Origin: a virus
Reading direction: 5' to 3' (one strand)
Length of the DNA: 64,000 nucleotides
IMG/VR virus record: IMGVR_UViG_3300008952_000005
Span: 113,461 to 177,460 of that record
Every line of letters starts with the position of its first letter. The stretch's first letter is position 1. The position numbers were made by a program, and so were the translations under genes. The notes under the pieces are model-generated. The model was given only the letters and a program-made list of their open reading frames with translations, did not search any database and was not told where the DNA came from. Shown here in pieces: positions 1 to 64,000 of the stretch.

Positions 1-314
1 GGTTTAAAGTCAAATTTCGGCTGGGGCGTGGATGGTGCCGATCCCTTGTATCTCTCTAATAAGTATTCTCCGTATTTTTTTGGATCCAAGAATTTAATGA
101 AATTTGCTAAATTCTGACCCATACCACAATTGTGGCATTTGAAGAACATATCATTTTTTACTCTATAAAGATATGCCCTTGCTTTTGTTTTACTCTTCTG
201 CGAGTCTCCACAATGTGGACACCTAAAATTGAAAAGATAATCTGTCTTCTTTTTAAACTGGCTTAATGCTGAAGAAATAGCATTAATATACTTTAAATCT
301 ATATAACTTGACAT
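1..314 (-). CDS. gp61: DNA primase, T4 gp61-like (N-terminal part; runs off the window start)
   Basis: Hand translation from ATG at 314: MSSYIDLKYINAISSALSQFKKKTDYLFNFRCPHCGDSQKSKTKARAY...FFKCHNCG, the zinc-binding N-terminus typical of T4-like primases. Confidence 0.93.
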   Translation of the reverse strand, partial: MSSYIDLKYINAISSALSQFKKKTDYLFNFRCPHCGDSQKSKTKARAYLYRVKNDMFFKCHNCGMGQNLANFIKFLDPKKYGEYLLERYKGSAPSTPQPKFDFK

Positions 315-327
315 AACACTATCTCAT

Positions 328-356
328 AATATACACCATATCACAAAAAAAGTCAA
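328..356 (-). promoter_or_regulatory. Sigma70-like early/middle promoter for primase
   Basis: TTGACT-17 nt-TATATT on the minus strand. Confidence 0.8.
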
Positions 357-429
357 GTCTGTACACGAAAACCTGGTGACAAAAAAATACCCAGGCTATT
401 TTCCTCGGGTAAAAGGTAAGAGTTTTTTA

Positions 430-858
430 CTAGCTCAGCATATTCAAAATTTGCTCAAAATTACCTGCTACTATCCATCCTATTACTATAGCAGCACCTA
501 ATATAATCCATCTATATTTTTCTAATACACCAACTCTAACACCAATAGCATTATAAACTGTTTTAATCTCTAGTAATAAACGTCTTTCAGTTTGTTCTAT
601 TTCTCTAGTTAAATCTCTACGTATATTGTCTATTTCACCTGCACGTTCTTTTAACTTCTCAAATATAACTTCATCAATTTGTTCTTGTCTATTGATTTTT
701 TCTGAATGGACTGCCAACATAGACTTAATAGATGTTGATACATCTGTTAATTTGTCTATTGCTGTGTCTAAACGGTTGTGAATTCTATCAAATTCTTCAA
801 CGTCTTTTTTGAGTTTAGCAATATCTACTTTTGTTTTAATTCCGTTATTTTCGTCCAT
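430..858 (-). CDS. Coiled-coil protein with one C-terminal TM helix (holin-like topology), hypothetical
   Basis: Heptad-rich body, then hydrophobic WIILGAAIVIGWIVA. Confidence 0.6.
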   Translation of the reverse strand: MDENNGIKTKVDIAKLKKDVEEFDRIHNRLDTAIDKLTDVSTSIKSMLAVHSEKINRQEQIDEVIFEKLKERAGEIDNIRRDLTREIEQTERRLLLEIKTVYNAIGVRVGVLEKYRWIILGAAIVIGWIVAGNFEQILNMLS

Positions 859-950
859 TAGAAATCTCTATCTATCCACTTGTAAATACTCCAATTCATA
901 TAGAGTAATAGACCCATTATTAACCAAAAATTAATTGTTCCCCAATCCAT
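858..950 (-). CDS. Small membrane peptide (30 aa), not in ORF track
   Basis: MDWGTINFWLIMGLLLYMNWSIYKWIDRDF; TAATG overlaps at both ends. Confidence 0.6.
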   Translation of the reverse strand: MDWGTINFWLIMGLLLYMNWSIYKWIDRDF

Positions 951-1081
951 TATACGTTTCTCCATTGTGTTGGCAACCACCATTCGGTGTACCAATGTCT
1001 AAATTGTGCTGGGTGTCTACCTATGATAAAGATATACCAGAAACCCTTTATTAATTCTTTTATTGCTGTTAACCTACTCAT
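950..1081 (-). CDS. Small Trp-rich peptide (43 aa), not in ORF track
   Basis: MSRLTAIKELIKGFWYIFIIGRHPAQFRHWYTEWWLPTQWRNV; TAATG overlaps at both ends. Confidence 0.55.
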   Translation of the reverse strand: MSRLTAIKELIKGFWYIFIIGRHPAQFRHWYTEWWLPTQWRNV

Positions 1082-3228
1082 TAATCCGTTTGTATTATAG
1101 TAATATTATTTTGTGTAGAGGAACTCCCTACGTCCACGTGTTGAGCTTCTGAATCTTGTAAAATCTGTATATCTGCTTCTTTACTTGTTTCAGTTTTTAC
1201 ATACGCTCTATGGCTATCATTATATCTATTTATGATTGTGTAGTCACCAGACGTTGAAGCAGTTGCGTTAAAGTCGTTATCTAACGTTGATACTCTTCCT
1301 GTAGAAGTAGTACTTGTTGACACACCACCGCTTGTTGTAGTTAAGGTTTGAGTTACATCTCCAGTAGAATAATTTAATGTTTCACCACTAGCAGTTACTT
1401 GCGTTTCTGAACCACTATTGTCTACCCATTCAGTACCACAACTAGAGTTGGCATTGTCCCAATAGTATCCATAATTTAAACACTCTTCTTTATCATAACT
1501 TGCTAATAATAATTCTAATTCTGCGTCTATATCATAGTCATCTTCGTAACCATATTCATCTTCCCAATTGGTCTCATCTGATTCATTATTGTAATCGTAA
1601 CCTGTATACCACCAATCATATACTGCGTCCCAATATGTATTCCAATCTGACCATTCCCAATCTGTTATGTACGTATTCTTTAAATCTTTCATCTTCCAAG
1701 GTTTAGGTTGATTTTCACACATTTTATAATTAGGATAACTTCCACACCAACCATATAATTTACCCCATATCTTTTTAGATTCTTTAGTCCAACTATCATT
1801 GGTTACTTTTAAAGTCCAGTCATCTTTGTACCACGAATTTAACCAATCAACATAGTCTTGGTTACACCAGTAGTCATCATAGCCATTGTACTCACAATAA
1901 TTTTGTATAGTTAATGTTGGTGGACCGCCTGCCGCTTTGTATTCTGCATTGTTATAATAGTCATCATCTAAAGCAAAATCTTCCCAAGTATATCCTTCAA
2001 CTACATCTGCTTCTGTTTCATCTTTTGTATCTTCAACTACGTTAACCTCTTCTTCTTCAACTGCCCAAGAAGTTAAACCATAATCTTCTAATAATTCATT
2101 ATACTCATCATAGTATGCGTCCCAATCAACTGCGTCCCAATCTACATCATCCCAATTAATAGTATCCCAAGTACAATCTGAACAACCAATGGCGTCAAAG
2201 TATGCTTGATCCATTTCTGCATACATTTTCTTTGCGTCATCCCAATCCATAGTTTGTTCACCTTCGGCATCCCAAACTGAAATCTGATTATCTTCATCTA
2301 TATAACCCCAATCTTTTAAATCTTCTTCCCAGGAATCATAATAAGATGTATCAACTTCTTCTACTTCAACTAATGCTGTTTCTTCTGCTGACTTTGTTTC
2401 AACTATTGCGTCTGTTTCACCAACAGATAAATCTGTAGCGACAATTGTATTACTATCTTCTACTACACTTGCTTCTTCATTAATTAATGCCTCTTCCATT
2501 GCCTGTGCTTCAGATTCTTCTTTAGACATTTCAGTTTTCATATCTACATCACCAAAATGTTTTTGAGATTCATCTTTTATTTCTTCTTCAAATTCATTTA
2601 ACTCAATAATATCTGACTTATTAGTTTCTATTTTTGGAGGTGTTGGTGCTAAATCATTTGATAAAACGGTTACTGAATTGTAAGCGTTAGTTATTGTTTG
2701 AGAACCTGCGTCATTGGATACAGTTACTTGTCCTACTACACCAGAACTATCTGGCAACAAAGTAATAGTTGCTTCACCTGTAGATGTTACCGTTCCTGAA
2801 AAAGCAGTACCTTGTACTGTAATTGTGGCATTACCAGCATTGATATTAACTTCACCACCTAAATTAGATATAGAACCTGATTCATATGTAAATGTACCAA
2901 CATTAACCGATATGTTCATTGCAATTTCTATTGGTACAACAGAAGTATCAAAAGCAAATTCATCAATAGTTAATTCTGTATTTGGTCCCATTGTAAATTT
3001 AGTTTTATCAACATATGATAAAATCATACCACCATCTTCTCCAGTTTGGAGAAAGTCATTCATCTGCAACTCATAACCCATTGAGGTATTTTGAGTTGAA
3101 CCATCTCTTTCGTTCCAAGTCGTACCCATTTGACCTATGACTTCGCCAACTTTTGGACCTGTTATTTGTGAGAAAACACTAGTACAAAAAAGTACCAGAA
3201 AAGATATTAAAAATAAAAACTTCTTCAT
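1081..3228 (-). CDS. Secreted FecR-domain protein with long acidic W/Y/D-rich C-terminal region
   Basis: Signal peptide; FecR-type motifs NDFLQTGEDGGMILSYVDKTKFTMGPNTELTIDEF and NATITVQGTAF; acidic tail ending NNITIIQTD. Confidence 0.8.
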   Translation of the reverse strand: MKKFLFLISFLVLFCTSVFSQITGPKVGEVIGQMGTTWNERDGSTQNTSMGYELQMNDFLQTGEDGGMILSYVDKTKFTMGPNTELTIDEFAFDTSVVPIEIAMNISVNVGTFTYESGSISNLGGEVNINAGNATITVQGTAFSGTVTSTGEATITLLPDSSGVVGQVTVSNDAGSQTITNAYNSVTVLSNDLAPTPPKIETNKSDIIELNEFEEEIKDESQKHFGDVDMKTEMSKEESEAQAMEEALINEEASVVEDSNTIVATDLSVGETDAIVETKSAEETALVEVEEVDTSYYDSWEEDLKDWGYIDEDNQISVWDAEGEQTMDWDDAKKMYAEMDQAYFDAIGCSDCTWDTINWDDVDWDAVDWDAYYDEYNELLEDYGLTSWAVEEEEVNVVEDTKDETEADVVEGYTWEDFALDDDYYNNAEYKAAGGPPTLTIQNYCEYNGYDDYWCNQDYVDWLNSWYKDDWTLKVTNDSWTKESKKIWGKLYGWCGSYPNYKMCENQPKPWKMKDLKNTYITDWEWSDWNTYWDAVYDWWYTGYDYNNESDETNWEDEYGYEDDYDIDAELELLLASYDKEECLNYGYYWDNANSSCGTEWVDNSGSETQVTASGETLNYSTGDVTQTLTTTSGGVSTSTTSTGRVSTLDNDFNATASTSGDYTIINRYNDSHRAYVKTETSKEADIQILQDSEAQHVDVGSSSTQNNITIIQTD

Positions 3229-3596
3229 TTCTTAAACACCTCATCTAAATCATTATAAAACGATTCTTTATCTGCATACCCTATTATTCTTACCAATTCT
3301 TTTCTACCATTCCATACAATAAATGTTGGTGTTCCTCTAATAGGTTTAATTCTTCCTTCAGCATATGCCTCTTTAAACCATTTAGGTTGATTATATAAAT
3401 TAATAATAACTAAAGGTAAATCTTCATACTCATAGTCAACTCCTACCTCTTGTAAAAAGTTTTGACATATACCACACATAGGATTGTGTGCCATTAATAA
3501 TTCATTTGCTTTCGCTGATGATATGCCTAATACTAATAATACAGTAACACAAATTATTATTGCCCATTTTTCCCAAGGGTTGTGAAATAGTTTCAT
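3225..3596 (-). CDS. Exported thioredoxin-like protein (SoxS-like)
   Basis: Signal/TM segment, CGIC CxxC motif, GTPTF cis-Pro loop, RIIGY. Confidence 0.8.
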   Translation of the reverse strand: MKLFHNPWEKWAIIICVTVLLVLGISSAKANELLMAHNPMCGICQNFLQEVGVDYEYEDLPLVIINLYNQPKWFKEAYAEGRIKPIRGTPTFIVWNGRKELVRIIGYADKESFYNDLDEVFKK

Positions 3597-3724
3597 TTAA
3601 ATTTCTTCTTCTTTTCTTTTCTTTTCCATTTTTCTGGATAGTAATTGTGGATTAGTGTACAGATTATGCCACCCGATAAACATATTGTACCAAATATTAA
3701 AAAGAAAGCAAAAAAACCTTTCAT
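3593..3724 (-). CDS. Small membrane protein (43 aa), not in ORF track
   Basis: MKGFFAFFLIFGTICLSGGIICTLIHNYYPEKWKRKEKKKKFK; ATGA overlap with the thioredoxin gene. Confidence 0.6.
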   Translation of the reverse strand: MKGFFAFFLIFGTICLSGGIICTLIHNYYPEKWKRKEKKKKFK

Positions 3725-4816
3725 TTAACACCCATTAGATACTGTTGCTGTTACGTCTGCTGTTTGATTGTTTCTGTTATAAGAATAAGTACAAGTATAT
3801 GATCCAGTTTGAGCAAAGTTTAATGTGTAATCGTAAATTGAATCACCTGTTATAGTAACCTTACCAGTATTACCACCACCTGTTTGAGCAAAATTTATTA
3901 CTGTATCATCTGTATAAAGGAAAATTCTAGCAGTATTATTACCGCCTGCCATATGTAATCTAATTGTATTACTATCGCCATTTATTATCGTTCTTAACCA
4001 ATTGTTATCGCCAGATATTATAGCTGAGTCTCCATATGGGTCTGTATCAGCACTAGTATAACTAGAGTGAATATCTAAAAGATTTGAACTGCCTATAAAA
4101 TCGTGTAGTTGATAGTTACCTGTACCATATGATGAAGTGTGTATTACATTTGAATTTCCTACTATGTAAATATCTGCACTTGCACCTTCACTACCTGAAC
4201 TGTCTGCAAAATAACCGTGTGAAGAAGTTAGTGGACCAATTGCTTTGTTAGAGTTTGTATTAAATCCTACTGAATCAGTTGTACTATACCACTCTACAGT
4301 ATTACTATCACCGTTCATAAGAACATATAAGAAGTGATTATCACCTCTATTCTGAACCCAAAATGTATTTGAGTCACCAACAATATCTAAATCAACATTG
4401 AAATTTGCTGAATCATCTGTCCAAGTATCATAGTCTACTACATTTGAATTACCTGTAATAGTATGACCTAAATAATGACCTGTAGCATCCGTATCATCTA
4501 TACCTAATCTTAATTTATTAGAATTACCAGTTGCTGTATATAATAAAGTCATATCCTCACCATAAAAGTGTTGGTGACCAGAATAATCTGATACATTATT
4601 ATTACCTATCTGATTTATAATGATTGTAATGTTCTCTCCATTGACTTTAAATGGATATGTTGTTGAATAACCAACAGTATTACCTGTTCCATCTTGTTTT
4701 ATAAAGATAGAACCATCGCTGTCTTGATTGTCTTGTTGAATCCAAACTGAATTACCTGCTAGGCAATTACTCGTTAATGCTATTAGAGTCAACAGAATCA
4801 TTATCATTTTTTTCAT
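3725..4816 (-). CDS. Curlin-like secreted beta-solenoid repeat protein (CsgA/CsgB-like)
   Basis: Signal peptide followed by about 12 imperfect repeats of hydrophobic-x-G-[ND]-[SN]-N (KQDGTGN, NQIGNNN, TATGNSN, TITGNSN, DIVGDSN, LMNGDSN, YIVGNSN, IINGDSN, AQTGGGN); directly downstream of csgG. Confidence 0.7.
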   Translation of the reverse strand: MKKMIMILLTLIALTSNCLAGNSVWIQQDNQDSDGSIFIKQDGTGNTVGYSTTYPFKVNGENITIIINQIGNNNVSDYSGHQHFYGEDMTLLYTATGNSNKLRLGIDDTDATGHYLGHTITGNSNVVDYDTWTDDSANFNVDLDIVGDSNTFWVQNRGDNHFLYVLMNGDSNTVEWYSTTDSVGFNTNSNKAIGPLTSSHGYFADSSGSEGASADIYIVGNSNVIHTSSYGTGNYQLHDFIGSSNLLDIHSSYTSADTDPYGDSAIISGDNNWLRTIINGDSNTIRLHMAGGNNTARIFLYTDDTVINFAQTGGGNTGKVTITGDSIYDYTLNFAQTGSYTCTYSYNRNNQTADVTATVSNGC

Positions 4817-5897
4817 CTACTTCCTCCCAGGCTTTCTCGTCTTCTATTTTTTCTTTTATCTTGTTTTTGTTTTCTTCTTTTTGAATTTCTTTTGTTTTAA
4901 GTGCTTCTAAATGTGCTAAATGTGCTTGATATTCGTCCCAAGTTTTAAACTTTGTTTTATTGGCTTTGTTATAATTTTTTACTTCAAGTTTTTGTGCTTT
5001 CTTTAATTCTTTTTTAGCTTTCTTTTCTTTCTTAAAATCTTCGTATGTTTTCTCTGGTTTTGCTTCGCCAATATCAACTGTTATTTCATCTGCTACTACT
5101 TTTAAATCTTCTGTTGGTACTATTTCCACTAGTTCAAATTCCCATAGTCCTTTTTCTGCACCTTCATTAATTAATTCTACTACACCTTTTTCTATTGCTT
5201 TTCTTACTGCATAAGTTACAGGTTCATTTCTTGCCACACCTGCTTCAATCTCTACTAACATTGTATCAGTATCTAAATATTTAAATATATCGCTGCCAGT
5301 TTCACCTGATATTATAGTCTTCTCAACAGTAAGTGATACCACTACTTCACCTGTTTGTACATTAACAAGTCTTAATATAATTGTAACTACATCTTGTCGC
5401 CATTGTTTATGTGCTTGTATACCTAAAATTCTTGCACCAAAACCACCTGTCTTTACATCACTATCATAACCTACTATACCACCTGTTATATATGCACCTG
5501 CAAATAACAATGGTGGTAATGGTTCTGCACCTTCTCCATTAACTTGTTGTCTTGTAGAACGGATTAATTTTCTTTCTTGTAATAAACTTGGCAAACTTGC
5601 TCGTTCTACTATTCTAAACCATTTGCCATCACCTGCGTCTTGTAATGCTTTAATTAATAACTGATATGATCCTTGAGTTACTGCTGTACTCATAGACGCA
5701 AAGTTACCACCAGGTTTCTTTTGTCCTGTCATATCTAAAAAATCATATACTGCAATGATAATAGGATCGCCTTTAGGTAATTTCACTTCCGTTAATTCTT
5801 TATACAGAACAGGTTGAGACCTAACATCAAAGTCAGGTTTACCAGCACAACTAACTAACAATAATGTTAGTAATAATATAACTATACTTCTAAACAT
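4767..5897 (-). CDS. csgG: Curli secretion channel lipoprotein CsgG, with charged C-terminal extension
   Basis: Start at MFRSIVILLLTLLLVSC (lipobox; TAATG-coupled to csgF, so the ORF-track start at 6002 is overextended); IAVYDFLDMTGQKKP, STAVTQG, WFRIVER..L..LLQERKLIR, GGIVGYD, D.VTI.LRLVNVQTGEV. Confidence 0.93.
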   Translation of the reverse strand: MFRSIVILLLTLLLVSCAGKPDFDVRSQPVLYKELTEVKLPKGDPIIIAVYDFLDMTGQKKPGGNFASMSTAVTQGSYQLLIKALQDAGDGKWFRIVERASLPSLLQERKLIRSTRQQVNGEGAEPLPPLLFAGAYITGGIVGYDSDVKTGGFGARILGIQAHKQWRQDVVTIILRLVNVQTGEVVVSLTVEKTIISGETGSDIFKYLDTDTMLVEIEAGVARNEPVTYAVRKAIEKGVVELINEGAEKGLWEFELVEIVPTEDLKVVADEITVDIGEAKPEKTYEDFKKEKKAKKELKKAQKLEVKNYNKANKTKFKTWDEYQAHLAHLEALKTKEIQKEENKNKIKEKIEDEKAWEEVDEKNDNDSVDSNSINE

Positions 5898-6361
5898 TAT
5901 GAGTTGTCTTCTTTCGGCATTGTAAATGTTGTTACAGTTCCGTCGGTCTCCGTGACAGTTACGCTTACAGTATCGTTTGCTCCTGTAGTTGTTGTTGCCC
6001 AAGTTACTACTTCACCACCAACTGGTGATGTAAATGTACCAGAGTCTTGTTGTAGACCATCTGTACCAAAAACATTATCTGTAAGTTGTTTAGCAAGTGC
6101 TGTATAAAATCTTGATTCAACATTTGCTTTAAATTTTGCTATTGCTGTTGCCTTGGCGTCTGCTATTACTTTATCTGCCGCCGCTTTATTCGCTGCCTTT
6201 ATAGCATCCTTCCTAGTCTTCTCAATATTCTCTATCGTTAGATAATGTGAAGATTTACCTTGACCTGAAAATGATGGACTATGAAATTTAAAACTTAATT
6301 CACTTGCATAGGCACTAGGAACTAACAATAATACTGTTAAAATAATGGTTATTAATCGCAT
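5897..6361 (-). CDS. csgF: Curli assembly protein CsgF
   Basis: Signal peptide then SELSFKFHSPSFSG (matches the CsgF N-terminal motif), F..N.ESR.Y..LA.QL...FG, and C-terminal beta strands. Confidence 0.85.
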   Translation of the reverse strand: MRLITIILTVLLLVPSAYASELSFKFHSPSFSGQGKSSHYLTIENIEKTRKDAIKAANKAAADKVIADAKATAIAKFKANVESRFYTALAKQLTDNVFGTDGLQQDSGTFTSPVGGEVVTWATTTTGANDTVSVTVTETDGTVTTFTMPKEDNS

Positions 6362-6384
6362 TTTCCTTCTCTCTTTGATGTATA

Positions 6385-6392
6385 TATTTATA
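6385..6392 (-). promoter_or_regulatory. T4-type late promoter for the csgF operon
   Basis: TATAAATA on the minus strand, 24 nt upstream of the csgF ATG. Confidence 0.8.
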
Positions 6393-6400
6393 AGATATCT

Positions 6401-6414
6401 GTACTAAATAGTAC
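6401..6414 (+). promoter_or_regulatory. Late-promoter variant (CTAAATA) inside a palindrome, upstream of the cyclase
   Basis: GTACTA-AA-TAGTAC containing TAAATA, a few nt before the ATG at 6417. Confidence 0.5.
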
Positions 6415-6416
6415 GT

Positions 6417-8072
6417 ATGATTAAAATATTGACGAAAACGTGGGCAGTATATTTGACGTTGATTATATTACTTGGAATATATATATCAAATCCTATCTTG
6501 CTACAAACAGCAAAACTAAACACCTTTGATTTTTACCAAACCTTTGGTAAGAATTATGAATCCAAAAGTTTAGTACTAGTAGACATATCAGACAAAGCAT
6601 TAAAAAAGAATGGGCAATGGCCGTGGAAAAGAGATTTACTTGGTCGTGTCATAATCAATGCGTATAAAAATGGTGCCGCTCTTGTAGTTTTACAAGTAGT
6701 CTTCCCACATAAAGATAGATTAGGTGGTGATGAAATGTTTTTGAAAATGATACAAAAATATCCAGTCATACTTACTGAAACGGATGATGTAAAAAATCTA
6801 CAAAGTATCTCACGTAAAGCATTAGCAATAGGTAACGTAAGTGTGCCAGTTGATATAGATGGCACTATAAGAAAACTACCTCTTGATAAATCCATACCTG
6901 ATGTTATCTTAAAAGTTATCAATGCAAAAACTTTAGCAGAAGATACTATCTGGATTGATTTCAGACATCATATTCCTAGAATAGATTTTACTGATAAAGA
7001 TTGGTCGTCTGTAAAAGGTAAAATAGTTTTCATAGGTACAACATTCCAAGGTTCAACATTTGTTACTACTCCTAATGGATTAAAAAACACACACGAAATT
7101 ATGGCAATCAGTACAGAAACTTTATTGTCAGGTAATTTTATTAGTAGACCTTATTGGTTACCATATAGTGAATTTGCTTTTATACTATTAGGTGCTCTAT
7201 TTTTTCTCATAGTTATACCTAGATGTGGTGTAATGTGGTCTGCGATATGGTTTGGTGGATACTTATTTGATTTAACACTTGCAAGTTCTTATCTATGGAC
7301 GCAACACTTAATCATAACTGATTGGTTCAGTCCACTTGTAATAGGGTCTGTAATATGGGGTCAGTTAACATACAATAACTATTCAAAAGAAAATAAATTA
7401 AGACTACAAATTAAGAAACAATTTGAACACTATCTATCTCCAGATATGGTTAAAAAACTACAAAAGAATCCATCACTATTAAAACTAGGTGGTGAAAGAA
7501 AAAAAATGACGTTTTTGTTTTCAGACATACGTGGCTTTACTCCTATATCGGAATCTATGAAAGGTAATCCAGAAAAACTTACCAAGTATGTTAATAAGTT
7601 CTTGACTGTAATGACTGATATAATATTAAAAAATGGTGGAACTATTGATAAGTATATGGGTGATTGTATAATGGCATTTTGGAACGCACCCCTAGACAAT
7701 CCAAATCATCAAAGATTAGCAGTATTATCTGCATCCCAAATGAAAAAAACAGTTGAAGAAATGAATAAGAGTAGAGAGTTTGACCCACCTTTAAAGATTG
7801 GTATAGGTATCAATACTGGTGAGTGTCTTGTAGGTAATATGGGGTCTGAACAACGTTTTGATTATTCTGTTATTGGTGACGCTGTTAATTTGGCAAGTAG
7901 ATTGGAAGGTAAAAGTAAAGATTTTGATACTACAATAGTAATATCTCAACATACTGCTGAAGGTATTGACTTTGTTCCATTGGCAAGACCAGATGGATTT
8001 AAATTCTATAAACTAGGTATCTCTACTGTAAAAGGTAAAAAAGAAAAGGTTAATTGTTTTTCTATTAAATAA
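6417..8072 (+). CDS. CHASE2-domain class III adenylate cyclase (membrane-bound)
   Basis: N-terminal TM; CHASE2 motifs LVLVDISDKAL...GQWPWKRD and DIDGTIR; 3 TM helices; catalytic domain FSDIRGFT, IDKYMGD, GIGINTG, RFDYSVIGDAVNLASRLE. Confidence 0.92.
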   Translation: MIKILTKTWAVYLTLIILLGIYISNPILLQTAKLNTFDFYQTFGKNYESKSLVLVDISDKALKKNGQWPWKRDLLGRVIINAYKNGAALVVLQVVFPHKDRLGGDEMFLKMIQKYPVILTETDDVKNLQSISRKALAIGNVSVPVDIDGTIRKLPLDKSIPDVILKVINAKTLAEDTIWIDFRHHIPRIDFTDKDWSSVKGKIVFIGTTFQGSTFVTTPNGLKNTHEIMAISTETLLSGNFISRPYWLPYSEFAFILLGALFFLIVIPRCGVMWSAIWFGGYLFDLTLASSYLWTQHLIITDWFSPLVIGSVIWGQLTYNNYSKENKLRLQIKKQFEHYLSPDMVKKLQKNPSLLKLGGERKKMTFLFSDIRGFTPISESMKGNPEKLTKYVNKFLTVMTDIILKNGGTIDKYMGDCIMAFWNAPLDNPNHQRLAVLSASQMKKTVEEMNKSREFDPPLKIGIGINTGECLVGNMGSEQRFDYSVIGDAVNLASRLEGKSKDFDTTIVISQHTAEGIDFVPLARPDGFKFYKLGISTVKGKKEKVNCFSIK

Positions 8073-8154
8073 ATGCTATTATTAAATAGCAACTTAACCC
8101 TATAACTATTCCCAATACTGCAACAACACCTGCTAAGGTATATATTGTCTTCAT
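8065..8154 (-). CDS. Small TM peptide (29 aa), not in ORF track
   Basis: MKTIYTLAGVVAVLGIVIGLSCYLIIAFI; ATGA overlap with the upstream ORF. Confidence 0.5.
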   Translation of the reverse strand: MKTIYTLAGVVAVLGIVIGLSCYLIIAFI

Positions 8155-8315
8155 TTTTTGTCTGTTAACTTATTAATAAGTTCAAACGCTACTTTAACTT
8201 TCTCTTCCAACACTTTAATTCTATAGTGTGATTGTGCTAAAGTAACTATCAATAACACAAATGCTACTAGCATTGGCCAAAGTCTACTCAACATTAATAC
8301 TGCTTCACTATCCAT
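8151..8315 (-). CDS. Small TM plus coiled-coil protein (54 aa), not in ORF track
   Basis: MDSEAVLMLSRLWPMLVAFVLLIVTLAQSHYRIKVLEEKVKVAFELINKLTDKK; TAATG coupled. Confidence 0.6.
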   Translation of the reverse strand: MDSEAVLMLSRLWPMLVAFVLLIVTLAQSHYRIKVLEEKVKVAFELINKLTDKK

Positions 8316-8500
8316 TACTGTACTATTTCATCTCCTGTTTTAACATTGGGTCTTGGTTTCTCACAAACTGAACAATCACATTTACTACAAATAATCGTTA
8401 CCGTTTTTTGATTTCGTAATCCATCTGGACTAGAAGTAGTATACTCCATTAACTTTTCAGGACAATGAGCTTCCCTACCACAATTCTTACACTTTTCCAT
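8315..8500 (-). CDS. Small Cys/His-rich putative zinc-binding protein
   Basis: CKNC-x4-HC ... CSKCDCSVC. Confidence 0.55.
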   Translation of the reverse strand: MEKCKNCGREAHCPEKLMEYTTSSPDGLRNQKTVTIICSKCDCSVCEKPRPNVKTGDEIVQ

Positions 8501-8676
8501 TACTTTTGTCTGTTAATTGTTTTCTTAACTAAATCAACAGTACTTTTACTAATATCTTTAGTCTTTGTTAATAAATTTCCACCAAGGTTTATTATTTTTG
8601 TTCTAGGTGTTATCTTTTCTTGTACAATCTTTTTTGTTTTTGGATCATACTTTTGCTGTAAAAATTCCATTACCAT
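8500..8676 (-). CDS. Small basic hypothetical protein (58 aa), not in ORF track
   Basis: MVMEFLQQKYDPKTKKIVQEKITPRTKIINLGG...; GGAG SD and TAATG overlaps. Confidence 0.55.
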   Translation of the reverse strand: MVMEFLQQKYDPKTKKIVQEKITPRTKIINLGGNLLTKTKDISKSTVDLVKKTINRQK

Positions 8677-9047
8677 TATTCCTTCTCCTTTTCTTTTTTC
8701 TTATCATCTGGTTCATAATATTCTTTATACTGGTCAAGTAAATCATTAGTGTGTTTCAAGTGTGCTCTTATTTGAGCAAAGTTTTTTGCAATTAATTGAA
8801 AGTCCTTATCACTCAATCCAAATAGTACTGGATCAAGTCCTTCTGCTTCCATCTTTTGGAATACTTCTTCTGCATTGTCAGAAGTAATTATAATCCACCT
8901 CAACTTTTCAAGTTCAGGCATAGTTGGTTTAACTAAATCTAATTTCTGTCTAGGTTCTTCTAACTTAAATATTTTAAGTTGTTTCTCACCGATTGAGCAA
9001 CCAGTAAGTATTAGAACAGCAATGATACTAATTATTATACGGTACAT
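8676..9047 (-). CDS. Putative outer-membrane spanin (o-spanin, Rz1-like lipoprotein)
   Basis: Lipobox ILTGC; overlaps the 3' end of the upstream TM/coiled-coil gene. Confidence 0.7.
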   Translation of the reverse strand: MYRIIISIIAVLILTGCSIGEKQLKIFKLEEPRQKLDLVKPTMPELEKLRWIIITSDNAEEVFQKMEAEGLDPVLFGLSDKDFQLIAKNFAQIRAHLKHTNDLLDQYKEYYEPDDKKKEKEKE

Positions 9048-9504
9048 ATGATGGATTTGCTATGGATGGGCACTCCCTATTAATTTCTGATTTTTTGGTT
9101 GCGTTCTTCTCTTGTTCGGTAAGTGGTGAACCACCTGCTATCTCTACACAACGAATAGCTTTATCACTTGCACCGTTAATAATTCTTTGTATTGTTTCTG
9201 TTTTTTCTATGGCGAGTTTACCAAAGTCACGACCTTTTTTATTAAATCTTTTATCTAAATCATCTAAATCTTTTTTAAGAGCTGAAACAAGTTCGTTCAT
9301 CTTGTTGTTTGCTTTTAAAATTTCTTTAAAGTCTTCTTGTTGCTTAGCAATGAGTTCCTTTTGAGAACTCACTGCTTCTTCCAATTTGATTTGATTCGCT
9401 TTTAAAATGGCATTATCGGATCGTAACTTCATTACATACATACCTGCACCTGCAAGTCCTGTAATCATCACAACTACCATCGCCATTTTTAAATAACCAA
9501 ACAT
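9028..9504 (-). CDS. Putative inner-membrane spanin (i-spanin, Rz-like)
   Basis: Single N-terminal TM, long coiled coil, two Cys near the C-terminus; precedes a lipoprotein gene. Confidence 0.7.
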   Translation of the reverse strand: MFGYLKMAMVVVMITGLAGAGMYVMKLRSDNAILKANQIKLEEAVSSQKELIAKQQEDFKEILKANNKMNELVSALKKDLDDLDKRFNKKGRDFGKLAIEKTETIQRIINGASDKAIRCVEIAGGSPLTEQEKNATKKSEINRECPSIANPSYVPYNN

Positions 9505-9510
9505 AACTTT

Positions 9511-9669
9511 CTAGTCTTTCTTTAGAACTGCCCAAGCTCCGTAAGCAATTGCCGCCCAAGCAGCAATTTTAGCAACTGGACTGAAAAACAAAACTACAAC
9601 GCCTAATCCTATTAATACTCCACCGTGTAATGATGTTAGTTCTTTTAGTCTTCCTGTTATAAAACCCAT
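9511..9669 (-). CDS. Small two-TM protein (52 aa), holin candidate, not in ORF track
   Basis: MGFITGRLKELTSLHGGVLIGLGVVVLFFSPVAKIAAWAAIAYGAWAVLKKD with GGAG SD. Confidence 0.6.
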   Translation of the reverse strand: MGFITGRLKELTSLHGGVLIGLGVVVLFFSPVAKIAAWAAIAYGAWAVLKKD

Positions 9670-9684
9670 ATTGGTTCTCCTTTT

Positions 9685-10266
9685 TTATTTTATCTTGGCA
9701 CCAACTTTTCGGTGCTTATTCCAAGCCAAAAAACCACCTAGTCTTAAAGAATAATATGCTAGATAGTTCATAAGATAGAATCCATTTACTCCGATATTAA
9801 TATCTCTAAAGATTTCATCTGCTCTTTTTTGAGATATAACACCAAGGGTATCTGTCTTATTTATTTTTAATAATGTCTGATACTTATAAGCATAATCGTG
9901 TACCAAACCACCCATTAAAAGTACACCTACTGGTGATAAAAATGTATGCAAGAATTTTGGAATACTTGCACCGTCAAATTTAAATCCAGCTGGTATCGTA
10001 TATTTTATATCGTTTAATTCGTATTCAAAATCTTCTGCGATTTCCCAATTTCTTGTAGTGAGTATCCACAAAAGAATTCCTTTAAAAAAACCTTTGCCTT
10101 TTGTTCTTATTGGCAACGCTCTCATAACTGGCATTTTTTTATATGTAAAGTTATGACATTTAGGTTTCTTCTTATCAAATAAATTGATAATTAGTCCTGC
10201 TATAATAACTAAAATTACTATAGACCACATCCAAAACTTCATTGCTAAACTTATTATTAGTTCCAT
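9685..10266 (-). CDS. DUF1353 family protein with N-terminal membrane anchor
   Basis: TIPAGFKFDGASIP...LVHDYAY...ADEIF motif. Confidence 0.8.
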   Translation of the reverse strand: MELIISLAMKFWMWSIVILVIIAGLIINLFDKKKPKCHNFTYKKMPVMRALPIRTKGKGFFKGILLWILTTRNWEIAEDFEYELNDIKYTIPAGFKFDGASIPKFLHTFLSPVGVLLMGGLVHDYAYKYQTLLKINKTDTLGVISQKRADEIFRDINIGVNGFYLMNYLAYYSLRLGGFLAWNKHRKVGAKIK

Positions 10267-10560
10267 TTATTTCTTCCTTGTTCTCATACTAGATGTTGGT
10301 TGAGCACCTCTTACGTGAACCATACCACCCATAGTATTTTCTTTCTTTTTATTTCTTGGTTCTACTTTTGGATCAGCAGACAAAAAAGGTCTTTGATTTA
10401 CTGCTGTTGTATAAGCAGCGTGTAATCCAACACCTCTAACATTTTTTCCACCTGCTTTCTTTTTAGGTGGTGTATCACCTAAACTTGCTATAGGTTGTAC
10501 ATTTGAATAGTTTCCTATTCTAACACCTGTTGTACCTATAAACTCTTTAAAACTTTTCAT
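10267..10560 (-). CDS. Hypothetical basic protein, probable head-internal protein
   Basis: N-terminus MKSFKEFI resembles the T4 capsid-targeting sequence. Confidence 0.55.
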   Translation of the reverse strand: MKSFKEFIGTTGVRIGNYSNVQPIASLGDTPPKKKAGGKNVRGVGLHAAYTTAVNQRPFLSADPKVEPRNKKKENTMGGMVHVRGAQPTSSMRTRKK

Positions 10561-10883
10561 ACTCTTGCTTTTTCTTTAATAGTCTTTTTTCTTTTAGGTG
10601 TTTCAATTTTAATTTCTTCTTTCACAACTCCACTTATTTCATCAATCTTATTTTCAAGTTTATTTAACACTTTATAAACACCTTTCAATACAACATTGTT
10701 ATTGTCTTCACTCTCTTGTACTTTTCTTTTTAAAGTACCCATAACTCTTTTCTTACCAGTTGGATTCATATCTACACCACCGTGTGCTACTGCATTTGCT
10801 GGTGCGTCTTCTTTTTTTTCTTTATCATCAATCTTATTGATGAGTTCGTCCATCATATCTTTATAATGTTTTGGCATACTCAT
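10557..10883 (-). CDS. Hypothetical late protein
   Basis: Contiguous, overlapping ORF in the late block. Confidence 0.55.
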   Translation of the reverse strand: MSMPKHYKDMMDELINKIDDKEKKEDAPANAVAHGGVDMNPTGKKRVMGTLKRKVQESEDNNNVVLKGVYKVLNKLENKIDEISGVVKEEIKIETPKRKKTIKEKARV

Positions 10884-11340
10884 ACTCCGATACTAGTTTA
10901 TTATTTTGTTCATATATACCTACACCTAGACAAGTCATTACTGGTTCATCTTCTATGTCTGGTATATCTCTTACTTCATTTAACATAGTTTCATACTGGT
11001 TAGTTTCTTTTAAATATGAAACAACACCTGCTTCTATTGCGTCTTTGTGTGCCATTAACTGTTTATCTTCTCTCAATATCATTGCCATAGCACCAAAAAA
11101 AGTACCAAACTTACTACCTAATCCAACTTTACCAAATAATCTTTTCATATTAAAAACAAATCTATGTAAATATGTATATGCTTTTTTATCTTTACTATCT
11201 CTCAATGTCTTATTAGGTCTTAATACTTTACCTTTCTTATCAATAATACCTCGTTTAAAAGCTTCTTGCTTTTCCCAAGATGTTACCAATAGTTTAACTA
11301 CTCGGTAAGTTATTAACATATCTATTGCTCTACTTGCCAT
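10861..11340 (-). CDS. Hypothetical protein conserved in T4-like marine phages
   Basis: AFKRGIIDKKGKVL...YTYLHRFVFNMKRL motif. Confidence 0.6.
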   Translation of the reverse strand: MASRAIDMLITYRVVKLLVTSWEKQEAFKRGIIDKKGKVLRPNKTLRDSKDKKAYTYLHRFVFNMKRLFGKVGLGSKFGTFFGAMAMILREDKQLMAHKDAIEAGVVSYLKETNQYETMLNEVRDIPDIEDEPVMTCLGVGIYEQNNKLVSEYEYAKTL

Positions 11341-11702
11341 TACAGTTCCTTTAACATTTGTTTTATCTTTTCATCTTCATCTACATCACCTAGTTCGTGT
11401 TCATAAAGTAATTTAAGATAGTTCAATACTGTTTTTAATACTGACCAATATTCTCTATCTATTTTAAATAATAATAAAGTTATCGCTACATCTGCACTAA
11501 AAACATTTTGTAATACTACAATGTGATTAATAATTAATCTTATTTTAACGTCACCTGTAGTTTTATACTTACGAAATAACCTTTTAAGATATTTAAATCG
11601 TTTTATATCTTCCAAAAATTCTACATTATCTTCCAATGTAGGATTGCTATAATTTTGCTGAGCAAATAGCAACCAATTATCTTTGGTTATTTCCTCAAAC
11701 AT
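11340..11702 (-). CDS. Conserved T4-like hypothetical protein
   Basis: EITKDNWLLFAQQNYSNP...F.EDIKRFKYLKRL...RLIINHIVVLQNVF. Confidence 0.7.
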   Translation of the reverse strand: MFEEITKDNWLLFAQQNYSNPTLEDNVEFLEDIKRFKYLKRLFRKYKTTGDVKIRLIINHIVVLQNVFSADVAITLLLFKIDREYWSVLKTVLNYLKLLYEHELGDVDEDEKIKQMLKEL

Positions 11703-11707
11703 CTGAC

Positions 11708-12133
11708 CTACACCAATTTAGCGTAGACCTTTGATGTTCCGTTTTTCAAAGTTTCATAATTAACTTCTAAATTTAGACCGCCAGATTTTTTGTGTGATAT
11801 ACCATCATCATTAATATCAGAACCGTCTGTATCTTTTCCAAACCTTCCACCAAATTGACTAACTTTCGCACTAACTTTTCCAGATGTTCCTTCCATATTA
11901 ACTGGTGATACTGTTAAACCAATTCGGTTTAGTTTTTCTCTCAAACTATCTACCGCTTGTTGTGGTTTAAGGTATTCCATATCTCCTATAGAACCTACAA
12001 AAGCATTAACTCTATTTAATACTTCTGGATCGGAAACGTTATGTACGCCTAAATTACCATCTTCAACTGCATTAGATGTTGCTGTTCCAACCATCTTGCC
12101 GTCTTCTGTTATGTGTTGTTTAAACGTTTTCAT
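11708..12133 (-). CDS. Hypothetical, probable head-internal protein
   Basis: N-terminus MKTFKQHITE, a close match to the T4 capsid-targeting sequence. Confidence 0.6.
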   Translation of the reverse strand: MKTFKQHITEDGKMVGTATSNAVEDGNLGVHNVSDPEVLNRVNAFVGSIGDMEYLKPQQAVDSLREKLNRIGLTVSPVNMEGTSGKVSAKVSQFGGRFGKDTDGSDINDDGISHKKSGGLNLEVNYETLKNGTSKVYAKLV

Positions 12134-12248
12134 CTTTTTCTTTTCCCTTTTCTTTTGCTGTGTCCTCTTTAGGACAATCAGCTATTACTTCTTCCTCAAA
12201 ATCGTCCAAGTCTTTATCTTCATTAAAAATCTTAAACTTTTTTAACAT
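12120..12248 (-). CDS. Small acidic protein (42 aa), not in ORF track
   Basis: MLKKFKIFNEDKDLDDFEEEVIADCPKEDTAKEKGKEKDENV. Confidence 0.45.
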   Translation of the reverse strand: MLKKFKIFNEDKDLDDFEEEVIADCPKEDTAKEKGKEKDENV

Positions 12249-12444
12249 CTTCTGTTTTAACTGGAATATCTCCAGTCATTCCTATTAACTTATTAACTTG
12301 TTGAATAGCGCCATTGATTGCATTTAAATTTGCTTTCATCTGACCTAAATCCACTTCAACTTGTTTTATATTTTTTGCCAACTTATCAAAATCTACTTGT
12401 AATCCTTGTGCTTCTGATTTAAGTTGCTCTATACTTATAGTCAT
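12232..12444 (-). CDS. Small coiled-coil protein
   Basis: Heptad pattern; GGAGA SD. Confidence 0.6.
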   Translation of the reverse strand: MTISIEQLKSEAQGLQVDFDKLAKNIKQVEVDLGQMKANLNAINGAIQQVNKLIGMTGDIPVKTEDVKKV

Positions 12445-12466
12445 AATTATCTCCTTATATTATATA

Positions 12467-12928
12467 TTATGCAACTGCGTATCCGTTACCTGCAATTACG
12501 TTCCAATTTGAATTTTTAAATAACAAAGTAACTGTTTCACCTACATTATTTAAAACGACATTTGTTCCGCCTCTTAAATTTGTTGGTGTTATAGTTATTG
12601 CATTACTACCAGACGTTGATGTATTAAGAACAGTTTTAATTTGTCCATTTGAACCGTCTGCTAATGATACTGCTGCTGTTCCCGCCGTTGCGTTCACTTC
12701 TGTAACAGCACTATCTACATCTGCAACTAAAGTTCCAGAACCTGTGCCTGTTAATGTTTGGGATGCTTGACCAAGACCTAAAAACGTTGGTACGTTATTA
12801 AATACATTTGCCGCTGATACTTTTTTGTTTATCGGTGTGCCTGATGGATCATCTATTACGTGAAACAGGTCTACACTTGCTATTGCGTTACCTAAATCGG
12901 TAAGCTGGGTGACTTTTTTATCTGCCAT
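12467..12928 (-). CDS. Virion structural protein (decoration/fibre-like)
   Basis: MADKKVTQLTDL N-terminus, Gly/Thr/Ala-rich beta composition, late promoter upstream. Confidence 0.65.
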   Translation of the reverse strand: MADKKVTQLTDLGNAIASVDLFHVIDDPSGTPINKKVSAANVFNNVPTFLGLGQASQTLTGTGSGTLVADVDSAVTEVNATAGTAAVSLADGSNGQIKTVLNTSTSGSNAITITPTNLRGGTNVVLNNVGETVTLLFKNSNWNVIAGNGYAVA

Positions 12929-12988
12929 TTGTTTCTCCTATTAACCCTTTCGGGAATGCTACTGTAGGTAATTCCTACATCATAATAT

Positions 12989-12996
12989 TATTTATA
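12989..12996 (-). promoter_or_regulatory. T4-type late promoter
   Basis: TATAAATA followed by a leader with hairpins GTAGG-AATTA-CCTAC and CCC-GAAA-GGG. Confidence 0.75.
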
Positions 12997-13025
12997 TGGG
13001 CAACCCTATAAAGAATCGCCCATAT
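12994..13025 (-). terminator. Hairpin downstream of 13037..13318
   Basis: ATATGGGCGATTCT-TTAT-AGGGTTGCCCATAT; no clear U tract. Confidence 0.45.
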
Positions 13026-13036
13026 ATTATTGATTA

Positions 13037-13318
13037 TTAAGCAGCGTTTGTTAATGCTACTATCGTTTCGTACTGTACTCTTCCTGCTCTACCACCAGAA
13101 CCAGTTGTCTTTAAGTTCCAACCTGCGTGTCCAGCACCTGCTGGTACTTGAGCATCCGCATAATTGAATAACCCTAAAGTTATTCCAGTAATAAAGTTAT
13201 TAGCAGTTGCGTCTTCAAATAAATTTGTTCTATTTGCTGACGTGAATGCTAATTTAGCAGCAGCACAAGCCCATAATGGTGCTCCAGCCGCCGAGTCTGC
13301 ACTTGAATGTGATGACAT
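13037..13318 (-). CDS. Small virion structural protein
   Basis: Ala/Gly-rich; HAGW...GSGGRAGRVQYETIVAL C-terminus seen in T4-like marine phage structural proteins; own late promoter. Confidence 0.6.
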   Translation of the reverse strand: MSSHSSADSAAGAPLWACAAAKLAFTSANRTNLFEDATANNFITGITLGLFNYADAQVPAGAGHAGWNLKTTGSGGRAGRVQYETIVALTNAA

Positions 13319-13374
13319 AGTATTCTCTCCTTTAAATTAAATTGTTAAAGTACTCAATTCTTAATATATGTGTA

Positions 13375-13382
13375 TATTTATA
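13375..13382 (-). promoter_or_regulatory. T4-type late promoter
   Basis: TATAAATA. Confidence 0.75.
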
Positions 13383-13395
13383 AGAAAAAGGTGTG

Positions 13396-13890
13396 TTAGA
13401 AACCCAATTGTTTTAATTGTCTTATTGAATTAGACGCTGAAGTATGATATATTCCTATACCACCACGTTGTGTAAAACTATCTGTATTAGGTTTATAATC
13501 GTCAATTAATACTGCAGGACTTCTGTATCCTGTTTGAGCATAATTTTGTTTCTGACTTCTCTTTACAAGATTAACTCTTGCACCACTTAAACCTAATTGA
13601 CTTCTGCACCATTTAGTCTTACCTGGTATACAGTTAGGGTCTACATTACGGTCAACATATGCTGATAGAATATCTGGCGAATGCTTTTTTATATAATTCC
13701 ACAGTTGTTTACCGTCTGATTGCCACGGCAATGTTTCCCAAAAAGTTTTATCATTTCTGATTGGGTTCCACTTATCTTGTTTTGTTAGGGACATCCATTT
13801 ACTGATAGGGACTCCTGTTGCTTTCTCGGCACCTTTTTTAAAGTCTGCCAATACGCCGTCCATATCACAATAGAGTTTAGGAAGAGGCAT
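13396..13890 (-). CDS. HAD-superfamily 5'(3')-deoxyribonucleotidase-like phosphatase
   Basis: YCDMDGVLADF motif I, ILSA motif II, VLIDDY motif IV. Confidence 0.85.
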   Translation of the reverse strand: MPLPKLYCDMDGVLADFKKGAEKATGVPISKWMSLTKQDKWNPIRNDKTFWETLPWQSDGKQLWNYIKKHSPDILSAYVDRNVDPNCIPGKTKWCRSQLGLSGARVNLVKRSQKQNYAQTGYRSPAVLIDDYKPNTDSFTQRGGIGIYHTSASNSIRQLKQLGF

Positions 13891-13907
13891 AATCTGAATT
13901 GCCTCCT

Positions 13908-15689
13908 TTAATTAGTATAACTTATCTCTGGATCAGTTTCAATTTTTGAAGCAGGGTTACCAGTCATAGTTCTACCTTTTGTAGGTTCATCTTTCTTTTT
14001 AGCAAGTTTTGCTTTTTCTGCTTTTTCTTTAAGTCTTGCTCTTAAAGTTTCATATTTTAGTTTGTAAGGACTTACTGCTTCTTTTTTAACTTCGTCTTTG
14101 TCTTCTTTGTCTTCTTTGTCTTCTTTTTTTTCTGCTTTATCTCTTAAAAGTTTTTGTGCTAGTCCAACTGTTAAAGGAACTTCTCCTGTTTCTTTATCTG
14201 CAACAGGTTTAATTACTTTACCTTTTTCATTTTCTAATTTTGCTTTTAATACATTAATTTGACCTTGCAACGTTAAAATTTGTTTCTCTTGTGCTGCTGG
14301 GTCTTTAGCACTTGGACCATCTTTACCATCTTTAGCATCCCTTGTTGCTCTTATCTTTGCAATCTTTACACCTGGTTTGTTATCTTTTGCAATAGGTGGA
14401 ATTTTACTTTCATTTCTTGTAGGCAACAGTACAGAGTCTCCTCTTGTTGCTGTTTCATTAGCTGCTTTATTCCAAATATTTCTGATAGTATTTTCTAAAT
14501 TTGTTGATGGTTCTGGTTTATCACTACCAATAACATCTTTCTTTGGTTCTTTTTTATCTTCTGTAGTAGATACATTTGCTGTACTAAACTTAACTTCTTT
14601 TTTCTTATCTGCCATTTTAGAAACTTCTCCAGCGTCAATCGTTTCAGTAGTAGATACGTTAGCAGTTTTAAAATCAACTTCTTTTTTCTTGTCTTTCATT
14701 TTAGATACTTCGCCTGCGTCAATCGTTTCTTGCATATCTTCTGTAGGTCTTTGTGTTTCTATTCCTGAAATACCAAAATGTATATCTTGGTCATAACCTT
14801 CTGCAAGTTTCCATCCTTTTGCTAAATATTCTTTTTCTTTAGACTTATCTATTACGATAGTCTTGCCGTGTTTAGAAACCATTGTTTCTTTTTTAGGGTC
14901 TTTAAGTTGTCTTGGTAATTCTTCTTCTATATCATTACCTTTAGGTTGTTTTTCAGCAACTCTATAACCAAATCTATATTTTTTTCTAACACCTCTTGAA
15001 GCAGTACCTCTTCTTGAAGATGAATTAGCTCCACCTGGCATTGCTTCTGAAACAGTTTCTTCCGACATTGCTTCTTGTCTTGCTAAATTCTTTTCGTTTG
15101 CTAAATGAGGTTTGATTCTATTGCCATTATATGCTCTTTTATTTTCAGGTATCTTTTCTACTTTACCACCTTTGTCAAGAAAGTCTTTCATCAACTGCTC
15201 ATCAGCGTGTTTTCCATTAGAAGGTTTCCATTCTTCTTTTAATGCTTTTCCTTTATCCCAATAATGCCAGCTTGTTTTATCCCAAATTTCATCAGGTCCT
15301 ATTAGTCGTTTAAATTCTCTTTCTGCCTTATTAAAAGCATCAATTTTTTTCATTTTATTTTCTTTTGCATATTTAATAATAAGTGCCGCTACTTCTTTAC
15401 CAGTTTCGTTAGTTGAAGCTATCCAACTTTGACTTTCTGGATCTTTGTCCATCTCATCTTTACCTTTTTTGTATTCTCTAAATTTTGCTGCTATATTATT
15501 CCAGCTAACACCTTCGTCTAGCTTATTAAAAAATGCTATCTTTTCTTTAGGTGTCATTGAACCAATACCACCCATAGTATTTTTTAATGCTTCAGCGAAT
15601 TTCTTTTTATAACCTTCTTCTTTATACTTCGCTTGATGTTGATATACCACATCCTCAATACTGCCTGGTTTTTGTTTTAAATATGTCAT
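13908..15689 (-). CDS. Large Lys/Glu-rich probable head-internal (prohead core) protein
   Basis: Likely start MTYLKQ at 15689 after a TAAATA element (the ORF track starts at 15734); many hydrophobic-x-E motifs. Confidence 0.55.
   Translation of the reverse strand: MTYLKQKPGSIEDVVYQHQAKYKEEGYKKKFAEALKNTMGGIGSMTPKEKIAFFNKLDEGVSWNNIAAKFREYKKGKDEMDKDPESQSWIASTNETGKEVAALIIKYAKENKMKKIDAFNKAEREFKRLIGPDEIWDKTSWHYWDKGKALKEEWKPSNGKHADEQLMKDFLDKGGKVEKIPENKRAYNGNRIKPHLANEKNLARQEAMSEETVSEAMPGGANSSSRRGTASRGVRKKYRFGYRVAEKQPKGNDIEEELPRQLKDPKKETMVSKHGKTIVIDKSKEKEYLAKGWKLAEGYDQDIHFGISGIETQRPTEDMQETIDAGEVSKMKDKKKEVDFKTANVSTTETIDAGEVSKMADKKKEVKFSTANVSTTEDKKEPKKDVIGSDKPEPSTNLENTIRNIWNKAANETATRGDSVLLPTRNESKIPPIAKDNKPGVKIAKIRATRDAKDGKDGPSAKDPAAQEKQILTLQGQINVLKAKLENEKGKVIKPVADKETGEVPLTVGLAQKLLRDKAEKKEDKEDKEDKDEVKKEAVSPYKLKYETLRARLKEKAEKAKLAKKKDEPTKGRTMTGNPASKIETDPEISYTN
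14562..14729 (-). repeat. Tandem 84-nt (28-aa) repeat inside the CDS
   Basis: ETIDAGEVSKMKDKKKEVDFKTANVSTT / ETIDAGEVSKMADKKKEVKFSTANVSTT. Confidence 0.9.
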
Positions 15690-15693
15690 AGTA

Positions 15694-17631
15694 CTATTTA
15701 TCTCCTCGTTTATGCTGGGACCACAATCTTTCAAAGGTCATTTTAGCACCTACGTGCTCGTCCTTTTTAATTGCCTTAGCAATTTCGTGACCTTTTACTA
15801 TCGTTGATTTTTTCAACGGTGTTCCGCTATCCTTTTTAATCTCTTTTGCTTTTGCCATACCTATTGCATATGCTTTGTCATCATCTTCTACTAATTTTGA
15901 TATGTGTGGTATGTCTGCCGCTTTAATTGCAAGTTGTGTAGGTATATCCATTCTCTTAATCATTTGTTTAACAGCGTCGGTTACATCTGTCGCTTTTTTA
16001 TTCTTCCATACACCCTTAATATTAGCAATTTGTTTATCACTCATTTTACTTTGTAAATATCCACTATCTTCTTTAATTACTTTAGCTGATTTAGTCTTAC
16101 TCATATCACCTGTTTTATACCACTTAATATATTTTTCTGCTTCAGCAGGTGTATTATATTTACCAATAACTAATTTACTTCCATCTGTTTTTGTAATCTG
16201 TACTGTATATGCTTCTTTATATACATCAATTTCTACTGGATCAAAACCACCAGGTCTACCAACAGACCTCTTTCGTTTATTCCATAACTCAGCAAATTTA
16301 TCTGCTAATTTATCTGCTTTATTTTGTGCGTCTTTATCATTAGAAGCAGTTAATGTTCCTTCATCTTCTTGATCCCCACCATCATTACCGTAATCGGATG
16401 ATATCTTAATATCATAATGATATGTTGCTTCTGTAGCAATTTGTTTGCCTTCTGGTTCTGGTAGTTTTTGTTCAACAGGTGATGTATTTCTACCCATTTT
16501 ATTAATCTTAAAACCTTTGCTTCTTAATTTCTGTGCTTTGTTTTGTAAATCTTGTAGAGTTTTTGCGTCTTCAAAACCTGCGTGTTTGCCATACTTATCA
16601 TCATAAGATAATCTGAAAGGTGCTTTTGCTTCTGGAACATAACTATGTGTCATACTAGTAGTTATACTAATAGGTTTAGTAGTTGGTTCTATTTCAACAT
16701 CATCTATGTCTTCAACACTACCACCACCACCTGGTCCTATTTTTCTTCTCGCTCTATACTTATCTAATTCTTTTTCATATTTATTTTCAGCATCCTTTTT
16801 ACTAGTTGCATTAATAACCATATCAAATCTATCTTGACTACTAACATCTTTATAACCTAAAACACCTTGTATTCTCCATCTACCTTCATCTAATTGTTCT
16901 CTTCTCATTTGTGCCAATTGGGCAGCATTAGCTCCGTGTTTTGAAATGAGTCTTGCTTGCGCTAACATTGACACAAATGGAATCTTTGCCTTTAATAGTT
17001 TTATTAAAAGCGGTTTACTCTTATCAAACTTATCAAATATTTTCATAAGTTTGTTAGCATTAACACCACTTATAGTTTTACCTTGTAAGGGTGCGTAATC
17101 TTTTTTCAAACTTGCTATTTGACTGTCTGTAAATTCCTGTAATGTGTCAACTTCTTCACCTAAAATAATTTTTACTGTTGATACTTTTAAATTTAATCTT
17201 TTGGCAATCTCTTTATGAGATTTACCTTCTTGATCCATCGTGTAGATATCTTTCATTCTACCTTCATCAAATTCTTCCAGTTCTTCTTTTGCCATAGACA
17301 CAGGTTCAGTATTCAACCATTCTTGGTGTCTTTTGCCTGGGTGTACTTTTTTACAATCGTGTTCTTCACCTAAAATTGCTTTAGGCATTATTTGTACATC
17401 GCCGTGAGATTTTTCTACTTCTTTTTTTAGTAATGTTTTGGCTTTTTCTACGTCCCCTCTTGGAACGTATAAGTTACCGTATGAAAATCTAGTACGGCTA
17501 ATTCCGTTTTTCTTTAGAAAAGATTGAACACCCCACTCAAAACCTTCGCTCATTTTATAGCGAGTCATACTCATAGGTTCTCTATACCTACTTTGTTTCC
17601 ACTTTTCTAATTGTTCTTTTAAGTCGCCCAT
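15694..17631 (-). CDS. Large modular probable head-internal protein
   Basis: Likely start MGDLKEQ at 17631, just after the upstream stop; segments bounded by (I/L/V)-x-E-[EADG]; HTH-like GKSHKEIAKRLNLKVSTVKIIL. Confidence 0.55.
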   Translation of the reverse strand: MGDLKEQLEKWKQSRYREPMSMTRYKMSEGFEWGVQSFLKKNGISRTRFSYGNLYVPRGDVEKAKTLLKKEVEKSHGDVQIMPKAILGEEHDCKKVHPGKRHQEWLNTEPVSMAKEELEEFDEGRMKDIYTMDQEGKSHKEIAKRLNLKVSTVKIILGEEVDTLQEFTDSQIASLKKDYAPLQGKTISGVNANKLMKIFDKFDKSKPLLIKLLKAKIPFVSMLAQARLISKHGANAAQLAQMRREQLDEGRWRIQGVLGYKDVSSQDRFDMVINATSKKDAENKYEKELDKYRARRKIGPGGGGSVEDIDDVEIEPTTKPISITTSMTHSYVPEAKAPFRLSYDDKYGKHAGFEDAKTLQDLQNKAQKLRSKGFKINKMGRNTSPVEQKLPEPEGKQIATEATYHYDIKISSDYGNDGGDQEDEGTLTASNDKDAQNKADKLADKFAELWNKRKRSVGRPGGFDPVEIDVYKEAYTVQITKTDGSKLVIGKYNTPAEAEKYIKWYKTGDMSKTKSAKVIKEDSGYLQSKMSDKQIANIKGVWKNKKATDVTDAVKQMIKRMDIPTQLAIKAADIPHISKLVEDDDKAYAIGMAKAKEIKKDSGTPLKKSTIVKGHEIAKAIKKDEHVGAKMTFERLWSQHKRGDK

Positions 17632-17632
17632 T

Positions 17633-18055
17633 TTATTTGAATCTATTATCTCTTTTGAAATTGTATGATAAACTATGTCTGCTGTATAAGTGTCCGCCGT
17701 GAGTGTCAAATACACGGTTTAATGAGTCCATATACTTTCTGTCTAAAACATTTCCTCTAGCACCTTTTGCTGGAGCATTAACACCAGCTGCCTTCAAAAC
17801 ATCTCCTGTTACCTTATCTACGAAGGCGTGGATACTTCTCTTTTGTCCTCGTTCCGTATCCCAAATTTTGATATACTTACCACCTACACTTGTAGCTACA
17901 TCACGTCTTTGGTCTCTATATAAATTGGCAAATTGTGGGTGTCTTTTGATTTTTTCCCTAGCGATTTTAAGGTAATCATCTACGCCCTTTAAGACCATAG
18001 CCGAACTTTCTGCTACGTATAGTTTATGTACGTATTCTTTGAATTTAGTTGCCAT
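17633..18055 (-). CDS. Conserved phage hypothetical protein
   Basis: GGKYIKIW...SIHAFVDKVTGDVLKAAGVNAPAKGARGNV motif common in phages. Confidence 0.65.
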   Translation of the reverse strand: MATKFKEYVHKLYVAESSAMVLKGVDDYLKIAREKIKRHPQFANLYRDQRRDVATSVGGKYIKIWDTERGQKRSIHAFVDKVTGDVLKAAGVNAPAKGARGNVLDRKYMDSLNRVFDTHGGHLYSRHSLSYNFKRDNRFK

Positions 18056-18063
18056 TTCTCTCT

Positions 18064-20805
18064 CTAAAGTTTCTCAATCATCTTAGCGACTACTTCGTTT
18101 AGTTTCGCTTTCCACTCTTCTTTATAACGTTGTTTATATTTATCTATTGTTGAATCTTGGTTTGACCATTCTTTTACTTCCTTTGTAGTTAACTTATCTT
18201 CACCAACTTTAGCATCCGTTGCCTTACCTGGGCGTGATATGTATGTATCAGTAGGTTTTCCTCGGTCTTTTGAGTCAACAGGAGGTGCATCCTCTTTTTC
18301 TCCAGGTGTCATCTGTTTACAATGATTAGCATAATCAGCACCTATTTCATAACTATCTCTAATTGCTGTGTAAGGTTTAGGTACTGGTATCGTTTCAACT
18401 GCTTCAAATCCATAATCAATGTCTAGGTTGTATTCTCTTAACAATGGTTCTTTATCAGCAGCAACTGGTATACAATCCCATATCCAGCATTTGTGTAAAT
18501 TATTATTTGTATCTTCTAGTACAACATAATTCGTACCTCTTCGTACTACTTTACCTTGTTTATCTTCTTTAAGATATTTAACTTGGTCTCCAATATTGAA
18601 TATCATCTCCCTAACGTATAGGTCTCTAACTTGTTTCTGTTCAAACTGTCCTAATGTCATAATAGGTTTTGAAGTATCTGGTTTATAGTCTTCTCTTATA
18701 CCCATACCTTTTCTTACTGCTTTAAACAGTCCATCAACATCTCTAAAATGAGATGGTAGTCCTCTCTTAAATGACGCTACATCACCTTTTTGAGCAGCAT
18801 CCCTCATCTTGCTCGCACTCATACCTGAAGCACCCTCAGCGTCTGGATCACGCTCTCCAGCAGATATAACATCTATTGTTTTAAAGTTATAATATCCGTG
18901 TCTATTTTTCTGGTCGTTATATTTTTTAAGTATCGTTTCAAATTCTCTTACTCTATCACTACCTACTACAAATTTAAGAACATTATGCCCTTTGTTATAT
19001 AACATAGTAGCAATATCTAATATCATATTTGTTGTATTAATTTCAATGTTTCTAGCATATTGTGGAAATATCTTTTTCATCCAAGATAATTTCTCTCTAG
19101 GAGATAATGGATTCTTTTTACTATCTTCTGACCTACTGATATAGATTTTATAATTTCTATCTGCTCTTACAACTTTATTAATAAGTTTTTCGTGACCTAT
19201 TGTTGGAGGATTAAATCTTCCAAATGTAATTGCAATAGATTTTTCTCCTACTGCTTCTGATTTTAAACTTTTTATTTCTGCGTCTGTTACCTTTTCATCT
19301 TCTAATATTTTTTTACATTTGTAAAAGAATTTTGTGTAATGAAATTTCTCCAAATACTTATAGACAACATTTTTAGGTAACTTATGAGCGATACCATATT
19401 TTTTAATCTCTTCTGGTGTCAAAGGTCTATTAAATAAATCTCTTCTTGCCTGCATAAGGTTATCACCCATTTCGGACATCTTCTTTATAGCATCCTCTAT
19501 CTCTTCTAATTTCTCAGCAGTTTTTATATGTAAATCTAATATATCATTTGGTTTTAATTCTTTTAACTCTTCATAGTCAACTATATCTCTTTGTAATTCT
19601 CCTTTAACTACATCTAGTTCTGCCACTTTCTTTTGAAATTCTGCCTCATATACTTTAGGATCAAACGTTTGTTCTTTAGGTCTCTTATCAAATTTCTGTT
19701 TGAATACATCATAAACTCCTGTAGCAGTTTCAAGATGAGCGTCATTTACTTTAGGGTCTGTTTGAACATAATAATTAATCGGGTGTTGCGTACCTGGTAC
19801 TAACTTACCACTAACTTCTCCTACAGATTGTCTTGCTTCTAAACCAACTGTTTCTCTATCTTTTTCTGGTATGTCTATCAATACATCAATATCTAAATCT
19901 GCGTCATTTCTATATCTCTTTCCAAGAATAGAACCTATTAATTTTACTGACACAACAGGACCCCATTTTGAAAAATGTTTTGCACCTGCTTTAATCATAT
20001 CTAAAACTTTTGGTTTTAATTTTGGATTTTCTGTTTCTGCGTCATCAAATACACCAACAGCATATCTACTTCTAGGTACATCTATAATACTTTCTCCCAT
20101 TACCAATCTTCTACCAACACTAAACATTGTATTCTTAAACATTTGTTCTCTTGACATCCAATTTTTTGCAATATGACTTTTAACTGGTGCTCTCATATAT
20201 CGTCTAACTAATCTGTCACAACCTGCTAATGTTTGTGACACTAATTCTTTATCTGACCTATTATTATCTACTATAATAAAATTTGATTGACCAAATAATC
20301 TTTGAAATTTACCTATATTAGATTGCACTTTCTCCCAAGATGTTTGTACAACATACTCTGGTATTTGCCTACTTCTTATTTTATTTCTTTCTAACGCAAC
20401 AGGTAATGTTGTGTTAACAAATATCATATAACAATCATAACCTAATGCGTGTAGCATATTATATTCGGAATTTATTCTTGCATAATCTCTTCCAGTTGCG
20501 TCAATAACTAAACCTAATCTGCCTCCTACATATTGGTGTAACTGTTTCATCATTGTACCTTTTGCTCTGGCTCTTATAAGGTCTCTAAAATATTTTTCTT
20601 GGTCAGGCATTTTGTCTGAAAGTCCTGCCTGTTTCAATGCTCTTTCAAATATTGTATCTGAATTAACAAACTTTAATCCAGTTCCAGCAAATGCGGAAGA
20701 AGCGATAAAGGTTTTTCCTGAACCTGGTCCACCCGCCATAAAAAAGGCTTTAAATATACCTGGATCGTATACACCTTCTTGTAATAAAAATTCTTTAAAC
20801 TTCAT
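18064..20805 (-). CDS. Multidomain protein: P-loop kinase + Pol-beta-like nucleotidyltransferase + HxGH cytidylyltransferase-like domain
   Basis: AGGPGSGKT and VIDATG (kinase); IGSILG..Y..DADLDIDV (NTase); TFGRFNPPTIGHEKL...MSASKMR (HIGH/KMSKS-type). Confidence 0.8.
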   Translation of the reverse strand: MKFKEFLLQEGVYDPGIFKAFFMAGGPGSGKTFIASSAFAGTGLKFVNSDTIFERALKQAGLSDKMPDQEKYFRDLIRARAKGTMMKQLHQYVGGRLGLVIDATGRDYARINSEYNMLHALGYDCYMIFVNTTLPVALERNKIRSRQIPEYVVQTSWEKVQSNIGKFQRLFGQSNFIIVDNNRSDKELVSQTLAGCDRLVRRYMRAPVKSHIAKNWMSREQMFKNTMFSVGRRLVMGESIIDVPRSRYAVGVFDDAETENPKLKPKVLDMIKAGAKHFSKWGPVVSVKLIGSILGKRYRNDADLDIDVLIDIPEKDRETVGLEARQSVGEVSGKLVPGTQHPINYYVQTDPKVNDAHLETATGVYDVFKQKFDKRPKEQTFDPKVYEAEFQKKVAELDVVKGELQRDIVDYEELKELKPNDILDLHIKTAEKLEEIEDAIKKMSEMGDNLMQARRDLFNRPLTPEEIKKYGIAHKLPKNVVYKYLEKFHYTKFFYKCKKILEDEKVTDAEIKSLKSEAVGEKSIAITFGRFNPPTIGHEKLINKVVRADRNYKIYISRSEDSKKNPLSPREKLSWMKKIFPQYARNIEINTTNMILDIATMLYNKGHNVLKFVVGSDRVREFETILKKYNDQKNRHGYYNFKTIDVISAGERDPDAEGASGMSASKMRDAAQKGDVASFKRGLPSHFRDVDGLFKAVRKGMGIREDYKPDTSKPIMTLGQFEQKQVRDLYVREMIFNIGDQVKYLKEDKQGKVVRRGTNYVVLEDTNNNLHKCWIWDCIPVAADKEPLLREYNLDIDYGFEAVETIPVPKPYTAIRDSYEIGADYANHCKQMTPGEKEDAPPVDSKDRGKPTDTYISRPGKATDAKVGEDKLTTKEVKEWSNQDSTIDKYKQRYKEEWKAKLNEVVAKMIEKL

Positions 20806-22020
20806 TTATTTCCATCCTTTTGGCAACGTAAAGTTTGCCCTACTAAATTCTAATCTATCTACTATTTTTACTGCACCTGCTACTCTATCTACTGCAACAT
20901 ATCCTTCAGGTGCTGTTACTCTATATCCTGTTCCAGTTTTAATGTAGTGTCCTATCTGTTGAATTTGATTCATCTTTTGTATCAATGTGTTCTTCGCATT
21001 ACCTAAAGTTACGTGACTTGCTATCGCCATATATAAACCTGATTTATTTTGATTAATAAATCTTAATCCATCTGCTAATATATCTCTATATTTTTGTTTT
21101 GCTTTTTCAGTTTTTCTTTGGTCTATTTCTGTCTTCAAAATGTTCTCATAATAATCTCTAAACATATCTTGCAAGACTCTAACCTTTGCCATACTGCCTT
21201 TATTATTTCTAATGTAATGATTGAAAAATGCTTTTAATCTAAACCCTACAGATAAAGGGTCACTAGCACGACTAGTCATTTCATCTAATATCTTACTTGC
21301 TTTACCTAAAGAACCTTCTGCCATTCTTAATTGAGCATCAAATTTTCCTAGTTCTGATTTAGTAAAAGTAATAGAACCAGAGTCATCCTTATATTCAGCA
21401 CTCGCAACCCACACTCTTGAATTACCTGACCCTCTAACATTACCAAAACTTGCACTTAAACTTTTCATATCTTTACCAGTATACATTGTATGAAATACAA
21501 TACCCATTTTAGCACGAGCAATTTTCTTACCTATATTGCTATTTGATTGTACTGCATATGTGATTGTATTTGGTGTAAAGGTTATCATTTTTTCACCATC
21601 AATTGAAGCTGATTTTTTATCGTTAGTAAATAATAAATCACCTTGTAAAATTTGTTTAATGTTTAAACTAGATAAATGATTAAGACATACTGATAATTTT
21701 TGAGCGACAGGACCAGAATGGTTCCGTCTTATGTCTGCTGTTGTGTAATTGATTTTGGGAGTTTTGTTGAATATAGATTTAGTACCAACAAAGAATTGAC
21801 CGTTTTCAGGATTGACACCACATATAATAGCAGGTGCCCCATCCCATTTAACAGTAGTATTGATTTTTGCTCCCGAGTGACCTGCGAGCATATCTCTTAC
21901 TGATTTTAGAAAGTTAATTGCGTTAACTCCACCAGCCGAACCTCTATTGATTATATCATCTTCTAGGTGTTCTAGGTGTGTGTTCTTGTCGTTTGTGGTA
22001 AAACCTTTAAAACTAAACAT
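20806..22020 (-). CDS. Conserved T4-like marine phage protein (DUF6267-like)
   Basis: KNTHLEHLED, TVKWDGAPAI, FFVGTKS.FNKTPKINY, QGDLLF, FTPNTITY, PEGYVA, KIVDRLEFS.ANF. Confidence 0.75.
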   Translation of the reverse strand: MFSFKGFTTNDKNTHLEHLEDDIINRGSAGGVNAINFLKSVRDMLAGHSGAKINTTVKWDGAPAIICGVNPENGQFFVGTKSIFNKTPKINYTTADIRRNHSGPVAQKLSVCLNHLSSLNIKQILQGDLLFTNDKKSASIDGEKMITFTPNTITYAVQSNSNIGKKIARAKMGIVFHTMYTGKDMKSLSASFGNVRGSGNSRVWVASAEYKDDSGSITFTKSELGKFDAQLRMAEGSLGKASKILDEMTSRASDPLSVGFRLKAFFNHYIRNNKGSMAKVRVLQDMFRDYYENILKTEIDQRKTEKAKQKYRDILADGLRFINQNKSGLYMAIASHVTLGNAKNTLIQKMNQIQQIGHYIKTGTGYRVTAPEGYVAVDRVAGAVKIVDRLEFSRANFTLPKGWK

Positions 22021-22084
22021 TATTCCTCATTTATTCCATTAGTATAATCTATATTCACATATCCATTAACAAATCATATACTAC

Positions 22085-22092
22085 TATTTATA
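22085..22092 (-). promoter_or_regulatory. T4-type late promoter for the 20806..22020 block
   Basis: TATAAATA. Confidence 0.75.
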
Positions 22093-22150
22093 CTATTTTA
22101 CTACGTGAAAAAGATTGATTACGATTTCACTAGATTGTCCCCTCCAAAAC

Positions 22151-22159
22151 TGATAGTAT
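22151..22159 (+). promoter_or_regulatory. Extended -10 promoter for the lone plus-strand ORF
   Basis: TG-A-TAGTAT ending 7 nt before the ATG at 22166; TTGTCC upstream at 22135. Confidence 0.45.
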
Positions 22160-22165
22160 ATACAT

Positions 22166-22366
22166 ATGAAAACACACGAAAAAGACTTTGAGATTCTACA
22201 AGATGAAATTCAAAAAGTTTTAGATAAAGCTGAAATAAAAATGAATACTCTTATAGATGATTATAGTACAAAGTATGAAGATGAAGATGACGCTGTACAA
22301 ATTCAAACTTATGATTTAAGTTCTTTGTTCAGACAGTTATCTGACTTTGTTGAAGACCATATATAA
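22166..22366 (+). CDS. Small acidic hypothetical protein
   Basis: 66-aa ORF filling the gap between minus-strand genes; D/E-rich. Confidence 0.65.
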   Translation: MKTHEKDFEILQDEIQKVLDKAEIKMNTLIDDYSTKYEDEDDAVQIQTYDLSSLFRQLSDFVEDHI

Positions 22367-23539
22367 TTAATATATCTTTATAAAAGGTCCGTTTGTGTCT
22401 GAAAACTCTTTCTTTGAACCGTAGTATAGGACACTTAACCATTCATCAAATTTTTTCCTTTGACTTATGATTTGGTACTGTTGAATATGTTTTAACGTAA
22501 CTAATTTTGAGAATAATCTACCTAAAACATTTCTATCTTTTTTTATATTTGTTGGTTCTAAACAATATTCTATAACCTTTTTAAAGGTAACATTTTTACT
22601 ACCTAATTCTATAGGAGCATCCCAATTAACCTTTTCATTTTCAATTTTAATATCTTTAATTTTTTTATATAAATTATCCCAAAATTTTATTTGACTGTCT
22701 GAAAATTTACCATCAGTTGCAATGTTGGCATCCTGTGTAGGTGATTCTGGTCTTGCTAAACCTAGTGTCTTTAAAAATTCATCAATAGCAGCTGAAGCTA
22801 CTTTACCTAATTTAGCTCCACTTTTTCTACCTAGTGGTGTTAAATCTGTTTGAATAACTGTACTAGGTTTACTATATCTAAAACTTCTTACTTGTACTTT
22901 AACTATCTCATCATCTATTTGCGTTTTAAAAGTAAATTCTCCAGTATCAAAAAGAGGTGGTTTTGTAACATCTAAATCACAAAATAATGTGCCAGGAATT
23001 ATTTTAATATCAACACCTTTTGATCCAGCTGTTAAATTAGACTCTTCTATTGACGCTTGGTTTATACCTCTTTTTATTTCTTTTAATGAAACTGGTATCA
23101 TACTCTTATTCTTTAAAAGAGTTTTCATATAAAGGTTTAACTTTATTAATTTATCTTGTGGTATAAGACCAGGAGTTTTAGCAATTTTTTCTATTTTTTC
23201 TTTTATTTTTTTCTCATTTGCTTTTTTTACTAAAAGAATATCCATAGGATTCCAAGAATTTTGTTTGGAAGGTCCTCTAACATCCATATATCTACCAACA
23301 ATACCCATTAACCAAGGCAGTATACCATTATCTCTACTATAATTATAATTTTTATTGCCTCTTAAATATCTTTTTAAAGCGTCTGCTTGAAGTTTGTAAG
23401 TATCAACCCACTTTGCTGGTACATCTGGATATACTTTTTCTATAATAGAAGTTGTAGGAAATTTACCAGTTTCTATTACAGATTCAATTACAATCCTTGA
23501 ACCGTTTTCTTGTTTCTTTGTTTCTATTTCTCCTGCCAT
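22367..23539 (-). CDS. Putative PD-(D/E)xK nuclease-like protein
   Basis: SWNPMDILLVK ... IPVSLK spacing; own late promoter. Confidence 0.45.
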   Translation of the reverse strand: MAGEIETKKQENGSRIVIESVIETGKFPTTSIIEKVYPDVPAKWVDTYKLQADALKRYLRGNKNYNYSRDNGILPWLMGIVGRYMDVRGPSKQNSWNPMDILLVKKANEKKIKEKIEKIAKTPGLIPQDKLIKLNLYMKTLLKNKSMIPVSLKEIKRGINQASIEESNLTAGSKGVDIKIIPGTLFCDLDVTKPPLFDTGEFTFKTQIDDEIVKVQVRSFRYSKPSTVIQTDLTPLGRKSGAKLGKVASAAIDEFLKTLGLARPESPTQDANIATDGKFSDSQIKFWDNLYKKIKDIKIENEKVNWDAPIELGSKNVTFKKVIEYCLEPTNIKKDRNVLGRLFSKLVTLKHIQQYQIISQRKKFDEWLSVLYYGSKKEFSDTNGPFIKIY

Positions 23540-23554
23540 ATTCTCTCCTATGAC

Positions 23555-23562
23555 TATTTATA
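23555..23562 (-). promoter_or_regulatory. T4-type late promoter
   Basis: TATAAATA followed by GGAGAG SD. Confidence 0.75.
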
Positions 23563-23568
23563 TTGGAA

Positions 23569-23826
23569 TTATTTAGATTGGAAACACAGGTGCTTGACTA
23601 TACCACCGTTCTCTTGCCAGACTTTATTCTTATTTTGGAACTTCGCTAACTTATCAGCGTCTTCTTCAAAAAAGAATTCTGATACAATAGAACCAGTTGG
23701 TTTCTCTATGACGTGCCATACAATTTTTCTACCTCTCTTAACTAATTTCTTTTCGTAAGAAAGTTTATAATTATACTTTGCTGGTCTCTTATCGCCTCTA
23801 CTGAACCTTACTTTTTGTTTTTTCAT
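23569..23826 (-). CDS. Hypothetical basic protein
   Basis: Contiguous ORF with ATGA overlap. Confidence 0.6.
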   Translation of the reverse strand: MKKQKVRFSRGDKRPAKYNYKLSYEKKLVKRGRKIVWHVIEKPTGSIVSEFFFEEDADKLAKFQNKNKVWQENGGIVKHLCFQSK

Positions 23827-24461
23827 ATACTTTCCAAATAATAATAATTACATCCTTCACCGTGCATACCATAAACAGGATCATATTTTTTATGTTTAAC
23901 ATTAAAATAATCTTTAATGTGATTAGTAAATACAGACTCACTATATCCAAACACAGGCATAGTATCTCCATTTACAAAAAAAATAAGGTGAGGTTTATTA
24001 TCCTCCTTATTGAAAACTCTAATAAACATTTTTCCTGAAGGTTTTAATATTCTATGATACTCTTTTATAATGGATAGAATATCTTGTGGATAGTTCACGT
24101 GTAAAGCACCAGCGTCAATAAGAAAATCAAAACTATTGTCTTCAATCTCATCTAATTTTCTTATATCTCCAACAAGAAATTTTCCTTTTGGTAAACGCTT
24201 TTGAGTTCTTTCTATAACCGTTTGTGAAAAATCTACACCTGTTACCTCAAACCCCTCGGCTATAAGCCATTCAGAATTTCTACCATCTGCACATCCACAA
24301 TCCAAAACCTTTAAATTTTTTTCAAAATTATAATACTTTATAAAATCAACCACGTGGTCATCTTGTTGCTTTCGCTCCATACTAGGATTTTTATAATCCC
24401 AAGGTCCACCAGTTGGGTGATGTTTAAAAAATTCATCCCATTCTTCAACTAAATTTTTCAT
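23823..24461 (-). CDS. Class I SAM-dependent methyltransferase (small-molecule/protein type)
   Basis: KVLDCGCADGRNS, TGVDFS, FLVGDI, FDFLIDAGALH, YHRILKPSG. Confidence 0.85.
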   Translation of the reverse strand: MKNLVEEWDEFFKHHPTGGPWDYKNPSMERKQQDDHVVDFIKYYNFEKNLKVLDCGCADGRNSEWLIAEGFEVTGVDFSQTVIERTQKRLPKGKFLVGDIRKLDEIEDNSFDFLIDAGALHVNYPQDILSIIKEYHRILKPSGKMFIRVFNKEDNKPHLIFFVNGDTMPVFGYSESVFTNHIKDYFNVKHKKYDPVYGMHGEGCNYYYLESI

Positions 24462-24646
24462 ATCATCTTACTACTATCTATTAATTGTGGTTCTTGTTTT
24501 TTCTTCACTACTTTTTTTACTACCTTCTTTTCTTTTTTCTTTTTCTTTCCACCAAAGATTCTATCGTATTCCTTTTTATATTTTGGAGTATTTCCTCTCC
24601 AAGCACCATCAAATACTTTTCCTTTAACGCCTACTTTCATTCCCAT
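24458..24646 (-). CDS. Small basic hypothetical protein
   Basis: YKKEYDRIFG motif; Lys-rich. Confidence 0.55.
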   Translation of the reverse strand: MGMKVGVKGKVFDGAWRGNTPKYKKEYDRIFGGKKKKKEKKVVKKVVKKKQEPQLIDSSKMI

Positions 24647-24647
24647 A

Positions 24648-25166
24648 TTACTTCCAATACGTGTTAAAACTTAATACAATCCTTTCTTTACTTTTATTAA
24701 TACTATCTCCTGAACCGTGCATTAAATAACTCGGAAACATTACCATCATTCCTTTTGTAGGTGTTATTTGATAAGTTTCTTTTGTAAGAGAAGTAGGGTT
24801 TTGAAACACTAACTTGCTACTATTTTCATCTACTTTTAAAAATATAACACCAGAGCAAATTGAATTAGGATGACTATGATAGTTTAGTGTACTATCTTCA
24901 CCTTGTATATTACACCAAGAGTCTTGCATTCTTTGATTGGGTATATAAACTTCGTTCATAATTTTATCTTCTATATCTTTATGATAGTCTAAAATATAAG
25001 CGTTGCCTCCCATATTAACATATGTTGTTTTAGCATTGCCTTTAAAGTAATCATACTGCCCTAAATCTTCTTTATTAATGCTATTAATTAATTTATCTAT
25101 TTCTGTATCATTTAGAAAATTATATTTCTCATATATATCTATTGTAAAAAGTGTTTTCTTATTCAT
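24648..25166 (-). CDS. 2OG-Fe(II) oxygenase
   Basis: HSH..SICSGVIFL, MFPSYLMHG, RIVLSFN. Confidence 0.8.
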   Translation of the reverse strand: MNKKTLFTIDIYEKYNFLNDTEIDKLINSINKEDLGQYDYFKGNAKTTYVNMGGNAYILDYHKDIEDKIMNEVYIPNQRMQDSWCNIQGEDSTLNYHSHPNSICSGVIFLKVDENSSKLVFQNPTSLTKETYQITPTKGMMVMFPSYLMHGSGDSINKSKERIVLSFNTYWK

Positions 25167-25728
25167 TGTATATCTTGTTTAATTGTCCCATTATCAAATC
25201 ATCATATAATCCATAACCCCAATCGTCCTTACTTAAACCAAGTGTAGAAACAGGACGAAACATTATACCAAAACAAGTCATACAAGGGCATCCAGAAATT
25301 CTATCAATTTTTTCTTTTACTTTTTCTTTATCTTTAAATAAATCTAATATTTTATTTACAATTGTTTTACTCATTTTATTGTTTTTAAAATATTCTTCTC
25401 TATCGTTTTTCGCCAACATATCTTGTTTTATACAATAATTTTGCCACTCAATCTTTGTCATTTTAGTTTTTAATATCTTTGTTCTTAATGCACTTTGCCA
25501 AGGATCAGGAAGACCTAATATTGCTTTCTCATTAAGATAATTATTCTCATCTAATAAACCTAAATTTTTATAATGTCTTATTTCTTTTTGTTGTTCTTTT
25601 TGCCACACCTTATTCTCTTTCGCCATAACTTCTAAAGCGTCAACTGGAGTTTTTCTTATTTCTTTTTTCCAACCTATTGATTCTGGTTTCTTTAATTGTG
25701 ATGGACTTTTTCTATCGTTTCTAATCAT
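25159..25728 (-). CDS. Hypothetical protein
   Basis: Long ORF coupled to its neighbours. Confidence 0.55.
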   Translation of the reverse strand: MIRNDRKSPSQLKKPESIGWKKEIRKTPVDALEVMAKENKVWQKEQQKEIRHYKNLGLLDENNYLNEKAILGLPDPWQSALRTKILKTKMTKIEWQNYCIKQDMLAKNDREEYFKNNKMSKTIVNKILDLFKDKEKVKEKIDRISGCPCMTCFGIMFRPVSTLGLSKDDWGYGLYDDLIMGQLNKIYNE

Positions 25729-26111
25729 TATACTTTAAAACTCCTTACGCCTTTTAGTCTTTGTTGTAAAAAATTTATAAATTTCCATCGGTTCTCAACT
25801 AATTTACCATATCTTTTATAATGACACAAAATACCTTTGATTCTTTTACCAGCTTCCGCCTTTTTTAAATGAGCAATTAAATGTCTTTTGCTAAATCTAT
25901 CTGTAATTTTTATTACTTTAACTTTTTTAACTACCTCTTTTTTAACTTCTTCTTTTTTAACTTCTTCATTTTTAAATAATATTCTATCAGCTTTTTTGTC
26001 TATTTGATTTAATCCTGTTTCATATATTCTTAAATCTCTATCTTTTTTTAAACCAGGACCTCTAATAAATTTTCTATTACCAGTTTGTTGATGGTCTATT
26101 ATTTTTACCAT
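25728..26111 (-). CDS. Hypothetical basic protein
   Basis: TAATG coupled to gp41. Confidence 0.55.
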   Translation of the reverse strand: MVKIIDHQQTGNRKFIRGPGLKKDRDLRIYETGLNQIDKKADRILFKNEEVKKEEVKKEVVKKVKVIKITDRFSKRHLIAHLKKAEAGKRIKGILCHYKRYGKLVENRWKFINFLQQRLKGVRSFKV

Positions 26112-27496
26112 TATACTTTAAAGTCTGAAAATTTATCGTACGGATCCACTTCAACTTTTTTCTCCTGGTTGGCGTCTACTATGTTTTGTGCTGTTTGACC
26201 TACATCATACAATCTCATTTTAGCTCTATCAACCCCTATAATAAATGACCTATTAATTCCTGGGTCATTATATCTATTCTTCAATTGTTTAATCTTTAAC
26301 TGACCTAATGCGTCTAAATCATCATTGGATATTATTGCAAACATAAAGTCTGCTGTTGCTGGCAATCCAAAACTTTCTGCTGTATCTTCTAGTCCTATGT
26401 CTGTACTCATAAATCCAGTTCTTGTTGTTTGTGTAGCAGAAAACAAAGGTACATTAAATTCTACTGCAAGTCCTCTTAACTCTTCAGCGATTGCCTTGAT
26501 ATAAAAATAAGAACCTATATTGCCACCTTTAAATCTACTTGACGCACATATATTTAAATAATCTATGAACACTACATCTGCTTTAAAACTTTTCTTTAAT
26601 GCAAGTTCATTAAACAATGCTCTAAAATGTCCTGCGTGAGCAGCGGCAGTTGGATATTCTTTAATAATTAATTTACCACCAGTCTTCTTTCTTATCTTAT
26701 CTATGTTATTATCATATAAATCTTTTGGCATTGTATGTAAATCGTCCATAGTTACATCTAATAAGTTTGCGTCAATTCTTTCAGCAATTCTTTCTTCTGC
26801 CATTTCTAAAGTGATATACAATACATTTAAACCTTGTGCCAAATAAGCACTTGCACAATGACACATAAACAAAGACTTACCTACACCTGTACCTGCCAAT
26901 GCAATATTCAAAGTCTTACTTGGAACACCACCCTTGGTTGCTCTATTCATATAATCTAAATCAAATTGATATTTTGTTTCTTTAGTATGATACCATTTAA
27001 ATCTTCTATCAGCGTCATCTATATAATCGTGACCAATATGTTGGTCAAATGATACTGCTAATGCGTCTGCTAGTATACTAGGTATTGCTTCTGGTGTTCT
27101 TTTAGTATCTTTCTTATCTAATATTCTAATGCCATCTAATACAGCATTATGTACTGCTCTATCTTTACAAAACTTTTCAGTTACATCTAACAACCATTTT
27201 GGATCGGAATCTAATTTAGTTATAGAATTAATATTATCTTTTAATGTATTAATTTCATCTTCATTAATATCTTTTCTTTGTCCTAATTCAATTGAAATGG
27301 ATTCTTTTGTTGGAAGATTATTATATTTCTGAACAAACTTATATATTTCTGTAAATAAAATCTTATCAGTTCTTAATGGAAAATAATCTTCTTTTAAAAA
27401 CGGCAATACTTTTCTAGCATACTCTTCTTGAAAGAAAAGATTATTTAATATAGTTGTTTCTAGTCTATCTGAATTATGAAATGACTGCTGTACCAT
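26111..27496 (-). CDS. gp41: Replicative DNA helicase, T4 gp41-like
   Basis: LAGTGVGKSLFMCH, YITLEMAEE, IKEYPT, IDYLNIC, SATQTTR, ESFGLPATAD. Confidence 0.97.
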   Translation of the reverse strand: MVQQSFHNSDRLETTILNNLFFQEEYARKVLPFLKEDYFPLRTDKILFTEIYKFVQKYNNLPTKESISIELGQRKDINEDEINTLKDNINSITKLDSDPKWLLDVTEKFCKDRAVHNAVLDGIRILDKKDTKRTPEAIPSILADALAVSFDQHIGHDYIDDADRRFKWYHTKETKYQFDLDYMNRATKGGVPSKTLNIALAGTGVGKSLFMCHCASAYLAQGLNVLYITLEMAEERIAERIDANLLDVTMDDLHTMPKDLYDNNIDKIRKKTGGKLIIKEYPTAAAHAGHFRALFNELALKKSFKADVVFIDYLNICASSRFKGGNIGSYFYIKAIAEELRGLAVEFNVPLFSATQTTRTGFMSTDIGLEDTAESFGLPATADFMFAIISNDDLDALGQLKIKQLKNRYNDPGINRSFIIGVDRAKMRLYDVGQTAQNIVDANQEKKVEVDPYDKFSDFKV

Positions 27497-27794
27497 CTTT
27501 TAATTGTTGCTCCAATATTTCTATTAATATATCACCAATGTAATTAAGAAAATCTACGTTCTCATTTAAATCAAGATTATTTGGATTCTGTTTGATTGTA
27601 TAATCAAATTTCATTGGTAATGTGCCATCTTTATTTTCTTCTTTTGCAAATCCAACTTTGCCATAATGATATACGACATCTTTATACTTACCTTCGGTAA
27701 GTTTAATACAAGAAAAATCATCACCTTCTCTTTGAGCAAAGGTGTATTTCTTATTCTTCTGATCCGTATGTAAATTTTTGTCTTGCGTGTTCAT
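27474..27794 (-). CDS. Conserved hypothetical protein in the gp40 position
   Basis: Lies between uvsX and gp41; [11 protein letters not shown]...FDY. Confidence 0.55.
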
Positions 27795-28773
27795 CTATCT
27801 TATCTAATACTTCTTTTGTAAAATATTTATCTGGATTCTCATTGACATTTTTACCAAATACTTTAGAACCATCTGGCATTTCATATCTTGTTGATACTTT
27901 CTTAAAGATACCTGCCTCTTCACCTAGTTCTAATAGTCCATAATGTTTGTCCAACCCTTTTTTATAAGTTAACTTGACATCAATTTGAGCGTTTTCTTTT
28001 GTTATTCTTGATTTGTATATTTTACAATGTATTATATTTCCAATAACCTCGGTACCCAATTTCTCTTTTCGTTTACCAAGATAGATGATTGTTGAAGCAG
28101 CGTATTTCAATCCTGAACCGCCACCCATTTCTTTTTGTGGGAACATTGAACCAATAACATCATACGTGTGATTGGTCATTAACATAGGAACATTTGCTTG
28201 TCCTAGTTTAAGTGTTAAAACTCTAAATGTAGATTTGACAATTTGTGACCTTGTCATATCTCTTGTTTCTTTACCTTCTGCTGTGTCGGTCATTTCTTTT
28301 GTAGTAGATAGCATTCCTAAACTATCTAACACAAACATTAAAGGTTGTCTATCTTTTTCGTCTTGTTCTAAATATTTGTCTACTATTTTAATTGCTTGAC
28401 TTCTAAATTCTTGTACTGTTGATACTGGTACTACTACAACTCTTTTACTATCAACACCTCTTGACTCTATCATATCTTTTGATACTGCATTTTCTGATTC
28501 AAACAGAACAACGCCTGCGTCTTTGTCTTTATCTAAAAATCGTTTGAGAATACCTAATGCGAAAAATGTTTTACCAGTTGCTGCCTCACCTGCAATTGCT
28601 GTAATACGGTTGCCTGGTAACCCACCGTAAATTGAACCTGAAAGAAGAGCATTAAAAGAATAAGAACCTGTATCTATAAATGAAGTTACATCACCTGCTG
28701 TGATACCTTCACTTGCTAGACTAGCAAATTCATTTCCTGTTTCTTTAATAATCTCTTTTAGAAAGTCTTTCAT
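27751..28773 (-). CDS. uvsX: RecA-like recombinase UvsX
   Basis: [42 protein letters not shown]. Confidence 0.96.
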
Positions 28774-28825
28774 ACTCTTTATATTCCTCTTCTGAATAAT
28801 TTAATACATAAAATTTTATATTGTT

Positions 28826-28854
28826 AATATAACATAATTCCTTCACCGAGTCAA
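28826..28854 (-). promoter_or_regulatory. Sigma70-like promoter for uvsX-gp41
   Basis: TTGACT-17-TATATT. Confidence 0.8.
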
Positions 28855-28898
28855 GTTCCTTTGGCAGAAAATTATGACTAATGTAATCATCTGGTCTT

Positions 28899-29189
28899 CT
28901 ATAAATCGTTATTCTCACGATACTTTTTCCATCCTAAAGGTATATACCATAGTATAATAACTATCGGTATGGAAATAACAACCCAAAAATGCTGTGGGTG
29001 TTTATAATATACCATCATACCAATAATACTTCCTATATCTATAACGCTATGTATAGAAATCCACCAACCATAGGTTAGTTTCTCTATAATTTTCTTTCGT
29101 AAATTTCTTAAATAGGAACAGTAATGCCTTGACATAGCAAAACCATCATTGATGATGAATATAACCAAACATAAATAAAAGTAATCCAT
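28899..29189 (-). CDS. Small multi-TM membrane protein
   Basis: Three hydrophobic segments; TATAAATA at 29195-29202 immediately upstream. Confidence 0.6.
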   Translation of the reverse strand: MDYFYLCLVIFIINDGFAMSRHYCSYLRNLRKKIIEKLTYGWWISIHSVIDIGSIIGMMVYYKHPQHFWVVISIPIVIILWYIPLGWKKYRENNDL

Positions 29190-29197
29190 ATTATTAT

Positions 29198-30427
29198 TTA
29201 TATAAACGCCTCTAACGTCCCTACTCTTGCGTGTTTAAATAGGTCTATCTTCTCTCCAAAGCACCAAATATTCTCAATATAAGTCATTGCCATAAAGACA
29301 TTCAACTCTTCTTTTGTTTTAAACTTTTTAGTACCTTGTGGTCTTTGCATAATCCTCATACCAATTTGACCTAAAAACTTATCTTTAAATCTATCAACTA
29401 GTTCATCACTTGACCTATATCTAGTACCCTTAATCTTTGGATCCATAATATTAACAAACATAAATTTTGATTTACTCATTGTCTTTTCTGCAACTGGAAG
29501 ATAAAAACTATCTCTCCATTTATCATACTCATTAAACTTATGCCAAGATTGTAGTTCTTCTTTCTCACCGCCTTTATTATATTGTTCAGTACTAAAATAA
29601 GGTGGACTTGTAAACGCACAATCTATATCTGGTAGTTCGTTATAAGGTAAATCTTCTGCACCACAATTCCATATCTTAACAGTTTTGTTTTTAAAGAATT
29701 TACTATACTCTTCTATTTGTTTTTGATAATTCTTATACGTATTTGGATTAGGGTCGCAACCATAATAATGTGTTGCCTTACTAGCAAAGAAACCAGCTAG
29801 TCTATCTCCCCAACCACAACTCGTATCTAATACTGTTTCTGCATTGGTCATATCGTATATTGTTTTTGCAACAACTGGTTTAAATTGTGTTGCAACATAT
29901 GTACCTAATCTTATTGCTTCTCTATAACTATTTGGTGATAAATCTTTGGTACTATTCACACCTCTCCATAATGCACCTAAACATTTCCATATATCTTTTG
30001 CATTACCATTTTTAAAAACTTCAATTGGTGCTCTAAAACTATAACTTGAACAATTTAATCTTAACTCTTGATGAAAATAATTACTACATTTATTATATAT
30101 TGAAGGAGCGTCAATTAGTCCTAGACCATATTTTGAATAAGGATACTTATAGTCATCATACTTTTCAAATATATCTTTATGACTTTGTTCATTAGGTGTA
30201 CAAAGTTTGCTAGTATCAAACTTACTTAATTTTATTATATTATCTTTCATAACATCATATGAAATTTTATTTAAAGGAAATTCTGGTCTATGTTCAGCAA
30301 TATATTCTGATAATAGTTCTCTAAATTTTTCTTTACCTATTTCATCTGTCCAATTTTTAAATTGGATAGAATCCATTATAGGCAATCTATTTTCGTCTGC
30401 GAATTGTTTAAGGTCTAGGTTTTTCAT
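29198..30427 (-). CDS. DNA amino-methyltransferase-like protein (SPPY type)
   Basis: VLDTSCGWGDRL (motif I) then AFTSPPYF (motif IV). Confidence 0.75.
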   Translation of the reverse strand: MKNLDLKQFADENRLPIMDSIQFKNWTDEIGKEKFRELLSEYIAEHRPEFPLNKISYDVMKDNIIKLSKFDTSKLCTPNEQSHKDIFEKYDDYKYPYSKYGLGLIDAPSIYNKCSNYFHQELRLNCSSYSFRAPIEVFKNGNAKDIWKCLGALWRGVNSTKDLSPNSYREAIRLGTYVATQFKPVVAKTIYDMTNAETVLDTSCGWGDRLAGFFASKATHYYGCDPNPNTYKNYQKQIEEYSKFFKNKTVKIWNCGAEDLPYNELPDIDCAFTSPPYFSTEQYNKGGEKEELQSWHKFNEYDKWRDSFYLPVAEKTMSKSKFMFVNIMDPKIKGTRYRSSDELVDRFKDKFLGQIGMRIMQRPQGTKKFKTKEELNVFMAMTYIENIWCFGEKIDLFKHARVGTLEAFI

Positions 30428-30503
30428 TGTTCCATAATATTAATAATAACATTGGTATTATAATACATAAAGCTGATAAAGTTAATGCAAGTAATAATGT
30501 CAT
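30408..30503 (-). CDS. Small TM peptide (31 aa), not in ORF track
   Basis: MTLLLALTLSALCIIIPMLLLILWNNEKPRP; ATGA overlap. Confidence 0.5.
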   Translation of the reverse strand: MTLLLALTLSALCIIIPMLLLILWNNEKPRP

Positions 30504-31549
30504 ACAAAAAACGGATTCACTTTCTTTAATCTCTTCTCTATGTCTTTAAAATAATTCTTTTCTCTTTCTATCAAGTAATACTTACGACCTTCTAATAACG
30601 CCGCTTCTCCAGTAGTACCTGTACCTGCAAATGGATCCAATACTGTTCCATCTTTAGGTGTAACTAACTTAACAAGATATCTCATTAACTCTAATGGTTT
30701 AACTGTAGGGTGTTCTGTATTTCCTTTTTCTTTTTTGCTTGCCTTGGCACAATAGAAAAATCTAGCAGCCGTACCTGTATCTCCTTGAAATGATTTACCA
30801 TCATCACCTCTTTTTTTATATTCGTGGTCATAAAATAAAAAACTACCTTTTTCTTTTTGTACAGGTGCTTTTGCTCCTTTATCTTCACCAAATTTTCTAA
30901 ACTCTTCTATAACTTCTTCTGATCCGTCGTGTATAACATTAGCGGGATATCTTCCATCTATTTTTTCTCCTGTACCAATTTTCTTTAAACCTAATTTATA
31001 AACTGCCTCTTTATGTTTTTTAGGTTCTCTTCTGTTTTTAGTTGTGTCCCACTCATATCCAGGCACTCTACACTCATCTATGTTTAAACTTTTATTAACA
31101 CCCTTACGTGCCATTACAATTGGTTCACACGCAGGTTTTAAATAGTTTTTTCTTTTAGGAAAACCACTACCATATAACCATTGTATCATATCAAATATTT
31201 CAAACCCAGCGTCTTCTACTGCAACTGCCATTCTATGATAATTTCTAGTGGCAGCAAATGATAAGAGTACTGCACCTGGTTTCATAACTCTATATACTTC
31301 TTTCCAAAAATCTTTATTAAATGCTATATCACCACCGTCCCAAGTCTGTCCCATAAATCCTTTTGCCGCTCTATGATAAGGACCATTACGTCCTTCTTTC
31401 TCATCTTTATTATTAATGCCTTTTTGACCTGGACCAAATCGTTTAAGTATAGACGCCAAATGATATGGTGGATCAGTTACACACGAATCAAATCTATTAT
31501 CTTCAAGTGTTTTTAAATGTTCTAAACTTTCTGCGTTTTTAATATCCAT
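30500..31549 (-). CDS. DNA methyltransferase, beta class (N6A/N4C)
   Basis: VTDPPY near the N-terminus, HPTVKP, VLDPFAGTGTTG near the C-terminus. Confidence 0.92.
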   Translation of the reverse strand: MDIKNAESLEHLKTLEDNRFDSCVTDPPYHLASILKRFGPGQKGINNKDEKEGRNGPYHRAAKGFMGQTWDGGDIAFNKDFWKEVYRVMKPGAVLLSFAATRNYHRMAVAVEDAGFEIFDMIQWLYGSGFPKRKNYLKPACEPIVMARKGVNKSLNIDECRVPGYEWDTTKNRREPKKHKEAVYKLGLKKIGTGEKIDGRYPANVIHDGSEEVIEEFRKFGEDKGAKAPVQKEKGSFLFYDHEYKKRGDDGKSFQGDTGTAARFFYCAKASKKEKGNTEHPTVKPLELMRYLVKLVTPKDGTVLDPFAGTGTTGEAALLEGRKYYLIEREKNYFKDIEKRLKKVNPFFV

Positions 31550-31670
31550 ATGCCTTACCTAAAAATCTCACTACTAATAAAAATATAATAAACTGGTAGA
31601 GTTTTATATTAGTATTCTGTGCTAGAAAACCTCCAAACAATACAGCAAAAAACATTATAAAGTTGTTCAT
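31539..31670 (-). CDS. Small membrane peptide (43 aa), not in ORF track
   Basis: MNNFIMFFAVLFGGFLAQNTNIKLYQFIIFLLVVRFLGKAYGY. Confidence 0.5.
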   Translation of the reverse strand: MNNFIMFFAVLFGGFLAQNTNIKLYQFIIFLLVVRFLGKAYGY

Positions 31671-34156
31671 CCTAAAAATGCCTCCAGACTTGCTTTCTTT
31701 TCGTGTTCCCAACCTATTGAATTTAATATAAATCTCATAGGGTCTAGGAAAGTTTTCTCAAACTGTACTTCATAATCAATATACTCTTGTAGATTAAACT
31801 CTTTTGGTAGTTTAGTTATATAACTAATCACATCAAACTTAAATGGATTTGCTTGTAGTAATTTAATAAACTTAATCTTATCTCCTTCTTGTATATAAGG
31901 ATACTTATTCTGCAATCCAAATTCTTTTATTTGATGATTATAAATCAAAGAACCTTTAACGTGTATTGGTGTACCTTTGATAAACACATCTTTACTACTA
32001 GCATATTTTCTCATATTATTACAAGACCTTGGAAATGATATCTGCTCAGCAGACATACTCATAAATTCTTTTTTGAAACCTGCAATGAAAGTATGTAAAT
32101 CAGATTGTTCTTTTGACATAATTATTTTAATTGCTTCTTTAATCTTACCTCGGCATACTTGTGGAGTTGAAGATTTAATTGCCTCTACACCCATAATCTT
32201 TAGTTTAGGTTCAGACAATCTTACATCTTCCTCATCTAATACATTTAACATATATCTTTTTTTCGCAACCCATATACCTTTGTTCGCAATAACTTCACGT
32301 GCCATAACCATTGCGTTCTTAAATGCGTTGGTATAGTCTGCAATGTCTTCAAATTGTTTTGCGATAAACGGTTCCAATTTGTTATCACATACCTTAGCAA
32401 GAAAATCACATACTTGTTGGTCTGTTTTATCTTTACAAGTCTTCTCTACAAGTTTATCAAACGATACATAAATTGAATCTGTATCAGACGCTAGTACATA
32501 ATCTATTTCATTATGTGTTTGTAATATTTGATTTAGATATTCATTTACTTTTTGTTCTACAAATCTAATAATGAATTGTCCTGCTGTAGTTACAGCACTT
32601 GCTTGTGCTATATCATAATATCTAAAGTACTGATTACCTATTGCACCATAACAACTGTTTAATGCAATCTTTCTTGCCCATTGTACATTATGACATCTAG
32701 CAATTTCTTTTTTTAAATCGTTTGTTGGATTCTTTTGATATTCTCTTTGTGCTTTTAACTCACGTTTCTTATATATCACACGGTCTTTATAAATCTTTTC
32801 AATCATTTCAGGTAAGAACCCTTGACTATCTCTTTTAAACATTGCACCGTTAGGTGTTATACAAGCACCTTCAGTTTTTAAATAATCTAGGGGTGTCTTC
32901 TTACTCAACATTTTATTCACAGAAACACCAGATGGTTTAACACCTAATATTTTTTCGGGAGAAATATTATATTGTACAATAATATGTGGATAAAGAGAGT
33001 TGATATCAAAAGACACCACCCATTTTTGCATACCAAGTCTAGGTTCTTTCACATACGCACCTTCATACTTGGTGTCCTTTACGTGGTCCTCTCTAGGAGG
33101 TACACAAATCTTTTTTGTCATCAAGTGGTTTGCGATTAATGTATCCCAAACTCTCACCTGTGAGAAAATATCGTTATAGTTTACTTTAGTTTCATACGCA
33201 AAGGTTAAAGATAAATCAATTAACCCTAACTTGTCTTCTAAACCATCAACTATTTCTACGTCTTGAATATTATACTCTACGAATTTTTGAAAATCTTTTG
33301 TATAGAAATCTTTAAATGTTGGATATGGATTTTCTACTTTAGTTTCACCTAATTCAGTTTCACCTATAAAAGATAATCTATAACTCTCTTGTCTTACTGG
33401 TATAAACCATTTATATAAATCAAGATAATCTAACATTGCAATACCAAACAATGAATAATATGTATTAGGTCTACCTCTTATAATTATTTCTTCTTTATGT
33501 ATTAAGTTCCAAGGCGACATTCTACTTGCAACTTTAGCACCTGCAACTAATTGAATTCTATTCATCAAGTATGGTAGGTCAAAGAATTTAGTATTCCAAC
33601 CTGTAATAACATCTGGATAGTTCTTCAACCAGAATTTCATAAACTCCATTATTAAATGTCTTTCATCTGTACATTTAATATAAGTTATGTCTGTACGTAA
33701 AGTTTTAAACTCACCAACACCCCACGTTATAAGTTGTTTGTTTGATTGATTCTTAACTGTAATACATAATAGTTCTTCAACTGGATTATTTACTTCTGGA
33801 AATCCATTTTCACAGGTACATTCTATATCTAATGTAAATATTTTAATTAATTCTTTTGACCACTTAACTTGTTTTGTATACTCTTCATTGATGTATTGAT
33901 AATGAAATCTATCAAGTCCATAGACTGGTGCATTTTTAGTAGCGACATCACGTTTAAATCTACGAGCAGCGTCAATAGATGAAAAAGTAATAGGTCTTAA
34001 ATTATGTCCTTGTAATGATTTAAATTCTTCTTGATGTTGTGATACTGAATATAATGTTGGAGAAAAATTAATCCTCTCTTTAAACTCTTTGCTATCTCTT
34101 ACACCTCTAACAAGTAGTTTGCCTTTATGTTCTATTACATTTTTATAAAAGTTCAT
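31667..34156 (-). CDS. gp43: DNA polymerase, family B, T4 gp43-like (uninterrupted)
   Basis: LDIEC, GWN..FFDLPY, YNIQDV, SFDINSLYP, KIALNSCYG, SDTDSIY. Confidence 0.98.
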   Translation of the reverse strand: MNFYKNVIEHKGKLLVRGVRDSKEFKERINFSPTLYSVSQHQEEFKSLQGHNLRPITFSSIDAARRFKRDVATKNAPVYGLDRFHYQYINEEYTKQVKWSKELIKIFTLDIECTCENGFPEVNNPVEELLCITVKNQSNKQLITWGVGEFKTLRTDITYIKCTDERHLIMEFMKFWLKNYPDVITGWNTKFFDLPYLMNRIQLVAGAKVASRMSPWNLIHKEEIIIRGRPNTYYSLFGIAMLDYLDLYKWFIPVRQESYRLSFIGETELGETKVENPYPTFKDFYTKDFQKFVEYNIQDVEIVDGLEDKLGLIDLSLTFAYETKVNYNDIFSQVRVWDTLIANHLMTKKICVPPREDHVKDTKYEGAYVKEPRLGMQKWVVSFDINSLYPHIIVQYNISPEKILGVKPSGVSVNKMLSKKTPLDYLKTEGACITPNGAMFKRDSQGFLPEMIEKIYKDRVIYKKRELKAQREYQKNPTNDLKKEIARCHNVQWARKIALNSCYGAIGNQYFRYYDIAQASAVTTAGQFIIRFVEQKVNEYLNQILQTHNEIDYVLASDTDSIYVSFDKLVEKTCKDKTDQQVCDFLAKVCDNKLEPFIAKQFEDIADYTNAFKNAMVMAREVIANKGIWVAKKRYMLNVLDEEDVRLSEPKLKIMGVEAIKSSTPQVCRGKIKEAIKIIMSKEQSDLHTFIAGFKKEFMSMSAEQISFPRSCNNMRKYASSKDVFIKGTPIHVKGSLIYNHQIKEFGLQNKYPYIQEGDKIKFIKLLQANPFKFDVISYITKLPKEFNLQEYIDYEVQFEKTFLDPMRFILNSIGWEHEKKASLEAFLG

Positions 34157-34481
34157 CTGGTCTCAAATGGAGAATTAAACCGTCAAGGTCTTTAGTAAGT
34201 TTTATTTGACAACTTAATCTACTAACACCTGGTTTATATCCTCTTTCATATTCTAATTGTTCTTCTTCTATTGATAAGTCTTTTGGTTTTGGTACTTTGT
34301 CTATCCACTTCTCATCAACATATACGTGGCACGTACAACACATACAATTACCACCACAATCGGCAGGAATTTCTGGTATTGGTACGTGTGATTCAAATTT
34401 CGCTGCCTCCATTGCACTCAAACCTTCTTTAGTCTGAACACGAATCTTGGATCCGTCCCTTACAAAATATACATCTATCAC
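34143..34481 (-). CDS. fdx: 2Fe-2S ferredoxin (ISC/adrenodoxin type)
   Basis: ADCGGNCMCCTCHVYV ... SRLSCQI. Confidence 0.92.
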   Translation of the reverse strand: MIDVYFVRDGSKIRVQTKEGLSAMEAAKFESHVPIPEIPADCGGNCMCCTCHVYVDEKWIDKVPKPKDLSIEEEQLEYERGYKPGVSRLSCQIKLTKDLDGLILHLRPDELL

Positions 34482-34813
34482 TTATCTAATGTAGGCAAAC
34501 CTGTTTCAGTTATTAACTGTTTTTTAGGTGTTACAATAGATGAAGTACTACTGACATAGTTTTGTGTAATATGTTCTTTTGGTTTTGTTATAGATACAAC
34601 TTTATCTGCGTTGACTTCAACAATATCTCCATCTGAATATGGAGCGTAAGGCGTCATCATCAACTGTATAGGTTGTCCCTTTGCTGATTGTGTTGGTATG
34701 ATAACGTACCCTTTATGTATTGTGATAACTTTTGAACCTACTGTAATTTTTCCGATAACATCTTCTCCAGTTATCAATCTACAGATTAAGATTTTAGTTT
34801 CGCTAAGTGCCAT
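34478..34813 (-). CDS. Conserved T4-like hypothetical protein (Sm-like fold candidate)
   Basis: ICRLITGEDVIG...PYAPY. Confidence 0.65.
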   Translation of the reverse strand: MALSETKILICRLITGEDVIGKITVGSKVITIHKGYVIIPTQSAKGQPIQLMMTPYAPYSDGDIVEVNADKVVSITKPKEHITQNYVSSTSSIVTPKKQLITETGLPTLDK

Positions 34814-34832
34814 TATATTTCTCCTTGATTAT

Positions 34833-34861
34833 AATATATCATAGAATTAAAAATTAGTCAA
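34833..34861 (-). promoter_or_regulatory. Sigma70-like promoter for the ORF-fdx-gp43 unit
   Basis: TTGACT-17-TATATT. Confidence 0.78.
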
Positions 34862-35171
34862 TGCTAGTTCTAGGTACAAATGGTGTATACCCTTGTTCTT
34901 CTGCTTTTTGGTCGTCTTCTCCTACAATGGCATTAACTTCTGGAACATAATGCTTAAGCATATCTTCCACACCTTGATGTAATGTTTGTTTAGACATTGC
35001 ACATCCTGAACAACTACCTGCTAGTTCTAATTTTGCAACACCTAAATCCATATCAAAGTCTAAATAATTTATAAACCCACCGTGTTGAGCCACAGCAGGA
35101 GCAACTTTATCTTCCAAGATAAATTTAATGTCCTTTGCTATCTCTTCTTTACTTCTGGTTATCTCAACCAT
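34854..35171 (-). CDS. NifU/NfuA-type Fe-S cluster carrier
   Basis: KVAPAVAQHGG.I...LELAGSCSGCAMSKQTLHQGVEDMLKHYVPEV; start moved to MVEITRS. Confidence 0.9.
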   Translation of the reverse strand: MVEITRSKEEIAKDIKFILEDKVAPAVAQHGGFINYLDFDMDLGVAKLELAGSCSGCAMSKQTLHQGVEDMLKHYVPEVNAIVGEDDQKAEEQGYTPFVPRTSID

Positions 35172-35184
35172 TGTAGACCTTTCT

Positions 35185-35388
35185 TTAGTTTTTTTGTAAG
35201 TTAATTGCTGAATTGCCTTTAGGCGTTTCAGTAATATCAAAAGATATTTGGTCACCTTCGTTCAGTTCTAAATTTGCTTCTTGAACCGCTGAAGAATGAA
35301 CAAAAACATCTTTTTCGCTATCTTCTCTAGCAATAAAACCATAACCCTTTGTCGGGTTAAACCATTTTACTTTTCCGTTTATACTCAT
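35185..35388 (-). CDS. cspA: Cold-shock protein (CspA family)
   Basis: GKVKWFNPTKGYGFI (RNP1), DVFVHSS (RNP2); start moved to MSING. Confidence 0.95.
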   Translation of the reverse strand: MSINGKVKWFNPTKGYGFIAREDSEKDVFVHSSAVQEANLELNEGDQISFDITETPKGNSAINLQKN

Positions 35389-35389
35389 C

Positions 35390-36802
35390 TTATTTTTTAT
35401 TTTCTCCTTTCTTATCATCTAAACTATATTTTGTCGTAATTATATATTTTCTATTAGGGTTAACCATAACATTAAATCTATTCATAGTTTCCCTATCAAA
35501 TAATATTTTAGATTTTTCATCCCTATCATCTAGGGTAAATTCTACTTCTTTGTAATATCCACCTGCAAATTTTACATCAAGTTTAATTACTATTCTTTCT
35601 TCTTTATAATCTCTTAATCCACCTACTTCAATTGTTTGCTTACGTACTATATCGTTTGATAGTGTCTTACCTTCTAACGACCAAGTAACTTTACCACCTG
35701 ATTTTTTTATTTTATCAGCGTGTATAACAGACGTACCTGAATTACCTGTATCAAATTTACCTACTATACGTCCAAATGGATGTATGTAGACAACTTCTTT
35801 ATACCCACACATAGTTGGAACTTTTTTCCAATGTTCTCTATTTTCAAAGTGTTGTATAATTTCTTTACTTAAATTTCTATTTGTTGCTTCTTCTATACCT
35901 TCTGTACCTGGTGAAGAGTTAACTTCAATAACAAATGGTTCTTCGTTTACTCTATCTGCTGACGGTATAAAATCTACTGCAACCCATTGACCATCTACTG
36001 CCTTAGCAGCTTTTAAACTTTCTTCTGTTTCTAATTTTGTTAATTTTAATTCTTCTACTTCTGCACCTCTTGATACATTACTTCTAAAATCTCCTGGCAC
36101 TACGTGTCTTTTCATAGCAGCAAATACTTTACCTTGTAATACTAAAACTCTAGCATCCCATTTAGTTTTTATATATTGCTGTAATAATATATCAGAATCC
36201 TCATCTTGTTTATTAAGTAATTGTACTATTGAATCTAATGATTTTTCTGATTCAATAAACAAGACACCAACACCTTTTGAACCTCTTAATGTCTTTAAGA
36301 TAACAGGAAACTTTTCTTCTAAACTATTAAAAGATTCCATTGAATTTTCTGGATCAGTTACCAATACTGATTTAGGTTGTCTAATACCATAGTCTGCTAA
36401 TCTTAATGAAGTTCTATATTTGTCGGCACACATACTAACACATTCTCTACTATTAACTACACACACTTGGTGTTTTTCTAATCTTGATACCAAGTCCATC
36501 CAACTATCTCTACGTACTACTGAACCTCTTATAACAGCAACTGTATCTCTTGCCGATACTCTAAATCCTTTGTTGTCATCTTGATTATGGAAATACATTT
36601 CTCCATCATCTTCAACAGTTACATACCCACCAGTATTTCTATAGATGTATGACTTATGACCAAGCTTATCTGCTTGTTTCATTAAGTTCTTTGCTGTATG
36701 GAAATTTAAATCATTTTCAGGTTCATCTGATATAATGATTAATCTATATGATCCAGAAGTTTTTGCTTCTGTTATGTAATCTTTGAATTTTGGTATCTGC
36801 AT
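35390..36802 (-). CDS. rimK: RimK-like ATP-grasp ligase fused to a RimK-associated aspartic protease domain
   Basis: DKYRT...P.ILK...GSKGVGV, LLQQYI, FRSNVSRGA, VIEVNSSPG; C-terminal GKFDTGNS...FTLDDR...LFDR. Confidence 0.85.
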   Translation of the reverse strand: MQIPKFKDYITEAKTSGSYRLIIISDEPENDLNFHTAKNLMKQADKLGHKSYIYRNTGGYVTVEDDGEMYFHNQDDNKGFRVSARDTVAVIRGSVVRRDSWMDLVSRLEKHQVCVVNSRECVSMCADKYRTSLRLADYGIRQPKSVLVTDPENSMESFNSLEEKFPVILKTLRGSKGVGVLFIESEKSLDSIVQLLNKQDEDSDILLQQYIKTKWDARVLVLQGKVFAAMKRHVVPGDFRSNVSRGAEVEELKLTKLETEESLKAAKAVDGQWVAVDFIPSADRVNEEPFVIEVNSSPGTEGIEEATNRNLSKEIIQHFENREHWKKVPTMCGYKEVVYIHPFGRIVGKFDTGNSGTSVIHADKIKKSGGKVTWSLEGKTLSNDIVRKQTIEVGGLRDYKEERIVIKLDVKFAGGYYKEVEFTLDDRDEKSKILFDRETMNRFNVMVNPNRKYIITTKYSLDDKKGENKK

Positions 36803-37270
36803 TTATTCATCACTCATTGGACTCGTAGTTGATGTTGTTTTTAATTCTTTTTTCTTGTCGTCCACTTTCTTCCCAATGTTGTACTTAGCAGATAACGTCC
36901 ACTCTTTCTTTTCTTTAAATGGTAATACTTTTATCTGACTCAATGGTGCTTTATCTTCTGTTATATCCTTTTTAACTATATCAATTAAGTTCCAATCTTG
37001 TAATAATAAAGATATGGTATTTCTTCTTTGAATATCGTTTTGAGTTAATGTAGATTTTTTACCATCTAATGCAAATAATTCCTTGAAATGGACTATATAA
37101 TATTTGCCTTGCTTGTGTAATATATGACAAGATTGATATAATGTTTTATCTTTACGACTCGCCACACCTATTCTTGTTAACGTTTCCCTGACTTTTAAAA
37201 AATCATCAGGTTGTTTAATGGTCACCTCAAGCATATCGCCTTGTGACCAACTAATAATATCCTCACTCAT
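36803..37270 (-). CDS. regA: Translational repressor RegA
   Basis: DDFLKVRETLTRIGVASRKDKTLYQSCHILHKQGKYYIVHFKELFALDG. Confidence 0.96.
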   Translation of the reverse strand: MSEDIISWSQGDMLEVTIKQPDDFLKVRETLTRIGVASRKDKTLYQSCHILHKQGKYYIVHFKELFALDGKKSTLTQNDIQRRNTISLLLQDWNLIDIVKKDITEDKAPLSQIKVLPFKEKKEWTLSAKYNIGKKVDDKKKELKTTSTTSPMSDE

Positions 37271-37662
37271 TTAAACTTTCTCCCACCTTGTATAAGGTTT
37301 AATTTAAGTCTTTCAATTTGGTCATCTGTAAGTATGTTGAGTACTTCCTTTGCTTTTATATTGCTATATCCATAATACTTTTTTACAACGTCTAGGTTCT
37401 TCAACTTGGTTTTTGATAACCACCTACCTCCAAATCGCCTTTTCTTTCGTATACTATTTATGAAATAATGAAATTGCATACGTTTAGGAAGAAAATGATA
37501 ACCGTTCATTTCATTACTATGCATTACGGTATCATAGAACATAGATAGACAACGGTTAATTACAAAGGGTGGGTATTTCTTTTCCCAAGTCGGGTCTGGT
37601 GTGTCTAATAAATTCTCTTTTGATTCATTAATTGCTTTAAGATAATCAGAAAGTTCGTACAT
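37267..37662 (-). CDS. gp62: Clamp loader small subunit
   Basis: YPPFVINRCLS...EMN...QFHYFINSIRKKRRF...YYGYS..KA. Confidence 0.92.
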   Translation of the reverse strand: MYELSDYLKAINESKENLLDTPDPTWEKKYPPFVINRCLSMFYDTVMHSNEMNGYHFLPKRMQFHYFINSIRKKRRFGGRWLSKTKLKNLDVVKKYYGYSNIKAKEVLNILTDDQIERLKLNLIQGGRKFK

Positions 37663-37847
37663 TATTTAAACCAATGCATATACGCTAGATATGGTACTAA
37701 TATTGGATAGACCACGTGTTCAACAATTTCATATAAAACAAGTACAGTTAATGCTATTGCCCACCACTTACTTGTTTTTGCTTTTTTAGAAACATAGCCA
37801 AATACTTTACTATGCCATTTACCTATCTTCTGTACTATTGCGTTCAT
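37662..37847 (-). CDS. Small membrane protein
   Basis: Hydrophobic WWAIALTVLVLYEIVEHVVYPILVPY. Confidence 0.55.
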   Translation of the reverse strand: MNAIVQKIGKWHSKVFGYVSKKAKTSKWWAIALTVLVLYEIVEHVVYPILVPYLAYMHWFK

Positions 37848-37856
37848 TAATATCCT

Positions 37857-38798
37857 TTATTTAAACTTACAATTTGCCATTACTTCTGTTAAACAAGCAA
37901 CCATATTAATCTCTTGGTCTGCTACCCAAACAGACTTATATTGATATCCTGCAATAACTAAAACTGCCTGTGGAATAGATTGTGGTTGTAAATGTTTGTA
38001 TAGTATTTCATATACGTTTGAAAACAATGATGATGGTTCTTTATCTAGGTTTTGAATAACCCATTTTCTCATATCATTAAATCTTTTTTCTTTTAAAATT
38101 GCTACAAGTTTTTTCGTATCTGCTTCAGTTAAACTAAACAATACGCCACTATCAATTTTACCTCTTACTGAATATCGTTGAAGTTCATTAATAGTTCTTC
38201 TGAAATCTGGAAAGTATTTTTCTATTAATTCTGAAAGGACTTTTTTATCAAACTCTATCTTTTCTTCTGTTAAAATACTACACAACCTATTCATAAATTG
38301 TGTCGCTACCTTAACTTTATCACCAGTAATAGCAAAATCAATAACAGTACATCTACTTTGCAATGCTTTTAATATCTTATTCTTATAATTACAAGTAAAG
38401 ATAAATCTACAATTCTTATAAAATGTTTCTATGAAATTTCTTAATGCAGGTTGAACGGACTCTGGATTCATATAGTCCGCCTCATCAAGTATAACAACTT
38501 TATGACTTGCTGTTTCAGTTAAAGATACAGTTGACGCAAAGTTTTTAATCTTATGTCTTAACGTATCTATTTGTCTACCTTCGTCTGATCCATTAATGAT
38601 AATGTAATCAACACCTAACTCTTCACATAAAGCACGTGCTACAGTAGTCTTACCTGTACCTGCTGTACCTGATAGTAATAGGTTTGGGAGTTCTTTTTGA
38701 TTTACAAACTGTTTAAAAGTTTCTTTTAGTTCATTGGTTAAAATACAATCTTCAATTTTTCTTGGTCTGTACTTCTCAACCCATAAATTTTCTGCCAT
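37857..38798 (-). CDS. gp44: Clamp loader large subunit
   Basis: LWVEKYRP, SGTAGTGKTT, ILDEADY, SRC, DFRR. Confidence 0.97.
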   Translation of the reverse strand: MAENLWVEKYRPRKIEDCILTNELKETFKQFVNQKELPNLLLSGTAGTGKTTVARALCEELGVDYIIINGSDEGRQIDTLRHKIKNFASTVSLTETASHKVVILDEADYMNPESVQPALRNFIETFYKNCRFIFTCNYKNKILKALQSRCTVIDFAITGDKVKVATQFMNRLCSILTEEKIEFDKKVLSELIEKYFPDFRRTINELQRYSVRGKIDSGVLFSLTEADTKKLVAILKEKRFNDMRKWVIQNLDKEPSSLFSNVYEILYKHLQPQSIPQAVLVIAGYQYKSVWVADQEINMVACLTEVMANCKFK

Positions 38799-38811
38799 AA
38801 TATATTCACTT

Positions 38812-38931
38812 TCATATAATCAACCCTATCAATACTCCTATTATAATACCTTCCAACCAAAATGCCCACCTGTGTGAACCTCTTGCTGTATGTTTACAAA
38901 TAAAAGTACACGTCCAATCTTTTACTGACAT
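38812..38931 (-). CDS. Small peptide (39 aa), not in ORF track
   Basis: MSVKDWTCTFICKHTARGSHRWAFWLEGIIIGVLIGLII. Confidence 0.5.
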   Translation of the reverse strand: MSVKDWTCTFICKHTARGSHRWAFWLEGIIIGVLIGLII

Positions 38932-38933
38932 AA

Positions 38934-39599
38934 TTAAAACTCACTATCTGGTTCTAATGCTATCCAATATTGTACTGGTTTATTTCTATTAACAAAATGA
39001 CTTATTCTTTGTTTAGAAATTGCAATATCATAATCATCTGGTATGATTTTTAAATTTTCTGCTTTGAAATATGCTACAAAAGTTTTATCAGTTGTACCTA
39101 CTACAGCAGAATAATCGTTAGATGATTTATTCTTTTTATCAGTTGCAATCATTGTAATATTTTTACCATCACCTTTTACTGCAATGTCTGGTAAGTTCAA
39201 TGTAACTATACCTTTTAATAAGTCATTAAAACATTTACCCTTTAATGTAAAAGTTACATACTTATCAGGCATATTAATTGATTTAGTTGGTGCTACAATT
39301 ACTGATTTATCTGCAAAGAAATACTTAACAGATTGTCTTGAATTGGCGTCTGATATAACCAATTTGTTAGTACCATTAAATTTGATATCTGATTTAGAAA
39401 ATAATTCAACTGCTCTTAAAAATTCTGGTAAATCGTATATCGCAAATTCTTGCTCAAATTTATTATCTATGTCTGCTTCAGCAAGAATATTCTTTAAAGT
39501 AGAAATAGTTTGTAGTTGCTTTCCTGGTTTAACTAAAATGTTTTTATTAATTTCAGAAAAATTTTTTAAAATTGCAACTGTACTGTTTGATAGATTCAT
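38934..39599 (-). CDS. gp45: Sliding clamp
   Basis: LKNFSEINKNIL, FAIYDLPEFL, Y.IALEPDS C-terminus. Confidence 0.95.
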   Translation of the reverse strand: MNLSNSTVAILKNFSEINKNILVKPGKQLQTISTLKNILAEADIDNKFEQEFAIYDLPEFLRAVELFSKSDIKFNGTNKLVISDANSRQSVKYFFADKSVIVAPTKSINMPDKYVTFTLKGKCFNDLLKGIVTLNLPDIAVKGDGKNITMIATDKKNKSSNDYSAVVGTTDKTFVAYFKAENLKIIPDDYDIAISKQRISHFVNRNKPVQYWIALEPDSEF

Positions 39600-39629
39600 A
39601 TCAACTCCTTCATAATTTAATCATACTGT

Positions 39630-39658
39630 AATATATCACCAACCTCACATAAAGTCAA
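39630..39658 (-). promoter_or_regulatory. Sigma70-like promoter for gp45
   Basis: AACCAACA-TTGACT-17-TATATT. Confidence 0.8.
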
Positions 39659-39665
39659 TGTTGGT

Positions 39666-40052
39666 TTACTGAACAGGACAATTTGGATTTTCTGTTAAGT
39701 CTACAATAGTAGCATTTGCTGTAACCAATTGGTCTGCTAATTGAGTTGCTACTGCTTCTGCTGTAGATAATTCAGCTTGAAATACCGACAATTCATTATT
39801 GGTACTTTGTAATACATCACGAATTGAAGCTATTTCCAATTCATATGCTTGTATTGTACCTTCTAATCTTGCAATACTATCCAAATATTCTGATTCTACG
39901 GCAGAAATACCTACTTCAGCATTTTCTAGTTCTGCTTGTAATCCATTAATATCATTTTTTTGGTCTATAGTAACTATCAACAATGCAAGTACAACAACAA
40001 ATATTGCTATCCCTACACCTGATATCTTCTTTTTTATATCTTTAAGTTTCAT
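39666..40052 (-). CDS. Membrane-anchored coiled-coil protein
   Basis: N-terminal TM then heptads. Confidence 0.6.
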   Translation of the reverse strand: MKLKDIKKKISGVGIAIFVVVLALLIVTIDQKNDINGLQAELENAEVGISAVESEYLDSIARLEGTIQAYELEIASIRDVLQSTNNELSVFQAELSTAEAVATQLADQLVTANATIVDLTENPNCPVQ

Positions 40053-40255
40053 TTATTTTCCTTCTTATCAATTAATTCGCAAGTAATCTCATCTGCTTGT
40101 AACCCAGCATTGCTATCAAATATCCATACGTAAGAATAGTGAACCTGGTCACCTTTTGCTACGCACTTTTTACCGAATGCTATACTTGGATTTTTTATGC
40201 TTGAACAAGCGCTTAAGAGAATCAAACTCATTAAAATCACTAATATTTTATTCAT
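40049..40255 (-). CDS. Small lipoprotein
   Basis: MNKILVILMSLILLSAC lipobox; two further Cys. Confidence 0.6.
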   Translation of the reverse strand: MNKILVILMSLILLSACSSIKNPSIAFGKKCVAKGDQVHYSYVWIFDSNAGLQADEITCELIDKKENK

Positions 40256-40273
40256 AATTTCCTCATTTAGTTT

Positions 40274-40302
40274 ATTATATAACAATAGTATTTATAAGTC
40301 AA
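40274..40302 (-). promoter_or_regulatory. Composite promoter: sigma70-like with a nested late promoter
   Basis: AACCAACA-TTGACT-17-TATAAT, with TATAAATA (40289-40296) in the spacer. Confidence 0.7.
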
Positions 40303-40315
40303 TGTTGGTTCGGCC

Positions 40316-40350
40316 CAAAAAAAATAGCGGCGGTTTTACCCGCCACTATC
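40316..40350 (-). terminator. Rho-independent terminator after hsp20
   Basis: GGCGG-GTAAAA-CCGCC followed by a T-run on the minus strand. Confidence 0.85.
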
Positions 40351-40362
40351 TATATTACGTTA

Positions 40363-40812
40363 TTATTTAACGTCTATTGTTTTTAGTTTCTTTTCTTCTG
40401 GAATAATCTTCTCCATAGAAACTTTTAACAGTCCATCTTTCAGTTCAGCACCTTTGACTTTTACGTCATTAGCGATTGTGAAAGACCTTTTAAAGTATCT
40501 TTTAGAGATACCTTTATGTATTACTTCACCGTCTTCATCCTTGTCGGAAGCTTTATCTTCCTTCTTGGTTTCAATAGTTAGCATACCGTTTTCAACATTG
40601 ACAGTAATGTCTTTCTTGTTGAATCCAGCTAATGCAACTTCAATATCGTAAGTATTCTTACCTGACTTAACTATATTGTATGGTGGGTAACTAGGTTGTA
40701 TATCGTTAATGAAATCGTCATCAAACATTGAACCGAAATGGTCAAAGATTGAATCAAATCCAACCGATACTGGTCTTAACCTGTTAAAAATAGATAATGC
40801 TTTATTGGTCAT
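40363..40812 (-). CDS. hsp20: Small heat-shock protein Hsp20 (IbpA-like)
   Basis: SYPPYNI, IEVALAGF, HKGISKR.FKRSF, V.GAEL.DGLL. Confidence 0.96.
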   Translation of the reverse strand: MTNKALSIFNRLRPVSVGFDSIFDHFGSMFDDDFINDIQPSYPPYNIVKSGKNTYDIEVALAGFNKKDITVNVENGMLTIETKKEDKASDKDEDGEVIHKGISKRYFKRSFTIANDVKVKGAELKDGLLKVSMEKIIPEEKKLKTIDVK

Positions 40813-40816
40813 AAAA

Positions 40817-40868
40817 ACCTCCTTTTATTAAGCAAAGTTATCGTTTATGAGTCCCTTAATGGCAACTC
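40817..40868 (-). promoter_or_regulatory. ROSE-like RNA thermometer in the hsp20 5' UTR
   Basis: ACUUUGCU-UAAUAAA-AGGAGGU hairpin (UUGCU motif pairing the SD, with bulged G) preceded by hairpin GAGUUGCC-AUUAA-GGGACUC. Confidence 0.65.
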
Positions 40869-40904
40869 ACTACTACTTATATATGTAGTTTCCTACAATA
40901 TACA

Positions 40905-41146
40905 AGTAGCGCCGATGGATTTATTTTTAATAGTATGAATCCACCAAAATATCTATCGTAGTGTCCGCTATTGGTATTGAAACCTTTGGACCTTCTATGG
41001 GTTTTAGAGTCTCCCCAAACTCCCACAAAACTCGTAATTCATTGAGGTTTTGTTATAGTAGACCTCAAACTACTACCAACTTTCAGATATTAAATCTGCA
41101 GGTGTTGGCACCCTTCCACGCCCCAGGACTTATGAACTGCCTGGTA
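40905..41146 (-). ncRNA. Structured non-coding RNA of about 240 nt with an H-type pseudoknot
   Basis: Stems CCAGG/CCUGG, CAGAU/AUCUG, UAGUAG/CUACUA with loop UUGAGGU pairing ACCUCAA, GAGU/ACUC, GUUGGUA/UACCAAU, UUGGUGGAUU/AAUCCAUCGG, UAGCG/CGCUA; TAAATA element upstream. Confidence 0.65.
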
Positions 41147-41178
41147 TAATATATTTATTCAAGCACAGGCGTGTAATT

Positions 41179-41382
41179 CTATAATCTTGCTTCTCTTAAT
41201 TTCTGCCTCTTTTTGGCGTTCTTGATACCCTCTTTTTTCTTTTCTCTTTTAATTTCAGATGGTTTTCTATAGTATTGTTTTAATTTATACTCTTTTAATA
41301 AACCTGCTTTAAGTACTTTTTTCTTAAGCACTCTCATTGCTTTCTCTACATTACCGTGTCTTACTTCTACTGTTATACTCAT
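41179..41382 (-). CDS. rpsU: Ribosomal protein bS21
   Basis: VEVRHGNVEKAMRVLKKKV...GLLKE.K.KQYYRKPSE.KR. Confidence 0.9.
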   Translation of the reverse strand: MSITVEVRHGNVEKAMRVLKKKVLKAGLLKEYKLKQYYRKPSEIKREKKKEGIKNAKKRQKLREARL

Positions 41383-41570
41383 AATTTATCACTCTTTTCC
41401 TTTAACAAATCCTTAATTGGATCTGATAAATTTTCTACTTTAATTCTTTCACCTACTGCAACATCTTTCGCTGTTTTTAATTTCATCATTATTTGGTCTT
41501 CAGGTGTAGTAAAATTACTAATCTTATTCTTCTCTAATATCTTCAAAACTTCTTTTTTAGTATGTGCCAT
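41379..41570 (-). CDS. Hypothetical protein
   Basis: Coupled ORF. Confidence 0.5.
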   Translation of the reverse strand: MAHTKKEVLKILEKNKISNFTTPEDQIMMKLKTAKDVAVGERIKVENLSDPIKDLLKEKSDKL

Positions 41571-41728
41571 TAAAGTATCTTTAATAAAATTATTGTTTGC
41601 ATAACTAACAAAATAATTGGAAGTATAGTTCTAATTAATTCCATTGTATGGTTATGTTTATCTAAAAATCTTTCTAACTTATTTCTCTTCTCTTCTCTCT
41701 TCTTATATTCACTATAAAAATCGTTCAT
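41570..41728 (-). CDS. Small protein with C-terminal TM (52 aa), not in ORF track
   Basis: MNDFYSEYKKREEKRNKLERFLDKHNHTMELIRTILPIILLVMQTIILLKIL. Confidence 0.55.
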   Translation of the reverse strand: MNDFYSEYKKREEKRNKLERFLDKHNHTMELIRTILPIILLVMQTIILLKIL

Positions 41729-42436
41729 TTAACTTGCCTCCTTTTTATAAAATCCGTTTTTATTTTTTCCATAAGCAGTAACACAATTTCTTATTCCTAA
41801 ATCGTGTAATACATATTGAATTTCTTTTAACTTTTTAATTTCTTCTTCGTTTAATGTTGCAATTTCATTTATTAATAATCTAGGATTAAGATAACCTTCC
41901 GAATTTCTGATATAAGTACTATCAAAATAAGGTTTAAAATTATCAATAGTATCTTTTGGTAATGGAATAGTAAATCTTTTAGATTTTGGATTGTTTGGTT
42001 CCTCTTTTGTTTTTAATTTATTACGATACATTGTCATATCATCTATCATCATAATCCATAATTTATACATATGTTTGTGATATACAGGTTCTCCGTTATC
42101 ATTATAAAATGGAGCAGTTATAAAAATATATTCATCAGGAAGTTTTTTTGCATAAAATTTTGCCCAATATTGTTTCCAATTTAATGAAATAGCTCCGTCG
42201 GAATTGGTGTGCCAAAGCGTTTGTAATTTCATATCAACTGTAATTATTTTATTATCTAATTTATATGTCATATCAATTGAAGCAAACCAATTTTTTAATA
42301 CATTATATATTCTATCATTGTATATTCTTTCTAATACTTTTTTACCAACATCTTCTCCATAATGTCCCATAATGGCTTTTGCCTTTTCGTCAATTGGTTT
42401 ATCCCAATTTTTAATTGCTTCTAAACTTCTATTCAT
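41729..42436 (-). CDS. Hypothetical protein
   Basis: Likely start MNRSLEAI (the ORF-track start lies inside a hairpin). Confidence 0.55.
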   Translation of the reverse strand: MNRSLEAIKNWDKPIDEKAKAIMGHYGEDVGKKVLERIYNDRIYNVLKNWFASIDMTYKLDNKIITVDMKLQTLWHTNSDGAISLNWKQYWAKFYAKKLPDEYIFITAPFYNDNGEPVYHKHMYKLWIMMIDDMTMYRNKLKTKEEPNNPKSKRFTIPLPKDTIDNFKPYFDSTYIRNSEGYLNPRLLINEIATLNEEEIKKLKEIQYVLHDLGIRNCVTAYGKNKNGFYKKEAS

Positions 42437-42463
42437 AATCAAATTCTTTCTAGTGTAGTTAGT

Positions 42464-42489
42464 GAAGCGGAGCACTACCTCCGCTTCAG
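42464..42489 (-). terminator. Strong hairpin after the CobS-like gene
   Basis: TGAAGCGGAG-GTAGTG-CTCCGCTTCA, 10-bp perfect stem, no U tract. Confidence 0.55.
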
Positions 42490-42514
42490 GACTTTACACT
42501 ATGATTGAGAGTTT

Positions 42515-43765
42515 TTAAATATGAGCTGATGTATCATTGTCTGATTCAGCAGCGTCATCTTTTGAGTCACTCTCATCCTCTTTCACTTGGTCAGCTACTT
42601 CTTGTTTTCTTTGGTCTTCAGCAATTGTTTCTGCTGTAGCACCTCCGTCAACTTTAGAATATAACTCTACAAATGAATTCTTTGTATCTTCATCAAATCT
42701 ATTAGTACATACTTCAATTGATTTTACTTTATCTTTAAAGATAGTAAATGCTTGAACTATGTGGACTAATCTTCTTGTTGAGATAATCTCATCTACGCCT
42801 CCGTCAAAGAAAGTTTTTCTTATAACGTCTGCCCAAGTGACTAACTTTTTACAGAAGTCTTTATCTTTTTTTCCACTTCTTTCAAGAGTTTTAATTAAGA
42901 TTTTTTCTTCAATCTTAACACTTGGATATTTCTGTTCAAATGTAATCGGAAATCTTTCTAAAAATGCTTCGTTAAGCACGTTAGTTCCGATAAATTTTCC
43001 GTCTTCACTACCTTGTCCTTTAGTATTAGCAGTAGCAATCACGTTGAATCCGTCGGCAGGTTTCACGAATTTATTAATCTTCTTAACAAAGATTCCAGAA
43101 CCTTCAAGAATTGGTTGTAAACACATTATCTTATTACTTGCAAGGTCTATCTCATCAAGTAAAAGAATTGCGCCTCTTTCCATTGCTTCTATAACAGGTC
43201 CGTTTTGCCAAACAGTTTGACCTTCTCTTAATCTATAACCGCCGAGCAAGTCATCTTCGTCTGTTTCAATTGTTATATTGACTCTAATCATTTCTCGTCT
43301 GTTTTCGGCACAAGCTTGGGTAACTCCCATAGTCTTACCGTTTCCTGAAAGTCCTGTAATAAAAACAGGATAGAACATTCTGGATTTGACGATTGATTTT
43401 AAGTCAGGATAATTACCAAATGATACGAATACTGAATCTTTTTTAGGAACAATATCGCCTGTCAAAGAGGAAACAATATAAGCTGCTTCACTTACTTTAT
43501 TATCTTTAACGGTTTCAGTTTTAGAAACTTTTGTTTCTTCTGAAACTTTATCATCTATGTTTGGTAATTTAAATAAACCTCTATCTACACGATAAAGTTT
43601 ATTTTTTGTTAACCATTGTGGTTCGTACTTATGACCAAATTCTTTATTGGCTTGTACTAAATCAGCAAGTGTTAACTCAACTTTGTTTGGAAACAACTTC
43701 TTAGCGTGTTTAACAAAGTCTATTTGTTTCTGATTTAACATAGTGTTTTCACGTCCTTTCATCAT
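42515..43765 (-). CDS. cobS: CobS/MoxR-like AAA+ ATPase
   Basis: TGLSGNGKT, RVNITIETDEDDLLGG, LLLDEID, ATANTKG, NEAFLERF. Confidence 0.9.
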   Translation of the reverse strand: MMKGRENTMLNQKQIDFVKHAKKLFPNKVELTLADLVQANKEFGHKYEPQWLTKNKLYRVDRGLFKLPNIDDKVSEETKVSKTETVKDNKVSEAAYIVSSLTGDIVPKKDSVFVSFGNYPDLKSIVKSRMFYPVFITGLSGNGKTMGVTQACAENRREMIRVNITIETDEDDLLGGYRLREGQTVWQNGPVIEAMERGAILLLDEIDLASNKIMCLQPILEGSGIFVKKINKFVKPADGFNVIATANTKGQGSEDGKFIGTNVLNEAFLERFPITFEQKYPSVKIEEKILIKTLERSGKKDKDFCKKLVTWADVIRKTFFDGGVDEIISTRRLVHIVQAFTIFKDKVKSIEVCTNRFDEDTKNSFVELYSKVDGGATAETIAEDQRKQEVADQVKEDESDSKDDAAESDNDTSAHI

Positions 43766-43779
43766 TATATTATAAGTAT

Positions 43780-43808
43780 ATTATACAGGAATTTTTTAGA
43801 AAAGTCAA
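43780..43808 (-). promoter_or_regulatory. Sigma70-like early promoter
   Basis: TTGACT-17-TATAAT. Confidence 0.85.
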
Positions 43809-43848
43809 TATATAAAATACCCTTATTTTTCAATGTTTTTTTCATTGT

Positions 43849-46170
43849 TTATGCGACCTCCGCTATAAATTTGTTTAAAACTACTCTTGAAACTAGTCGA
43901 TTCTTCATACTCTTACCGAAGATTCTTTTTAATTCAGCACCAGTTCCTTTCTTAATAGTAGCGTCTTGTAAATTAAAGTTCTCAATATGCATTTTCTTAC
44001 CGTTTAATAAGAAATACTTGTCATAACCGTTTTGTTTTACATCAGCAGCGTTTTCAGTTCTAAATTGTTTTAACATTTTCATTTTCTTTTTTTCTTTATC
44101 TTCATAATCAGTATATGCACCGATAAATCTATCCATATCCCAACGTCTAATTCTTTTAACTATGTAGAAACCGACTATTGTAGGGTTGTAATCTTTTTTA
44201 ATCATATCTAATAATGTATCGGTCATAGCACTACCGTACCAACCGTCTGTTAAAACTATCTTTTTATTCTTATGTGTAATAACTACTTTAGATTCATAAT
44301 CAATACTTCTTTTTAAATAATTATGTCCTTTTTGTTTTGCGTCTTTAATATCATATTCATCAATTCTTCTAGTAGGTTTATCTGGTATAGGTATTATTTG
44401 ATTATGTCTGAAACTGTTGGCACCTCCGTCAGTTAAAGTAATAAAAGTAAGTTTTTCAACTTTATATTTATTTTGAAATTCTGGTATTAAGTTATTACAT
44501 ACTATCAATGCTTCATTTAAAGGAGTATTTCCTAAATAGTATTTGTCTGGTATATTATAGTTATTTCCTTTTGGATATTCCATTGAGTCTCTTCTTCCCC
44601 AACGTTGGTCATAATCTTTTGCCATATGAAATAAGTATAATAATGCTTCTTCAAATTCATTTTTTTTCATTCTATGACTAACACAATTTACTAATTTAAA
44701 TTCATCAAAAGCAAAATCACCGTACTTATAATTCCAATATTGTTTATCTCTTTCACTTGAATCTCTTTCACTTGTAAAAAAGTATACTTCAAATGGTATA
44801 TTAACTTTTCTAGTAAATTCAACTAGGTTAATTAATTGATTAACAGTATCAGCAATACAATCACTCATACTACCTGACCAATCTAATAACATTATCATAC
44901 CGTGGTTCTTACCGTCTGGTATAATAGTCATTCTTTTAAATATGTCTTCACTAAATTTGTAATTTCTTAATTTTAAAGGATCAATAACTCCTGTTTTATC
45001 AGTACTTGCTCTCTTATAAGCACTAGCAGCTTTTTTCATTTCAAATTCTTTAACAAGATACATAACTGTTTTCTTGTTTTCAGTTCTAAATTTTTTAAAC
45101 TTATCTAACAACCATCTTTTATATTCCAATGTACCTTCTGGATAACTTTTCATTGACTCATTAATATGTTTTCTGAAATCGTTTATAAAAGTTTTATATG
45201 ATACTAAACATTGTTTAAGATTTGGTTTAGGTAATGTTCCATATACATAAGAAGTTTTTTTATCTAACAACTGTTCTTTTTTCTGTTCAAAAGATTCATT
45301 TGTAATTGCTTTTAATTTTTTAGGTTTAGGGTCTCCGTCAGCACCTTTGGCGTGTTGTGTTGCTGTTTTTTCTTTTTCTTTTTTTTCTTCTTCTTCTTTA
45401 TCTTTTAAATCTTTATCAGTTGCTTTTTCTTCTGAATCTCTTTTATCATTTTTTTCATCTTGTTCATCTGGATTATCAGCACTTTCAGATTTTTGGTCTT
45501 GTTCTTTTTTATCTTCTGGATCAGTTGAGTCTTCATCTGATAATTCATAATTTTTAATTAATGGGTGGTCATCAAAGTCTGGTAATTTCTTCATTTGTTC
45601 AACTTGTTTTTTCTGCCAATTTAACATATCTTTAGCAACTCTAACAACGTCAGCAAAAGTTTTGATGGCGTCAACTTTTGCTAACCAATTGTTGTTATCG
45701 GGAGTAAATATAAATGGTATTCTGTTACTTGATTTACTTCTTAAATTAATCTTATCAATTAACATAAGTTCTTTATTTAAATCTTTGTTATTCATACCGA
45801 AGAAGTTTTGTTTTTCTAATATATCAAAACCGTTGATATAGTTTCTAACAACTCCTGGGTATTTCTTTTGAATTTTTTTATCTATTCTAGTATCTTCTAA
45901 TACATTAACGTAAGTTCTTAACTCATCATCATCTTGAATTTTTTTCCATCCGTCTTGTGGAGTAAATAATGCGTGGGCACATTCGTGAGCAATCAACATA
46001 TCATAAACATCACCGTGTGATTCTTTAAATATAGGAAGAGTTAACACACGAGTCTTTGTATTAAAACTTGCTGTTGAAACGTTGTTGTGTTGTATGATTA
46101 TATTTTCTGTTGCAATTAATTTAGCTAACTGACTTTTTGTATCTAAATTTATTGTAGTGCTTTTTTTCAT
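43849..46170 (-). CDS. Metallopeptidase-like plus VWA domain protein (partner of the AAA+ ATPase)
   Basis: AHECAH (HExxH), NVLED.RI; LLDWSGSM (MIDAS), GNTPL, TLTDG. Confidence 0.85.
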   Translation of the reverse strand: MKKSTTINLDTKSQLAKLIATENIIIQHNNVSTASFNTKTRVLTLPIFKESHGDVYDMLIAHECAHALFTPQDGWKKIQDDDELRTYVNVLEDTRIDKKIQKKYPGVVRNYINGFDILEKQNFFGMNNKDLNKELMLIDKINLRSKSSNRIPFIFTPDNNNWLAKVDAIKTFADVVRVAKDMLNWQKKQVEQMKKLPDFDDHPLIKNYELSDEDSTDPEDKKEQDQKSESADNPDEQDEKNDKRDSEEKATDKDLKDKEEEEKKEKEKTATQHAKGADGDPKPKKLKAITNESFEQKKEQLLDKKTSYVYGTLPKPNLKQCLVSYKTFINDFRKHINESMKSYPEGTLEYKRWLLDKFKKFRTENKKTVMYLVKEFEMKKAASAYKRASTDKTGVIDPLKLRNYKFSEDIFKRMTIIPDGKNHGMIMLLDWSGSMSDCIADTVNQLINLVEFTRKVNIPFEVYFFTSERDSSERDKQYWNYKYGDFAFDEFKLVNCVSHRMKKNEFEEALLYLFHMAKDYDQRWGRRDSMEYPKGNNYNIPDKYYLGNTPLNEALIVCNNLIPEFQNKYKVEKLTFITLTDGGANSFRHNQIIPIPDKPTRRIDEYDIKDAKQKGHNYLKRSIDYESKVVITHKNKKIVLTDGWYGSAMTDTLLDMIKKDYNPTIVGFYIVKRIRRWDMDRFIGAYTDYEDKEKKKMKMLKQFRTENAADVKQNGYDKYFLLNGKKMHIENFNLQDATIKKGTGAELKRIFGKSMKNRLVSRVVLNKFIAEVA

Positions 46171-46181
46171 AGTATGTATAT

Positions 46182-46210
46182 ATAATACAGGAAAAAATCG
46201 GGAAAGTCAA
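46182..46210 (-). promoter_or_regulatory. Sigma70-like early promoter
   Basis: TTGACT-17-TATTAT. Confidence 0.8.
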
Positions 46211-46250
46211 GTGTTCATTTCCCCTTATTTTATGCGGCTTCCAGACGATC

Positions 46251-47402
46251 CTATTTCTGAAATATGAAAACTGGCTCATATTTTGCACCAGATTCTTGCG
46301 AGGATAACTGTAATTTGTATGTATCCGTGTGTGTAAATCCTTCTTCTACAGCGATTCGTACTGTATCATCTTCAAAGGTTTTATGTGATTTAATGTTCGC
46401 TACATTTAACCCCATATACTTACCTTTTTTTAATCCTATATATGCATTTTGTATAGTTGTTCTTAAAAAGCCATTGTTCCACTCTTCATTACCACTATAT
46501 TGATTAAATGATTGTCCTGCTTCATCACCATATTGTTCCCAATTGAAATAAGGTGGACTTGTAAATGCAAAATCTAAACTATTTTCTTTTGGAACAAAGG
46601 TTTCACTACCACACTTGTTTAAAAAGTAATGTCTATTCTCTCTACCAAAATCTTTCTTAATCTCTTTTAGTCCTTTAAATGTTAATTCAGCTGGATCAGT
46701 ACCTACATAGTTAATATCTGCTATAATTGCACCTAATATACGACCACCATATCCCATTGACATATCCCATACCATAGCACCTGGGTGGGCAAAATGTGAG
46801 TATAAACACGCCGCTGCTGTAGGTCTAAAATTAGATACACATTGAGTTCCTGTATATCTTCTTAATAAAGACCTCATAACACTTTCTGATTTATGTTTTG
46901 AAGCAGGAGATATTTCAGTTATTTCACCATATAAATTACTTGCAAGTGGCATTAAATCATCTACTGATACTTGACCAAAGAAACTACCTGTTAATAACTT
47001 ACGTATACCCTTTTTAAAATGCTCTTCATTTTCATATATCTCCATAGGTGTTCTCATTTTACCACAACGTATACCAAAACTATGTGGCATATATGACCAC
47101 GCTAAAGATAGACCTGTTTGATTTGGTTTAATAACTTTATCTTGCGTTAATAACCCCTTGAAATCTGTTGATTGTAATGTTTTAAATTGTGATTCTCTAT
47201 ACTGTTTATCTGTAGCATAATAAGGAAATCCTCTTTTCATCCAATACTCATAAACTTTATCAATATTAGATTGTAATTCTTCTTCGTCTTTAACTACACC
47301 TTTTAGGTTACCCTTACTAGTAATAAGGTCTTCACCCATTATCTCTACACCAAATGCTTCTAATGCATTTTTTGTATCAGTTCTATTTGTTAGTTTTTTC
47401 AT
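46251..47402 (-). CDS. DNA amino-methyltransferase-like protein (SPPY type), paralogue of 29198..30427
   Basis: SNFRPTAA, VWDMSMGYGGRILG, YVGTDP, AFTSPPYF. Confidence 0.75.
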   Translation of the reverse strand: MKKLTNRTDTKNALEAFGVEIMGEDLITSKGNLKGVVKDEEELQSNIDKVYEYWMKRGFPYYATDKQYRESQFKTLQSTDFKGLLTQDKVIKPNQTGLSLAWSYMPHSFGIRCGKMRTPMEIYENEEHFKKGIRKLLTGSFFGQVSVDDLMPLASNLYGEITEISPASKHKSESVMRSLLRRYTGTQCVSNFRPTAAACLYSHFAHPGAMVWDMSMGYGGRILGAIIADINYVGTDPAELTFKGLKEIKKDFGRENRHYFLNKCGSETFVPKENSLDFAFTSPPYFNWEQYGDEAGQSFNQYSGNEEWNNGFLRTTIQNAYIGLKKGKYMGLNVANIKSHKTFEDDTVRIAVEEGFTHTDTYKLQLSSQESGAKYEPVFIFQK

Positions 47403-47961
47403 TTCTTCTTTTTTGGTACGCCAACCACATCTTCTTTGCCTTTTTTTCTGCCATTTCCAACTTCATTTTACTTGCGTGTTCTGTAAAAGTTCTACCTAAC
47501 ATATGTTCATATTCGTGTTGGAATATTCTACTTATCATACCATCTAATTGTCCTTCTTTTAAATCACCATTTTCATCTGTATATTTTGCTACACATTTTC
47601 TAGGTCTTACTATTGATAAAAATAAAAATGGAAAAGTTAAACAACCTTCTTTCATTAATACTGTTTCTTTACTTGTACTAACTATCATAGGATTAAAACA
47701 AGTCATTTTTAAACCATTTTCTAATGATAAATGGTCACCTAATACAAACATATTAAATGGTAACCCTACTTGATTAGCAGATAAACCTATACCACCATAT
47801 CTTAACATTGATTTAAACATTAAATCTGATAGTTCTTTTCTATCTTTAAAATCGTGTTCTTTTAACATATCATCTGTAAAAGGTGCTATTGCTGATTTAA
47901 CTCTAGGGTCACTAGGTGGTATCAACTGTAAAAATCTTTCTTTCTTTGTTTCTTCTGGCAT
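47383..47961 (-). CDS. def: Peptide deformylase
   Basis: GIGLSANQVG, EGCLT, FQHEYEHMLG. Confidence 0.93.
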   Translation of the reverse strand: MPEETKKERFLQLIPPSDPRVKSAIAPFTDDMLKEHDFKDRKELSDLMFKSMLRYGGIGLSANQVGLPFNMFVLGDHLSLENGLKMTCFNPMIVSTSKETVLMKEGCLTFPFLFLSIVRPRKCVAKYTDENGDLKEGQLDGMISRIFQHEYEHMLGRTFTEHASKMKLEMAEKKAKKMWLAYQKRRNEKTNK

Positions 47962-49676
47962 TATATCCTATCTAGTACTGAAAAGTTTTGGTCTTTTTTG
48001 TACTTAATTATATTTGTAAATTTATCAAATAGTATATCACCTTTATGTGAAATAATAAAGACATTTTCGTTTGATAATTTCTGTACTATTTTAAAGAAAT
48101 CATCTGTTCCAGCAAGGTCTAAACTTGAATCAAATATCTCATCTAGTATTAATAGATTTGTATTAGTAGAGTTTTTAAGTTTAGCAATATCTCTCCAAGT
48201 AAATAACAATGCTAAATCTATTCTCATCTTTTCACCTTCACTAAAGTTATTATAATTAAATGTATCTCTAAATCTACTCTTTACTGTTTCATTAAACTCT
48301 TCATCTAAATGAAACGATACATAAAACTCCATTGCTTGTAAATACTTATTAATCAATTGGTTCATTATAGGTATGTACTTCTTAATGATTTGTGCCTTGG
48401 CACCTTTGTCATTTAATACTTGTCTTAATACATCTTGATACTTTTTATCTTCAACAATCTTATCTAATTCTATTTTACAATGTCTTAATTGGTCTTTCAT
48501 TTCATCTAATTGTTTTCTAATATTTGCTATATCTTCGTCCTTATTTTTAAATACTTTTAAATCTTCTTCTATGTTATCACTATGAGTTTTTAAACTATCT
48601 AATGATGTTTCTACTTTTGATAAATCAACATTTAAACTATAAATCTTATCTGCTACTTTATCATATTCAGTTATTTTTTCACTCATACTTACAAGTTCTT
48701 TTAATAACTTTTCCATACCATCTTGTAATGTATTAATCTTACTCTTCTCTTCATCACATTTTTGATGTTTAAATTCTGGAGATAATGGTTGTGTACAGGT
48801 TGGACATACATCATTTTCTTCAAAAAATTTTAAAGAGTTCTTATGTCTTTCTAAATTCTGTTCAATCTTCGCTTCTATTTTATTTAATTTTGCATTCTTA
48901 TTATCAACATCAACTCTATCTTTTACACACTCTTTTGCTGAATCTATCTCTTTATTAATCATAACCATCTTACTCTCATACTCTAGTCTATCCTTGGTGT
49001 TCTGCTCAACCACCCTATTTCTATGCGTTTGGACGTCTATATCCTTGTGGAGAAGGGTATCCAAGTACTTTGCTTCAGTCTGATACTTGGTTTCTATAAG
49101 CTCACATTGATGTCTTGTTTCTGTTATTTTATTCTGTAAATCTCTTTGTTGACCACTCAAAATTGTATCCATTCTACTAAATGCTCTTATGTCTAAAATC
49201 TCTTCAACAACCTCTCTTCTAAAACTTGCTCTCATTTTCATAAATGGCATATAAGAAGAAGACCCTAATAATACTACTTGACAAAATGACCTATAGTTAC
49301 ACCTCATAATATTTGTTTCAAGATACTTTTGATAATCAATTGCGCTTGCGTCTTGACTTATTAATTGTCCATCACAATGTATTTCAAAGAAGTTTGGTTT
49401 AACTCCTCTCTTAACAATATACTCTTTAGGTCCAACACTAAATTCTAATTCAACCTCACATCCACCATTATTAATAGTATTCACCATCTGGTCTTTTTTA
49501 ATAATACGAAATGGTCTATTAAATAAAGCAAAACATAATGCGTCTAACAAAGTAGATTTACCACTTCCGTTAGAACCTATAACTAGTGTTAATTGTGATT
49601 TTTTTAAATCAATAACAATTGGAACATTGCCTGTAGATAAAAAATTCTTGTAAGATATTCGCTTAAACTGTATCAT
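47961..49676 (-). CDS. gp46: Recombination endonuclease subunit (SMC-like ATPase)
   Basis: Start MIQFKRISYKNFLSTGN; GSNGSGKST, CPTC hook, FSEGEK, LDEIFDSSLD. Confidence 0.96.
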   Translation of the reverse strand: MIQFKRISYKNFLSTGNVPIVIDLKKSQLTLVIGSNGSGKSTLLDALCFALFNRPFRIIKKDQMVNTINNGGCEVELEFSVGPKEYIVKRGVKPNFFEIHCDGQLISQDASAIDYQKYLETNIMRCNYRSFCQVVLLGSSSYMPFMKMRASFRREVVEEILDIRAFSRMDTILSGQQRDLQNKITETRHQCELIETKYQTEAKYLDTLLHKDIDVQTHRNRVVEQNTKDRLEYESKMVMINKEIDSAKECVKDRVDVDNKNAKLNKIEAKIEQNLERHKNSLKFFEENDVCPTCTQPLSPEFKHQKCDEEKSKINTLQDGMEKLLKELVSMSEKITEYDKVADKIYSLNVDLSKVETSLDSLKTHSDNIEEDLKVFKNKDEDIANIRKQLDEMKDQLRHCKIELDKIVEDKKYQDVLRQVLNDKGAKAQIIKKYIPIMNQLINKYLQAMEFYVSFHLDEEFNETVKSRFRDTFNYNNFSEGEKMRIDLALLFTWRDIAKLKNSTNTNLLILDEIFDSSLDLAGTDDFFKIVQKLSNENVFIISHKGDILFDKFTNIIKYKKDQNFSVLDRI

Positions 49677-49693
49677 AATATAAAAACTAAAAA

Positions 49694-50518
49694 TTAATAA
49701 CCTTCTGGTTTCAAATTCTTTCCTAATCCAACATAAGGTGATACACCTGCTGTCATTACTTTTGATTTTTGGTTTGGAGGATTCATAAAACAATTACCTG
49801 ATACACTTATTCTTTCTCCTGGTGTTCTATAAGGAAATACTTCGTGTCTTAATTGAGCAGGAAATATCCACATAAAACCTTCTTCTGGTATATATTTGTA
49901 TGTGTGTTCTGCCCATTTTGGCATTGCGTTTTCCCCATAATGCATTCCTATAACTCCTGGACCAAGACCAGTTCCTTGAAATGCTTTTCTTTCTTCTTCT
50001 AGGTCTGGTGTTTTTAAATATATAACCCAAGTGAATTGTCCACTGTGGGTATGTTGAGGATTACTTTCAGTTTCTTTCATAAAATTAATCCACAAATCCA
50101 TTAATGTATATGATTTTGAAAACTTTGCCTCATCATATTCTTGTCCAACAAATTGGCAATGTCCTTCAACATATGCGTCTATATATGGTTGAAATTTTTT
50201 AAGGAACCATTCTTTATCTTCCGTACTATAAACTCTTTGGTCACCTAATAGACCTGCTAATTTTTTATTAGCTGTACCTGTTGTAAGTTTTCTACCTCTT
50301 TCTAAAAGTCCTTTAAATAAACCATCATCTATTTTTATATAAGTACAATATGGTCCAAAATTTAAATGTCCTATTATATTTACTCTTTGTTCTGCTATCT
50401 CTGGAGCTTTTTTTCCAGCAAATTCATTTATTATTTTTTCACTTTTCATCTGTGCCTCAACTCTTTGCTGAAATTCTTCCATTGCCTTTTTTTCTTTTTC
50501 TTTATCGTCTATACTCAT
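49694..50518 (-). CDS. 2OG-Fe(II) oxygenase
   Basis: NPQHTHSG, IFPAQLRHEV, RISVSGN. Confidence 0.8.
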   Translation of the reverse strand: MSIDDKEKEKKAMEEFQQRVEAQMKSEKIINEFAGKKAPEIAEQRVNIIGHLNFGPYCTYIKIDDGLFKGLLERGRKLTTGTANKKLAGLLGDQRVYSTEDKEWFLKKFQPYIDAYVEGHCQFVGQEYDEAKFSKSYTLMDLWINFMKETESNPQHTHSGQFTWVIYLKTPDLEEERKAFQGTGLGPGVIGMHYGENAMPKWAEHTYKYIPEEGFMWIFPAQLRHEVFPYRTPGERISVSGNCFMNPPNQKSKVMTAGVSPYVGLGKNLKPEGY

Positions 50519-51573
50519 TGATTTACCTCGCTATATAGTTCTTTAGTATAATCTTTTAATTTACTTTTGTCAAGGTCTGTATCAAGTTGGTCTATATACT
50601 TGCCCAAAAATGTAAGTGTATCTTCACCTTGTTCTATTAAGTCTTCTTTTACACTAGCAGTTACATCACTAGTATCCTCAAAAATATTTAGTTCGTGTAT
50701 ATTCAATGTACTATACAACCTATTGATAAACTTATCATACATATCTTCATCTGTTTTTTGAGATATAAACAGTTTAATATAACTGTTATCAAATCTTGAT
50801 ATGTTTAACGTATTATAATCGTGTTGTGTATCATCATACACTATCTTTTTAAAGATTCTTATTGGGTTAGGTATTCTAGTTAACTCTCTAGTATCTGTAT
50901 CAAATATATGAAACCCTTTTGGATCTTTATAATCGTTCCACGTAATTTCATATTGTGTACCTAAATAATATATCCGACCATCATCTGATTTCTTATGAAA
51001 GTGTCCTGATATAACTTTTTCAAATCTATGAAACATTGATTTATCTAACCCTTGTTCGTTCATAAATCCTCTATTCATTTCAAACCCTTTAATTTCTAAA
51101 TGCCCCATACATATTTCAGCATTTGAATTTTCAATAGCATATAAAGACTCTTCATACGTATCATCACATATCCAAGGCATAAACAATATATGCAATCCAT
51201 CAAAGGAAACATCTGATGGTTTTGCATATATCCAAGGTTCATTTTGACCATCATACGTTGTACATAATTCAGTAATTGCATTTACATTATTAGTATTCTT
51301 ATAATAAGTATCGTGGTTACCCAATATAATATGTGTATCTACCTTTTCTTCCCAAAGTCTTTTCATAAACTTTTGGCGAAAAAAATTAGCAGTCTTATAG
51401 TTTATAAATTTACGTCTATCAACTACGTCACCTAAATGTATTAATGTCTTGATGTTGTGTTCTTTCAAATATGGAAAAAATACTTCATCATAAAACCGTT
51501 CTTGATACTGTACAAAATGAGGACTGTCGTTCCGACAACCAAAATGCGTATCGTTTAGTAGGGCAATCTTCAC
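50515..51573 (-). CDS. gp47: Recombination endonuclease subunit (Mre11-like)
   Basis: DTHFG, HLGD, GNHD, GHLE, SGHFH. Confidence 0.96.
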   Translation of the reverse strand: MKIALLNDTHFGCRNDSPHFVQYQERFYDEVFFPYLKEHNIKTLIHLGDVVDRRKFINYKTANFFRQKFMKRLWEEKVDTHIILGNHDTYYKNTNNVNAITELCTTYDGQNEPWIYAKPSDVSFDGLHILFMPWICDDTYEESLYAIENSNAEICMGHLEIKGFEMNRGFMNEQGLDKSMFHRFEKVISGHFHKKSDDGRIYYLGTQYEITWNDYKDPKGFHIFDTDTRELTRIPNPIRIFKKIVYDDTQHDYNTLNISRFDNSYIKLFISQKTDEDMYDKFINRLYSTLNIHELNIFEDTSDVTASVKEDLIEQGEDTLTFLGKYIDQLDTDLDKSKLKDYTKELYSEVNQ

Positions 51574-53129
51574 GTGTAATAATTCTCCTCTATAAAGTCG
51601 TGATAACTTGAATGTGTTTCAGCATCCTTATTCCATATGTCTTTACGTACATCTAATTTTTTAAAATATGGATCCATTATTTCTTTTATTTCTTCTTTAG
51701 TTTTATGTGTATGATATACTAAATTAGGTATATCATCTGGTGCCCAATTAAAACCAGCCGCTATAAAATGTAATCCACTATTACCAGCTTTTTCAGGAGT
51801 ATCAATAGGAAACTCCCAATATTTATTTCTTTGTAAAGCAGCTTGTAAATATCCAAGGAACATTTTAGGTTGCTTCGTAATTAAACTTTCTTCCCATACT
51901 CTATTGTTATTTGCTTTCCAATATGGTGTATCATTTCTTGTTGATAATGCATAATGCAACCCAACAAATTCAGCAAAAGCATAATATATAGATTTACAAG
52001 CAAATGTGAAGTTGTCTTTATCCCATTGTGTAATGTTATCTCTTCTTAAATTTCTTACAAGTTCTATTAAAAATTCGTGTATTGAAAACAAACCATTACT
52101 CTCTAATGGTTCAATAAATCCAGCAGATAGTCCTATAGCAGCCACATTTTTTACAAATAATCTTTCGTGTATACCACACTTCATTTTAAGATTTCTAAAT
52201 TCGTGTTCTTCATTACCAAACCCAGGTCGTACACCTGCTAAATGATTTTTAAATTCTTTTAAAGCAGTTTCATCATCTACAAATTTATCTGAATAAACAT
52301 AACCTGTACCAACTCTACTCCACAATGGTATATTCCATACCCAACCATTCTCTATTGCTGTGCAATTAGTAAAAGATTCAACTTCTTTCTTTTTATCTAC
52401 ATAAGGAATCTTGGTTGCCCACGCTTTATTATTTGGTAGTTTAGGGATAGGTTCAAAAGGTTCTTTTAATGCCTCTCCTAAAAGCATTGCTTTAAAACCT
52501 GTACAATCAATATATAGGTCTGCTTTATGTTTGCCGTTTAAAGAAACAATACCATTTTCATCTTGTTCAATATCTTTTATATCTTCTTGAATATATTTAA
52601 CACCTCTAGGGATACAATAATAATCCTTCAACCATATACCAAATTTAATTGCGTCAAACTGATAAGCAGAATCTTTATCATTGTCAAAACCGTAGAAGTT
52701 TTGAGCACCTTTACCTTGATTAATTAATGCCATAACAGGAGAAAAACTATCAGCATAATCTGAAACAGGTGTTTCTGGATAATATGCCTTTTTCAACCAC
52801 CAATCATTATAATTTAATCTAGTTCCTTCTGTTACAACTGCACCAAAGGGATAGTGAAATGCCGACTCGTCTTTTCCATTAAAGTCTGTAAACTTAATAC
52901 TAAATTTAATAGTGCCATCTGTATGTTTTAAAAATTCTCTATCATCTATGCCTAGAAATTTTGTCCATTGTTTAACTTTTGATATTGTACTTTCACCAAC
53001 TGATATTGTTGGAACGTTAGGTGATTCTAATACAGTTATATCTTTATCGGGAAATGCTCTAACTAAAGTAGCAGCCGTCATCCAGCCAGCAGAACCTCCA
53101 CCGACTATTAAAATCTTATCACACTTCAT
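51570..53129 (-). CDS. Flavin-dependent tryptophan halogenase family protein
   Basis: GGGSAGW, SVGEST, IKFSIKF (catalytic Lys position), DCTGF, GWVWNIP, FIEPLES. Confidence 0.9.
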   Translation of the reverse strand: MKCDKILIVGGGSAGWMTAATLVRAFPDKDITVLESPNVPTISVGESTISKVKQWTKFLGIDDREFLKHTDGTIKFSIKFTDFNGKDESAFHYPFGAVVTEGTRLNYNDWWLKKAYYPETPVSDYADSFSPVMALINQGKGAQNFYGFDNDKDSAYQFDAIKFGIWLKDYYCIPRGVKYIQEDIKDIEQDENGIVSLNGKHKADLYIDCTGFKAMLLGEALKEPFEPIPKLPNNKAWATKIPYVDKKKEVESFTNCTAIENGWVWNIPLWSRVGTGYVYSDKFVDDETALKEFKNHLAGVRPGFGNEEHEFRNLKMKCGIHERLFVKNVAAIGLSAGFIEPLESNGLFSIHEFLIELVRNLRRDNITQWDKDNFTFACKSIYYAFAEFVGLHYALSTRNDTPYWKANNNRVWEESLITKQPKMFLGYLQAALQRNKYWEFPIDTPEKAGNSGLHFIAAGFNWAPDDIPNLVYHTHKTKEEIKEIMDPYFKKLDVRKDIWNKDAETHSSYHDFIEENYYT

Positions 53130-53131
53130 AA

Positions 53132-53677
53132 TTATTTTTTTCTTTTATAAAAACTTTTAACTGGTTTCTTTTTAGTCGTTTTTTTCTTAACTGGTTCTTC
53201 CGCTGGTATATTCTTTCGTAGAAATTCTGTAAATTGATTTTTAAACTCTCTATCTTCTCCAGGTTGCAAAGTCATATCATCATAGTTTGCGTTTTGAATC
53301 ATACGGTGTTTAATAGTTGTTTGTTTCTTCTCTTTCTGTATTCTCCGTACAAAAGCATAGTAGATAATTTGTGTGAAATATGCAAAGGGATTGTTAGTTT
53401 TTTTAGGATTAAAATTGTCAAGATACTGCAAACAGTTTTCTATACCATCTGATATCATATCATCACGATAGGTATAATTTATAAAGTTTGGTCTATAAGA
53501 TAAGTGATTCGCTATTTTCAAAAAACACTCACCAACATAGTCTGGTACAGCTGGTTTAGTTTGTTTATTTCTTTTTGCTCTATTAATAGACTTTTTATAG
53601 TCCACCATAGCGGCAAAAAATTCTTTATTATTTACGTAGTGTTCTGGTTTTTTCTTTGTTCTTGTTGAATTCATCAT
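53132..53677 (-). CDS. gp55: Late-transcription sigma factor
   Basis: HYVNNKEF, YVGECFLKIA..LS.RPNF.NY.YRDDMISDGIENC, NPFAYFTQI.YYAF.RRI.KEKKQ. Confidence 0.96.
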   Translation of the reverse strand: MMNSTRTKKKPEHYVNNKEFFAAMVDYKKSINRAKRNKQTKPAVPDYVGECFLKIANHLSYRPNFINYTYRDDMISDGIENCLQYLDNFNPKKTNNPFAYFTQIIYYAFVRRIQKEKKQTTIKHRMIQNANYDDMTLQPGEDREFKNQFTEFLRKNIPAEEPVKKKTTKKKPVKSFYKRKK

Positions 53678-53683
53678 AATTAC

Positions 53684-53712
53684 ATATTACATCATTTTTT
53701 ACATATTGTCAA
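53684..53712 (-). promoter_or_regulatory. Sigma70-like promoter for gp55
   Basis: TTGACA-17-TAATAT; predicted TSS coincides with the ATG. Confidence 0.75.
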
Positions 53713-53718
53713 TGGTGA

Positions 53719-53754
53719 AACCAACATTGACTTTTTCCAAATTTTGTGTATAAT
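53719..53754 (+). promoter_or_regulatory. Sigma70-like promoter facing antisense to upstream genes
   Basis: AACCAACA-TTGACT-16-TATAAT on the plus strand; no plus-strand ORF follows. Confidence 0.55.
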
Positions 53755-53790
53755 GGACTATGTAGTCTGTTGGAGAACGCTCCAAGCACC

Positions 53791-54219
53791 CTAGTGGAGA
53801 GTTCTTTTCGTTGCCTTATCTCTAAAGATTTCATTTAACATTTCATTATCTTCTTCTGACAATTGTTCTCTTTCAAAGAGCCCACCTCGCCCTTTTTTAG
53901 GTTGGTCTAATTTATCATAATCATTTGCCAGATTTAAATAACTTTTTGACATATCTCCAGACGCCATAGTTATTGTCATTATCTTATCTTTTGGTATAGT
54001 AACTACTTTATCTGGTGTATAATTAACCCATTTAATAAGAGCAATATAATCTCTTATTCCCATAGGTGTCATCTGTGGAATATACTTAATCTGTAATGGT
54101 TTGCTGATTCGTAGCAAAGGAGATTTGTCTGGTAGTTGTTTCTCTCCAGCTGGTAAATGTGCAACAACATCATCACCATTTATTAGTTTGATTATTCTTA
54201 TGTCAGCTTTTACTTCCAT
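53791..54219 (-). CDS. Conserved T4-like hypothetical protein (Sm-like fold candidate)
   Basis: IIKLINGDDVVA...KP.QI...WV.Y; TATAAATA at 54274-54281 upstream. Confidence 0.65.
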   Translation of the reverse strand: MEVKADIRIIKLINGDDVVAHLPAGEKQLPDKSPLLRISKPLQIKYIPQMTPMGIRDYIALIKWVNYTPDKVVTIPKDKIMTITMASGDMSKSYLNLANDYDKLDQPKKGRGGLFEREQLSEEDNEMLNEIFRDKATKRTLH

Positions 54220-55693
54220 TTTTCTCCAGTTCTATGTTGTGGATTTCATAATCAAAGTCTTCACTATTGTATATATTTATACGCTCTCTAAAGTGTTGTA
54301 AAGTGTAGTTTTCCTTTTCCCCATAGGAAAGGTCATCAGCAATGTCATATAACGTTGCGTGTGATTTGTTATCTTTTAATCTCAATCCTCTTCCAATAGA
54401 TTGTAAATTTCTTATACGAGATTTACTAGGGCTACTAAAAACAATATTGTGTAGATTGCGGATATTAATACCAGTGCTGAACGTCCCATAAGAAGCGACA
54501 ATAATCGCATTATCAGACTTCTCGGTAATTGCTCGGACTTGTTCTCGTTCATCTGCTTCCACTCCTCCGTGGATATAGAATATAGGTCGGTCACCTGCCT
54601 TCTCTTTTATTAGTTCAAATAATAACTTACCGTGCTTTTCTACATACTGAAACAAGCATAAAGTGTTGCCGTGCAAATTAGTGACCAGATTTTTTATGTA
54701 TTTATTTCTTTTTACATTTCTAACTAAAAAATCCATTTCTTCTTGATAGGTTTTATTCTTTAAAAAATCTCTTTGTATTTTGTTATATTGTAAAACTAAA
54801 CAGAAAATTTTGAGTTTGGCTAGTTGTTCTTTGTCTTGAAGTTCAGTTGTTGTAGTAACTTTATTAACAGCACCAAACAGTCCTTCTAATACTAGTTTGT
54901 GTGTCTTACTATCATCTAGGGTACCTGTACAACCTACCTTATATTTACAATTAGTTAACTTCGTTAGTATTTTAGTTAATGATACTGCTTTAAATAGATG
55001 TGCTTCGTCACCAATTATCATACCATAATCGCTAAAATAGTTCTTTGATAGATTGTAAATTGATTGCCAAGTAGATATGACTACTCTTTTAGGTGTTATC
55101 TTACTATGTCCTTCATAGATTCTATGTACATTTTTATTACTATCATAGCCATAGTCTTTAAAATCTTTATATAATTGTTCTACTAATGATGTGGTAGGTA
55201 CTATAATTAATATCTTCTTATTTTTAGGTAGTCTTAATAGATTGAAACGTACTAATAGATATAGAATAAGTGATTTACCACTAGCAGTTGGAGATAGTAA
55301 TAAACATCTATTCTTTCTAACAGCATATGTAAATGCCTTTTTTTGATAATCTCTTACGTCCATAGGAACTTTAAGAGCATTAATAAACTTTTCTACTTTA
55401 CTATCATCAACTTTAGTATCTTCTATCTTTGTTCCATCAACAACTTCTATCTCATTCTCTTTGCACCAGTTAAGTACATAAGGATATAACCCTACGTATA
55501 TTTGACCAGTTGCATATGAAAATAATCTTATCTTACCGTCCCATACCCTATTACGAAATTGTGGCATAAAACGAAAACCAGGTACTTCAAAAGTAAAGTG
55601 TTGACCTAACTCTCTTCTAATAGAATCTTCTGCTTCTATCTTTAAATAGACATCATCCTTCTTGTCTATTACAAGATATCTTACATTTTTCAT
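54203..55693 (-). CDS. uvsW: DNA helicase UvsW
   Basis: RDYQ, SPTASGKS, GDEAH, GCTGT, YGTFSTGINI, QSIGRGLR. Confidence 0.96.
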   Translation of the reverse strand: MKNVRYLVIDKKDDVYLKIEAEDSIRRELGQHFTFEVPGFRFMPQFRNRVWDGKIRLFSYATGQIYVGLYPYVLNWCKENEIEVVDGTKIEDTKVDDSKVEKFINALKVPMDVRDYQKKAFTYAVRKNRCLLLSPTASGKSLILYLLVRFNLLRLPKNKKILIIVPTTSLVEQLYKDFKDYGYDSNKNVHRIYEGHSKITPKRVVISTWQSIYNLSKNYFSDYGMIIGDEAHLFKAVSLTKILTKLTNCKYKVGCTGTLDDSKTHKLVLEGLFGAVNKVTTTTELQDKEQLAKLKIFCLVLQYNKIQRDFLKNKTYQEEMDFLVRNVKRNKYIKNLVTNLHGNTLCLFQYVEKHGKLLFELIKEKAGDRPIFYIHGGVEADEREQVRAITEKSDNAIIVASYGTFSTGINIRNLHNIVFSSPSKSRIRNLQSIGRGLRLKDNKSHATLYDIADDLSYGEKENYTLQHFRERINIYNSEDFDYEIHNIELEKNGSKS

Positions 55694-56388
55694 ATTAACT
55701 GTAAATAGTTATCTTTGTATGGATTTTCTGTTAATAAATCAAATGCAATTGTTATTCTTTCTTTATCTGAATTGTGTATATCTGTATAGTGTGGTACATT
55801 ATCTTGAAATATAGTCATTTTACCTACCTCATTTTTACTACTATATGTCATAGGGTCATTAATTTGATTTATTGGATTGATATAATGGGTAGATGTATCA
55901 TCACATTGTACGCAAATATGACCTCCTAAATAACAGCTTGGTCCTATATTATGTAAATGAGGTTTTATTTGTTCTCCTTTTCTCATTATATTAGCCCAAC
56001 ATTGTATATACAATTCATTAGCAGGTGGTTGATTAAAATATTTTAAAATGTGATTATGAAAACTTATTATGTTTCCTTTTATATGCTGTATATTTTCACC
56101 TTCCCATTTTAAAACATTATACTTATCAAATCTAGTTGTTGTACTATCCTTTTTTAGTCCTGTATAAGCGTCACCTGATGTAGTTGATATAGGCAAACTT
56201 AATAGTTCTTTTTCTTTGCTTAAGATAAGTTTTGCTAACTCTTTAAAATCAATTTCAAATGCTTGAGTTTCAAATATTGTATAATCATACTCGGGAGCAA
56301 AAAAAGTTCTTTTATCTTCACTTTTAAATTTTATTATATTAACTGCACCCATATTAAATGGCTCCTGATGTAAACTTCTTCCAATCAA
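55690..56388 (-). CDS. 2OG-Fe(II) oxygenase
   Basis: WANIMRKGEQIKPHLH, PHYT, RITIAFD; the true start may be MGAVN at 56352. Confidence 0.8.
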   Translation of the reverse strand: MIGRSLHQEPFNMGAVNIIKFKSEDKRTFFAPEYDYTIFETQAFEIDFKELAKLILSKEKELLSLPISTTSGDAYTGLKKDSTTTRFDKYNVLKWEGENIQHIKGNIISFHNHILKYFNQPPANELYIQCWANIMRKGEQIKPHLHNIGPSCYLGGHICVQCDDTSTHYINPINQINDPMTYSSKNEVGKMTIFQDNVPHYTDIHNSDKERITIAFDLLTENPYKDNYLQLI

Positions 56389-56782
56389 TTGCGTTCTTAA
56401 TAGTAAATGTTCTGTTTGAAATTTGTCTAATACTTCTATCTAAAAAATCTACTACTGTAGTAAGGTAATCAACCTTTTGTTTTGCTTTAATAACTTCTTC
56501 ATCTGAATCAATATACTTATCAACATCTTGTCTTAATATTTTTAAGTTAAAAGGTTTTTCAATATAGACGCTAGAGTCTGCTTTACCTGTATAGTATTCC
56601 CATTTTATTCTTTTAACTATATGTAATTCACTTTCGGCCCTACTTAACATTAACTTAAACTTGCTTAAGTGTTTCATATATTTGTTATGTATTTGGGGTG
56701 TTTTGATTGATTCTAAATCAAGTTCACTATCGTTAATCTTTAAATCTTTGTCTGCTAATTCTTGCAATTCTTCTAATGTCAT
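56354..56782 (-). CDS. uvsY: Recombination mediator UvsY
   Basis: DLKINDSELD.ES..TPQIHNKY...WEYYTGK...R.FTIKNAIDW.KF..G; late promoter at 56798-56805. Confidence 0.93.
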   Translation of the reverse strand: MTLEELQELADKDLKINDSELDLESIKTPQIHNKYMKHLSKFKLMLSRAESELHIVKRIKWEYYTGKADSSVYIEKPFNLKILRQDVDKYIDSDEEVIKAKQKVDYLTTVVDFLDRSIRQISNRTFTIKNAIDWKKFTSGAI

Positions 56783-56840
56783 AATCTCCTTATATACTAT
56801 TTATATACTATATCATACTATAATAAAAAAGTAAAGTTTG

Positions 56841-57458
56841 TTACGAAACCGTTACCGAAGTTTGTCCACTTCCTACTGCAAATTCATATATTTTGTATTG
56901 GAAATTGACTGTTGCTATTAAATAGTTGACATCTGTTTGTTGTTGGTTGTAATTCAATCCAGATAATGCTGTAGGAAAGACATCACTAAATCTTACTTGA
57001 ATATTTGTTGTATTTTTACTTGTTAATATACTTAATGTTGCGTCTGAATATACAGCACCAGTATCTCCAGCGGCAACTCTAGAGTCAAATGCTTTTGTAT
57101 CACCAGTAGAGGTTGGAAATCTATCTTTTCCTGCACCTATTAAATCTCTAAAATCTTTATGGTCTTTAGGAAATCCTAAACCAGTTAACCAACCGTGTAT
57201 TTCTCTATAGTTTTCTAAATTTTCATCAACCATAAAGTCCATATTAAGAGGACTATATGATAGTTTATCTCCAGGTAAAGGTACATCTTTTAATGGTGTT
57301 GGTTGTGCCATCATACCTTCTAATGATATGCCTGGTAAGTTTACTGCTGTACAAAAGAATTCTACTTTAGGAAGTTTTGTAATAGTAAATTTAAACTGCG
57401 TTGGAGCAGCATAATCAAATTTAGTTGGTTGTCTTTTGTATGATTGTTTTATTGTCAT
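56841..57458 (-). CDS. gp3: Tail completion/tube terminator protein
   Basis: FKF...KLPKVEFFC...NLPG, FMVDENLENY.EIH.W, F.DVFP..LS; late promoter at 57464-57471. Confidence 0.85.
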   Translation of the reverse strand: MTIKQSYKRQPTKFDYAAPTQFKFTITKLPKVEFFCTAVNLPGISLEGMMAQPTPLKDVPLPGDKLSYSPLNMDFMVDENLENYREIHGWLTGLGFPKDHKDFRDLIGAGKDRFPTSTGDTKAFDSRVAAGDTGAVYSDATLSILTSKNTTNIQVRFSDVFPTALSGLNYNQQQTDVNYLIATVNFQYKIYEFAVGSGQTSVTVS

Positions 57459-57485
57459 ACTATTATTTATATGCGAAATTTAAGC

Positions 57486-57516
57486 CAAAAAAAAGGGGAG
57501 TAAAAACTCCCCCTTA
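57486..57516 (-). terminator. Rho-independent terminator after gp23
   Basis: AGGGGGAGT-TTTT-ACTCCCCTT followed by a T-run. Confidence 0.9.
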
Positions 57517-57551
57517 ATTCTGTTTGAAAAATGTTTTTCAAACCAATGATA

Positions 57552-58892
57552 TTACATCAAGTTCGCAACTTGAACTTTTTGGTAGTATCTATTAGCATTA
57601 GCACTTCCAGCGTCATTTACTGCTGTAGCAGCACCTGATTGAGCACCAGTTTCAGCGAATGGATTAGCGATTAAGCCATATCTAGTCTTGAATCCGATTT
57701 TCGGTTGGAAAGTGTCTTGACCAACAGCTCTAACCATTTGTAGAGGTACATATGGGCAATAAAATATCCCTGCGTCATATGGTGATGTACCTTTGTATCC
57801 AACAACATAATACTGTTTAGCAGTACTGTTTGCTGAATATGGATCAATGTACACTTTAAATCTACCGTTAAGAACACCTGCAAAAGTATTACCTGTGTCA
57901 TCAACGTTTAGGTTGTTGTTAAGAGCTGGTGTGTAATCTAATACTCCAGCCATTTGAAGAGCAGAAGCAACGTCTGAAGAGCAGATAATTATATTACCTT
58001 TTCCTCTACGAGTTCTTTGCGCTATTCTATTAGCATCTCTTTCAAGTTGGAACATAAGACCTTTGAATCTCTCAACTGACCATCTGCCATTTGAGTCTGT
58101 ATCTAGGTCAAAAATTCCTGCTGTAGTTACGTTACCAGTTTGAGCACCTTTTTCTGAATTGATGTAGATAGTTCTTACAACTTCTCTATTAATTTCAGCA
58201 AGTATTTCTGCTGATAAGATGTTTGCAAGTTCTGTTTCTGCGTCTAAACCGTGGATTGCTTTTAAATCTTGAGCAAGTTCCATAGTGTATTCAGCCTTTA
58301 GAGCTCTTGATTTAGCAGTTACAGTAGATTTCTCTATTGAGAAAGCCATTTCTGCAAATGCATTACCGCTAGCGTCGCCTAATGCTTCAGCTTTCGCTGT
58401 AGTCATAGCTGTTCCAGCAGTATATGTTCCAGGTGAACCGTCATTTAAGACAGCTGGGTTTGCACCCGAGTGGTCAGTCGCTGAGTAGCCATCAACAGAA
58501 GATCCAGCAGCATTTCTGCCTGAAAAGTCTGTGTCTGCTTCGTCAAAGAATGATTCTCCGCCTGTTTGTGAAGTATATCTACTTCTCATTGCGAAAATTA
58601 GTCCTGTCGGACCAGTCATTGGTTGAACACCTGCGATATCGTATGCAATTAAATTCGGCATTGCTCTACGTACTAATGAAATTAGAATTGGATCCCAATT
58701 CGCTACAGCACTACCTGTTGCGTTTGTTGGAGCCGCTTCTGCCAAGTAAGCGTTATCTTCTTTAGAAGCACGTTCTTGGTTTTCTAATATCACGGATGTA
58801 ACGGCACGTCTATAAGCATCAGTAATTTTTGGTAAATCAGGATGCTCTAGTACTGGCTGCCATTTTTTTTCGTGTGTTTCAGATAAGTACAT
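57552..58892 (-). CDS. gp23: Major capsid protein
   Basis: DPILISLVRRAMPNLIAYD.AGVQPMTGPTGLIFAMR, ALKAEYT.ELAQDLKAIHGLDAE.EL, FQPKIGFKTRYG. Confidence 0.99.
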   Translation of the reverse strand: MYLSETHEKKWQPVLEHPDLPKITDAYRRAVTSVILENQERASKEDNAYLAEAAPTNATGSAVANWDPILISLVRRAMPNLIAYDIAGVQPMTGPTGLIFAMRSRYTSQTGGESFFDEADTDFSGRNAAGSSVDGYSATDHSGANPAVLNDGSPGTYTAGTAMTTAKAEALGDASGNAFAEMAFSIEKSTVTAKSRALKAEYTMELAQDLKAIHGLDAETELANILSAEILAEINREVVRTIYINSEKGAQTGNVTTAGIFDLDTDSNGRWSVERFKGLMFQLERDANRIAQRTRRGKGNIIICSSDVASALQMAGVLDYTPALNNNLNVDDTGNTFAGVLNGRFKVYIDPYSANSTAKQYYVVGYKGTSPYDAGIFYCPYVPLQMVRAVGQDTFQPKIGFKTRYGLIANPFAETGAQSGAATAVNDAGSANANRYYQKVQVANLM

Positions 58893-58914
58893 ATGTGTTT
58901 ATCTCCCTTTATAT

Positions 58915-60132
58915 TTACTTAATAGACAGTTTAATGTCTTTAGTTTTGCTTATAGCGGCGCTGTAAGCAGCCATAGAATTTGATAAATCAGGATTAACTG
59001 ATCCATCTGCCGCCACATCATCTAGATTCTCTTTCGCTTCATTGTTTTTCTTTCCAAAATAAGATTCTTTAACAGTTTCTAATTTCTTCTGATAGTCTTT
59101 TGCGTTAGAGTATTCAATACTTTCTGCAAGTTTAGCAAACTTTTCTTTTGCTGTGTCAGCAAGGTCTTCAGAAACTTTAGATTTGATTTCATCTCTAACT
59201 TTAGTTCCAACTTCCTTGTTTAACTCAACATTTTTTTGAATTTGCTCATTGAGGTCTTTTTCCAGTTTTTCAATTTTACCTGCTTGGTCTTCAAGCACAT
59301 TATATTTTTCATCTGGTACATCAATGTAATGGTCTTCAAATAATTTTTTCAAACCATTGATAAAGTCTTCAGCAATTTCTCCTTTGATACCTCGTTCAAG
59401 AGCGATTTCGTTTTCTTTCATCCACTCTTCAACAACATATGCTAAGTAAGAATCAACTTTTTCAGTTAATTCAGATTTTGCTTTAGCACTTTCTTGCTCA
59501 AATTTCTTGTTATAATCTGTTTCCAATTCTTCAGTAATTTCTTTTACTTTAGATTTGATAGCCGCTTCAAAAATAGTAGCAGCTTTAGCCTTAAACTCTT
59601 CGGTTAAGTCTTTTTCTCCAGCGATAAGAGCGTCAACGTGTTCTTTTACGTCAATCTCTTTTTTCTTTTCTTTGTCTTCGTCTTCAGTTCTTACTTCAGC
59701 GTCATCTTTTTTCTTATCGTCTTTCTTTTCGTCAGACTCTTTGACATCTTTTTTATCTTTTTTAGCGTCAATAGCTTTTTGAAGTGCTGGTGGTAAGTCG
59801 CCTTCCTTAATTTCTTTACCGTCTTTGTCTTTAGTTTCTTTATTCTCCAATTTAGTGTTGTGTCCACTCAATTTAGGCATTGCGTCAGCAGCGCCTTGAT
59901 GTTTTTGTGGAGCTTGTCCAGAAACTTTTTTCATCTTTTTAGTTGCGTCAGGATTGCTGTCTGTAGGTTTAACTACTGCCTTACCTAAATCTTCATATTC
60001 ACTCATTTTTGCAATATGAGAAGGTTCAGCCGCCACAGCATTCTTTTTAGGAGCATCCGCTTGAGGATTAGGTGAATTCGCCTCTTCCACTGCTTTTGCT
60101 TCTAACGCTTCTATTTTGTCTGTTTCAGCCAT
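58915..60132 (-). CDS. gp22: Prohead core scaffold protein
   Basis: LTEEFKAKAATIFEAA, KVDSYL.YVVEEWM.EN, F...YIDVP; late promoter at 60191-60198. Confidence 0.92.
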   Translation of the reverse strand: MAETDKIEALEAKAVEEANSPNPQADAPKKNAVAAEPSHIAKMSEYEDLGKAVVKPTDSNPDATKKMKKVSGQAPQKHQGAADAMPKLSGHNTKLENKETKDKDGKEIKEGDLPPALQKAIDAKKDKKDVKESDEKKDDKKKDDAEVRTEDEDKEKKKEIDVKEHVDALIAGEKDLTEEFKAKAATIFEAAIKSKVKEITEELETDYNKKFEQESAKAKSELTEKVDSYLAYVVEEWMKENEIALERGIKGEIAEDFINGLKKLFEDHYIDVPDEKYNVLEDQAGKIEKLEKDLNEQIQKNVELNKEVGTKVRDEIKSKVSEDLADTAKEKFAKLAESIEYSNAKDYQKKLETVKESYFGKKNNEAKENLDDVAADGSVNPDLSNSMAAYSAAISKTKDIKLSIK

Positions 60133-60201
60133 TTGAAAACTCTCCTTAATTAATTTAAACGTTTAAATTAGTTCTCTCTTTGTTAATAGATATTTATAAG
60201 A

Positions 60202-60849
60202 TTATAGATTTTCAATGAATTTTTTGAATACATCTGCCTTTGCTTCTGCTAAACGTAGTCTTTTTGCTTCATTTATGTACTGTTTCCACTCTTCAATATC
60301 TCTCTCTTTGATAACACCATTGTCCCATACCCACTCTTTGTTTTCCATAATGCCTTCTACGAAAGCGTCTGGAGCACTCGGGTCTGCAACAATATCAGCG
60401 GCAGTTGCTAAGTAAAAATCTCTTCCTACTTCGTTAACTCCACCTCGTCCACGCACTAGTGATCCCATACCTCTTGAAGATACTCCTAATTGAGCACCTT
60501 CCTGAATAAGATTTTTAACAATCTTACCATATGGTGTGTCCATCACTTTTGCTTCACCAACAAAATTATGTCCATCAGGATGTAAGTCTGTTATCATATG
60601 ACTTACTCTTTCAAGATTTACAACTGGTCCATCAGGATGTCCTAACTCGCCAAATGCACGTCTTTTATTGATAAATTCTCTATTGTATCTTGAAACTTCT
60701 TTTTGCAATATCTCTTTAGGATAGACTCTGCCATTCCTATTTTTGATATCTGCTTGTAAAAAGATACCTTTAATTTTAAATTGTTTTTTGCCGCCAACTT
60801 CTTCTACAATAAACTTTGAATCGGCTGCTTCTTCGGTAATTAGTTTCAT
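60202..60849 (-). CDS. gp21: Prohead protease
   Basis: GIFLQA...NRNGRVYP, GELGHP, VSHMI, GVSSRGMGS, ADPSAPDAFV; late promoter at 60865-60872. Confidence 0.96.
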   Translation of the reverse strand: MKLITEEAADSKFIVEEVGGKKQFKIKGIFLQADIKNRNGRVYPKEILQKEVSRYNREFINKRRAFGELGHPDGPVVNLERVSHMITDLHPDGHNFVGEAKVMDTPYGKIVKNLIQEGAQLGVSSRGMGSLVRGRGGVNEVGRDFYLATAADIVADPSAPDAFVEGIMENKEWVWDNGVIKERDIEEWKQYINEAKRLRLAEAKADVFKKFIENL

Positions 60850-60879
60850 AGTTCTCTCTCTTACTATTTATAATATTTT

Positions 60880-61272
60880 TTATCTAAATTCAACGATTAT
60901 TGAGTAGTTATCGCCATTAGCAAAGTTCTTTGTGCTTAACAATACATCACCTGTAGGTGTAGTAGCATTGTTTGGAAATGAGTTTCCATCAGTTCTTAAA
61001 TCTATTGTTCCTTGTCCTGATAAAAATAAAGCAGTAGCATTTGCAACACCGTCCCATATTAATTCTACTCCTGATTTATTATCAGACGTATTGATAGAAT
61101 AATACACTCTTGCTATACGTCTTTCACCATCTTCTGACATAAAAACTGTTTCAGAAGCGTCTATTTTTAGTACGTTATTTTCACCAGAACCATCTGATAA
61201 GTTAGTCATCTTAATTACGTACTTAACTCCAGATGTATCTGCTATTGTTTGTGTTGTAACTGTATCTGCCAT
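60880..61272 (-). CDS. Conserved hypothetical virion protein
   Basis: Position in the head cluster; beta-rich. Confidence 0.6.
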   Translation of the reverse strand: MADTVTTQTIADTSGVKYVIKMTNLSDGSGENNVLKIDASETVFMSEDGERRIARVYYSINTSDNKSGVELIWDGVANATALFLSGQGTIDLRTDGNSFPNNATTPTGDVLLSTKNFANGDNYSIIVEFR

Positions 61273-61273
61273 A

Positions 61274-61510
61274 TTAGAATCCTACGTGTGTAGCATCAAA
61301 AAAATCTTTTGATAATTCGCCACGTTCTACTGTTGTTCCTTTTTTTCTACATCTAGCATAAATCTTATTTACTTGTCCTGTTCCAGGAGTTGTATAAGTT
61401 CTTATACCACCTGAATAAGTTCCAGGTGCGTCTGCATACGTATTGGATGCTGTGGCACTATTTTCATATTGCCAAATACTATTTGATCCTGGTACATCTA
61501 CCCACGCCAT
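61274..61510 (-). CDS. Hypothetical virion protein
   Basis: Contiguous ORF in the head cluster. Confidence 0.55.
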   Translation of the reverse strand: MAWVDVPGSNSIWQYENSATASNTYADAPGTYSGGIRTYTTPGTGQVNKIYARCRKKGTTVERGELSKDFFDATHVGF

Positions 61511-61511
61511 A

Positions 61512-61766
61512 TTACTCTCCTAATTGTTCTTCTACTTCTTTGTCAAAATATTGATATAGTTCTTCTTTATTTATTTTTCTTGCTTCAGCAACTCTCTCTA
61601 CTGAATTTTCAAATTTACTTATAATATCTCCAGACGTTCTTTCAATTAGATTGAAAGTATCTTGTACTGCTAACTTTAGTTTAGGAGATAAATCTCCATA
61701 ACTTTTAGAGTCAAGATACTTACTATCTTCAACTATCTTACTTGTAAAAAGTAAACTCGTATCCAT
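61512..61766 (-). CDS. Prohead core protein (gp68-like by position)
   Basis: Position between portal and protease. Confidence 0.5.
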   Translation of the reverse strand: MDTSLLFTSKIVEDSKYLDSKSYGDLSPKLKLAVQDTFNLIERTSGDIISKFENSVERVAEARKINKEELYQYFDKEVEEQLGE

Positions 61767-61768
61767 TT

Positions 61769-62152
61769 CTATACACCTGCGTCTGGCGCTGGTGTTCCTA
61801 CACCTGCGTCTGGTGGTGTTTCGTGTCCTGGTGCCATAGTTGGCGCTTCAGGTTTACTTGCTTCTGGACTCGGTTCTTTAGTCGGTTCAAAAGCTATTTC
61901 TTTTCCATCTGGATCCATAATCTTATCAGTTCTCGGACTTGCTGACGTTACCGCAGGTTTAGGGTCACTAAATTTTTCAGGTTCTATACCTTTAAAAATT
62001 TTGCCAGCAACATCTACTCTTTGTCTATCAAGAGCACTTGCTACTTTATCTCTTAAAGCATCCTTAAATGCTTCTCCTGCGTCTGCGTTTTTACCCGCTT
62101 GTAATTTGTCAATAAACTCCGCTGTCTTACTTGGAATGCTAGCGTCTGCCAT
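61769..62152 (-). CDS. Prohead core protein (gp67-like)
   Basis: Directly after the portal; A..AF..AL..KV..ALD motif, Pro/Glu-rich tail. Confidence 0.6.
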   Translation of the reverse strand: MADASIPSKTAEFIDKLQAGKNADAGEAFKDALRDKVASALDRQRVDVAGKIFKGIEPEKFSDPKPAVTSASPRTDKIMDPDGKEIAFEPTKEPSPEASKPEAPTMAPGHETPPDAGVGTPAPDAGV

Positions 62153-63681
62153 TACATATCTCCTTCTATACTATCTTTGTTTGCTGTATATTGTTGCATA
62201 GGGTCTGCAAGTATACCATCTTTAACTTCTCTTTTAATTTGACTGTTTATATCTTCAATATCCCTATCGTTTTGTCGTAAAATTTTCTTACGAACATACT
62301 CTACTGAATAATACTTACCTACATAATCTCTTACTGAATCGGCAAGTCTTAATCTTTCTAATAACATTTCAGAATCTTTTAGTTCAGCAAAATGTCCATC
62401 TTGCAAAAAGTCATATTGGATTACATCCCTTATAACTAACCAATCTTCATCCGTAATAACGGCTTTTAAAACTAATTGAGTTCTTAATATATCGTTAAAT
62501 ATTTCAGTAAATTTCTTTCTTAATCTTTGTACAAATTTCGTAAATTTAAGTTCATCTCTAGTAATTTCAGTTGAACGTCCTAGATTAAATCCAGTTGACG
62601 CTTCTAATCTACTAGCAGGAACATTTAAAGAACGATATAATTTACTTCTAAAGTATTCTATATCTCCCATTTCACCAAGATTTTGTCCACCTTGTAAAGT
62701 AGTAATATCAGTTCCTCTTCCACCTTCTCTACTTGGTAACCAAAAATCTTCAAGCATTGACATATAATTTCTGTCATCACGTATCTCACCTGTACTTGCG
62801 TCATAGACAAGTTTGTTTCTATATCTTGCCATAACATCACGTAAGTATTGTTCTGCTTTTACTTTAGGTAAATTACCAACATCAATTTTAAATATACGTC
62901 TTTCTGGTGCTCTTGCAATTCTGTATATAACACTTGCGTCCTCAATCATACGTAATTGATTAACAGGTTTAATTGCTTTATGTAAATATGATAAGACCAT
63001 ATTTTTGTTTTGGTCTATCAGTCCACTTGGACAAAATGCTATTGCGTCAACAGCAATTTTAATTCCACCAGATGTAGTATTTGTAACACCTTTTTCATTA
63101 AACAAAAAGTATTCTTTAACTTCATCAATAACATTTAAACCATATGGAGTAGGTCCATCTGGTCTTTTCTTTCTTACTTCTCTAATCTTTTTAATTTTTC
63201 TAGGGTCTATGTATCTTAATTCTGTAATACCTTTTCTTGTAGATTCTCTATCAATTACTTTATGATAATATAATCTACCATCCACATACCATCTTCTAAA
63301 GATATCGTGACCTCTAGTATGGAAGTTCATTAATCTTAAAACTTCCTTAAATTCGTCTTCTATTTTTCTTCTGACATCTTTACCGAATGGTAAAGCTTCT
63401 AGGTTTAATCGTATTGCGTCTTTGAGTTCATTAGCAACAATTGACTCGTTGATAATATCCTCAATTGCCATATCACACTCGGGATGTAATGCTATTTCTC
63501 TATAACGTCTGATAAGGTCTTGTTCCGTTTTGGACTGACCTTCCATATCCAAGTATTGACCATAATACCCACCAGCGGCGATGGTTTGTGTTCCATCATC
63601 CGCTTGTGGTTGTGTAAATGCTTGTTTTGGATCTTGAGGTTTTTTAACCCTTGTTATAGAAAATCCAAATAGTTCAGCCAT
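62152..63681 (-). CDS. gp20: Portal protein
   Basis: MAELFGFSI, WYVDGRLY, LRYIDPRKI, KPVNQLRMIEDA.VIYR.ARAPERRIF, EDFWLP.REGGRGT; late promoter at 63709-63716. Confidence 0.98.
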   Translation of the reverse strand: MAELFGFSITRVKKPQDPKQAFTQPQADDGTQTIAAGGYYGQYLDMEGQSKTEQDLIRRYREIALHPECDMAIEDIINESIVANELKDAIRLNLEALPFGKDVRRKIEDEFKEVLRLMNFHTRGHDIFRRWYVDGRLYYHKVIDRESTRKGITELRYIDPRKIKKIREVRKKRPDGPTPYGLNVIDEVKEYFLFNEKGVTNTTSGGIKIAVDAIAFCPSGLIDQNKNMVLSYLHKAIKPVNQLRMIEDASVIYRIARAPERRIFKIDVGNLPKVKAEQYLRDVMARYRNKLVYDASTGEIRDDRNYMSMLEDFWLPSREGGRGTDITTLQGGQNLGEMGDIEYFRSKLYRSLNVPASRLEASTGFNLGRSTEITRDELKFTKFVQRLRKKFTEIFNDILRTQLVLKAVITDEDWLVIRDVIQYDFLQDGHFAELKDSEMLLERLRLADSVRDYVGKYYSVEYVRKKILRQNDRDIEDINSQIKREVKDGILADPMQQYTANKDSIEGDM

Positions 63682-63724
63682 AATTTATCTCCTTAAAACT
63701 TTCAATACTATTTATAATGAAAGA

Positions 63725-64000
63725 TTAAGTAGTTGTGTTACTTTCAAAGTATTGGAACGCTAAAGCAATAGTTGTTTCTGATACCGTTGTTTTTGCTTCA
63801 TAATCTAAAGGGATAGCATTGATACTTATTGGAAATACACCTCTTAAAGTATATTTCTTAATAGGGTTACCATTTCTATCCAATTGGTCAACAAATGCGT
63901 CAACTTGGTAGTCAACTGGATTTGTTAATCCTTCGTTATCAGTCATATTATTAATACCGTTCATCCATCTTTCAAATGCATTACGCAATTTGAAATTAGT
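63725..64000 (-). CDS. gp19: Tail tube protein (C-terminal part)
   Basis: F.LRNAFERWMNGIN...DYQVDAFVDQLDRNG...K.Y...GVFP. Confidence 0.9.
   Translation of the reverse strand, partial: TNFKLRNAFERWMNGINNMTDNEGLTNPVDYQVDAFVDQLDRNGNPIKKYTLRGVFPISINAIPLDYEAKTTVSETTIALAFQYFESNTTT

Follow-up and report, generated by a model that had tools for sequence, protein, structure and literature searches.

A curli-type secretion operon with a likely envelope sensor pair in a complete T4-like marine phage

A complete 177-kb T4-like marine phage was found to carry a curli-type secretion operon, which includes csgF, csgG, a gene encoding a curlin-like repeat protein (R) and a FecR-type gene, and which lies head-to-head with an intact gene encoding a CHASE2 class III adenylate cyclase. 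We consider it reasonably likely that the cassette belongs to the pelagiphage type VIII secretion (T8SS, curli-like) systems and that its FecR-type protein and cyclase act as an envelope sensor pair comparable to NsrA/CyaK. The central claim is already published (2022, for SAR11 phages): for podo- and myo-pelagiphages, Wittmers et al. described a viral type VIII secretion module comprising CsgF, CsgG, CsgA/B-like fibres, FecR and adenylate cyclase, reported its expression and put forward aggregation and superinfection exclusion as possible roles (PMC9599517), and the phage HTVC008M (2013) has a homologous cassette (gp014-gp019) of which gp016 is annotated as CsgB. An earlier note on this DNA, according to which such phage modules lacked an identified fibre subunit, was therefore out of date on that point, and the new part is mainly the reading of FecR and cyclase as an envelope sensor pair.

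The window, i.e. the whole stretch of 64,000 nucleotides that was analysed, is part of a virus record of 177,460 bp (IMGVR_UViG_3300008952_000005) that has terminal repeats and is rated 100% complete. Because the record is complete, GC content and strand skew are uniform (composition check) and the cassette recurs in relatives, the cassette is neither a product of chance nor a chimera; the region is phage DNA and not the misassembled host DNA that had been considered before. The minus-strand unit consists of csgF (5897-6361), csgG (4767-5897), the gene for the 363-aa protein R (3725-4816), a gene for a 43-aa peptide (3593-3724), a gene for a CxxC thioredoxin-like protein (3225-3596) and a gene for a 715-aa FecR-type protein (1081-3228), and the cyclase gene is located on the plus strand (6417-8072). 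According to the coordinates, the csgF stop and the csgG start have 1 nt in common, the overlap between csgG and the repeat gene amounts to 50 nt, no gap separates the repeat gene from the peptide gene, and the peptide/thioredoxin and thioredoxin/FecR pairs each overlap by 4 nt. The earlier description of seven genes, in one overlapping or abutting unit head-to-head with the cyclase gene, thus agrees with all coordinates and junctions, and the gene identities given there are upheld by the family matches. Sec signals were recognized by inspection on every cassette product but the cyclase. Contigs from RNA libraries of three studies cover all cassette genes, a weak indication as DNA carry-over is possible.

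The csgF product (154 aa, signal peptide ending in AYA) is an exported, CsgF-like protein (43.1 bits to PF10614, cut-off 25.8; phrog_35372 at 9e-34) that shares 36% identity with gp014 of HTVC008M. An FxFxxPxFxG stretch at its N-terminus can be aligned, albeit weakly (E 0.35), with the same terminal segment of the E. coli protein in 6L7A. The csgG product (376 aa, lipobox LVSC; PF03783, 169 bits) is by homology an outer-membrane lipoprotein channel, which matches the solved E. coli CsgG (3X2R/6L7A) with an E-value of 9e-48 and is 43% identical to gp015 of HTVC008M. The true csgG start is the ATG giving MFRSIV... and the lipobox; a TTG at 6002 was rejected in favour of this downstream ATG.

Protein R carries a signal peptide and comprises about 14 G-x-x-N beta-arc repeats; two cysteines in its C-terminal part (C342 and C363) are invariant. 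A Pfam scan of R alone gave no match, the Curlin_rpt threshold not being reached; a profile made from 43 phage R homologues matched proteins encoded beside bacterial csgFG with E-values down to 1e-15, and all seven bacterial matches that were scanned carry Curlin_rpt (PF07012, E 1e-13 to 6e-86). The AlphaFold model of R (pLDDT 71.6, pTM 0.74) has CsgA of Pontibacter (8C50) as its top structural match (Z 24.3, rmsd 9.0 over 267 residues), the runner-up being found among generic beta-helices (Z 17.0), and a Foldseek search with R gave no match below E 1e-3. Remote homology, predicted fold and gene position together suggest that R may be the secreted, polymerising subunit. The same homology and CsgA-like fold, the presence of a curlin-like gene 3' of csgG in every viral locus, where it is under purifying selection (dN/dS 0.12-0.47 for each cassette gene), and the channel-inserting N-terminus that CsgF has kept make it rather unlikely that CsgG, with or without CsgF, is simply an outer-membrane hole for lysis timing or nutrient uptake and that R is no secreted amyloid. 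Pinholins act by depolarising the inner membrane, which an outer-membrane pore is unable to do. The pinholin-like or secretin idea for CsgG comes from the Melnitz study, in which infected cells showed neither clumping nor fibres (PMC9004378), and it would also fit with the absence of the CsgE gate from the cassette (PMC9599517) and with the constriction loop and the K/E-rich C-terminal tail (about 90 aa) of CsgG, both of which are unlike E. coli.

The 715-aa FecR-type protein is predicted to contain a two-lobed beta N-domain (24-200), a disordered acidic linker (about 196-290), a helical Cys/Trp/Tyr-rich domain with 8 conserved cysteines (about 290-600) and a small beta domain (610-713). The Pfam FecR match at its N-terminus has 19.6 bits, below the cut-off of 24, and the homologue from the viral locus L087 reaches 32.5 bits; the protein also matches phrog_37870 (1e-20) and gp017 of HTVC008M (28.6% identity, E 2.8e-16), and the modelled residues 100-199 match PupR (6OVK/6OVM, Z 9.9) and BDI_1681 (Z 9.1). 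The family name, together with the ecological weight of iron in the surface ocean, would favour an iron (ferric citrate) regulator that couples curli or uptake to iron limitation, as was proposed (PMC9599517), yet we consider this highly improbable: neither a cytoplasmic anti-sigma domain nor a TM helix after the signal peptide was found in the translation or the model, the cassette neighbours that were scanned include no ECF sigma factor or TonB-dependent transducer, and the nearest characterised counterpart, NsrA, is a partner of CHASE2 cyclases that is not known to be involved with iron. Since the FecR/CHASE2-cyclase pair is homologous to the NsrA/CyaK sensor pair, the label 'iron regulator' is probably wrong.

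The cyclase (551 aa; CHASE2, PF05226, 98.7 bits; Guanylate_cyc, PF00211, 80.2 bits) is laid out as a TM segment, a periplasmic CHASE2 domain (about 29-262), more membrane segments and a class IIIb catalytic domain (about 340-551). Across 42 sequences its six catalytic positions (D370, K412, D416, S484, N491 and R495) do not vary, in line with the earlier claim that the gene is intact. Among solved structures it is closest to a bacteriophytochrome-adenylate cyclase fusion (6FHT, 8e-36) and to CyaB of P. aeruginosa (3R5G, 1e-33), and identity is 33.5% to gp019 of HTVC008M and 34% to CyaK of S. meliloti. Homology to NsrA/CyaK extends to both phage partners: the cyclase catalytic profile gives 4e-84, and the phage FecN profile matches the NsrA-like protein of S. 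meliloti (9e-6) and its counterpart in E. adhaerens (3e-4). The FecR-domain gene for this S. meliloti protein is located on pSymB, where it overlaps the cyaK start, and in four alphaproteobacterial genomes 4 of the 9 CHASE2 genes are immediately preceded, on the same strand, by a FecR gene.

The same cassette was found in 80 other viral contigs and in the cultured phage HTVC008M. All parts, cyclase included, are present in each of the 34 viral loci with full flanks: 22 have a divergent cyclase gene upstream, 11 have it in tandem downstream and one has it at both places. The long repeat gene and the FecR gene are present in 49 of the 50 loci with enough downstream flank (the exception is HTVC008M, with a shorter repeat gene). 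The co-occurrence of these genes with csgFG that the earlier note had supposed is thereby borne out, and it distinguishes phage from bacterial csgG neighbourhoods: among 77 genuine bacterial csgG loci sampled, none had FecR or CHASE2 nearby. That the sensor pair was seen joined to a T8SS only in phage DNA suggests that it may report on the channel, the fibre or the surface. A tentative alternative, possible though not probable in our view, is that there are two independent modules, the T8SS forming a surface structure or pore and the FecR/CHASE2 cyclase being a separate host-manipulation device that raises cAMP on a curli-unrelated cue, with both kept together as late, envelope-targeted cargo of the same variable region. 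The cyclase gene indeed varies in position and strand among relatives and has a recombination history unlike that of R and FecR (97% versus 57-64% identity to the related locus L023), bacterial FecR-CHASE2 pairs function without any T8SS (PMC7529298), and FecR and cyclase are missing from some podophage modules (PMC9599517). Nevertheless, the FecR gene is always located within the T8SS operon, directly behind and translationally coupled with the curlin gene, in all 34 loci the cyclase gene is the direct neighbour of the operon, and the combination was transferred between phage families as a single block (PMC9599517).

The two other genes of the operon are optional, sporadic add-ons of the sub-lineage of the window, as judged from their distribution. 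The predicted single-pass membrane peptide of 43 aa (hydrophobic N-terminus, Lys-rich C-terminus; no family match in Pfam and PHROG searches) is kept in 7 of the 81 viral loci; its gene invariably sits between the repeat gene and whichever gene follows. The thioredoxin-fold protein (123 aa, predicted exported, with CGIC and a GTPTF cis-Pro loop) matches Thioredoxin_2 (PF13098) with 27.0 bits, exactly the cut-off, and is weakly similar (E 0.17) to a 116-aa chain, 3D4T/3DML, deposited as putative uncharacterized protein. True homologues occur in 5 of 81 loci (only the window, L023/24/26 and L031), and the 8-9 cysteines of the FecR-type protein are kept in all loci, with or without a thioredoxin gene, which argues against the core folding catalyst that the earlier note had seen in this protein.

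A T4-type late-promoter-like element, TATAAATA, is located 23 nt upstream of the csgF start (6385..6392, minus strand), and among relatives 45 of 53 distinct upstream regions have the motif at about -30 relative to the ATG. The window contains 13 copies, without exception on the coding strand and each with an ORF start at most 64 nt downstream. On the plus strand, ACTAAATA (6403..6410) ends 6 nt before the ATG of the cyclase gene, and the gap contains no Shine-Dalgarno sequence. Of 40 distinct relatives, 36 have an xxTAAATA motif a short distance upstream of their cyclase start, irrespective of a divergent or downstream position of the gene. The conserved TATAAATA suggests expression late in infection, when csgF-csgG-R-(peptide, thioredoxin)-FecR would be transcribed as one translationally coupled operon, plus the adjacent cyclase gene. 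By homology, the CsgG lipoprotein and CsgF would form an outer-membrane channel, through which R, as a 14-repeat beta-solenoid, would be secreted to polymerise. The FecR-type domain in the periplasm may pass a signal to CHASE2, as homology and the conserved alphaproteobacterial adjacency suggest, upon which the class IIIb domain would make cAMP in the cytoplasm and the state of channel, fibre or cell surface would be reported there. As no canonical cNMP-binding (Crp-type) domain is recognisable in the phage genome, it would fall to the host to read the cAMP; in S. meliloti the reader is the regulator Clr.

Compared with the pelagiphage module and HTVC008M, the cassette has the same core order (csgF, csgG, curlin-like, FecR, adenylate cyclase), with each component homologous, and shares the host group and variable genome region. 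It differs from HTVC008M in the divergent cyclase gene upstream of csgF and in the length of FecR (715 aa with extra Cys-rich helical and beta domains, versus 368 aa), while HTVC008M has a separate 441-aa second curlin-like protein behind its FecR; relative to the module, the 43-aa peptide and thioredoxin-like genes are inserted and a histidine-kinase ATPase domain was not found in the phage genome. With bacterial curli (E. coli and the variants of Alphaproteobacteria and Bacteroidota; CsgG-CsgF, 6L7A; CsgA, 8C50) the cassette shares homologous CsgG and CsgF and a multi-repeat beta-solenoid subunit encoded alongside, and it lacks CsgC/D/E as in Alphaproteobacteria (PMC9599517). Unlike bacterial curli, it is encoded by a lytic phage, the host group being reported to lack curli genes (PMC7029224), its curlin-like protein scores under the Pfam curlin threshold and has a conserved Cys pair at its C-terminal end, CsgG differs in loop and charged tail, and FecR and the CHASE2 cyclase are attached.

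For the FecR-type protein, a further structural parallel is the RIN plug domain of the RTX adhesin MpIBP (5IX9), on which the modelled segment 24-96 superposes (Z 12.5, rmsd 1.3 A over 73 of 76 residues) at only 16% identity. RIN is a periplasmic beta-sandwich too bulky for an outer-membrane pore (PMC5550230), and it belongs to type I secreted adhesins (LapA-type kin) retained in TolC-like pores. The Burkholderia BiofilmReg and P. aeruginosa PA4035-PA4036 systems likewise have the gene of a periplasmic FecR-domain protein beside that of a CHASE2 sensor in a biofilm-linked operon (PMC5192318), but there the output is a histidine kinase with a response regulator and FecR has a LysM domain. In Sinorhizobium, as in the phage, the gene of a FecR-domain envelope protein adjoins and is coupled to that of a CHASE2 class III cyclase; the NsrA/CyaK pair of S. 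meliloti passes an external protein signal to cAMP, and NsrA is needed for signalling to CyaK and CyaD1/D2 (PMC7529298, PMC13001267). NsrA (about 1,200 aa) has its own outer-membrane beta-barrel, whereas no such barrel is predicted in the model of the phage FecR-type protein, and CsgG is the cassette's only outer-membrane protein.

The cassette at 1081-8072 lies in the final 64 kb of a virus record of 177,460 bp that has direct terminal repeats and was judged complete, in AT-rich DNA (GC about 0.31-0.33) where the minus strand holds almost all genes. Six of its genes form a unit on the minus strand in which start and stop codons abut or overlap throughout: csgF (5897-6361), csgG (4767-5897), the gene for a 363-aa repeat protein, here called R (3725-4816), and those for a hydrophobic and Lys-rich 43-aa peptide (3593-3724), a 123-aa thioredoxin-fold protein (3225-3596) and an exported 715-aa FecR-type protein (1081-3228). 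The seventh, on the plus strand, encodes a 551-aa CHASE2 class III cyclase (6417-8072). The gene layout claimed in the earlier note was therefore correct for all seven genes. In the cultured Pelagibacter myophage HTVC008M the homologous cassette, gp014-gp019, comprises csgF, csgG, a gene annotated as 'CsgB', a FecR-like gene, a gene for a second repeat protein and one for an adenylate/guanylyl cyclase.

A scan of viral contigs with CsgG yielded 80 loci, in which ORFs were called and then searched with the window proteins. The order csgF-csgG-R (about 363 aa)-FecR-type (about 715 aa) was found in every viral locus with enough flank, and a CHASE2 cyclase was directly adjacent to the cassette in 34 of the 34 fully flanked loci, placed divergently upstream of csgF as in the window (22 loci), on the same strand downstream of the FecR gene (11 loci) or at both ends (1 locus). 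The earlier note had allowed for the R and FecR genes being mere chance neighbours of csgG or the cyclase, and for the region being an assembly chimera of host DNA; the synteny of the viral loci argues against the former, and the presence of a homologous cassette in HTVC008M and in viral contigs against the latter. Across all cassette genes dN/dS was 0.12-0.47. The locus represents a published phage module, is real, complete and under selection, and has an identity that is close to certain. It accounts for about 4% of the phage genome, with 7 of its 177 kb.

Three papers deal with curli genes of phages. Phage csgF and csgG with their neighbours were reported by Zaragoza-Solas et al. 2020 (PMC7029224), who proposed 'sibling capture', and for the OM43 phage Melnitz a pinholin or secretin role was proposed by Buchholz et al. 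2022, who saw no clumping (PMC9004378). Wittmers et al. 2022 (PMC9599517) described CsgA/B-like fibres, FecR and adenylate cyclase in modules of podo- and myo-pelagiphages, together with the global distribution and transcripts of these modules, and discussed aggregation, superinfection exclusion and import; the core of the present finding is therefore already published, and the statement that phage csgFG modules lack an identified fibre subunit is outdated. The words CHASE2, thioredoxin and disulfide are absent from that paper, in which FecR is taken as an iron-related regulator.

The cassette is a mosaic when compared with that of the related contig L023, identity being 97% for the cyclase, 94% for the thioredoxin, 77% for csgF, 73% for csgG, 64% for FecR and 57% for R, and the pattern is reversed in the comparison with contig L011. 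The fastest-evolving cassette gene is R (dN/dS about 0.43), as expected of a surface-exposed protein. At one locus (L009:5260-7500) the FecR-type gene is broken into ORFs of 509 and 222 aa, which reflects either a sequencing error or a frameshift. In 38 viral loci the cassette is followed by the gene (430-858, minus strand, in the window) for a DUF7201 coiled-coil protein that has a membrane helix at its C-terminus; it may be part of the same late envelope block.

CsgG scored 169 bits against PF03783 (cut-off 20.8) and matched the solved structures 3X2R/6L7A over residues 8-255 with an E-value of 9e-48. Its true start is the ATG at 5897, which provides a lipoprotein signal with, as read by inspection of the sequence, the lipobox MFRSIVILLLTLLLVS-C; the cysteine, C17, is invariant in 11 phage sequences. 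The constriction loop, KKPGGNFASMS, is invariant among phages and has G, S and M at the positions of Y51, N55 and F56 of Escherichia coli, while an N-F pair is found 2 residues before the E. coli-type N55/F56 positions. Phage CsgG ends in a tail of about 90 aa, rich in Lys and Glu (4767-5040), that E. coli CsgG lacks. This tail varies in length among the relatives, in which CsgG measures 302-474 aa, and in nearly all loci the R gene starts 50 nt inside the tail region (4767-4816 in the window). CsgF scored 43.1 bits against PF10614 (cut-off 25.8), and its segment SFKFHSPSFSG aligns with TFQFRNPNFGG of 6L7A chain J in a weak pairwise match (E 0.35). By sequence, CsgF is a family member, with an N-terminal segment that would insert into the CsgG barrel.

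R carries about 14 G-x-x-N arcs, ends in a conserved Cys pair and is best read, on remote homology and a structural model, as a divergent subunit of the CsgA/B type. The window protein had no Pfam match at E <= 0.01, Curlin_rpt (PF07012) included, and its HTVC008M-type homologues reached only 14-17 bits against the Curlin_rpt cut-off of 20.7. In most of 77 bacterial loci, a profile of 43 phage homologues matched proteins encoded next to csgF/csgG (E 1e-4 to 1e-15), and PF07012 was present in all seven bacterial matches that were scanned (E 1e-13 to 6e-86), which connects R remotely to csgFG-linked curlins. The AlphaFold model, built from 40 sequences (pLDDT 71.6, pTM 0.74), consists of stacked strand-turn-strand repeats in a predicted two-sheet beta-solenoid. 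When the model was searched all-against-all among 48,161 chains, the top match was CsgA of Pontibacter korlensis (8C50; Z 24.3, 267 residues aligned at an rmsd of 9.0), followed by generic beta-helices with Z 17.0 or less; a Foldseek search with the same model returned nothing significant. From these results we infer that R is secreted and polymerises.

The earlier note had assigned the thioredoxin the part of a folding catalyst; as a core component in this role it is rejected, as true homologues are sporadic and the Cys pattern of the FecR-type protein is kept without it. The protein just reaches the PF13098 cut-off (27.0 bits against 27), with CGIC and GTPTF read from the sequence, and its best solved match has an E-value of only 0.17. 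True homologues are limited to the window, to three almost identical loci that have them at the same position, and to a single further site elsewhere in a genome; most other apparent matches share only the N-terminal signal-anchor (FHNPWEKWA...), which is followed by an unrelated Cys-rich domain. The 43-aa peptide occurs in seven viral loci. Both genes are optional, since they are sporadic and the FecR-type protein keeps its Cys pattern with or without the thioredoxin gene. The signal-anchor, K(L/F)FHN.WEKWA..I..., is nearly common to the thioredoxin-like protein and to unrelated small exported Cys-rich proteins (L011:5678-6148, L015:5658-6122, L041:3350-3787 and L042:6716-7102 on related viral contigs), and it looks as if mature domains are shuffled behind a common leader.

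The divergent gene encodes a CHASE2 (PF05226) domain at residues 15-262 (98.7 bits, with an invariant GQWPWxR motif) and a class III cyclase domain (PF00211, 80.2 bits). Hydrophobic segments span residues 1-32 and 247-280, with more to about 320 as read by eye, which places the domain between an N-terminal transmembrane segment and a further membrane block, as in CHASE2 receptors. Among solved structures the nearest are those of class III adenylate cyclases, including CyaB of P. aeruginosa, and alignment to CyaB (3R5G) served to assign the catalytic positions, whose roles we take to be those generally known for class III cyclases. D370, D416, K412, S484, N491 and R495 are invariant in 42 cyclase sequences and represent a complete predicted class III set (two metal-binding Asp, the substrate Lys, the class IIIb Ser and the transition-state Asn and Arg). 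The homologue search was dominated by close marine phage relatives and yielded no bacterial gene neighbourhoods. In one sub-lineage (L070, also L069, L071 and L073) two CHASE2 cyclases flank the cassette (L070:7676-9322 and 14361-16286); the second has 641 aa and a far more divergent CHASE2 domain (7e-30 vs 2e-151).

Two sequence elements may relate to expression of the cassette. In 45 of 53 distinct relatives the T4-type late-promoter-like element TATAAATA stands about 30 nt before the start of csgF. In the window it occurs 13 times between 6385 and 63709, a total not above chance, with every copy on the minus (coding) strand and followed within 64 nt by the start of an ORF of at least 40 aa. 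Both the strand bias and the placement are in keeping with T4-type late promoters and transcription. A second element, ACTAAATA (6403-6410, plus strand), precedes the cyclase ATG by 5-9 nt in 36 of 40 distinct relatives (for instance around 14200 in L020 and around 5590 in L055) and in both gene arrangements, and no Shine-Dalgarno ribosome-binding site was found between the element and the cyclase start. Possible explanations are a variant late promoter, which would give an almost leaderless mRNA, and a conserved junction of recombination. Where the cyclase lies downstream, the stop codon of the FecR gene falls within the element (...CAG ACT AAA TA...). Scans for sigma-70 promoters and terminators gave matches at chance level only. 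RNA libraries from three studies contain short contigs that lie on every cassette gene, which lends expression slight support; stretches lacking cover are uninformative. Neither a cNMP-binding domain nor a histidine-kinase ATPase domain was found in the phage genome; if cAMP is made, its reader therefore has to be the host or a receptor that went unrecognised.

The connection of type VIII secretion with FecR and CHASE2 was seen in phage DNA only. Bacterial loci were sampled as the 80 contigs of bacterial genomes whose CsgG relatives were the closest, for which diverse representatives were needed since phage CsgG alone found none. Three of these appeared to carry the full cassette, L087 (filed as a Rhodobacterales MAG), L099 (Pirellulales MAG) and L119 (Sphingobacteriales MAG), and were rejected as bacterial loci; they are binning contaminants of myophage origin, because HTVC008M-like phage genes lie on both flanks, and could mislead inference of host or origin. 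None of the remaining 77 bacterial loci had a FecR-type, CHASE2 or cyclase match within 10 kb of csgG, in agreement with a statement in PMC9599517. The linkage suggests that the state of the surface or of the channel may be what is sensed.

The most likely mechanism would be that late in infection a curlin-like fibre is exported through CsgG/CsgF, while a relay from FecR to CHASE2, similar to that of NsrA/CyaK in Sinorhizobium meliloti, makes cAMP. For the fibre we consider the balance to lie somewhat on the favourable side, and towards the FecR-CHASE2 relay we likewise lean slightly. The cassette would equip an infected cell with two things reportedly missing in the host, a secretion system and a second-messenger sensor. 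Few biological entities in the sea are as abundant as SAR11 and its phages, and if fibres are built and reported via cAMP, this would bear on the aggregation of free-living plankton, on competition between phages and on carbon export.

The 715-aa protein is predicted to have four parts, namely a two-lobed beta domain (24-200), a disordered acidic linker (about 196-290), a helical Trp/Tyr/Asp-rich domain with 8 conserved Cys (about 290-600) and a small beta domain (610-713). The FecR family (PF04773) matched the N-terminus of the window protein with 19.6 bits (E 0.0012), below the cut-off of 24; the HTVC008M-type homologue on L087 reaches 32.5 bits, and homology of the window protein to this group is shown by its match to gp017 (E 2.8e-16). 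In the model, residues 100-199 resemble the periplasmic signalling domain of PupR, a FecR-family anti-sigma factor (6OVK/6OVM; Z 9.9, rmsd 2.1-2.2 over 91 aa), and BDI_1681 (Z 9.1), and Foldseek gave a probability of 1.00 for the FecR/PupR fold, so that the periplasmic signalling fold is predicted with this region. Residues 24-96 resemble RIN (Z 12.5, rmsd 1.3 A), the periplasmic plug that holds the ice-binding adhesin of Marinomonas in a TolC-like pore (PMC5550230). The middle and C-terminal domains, within the full-length model, gave no clear structural match and no Atlas lead, a result that is no evidence of a new fold. A curlin-like C-terminus was also considered and rejected, as E-values were 0.2-0.65 when profiles of the last 115 residues, the middle domain and the N-domain were compared with that of the R family, and the C-terminal profile matched no bacterial curlin. 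An anti-sigma factor of the FecR type is ruled out, because a cleavable signal peptide is followed by the beta domain and both an anti-sigma domain and a membrane helix are missing; no sigma factor or TonB-receptor domain was found among the cassette neighbours scanned.

Instead, the FecR/CHASE2 pair is best read, from homology and gene context, as a putative envelope sensor and not as an iron regulator, because of its homology to NsrA/CyaK, the adjacency of FecR and CHASE2 genes in Alphaproteobacteria and a FecR/CHASE2-kinase operon that controls biofilm in Burkholderia and Pseudomonas (PMC5192318). On pSymB of S. meliloti the gene for a 1,190-aa 'FecR domain-containing protein' ends exactly at the start of cyaK, and because of this position directly upstream the protein was identified with NsrA, an outer-membrane protein needed for signal perception by CyaK and CyaD1/D2 (PMC7529298, PMC13001267). 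CyaK, a CHASE2 cyclase, shares 34% identity with the phage enzyme. The phage FecR-domain profile matches the pSymB protein and its counterpart in Ensifer, whose genes each lie immediately upstream of the best cyclase homologue, and phage profiles thus match both partners of the adjacent pair. In four alphaproteobacterial genomes, a FecR-domain gene lies directly upstream on the same strand at 4 of 9 CHASE2 genes.

NsrA has an outer-membrane beta-barrel, whereas none is predicted for the phage protein, its C-terminal 425 residues being modelled as the helical domain and a beta domain with 9 strands in about 100 aa. One speculative and rather improbable alternative, prompted by the model, is that the 715-aa protein is a tether threaded at or through CsgG, which would replace NsrA's own barrel in the manner of a plug-anchored adhesin. 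The RIN-like N-terminal lobe may then stay periplasmic at CsgG/CsgF and touch CHASE2, while the acidic linker of about 95 residues may pass through the CsgG channel and the Cys-rich domain may lie outside among the curli-like fibres. If so, cAMP would be made in response to occupancy of the channel or to a pull on the surface structure, as on contact with a superinfecting phage, a particle or another cell, and the phage would have built a mechanical or contact sensor spanning the whole envelope. The reading that we prefer, a FecR/CHASE2 relay similar to NsrA/CyaK, is a sharper hypothesis than 'iron regulator', and as NsrA/CyaK has been studied genetically and the cultured phage HTVC008M carries a homologous cassette, it is directly testable with cAMP reporters and interaction assays.
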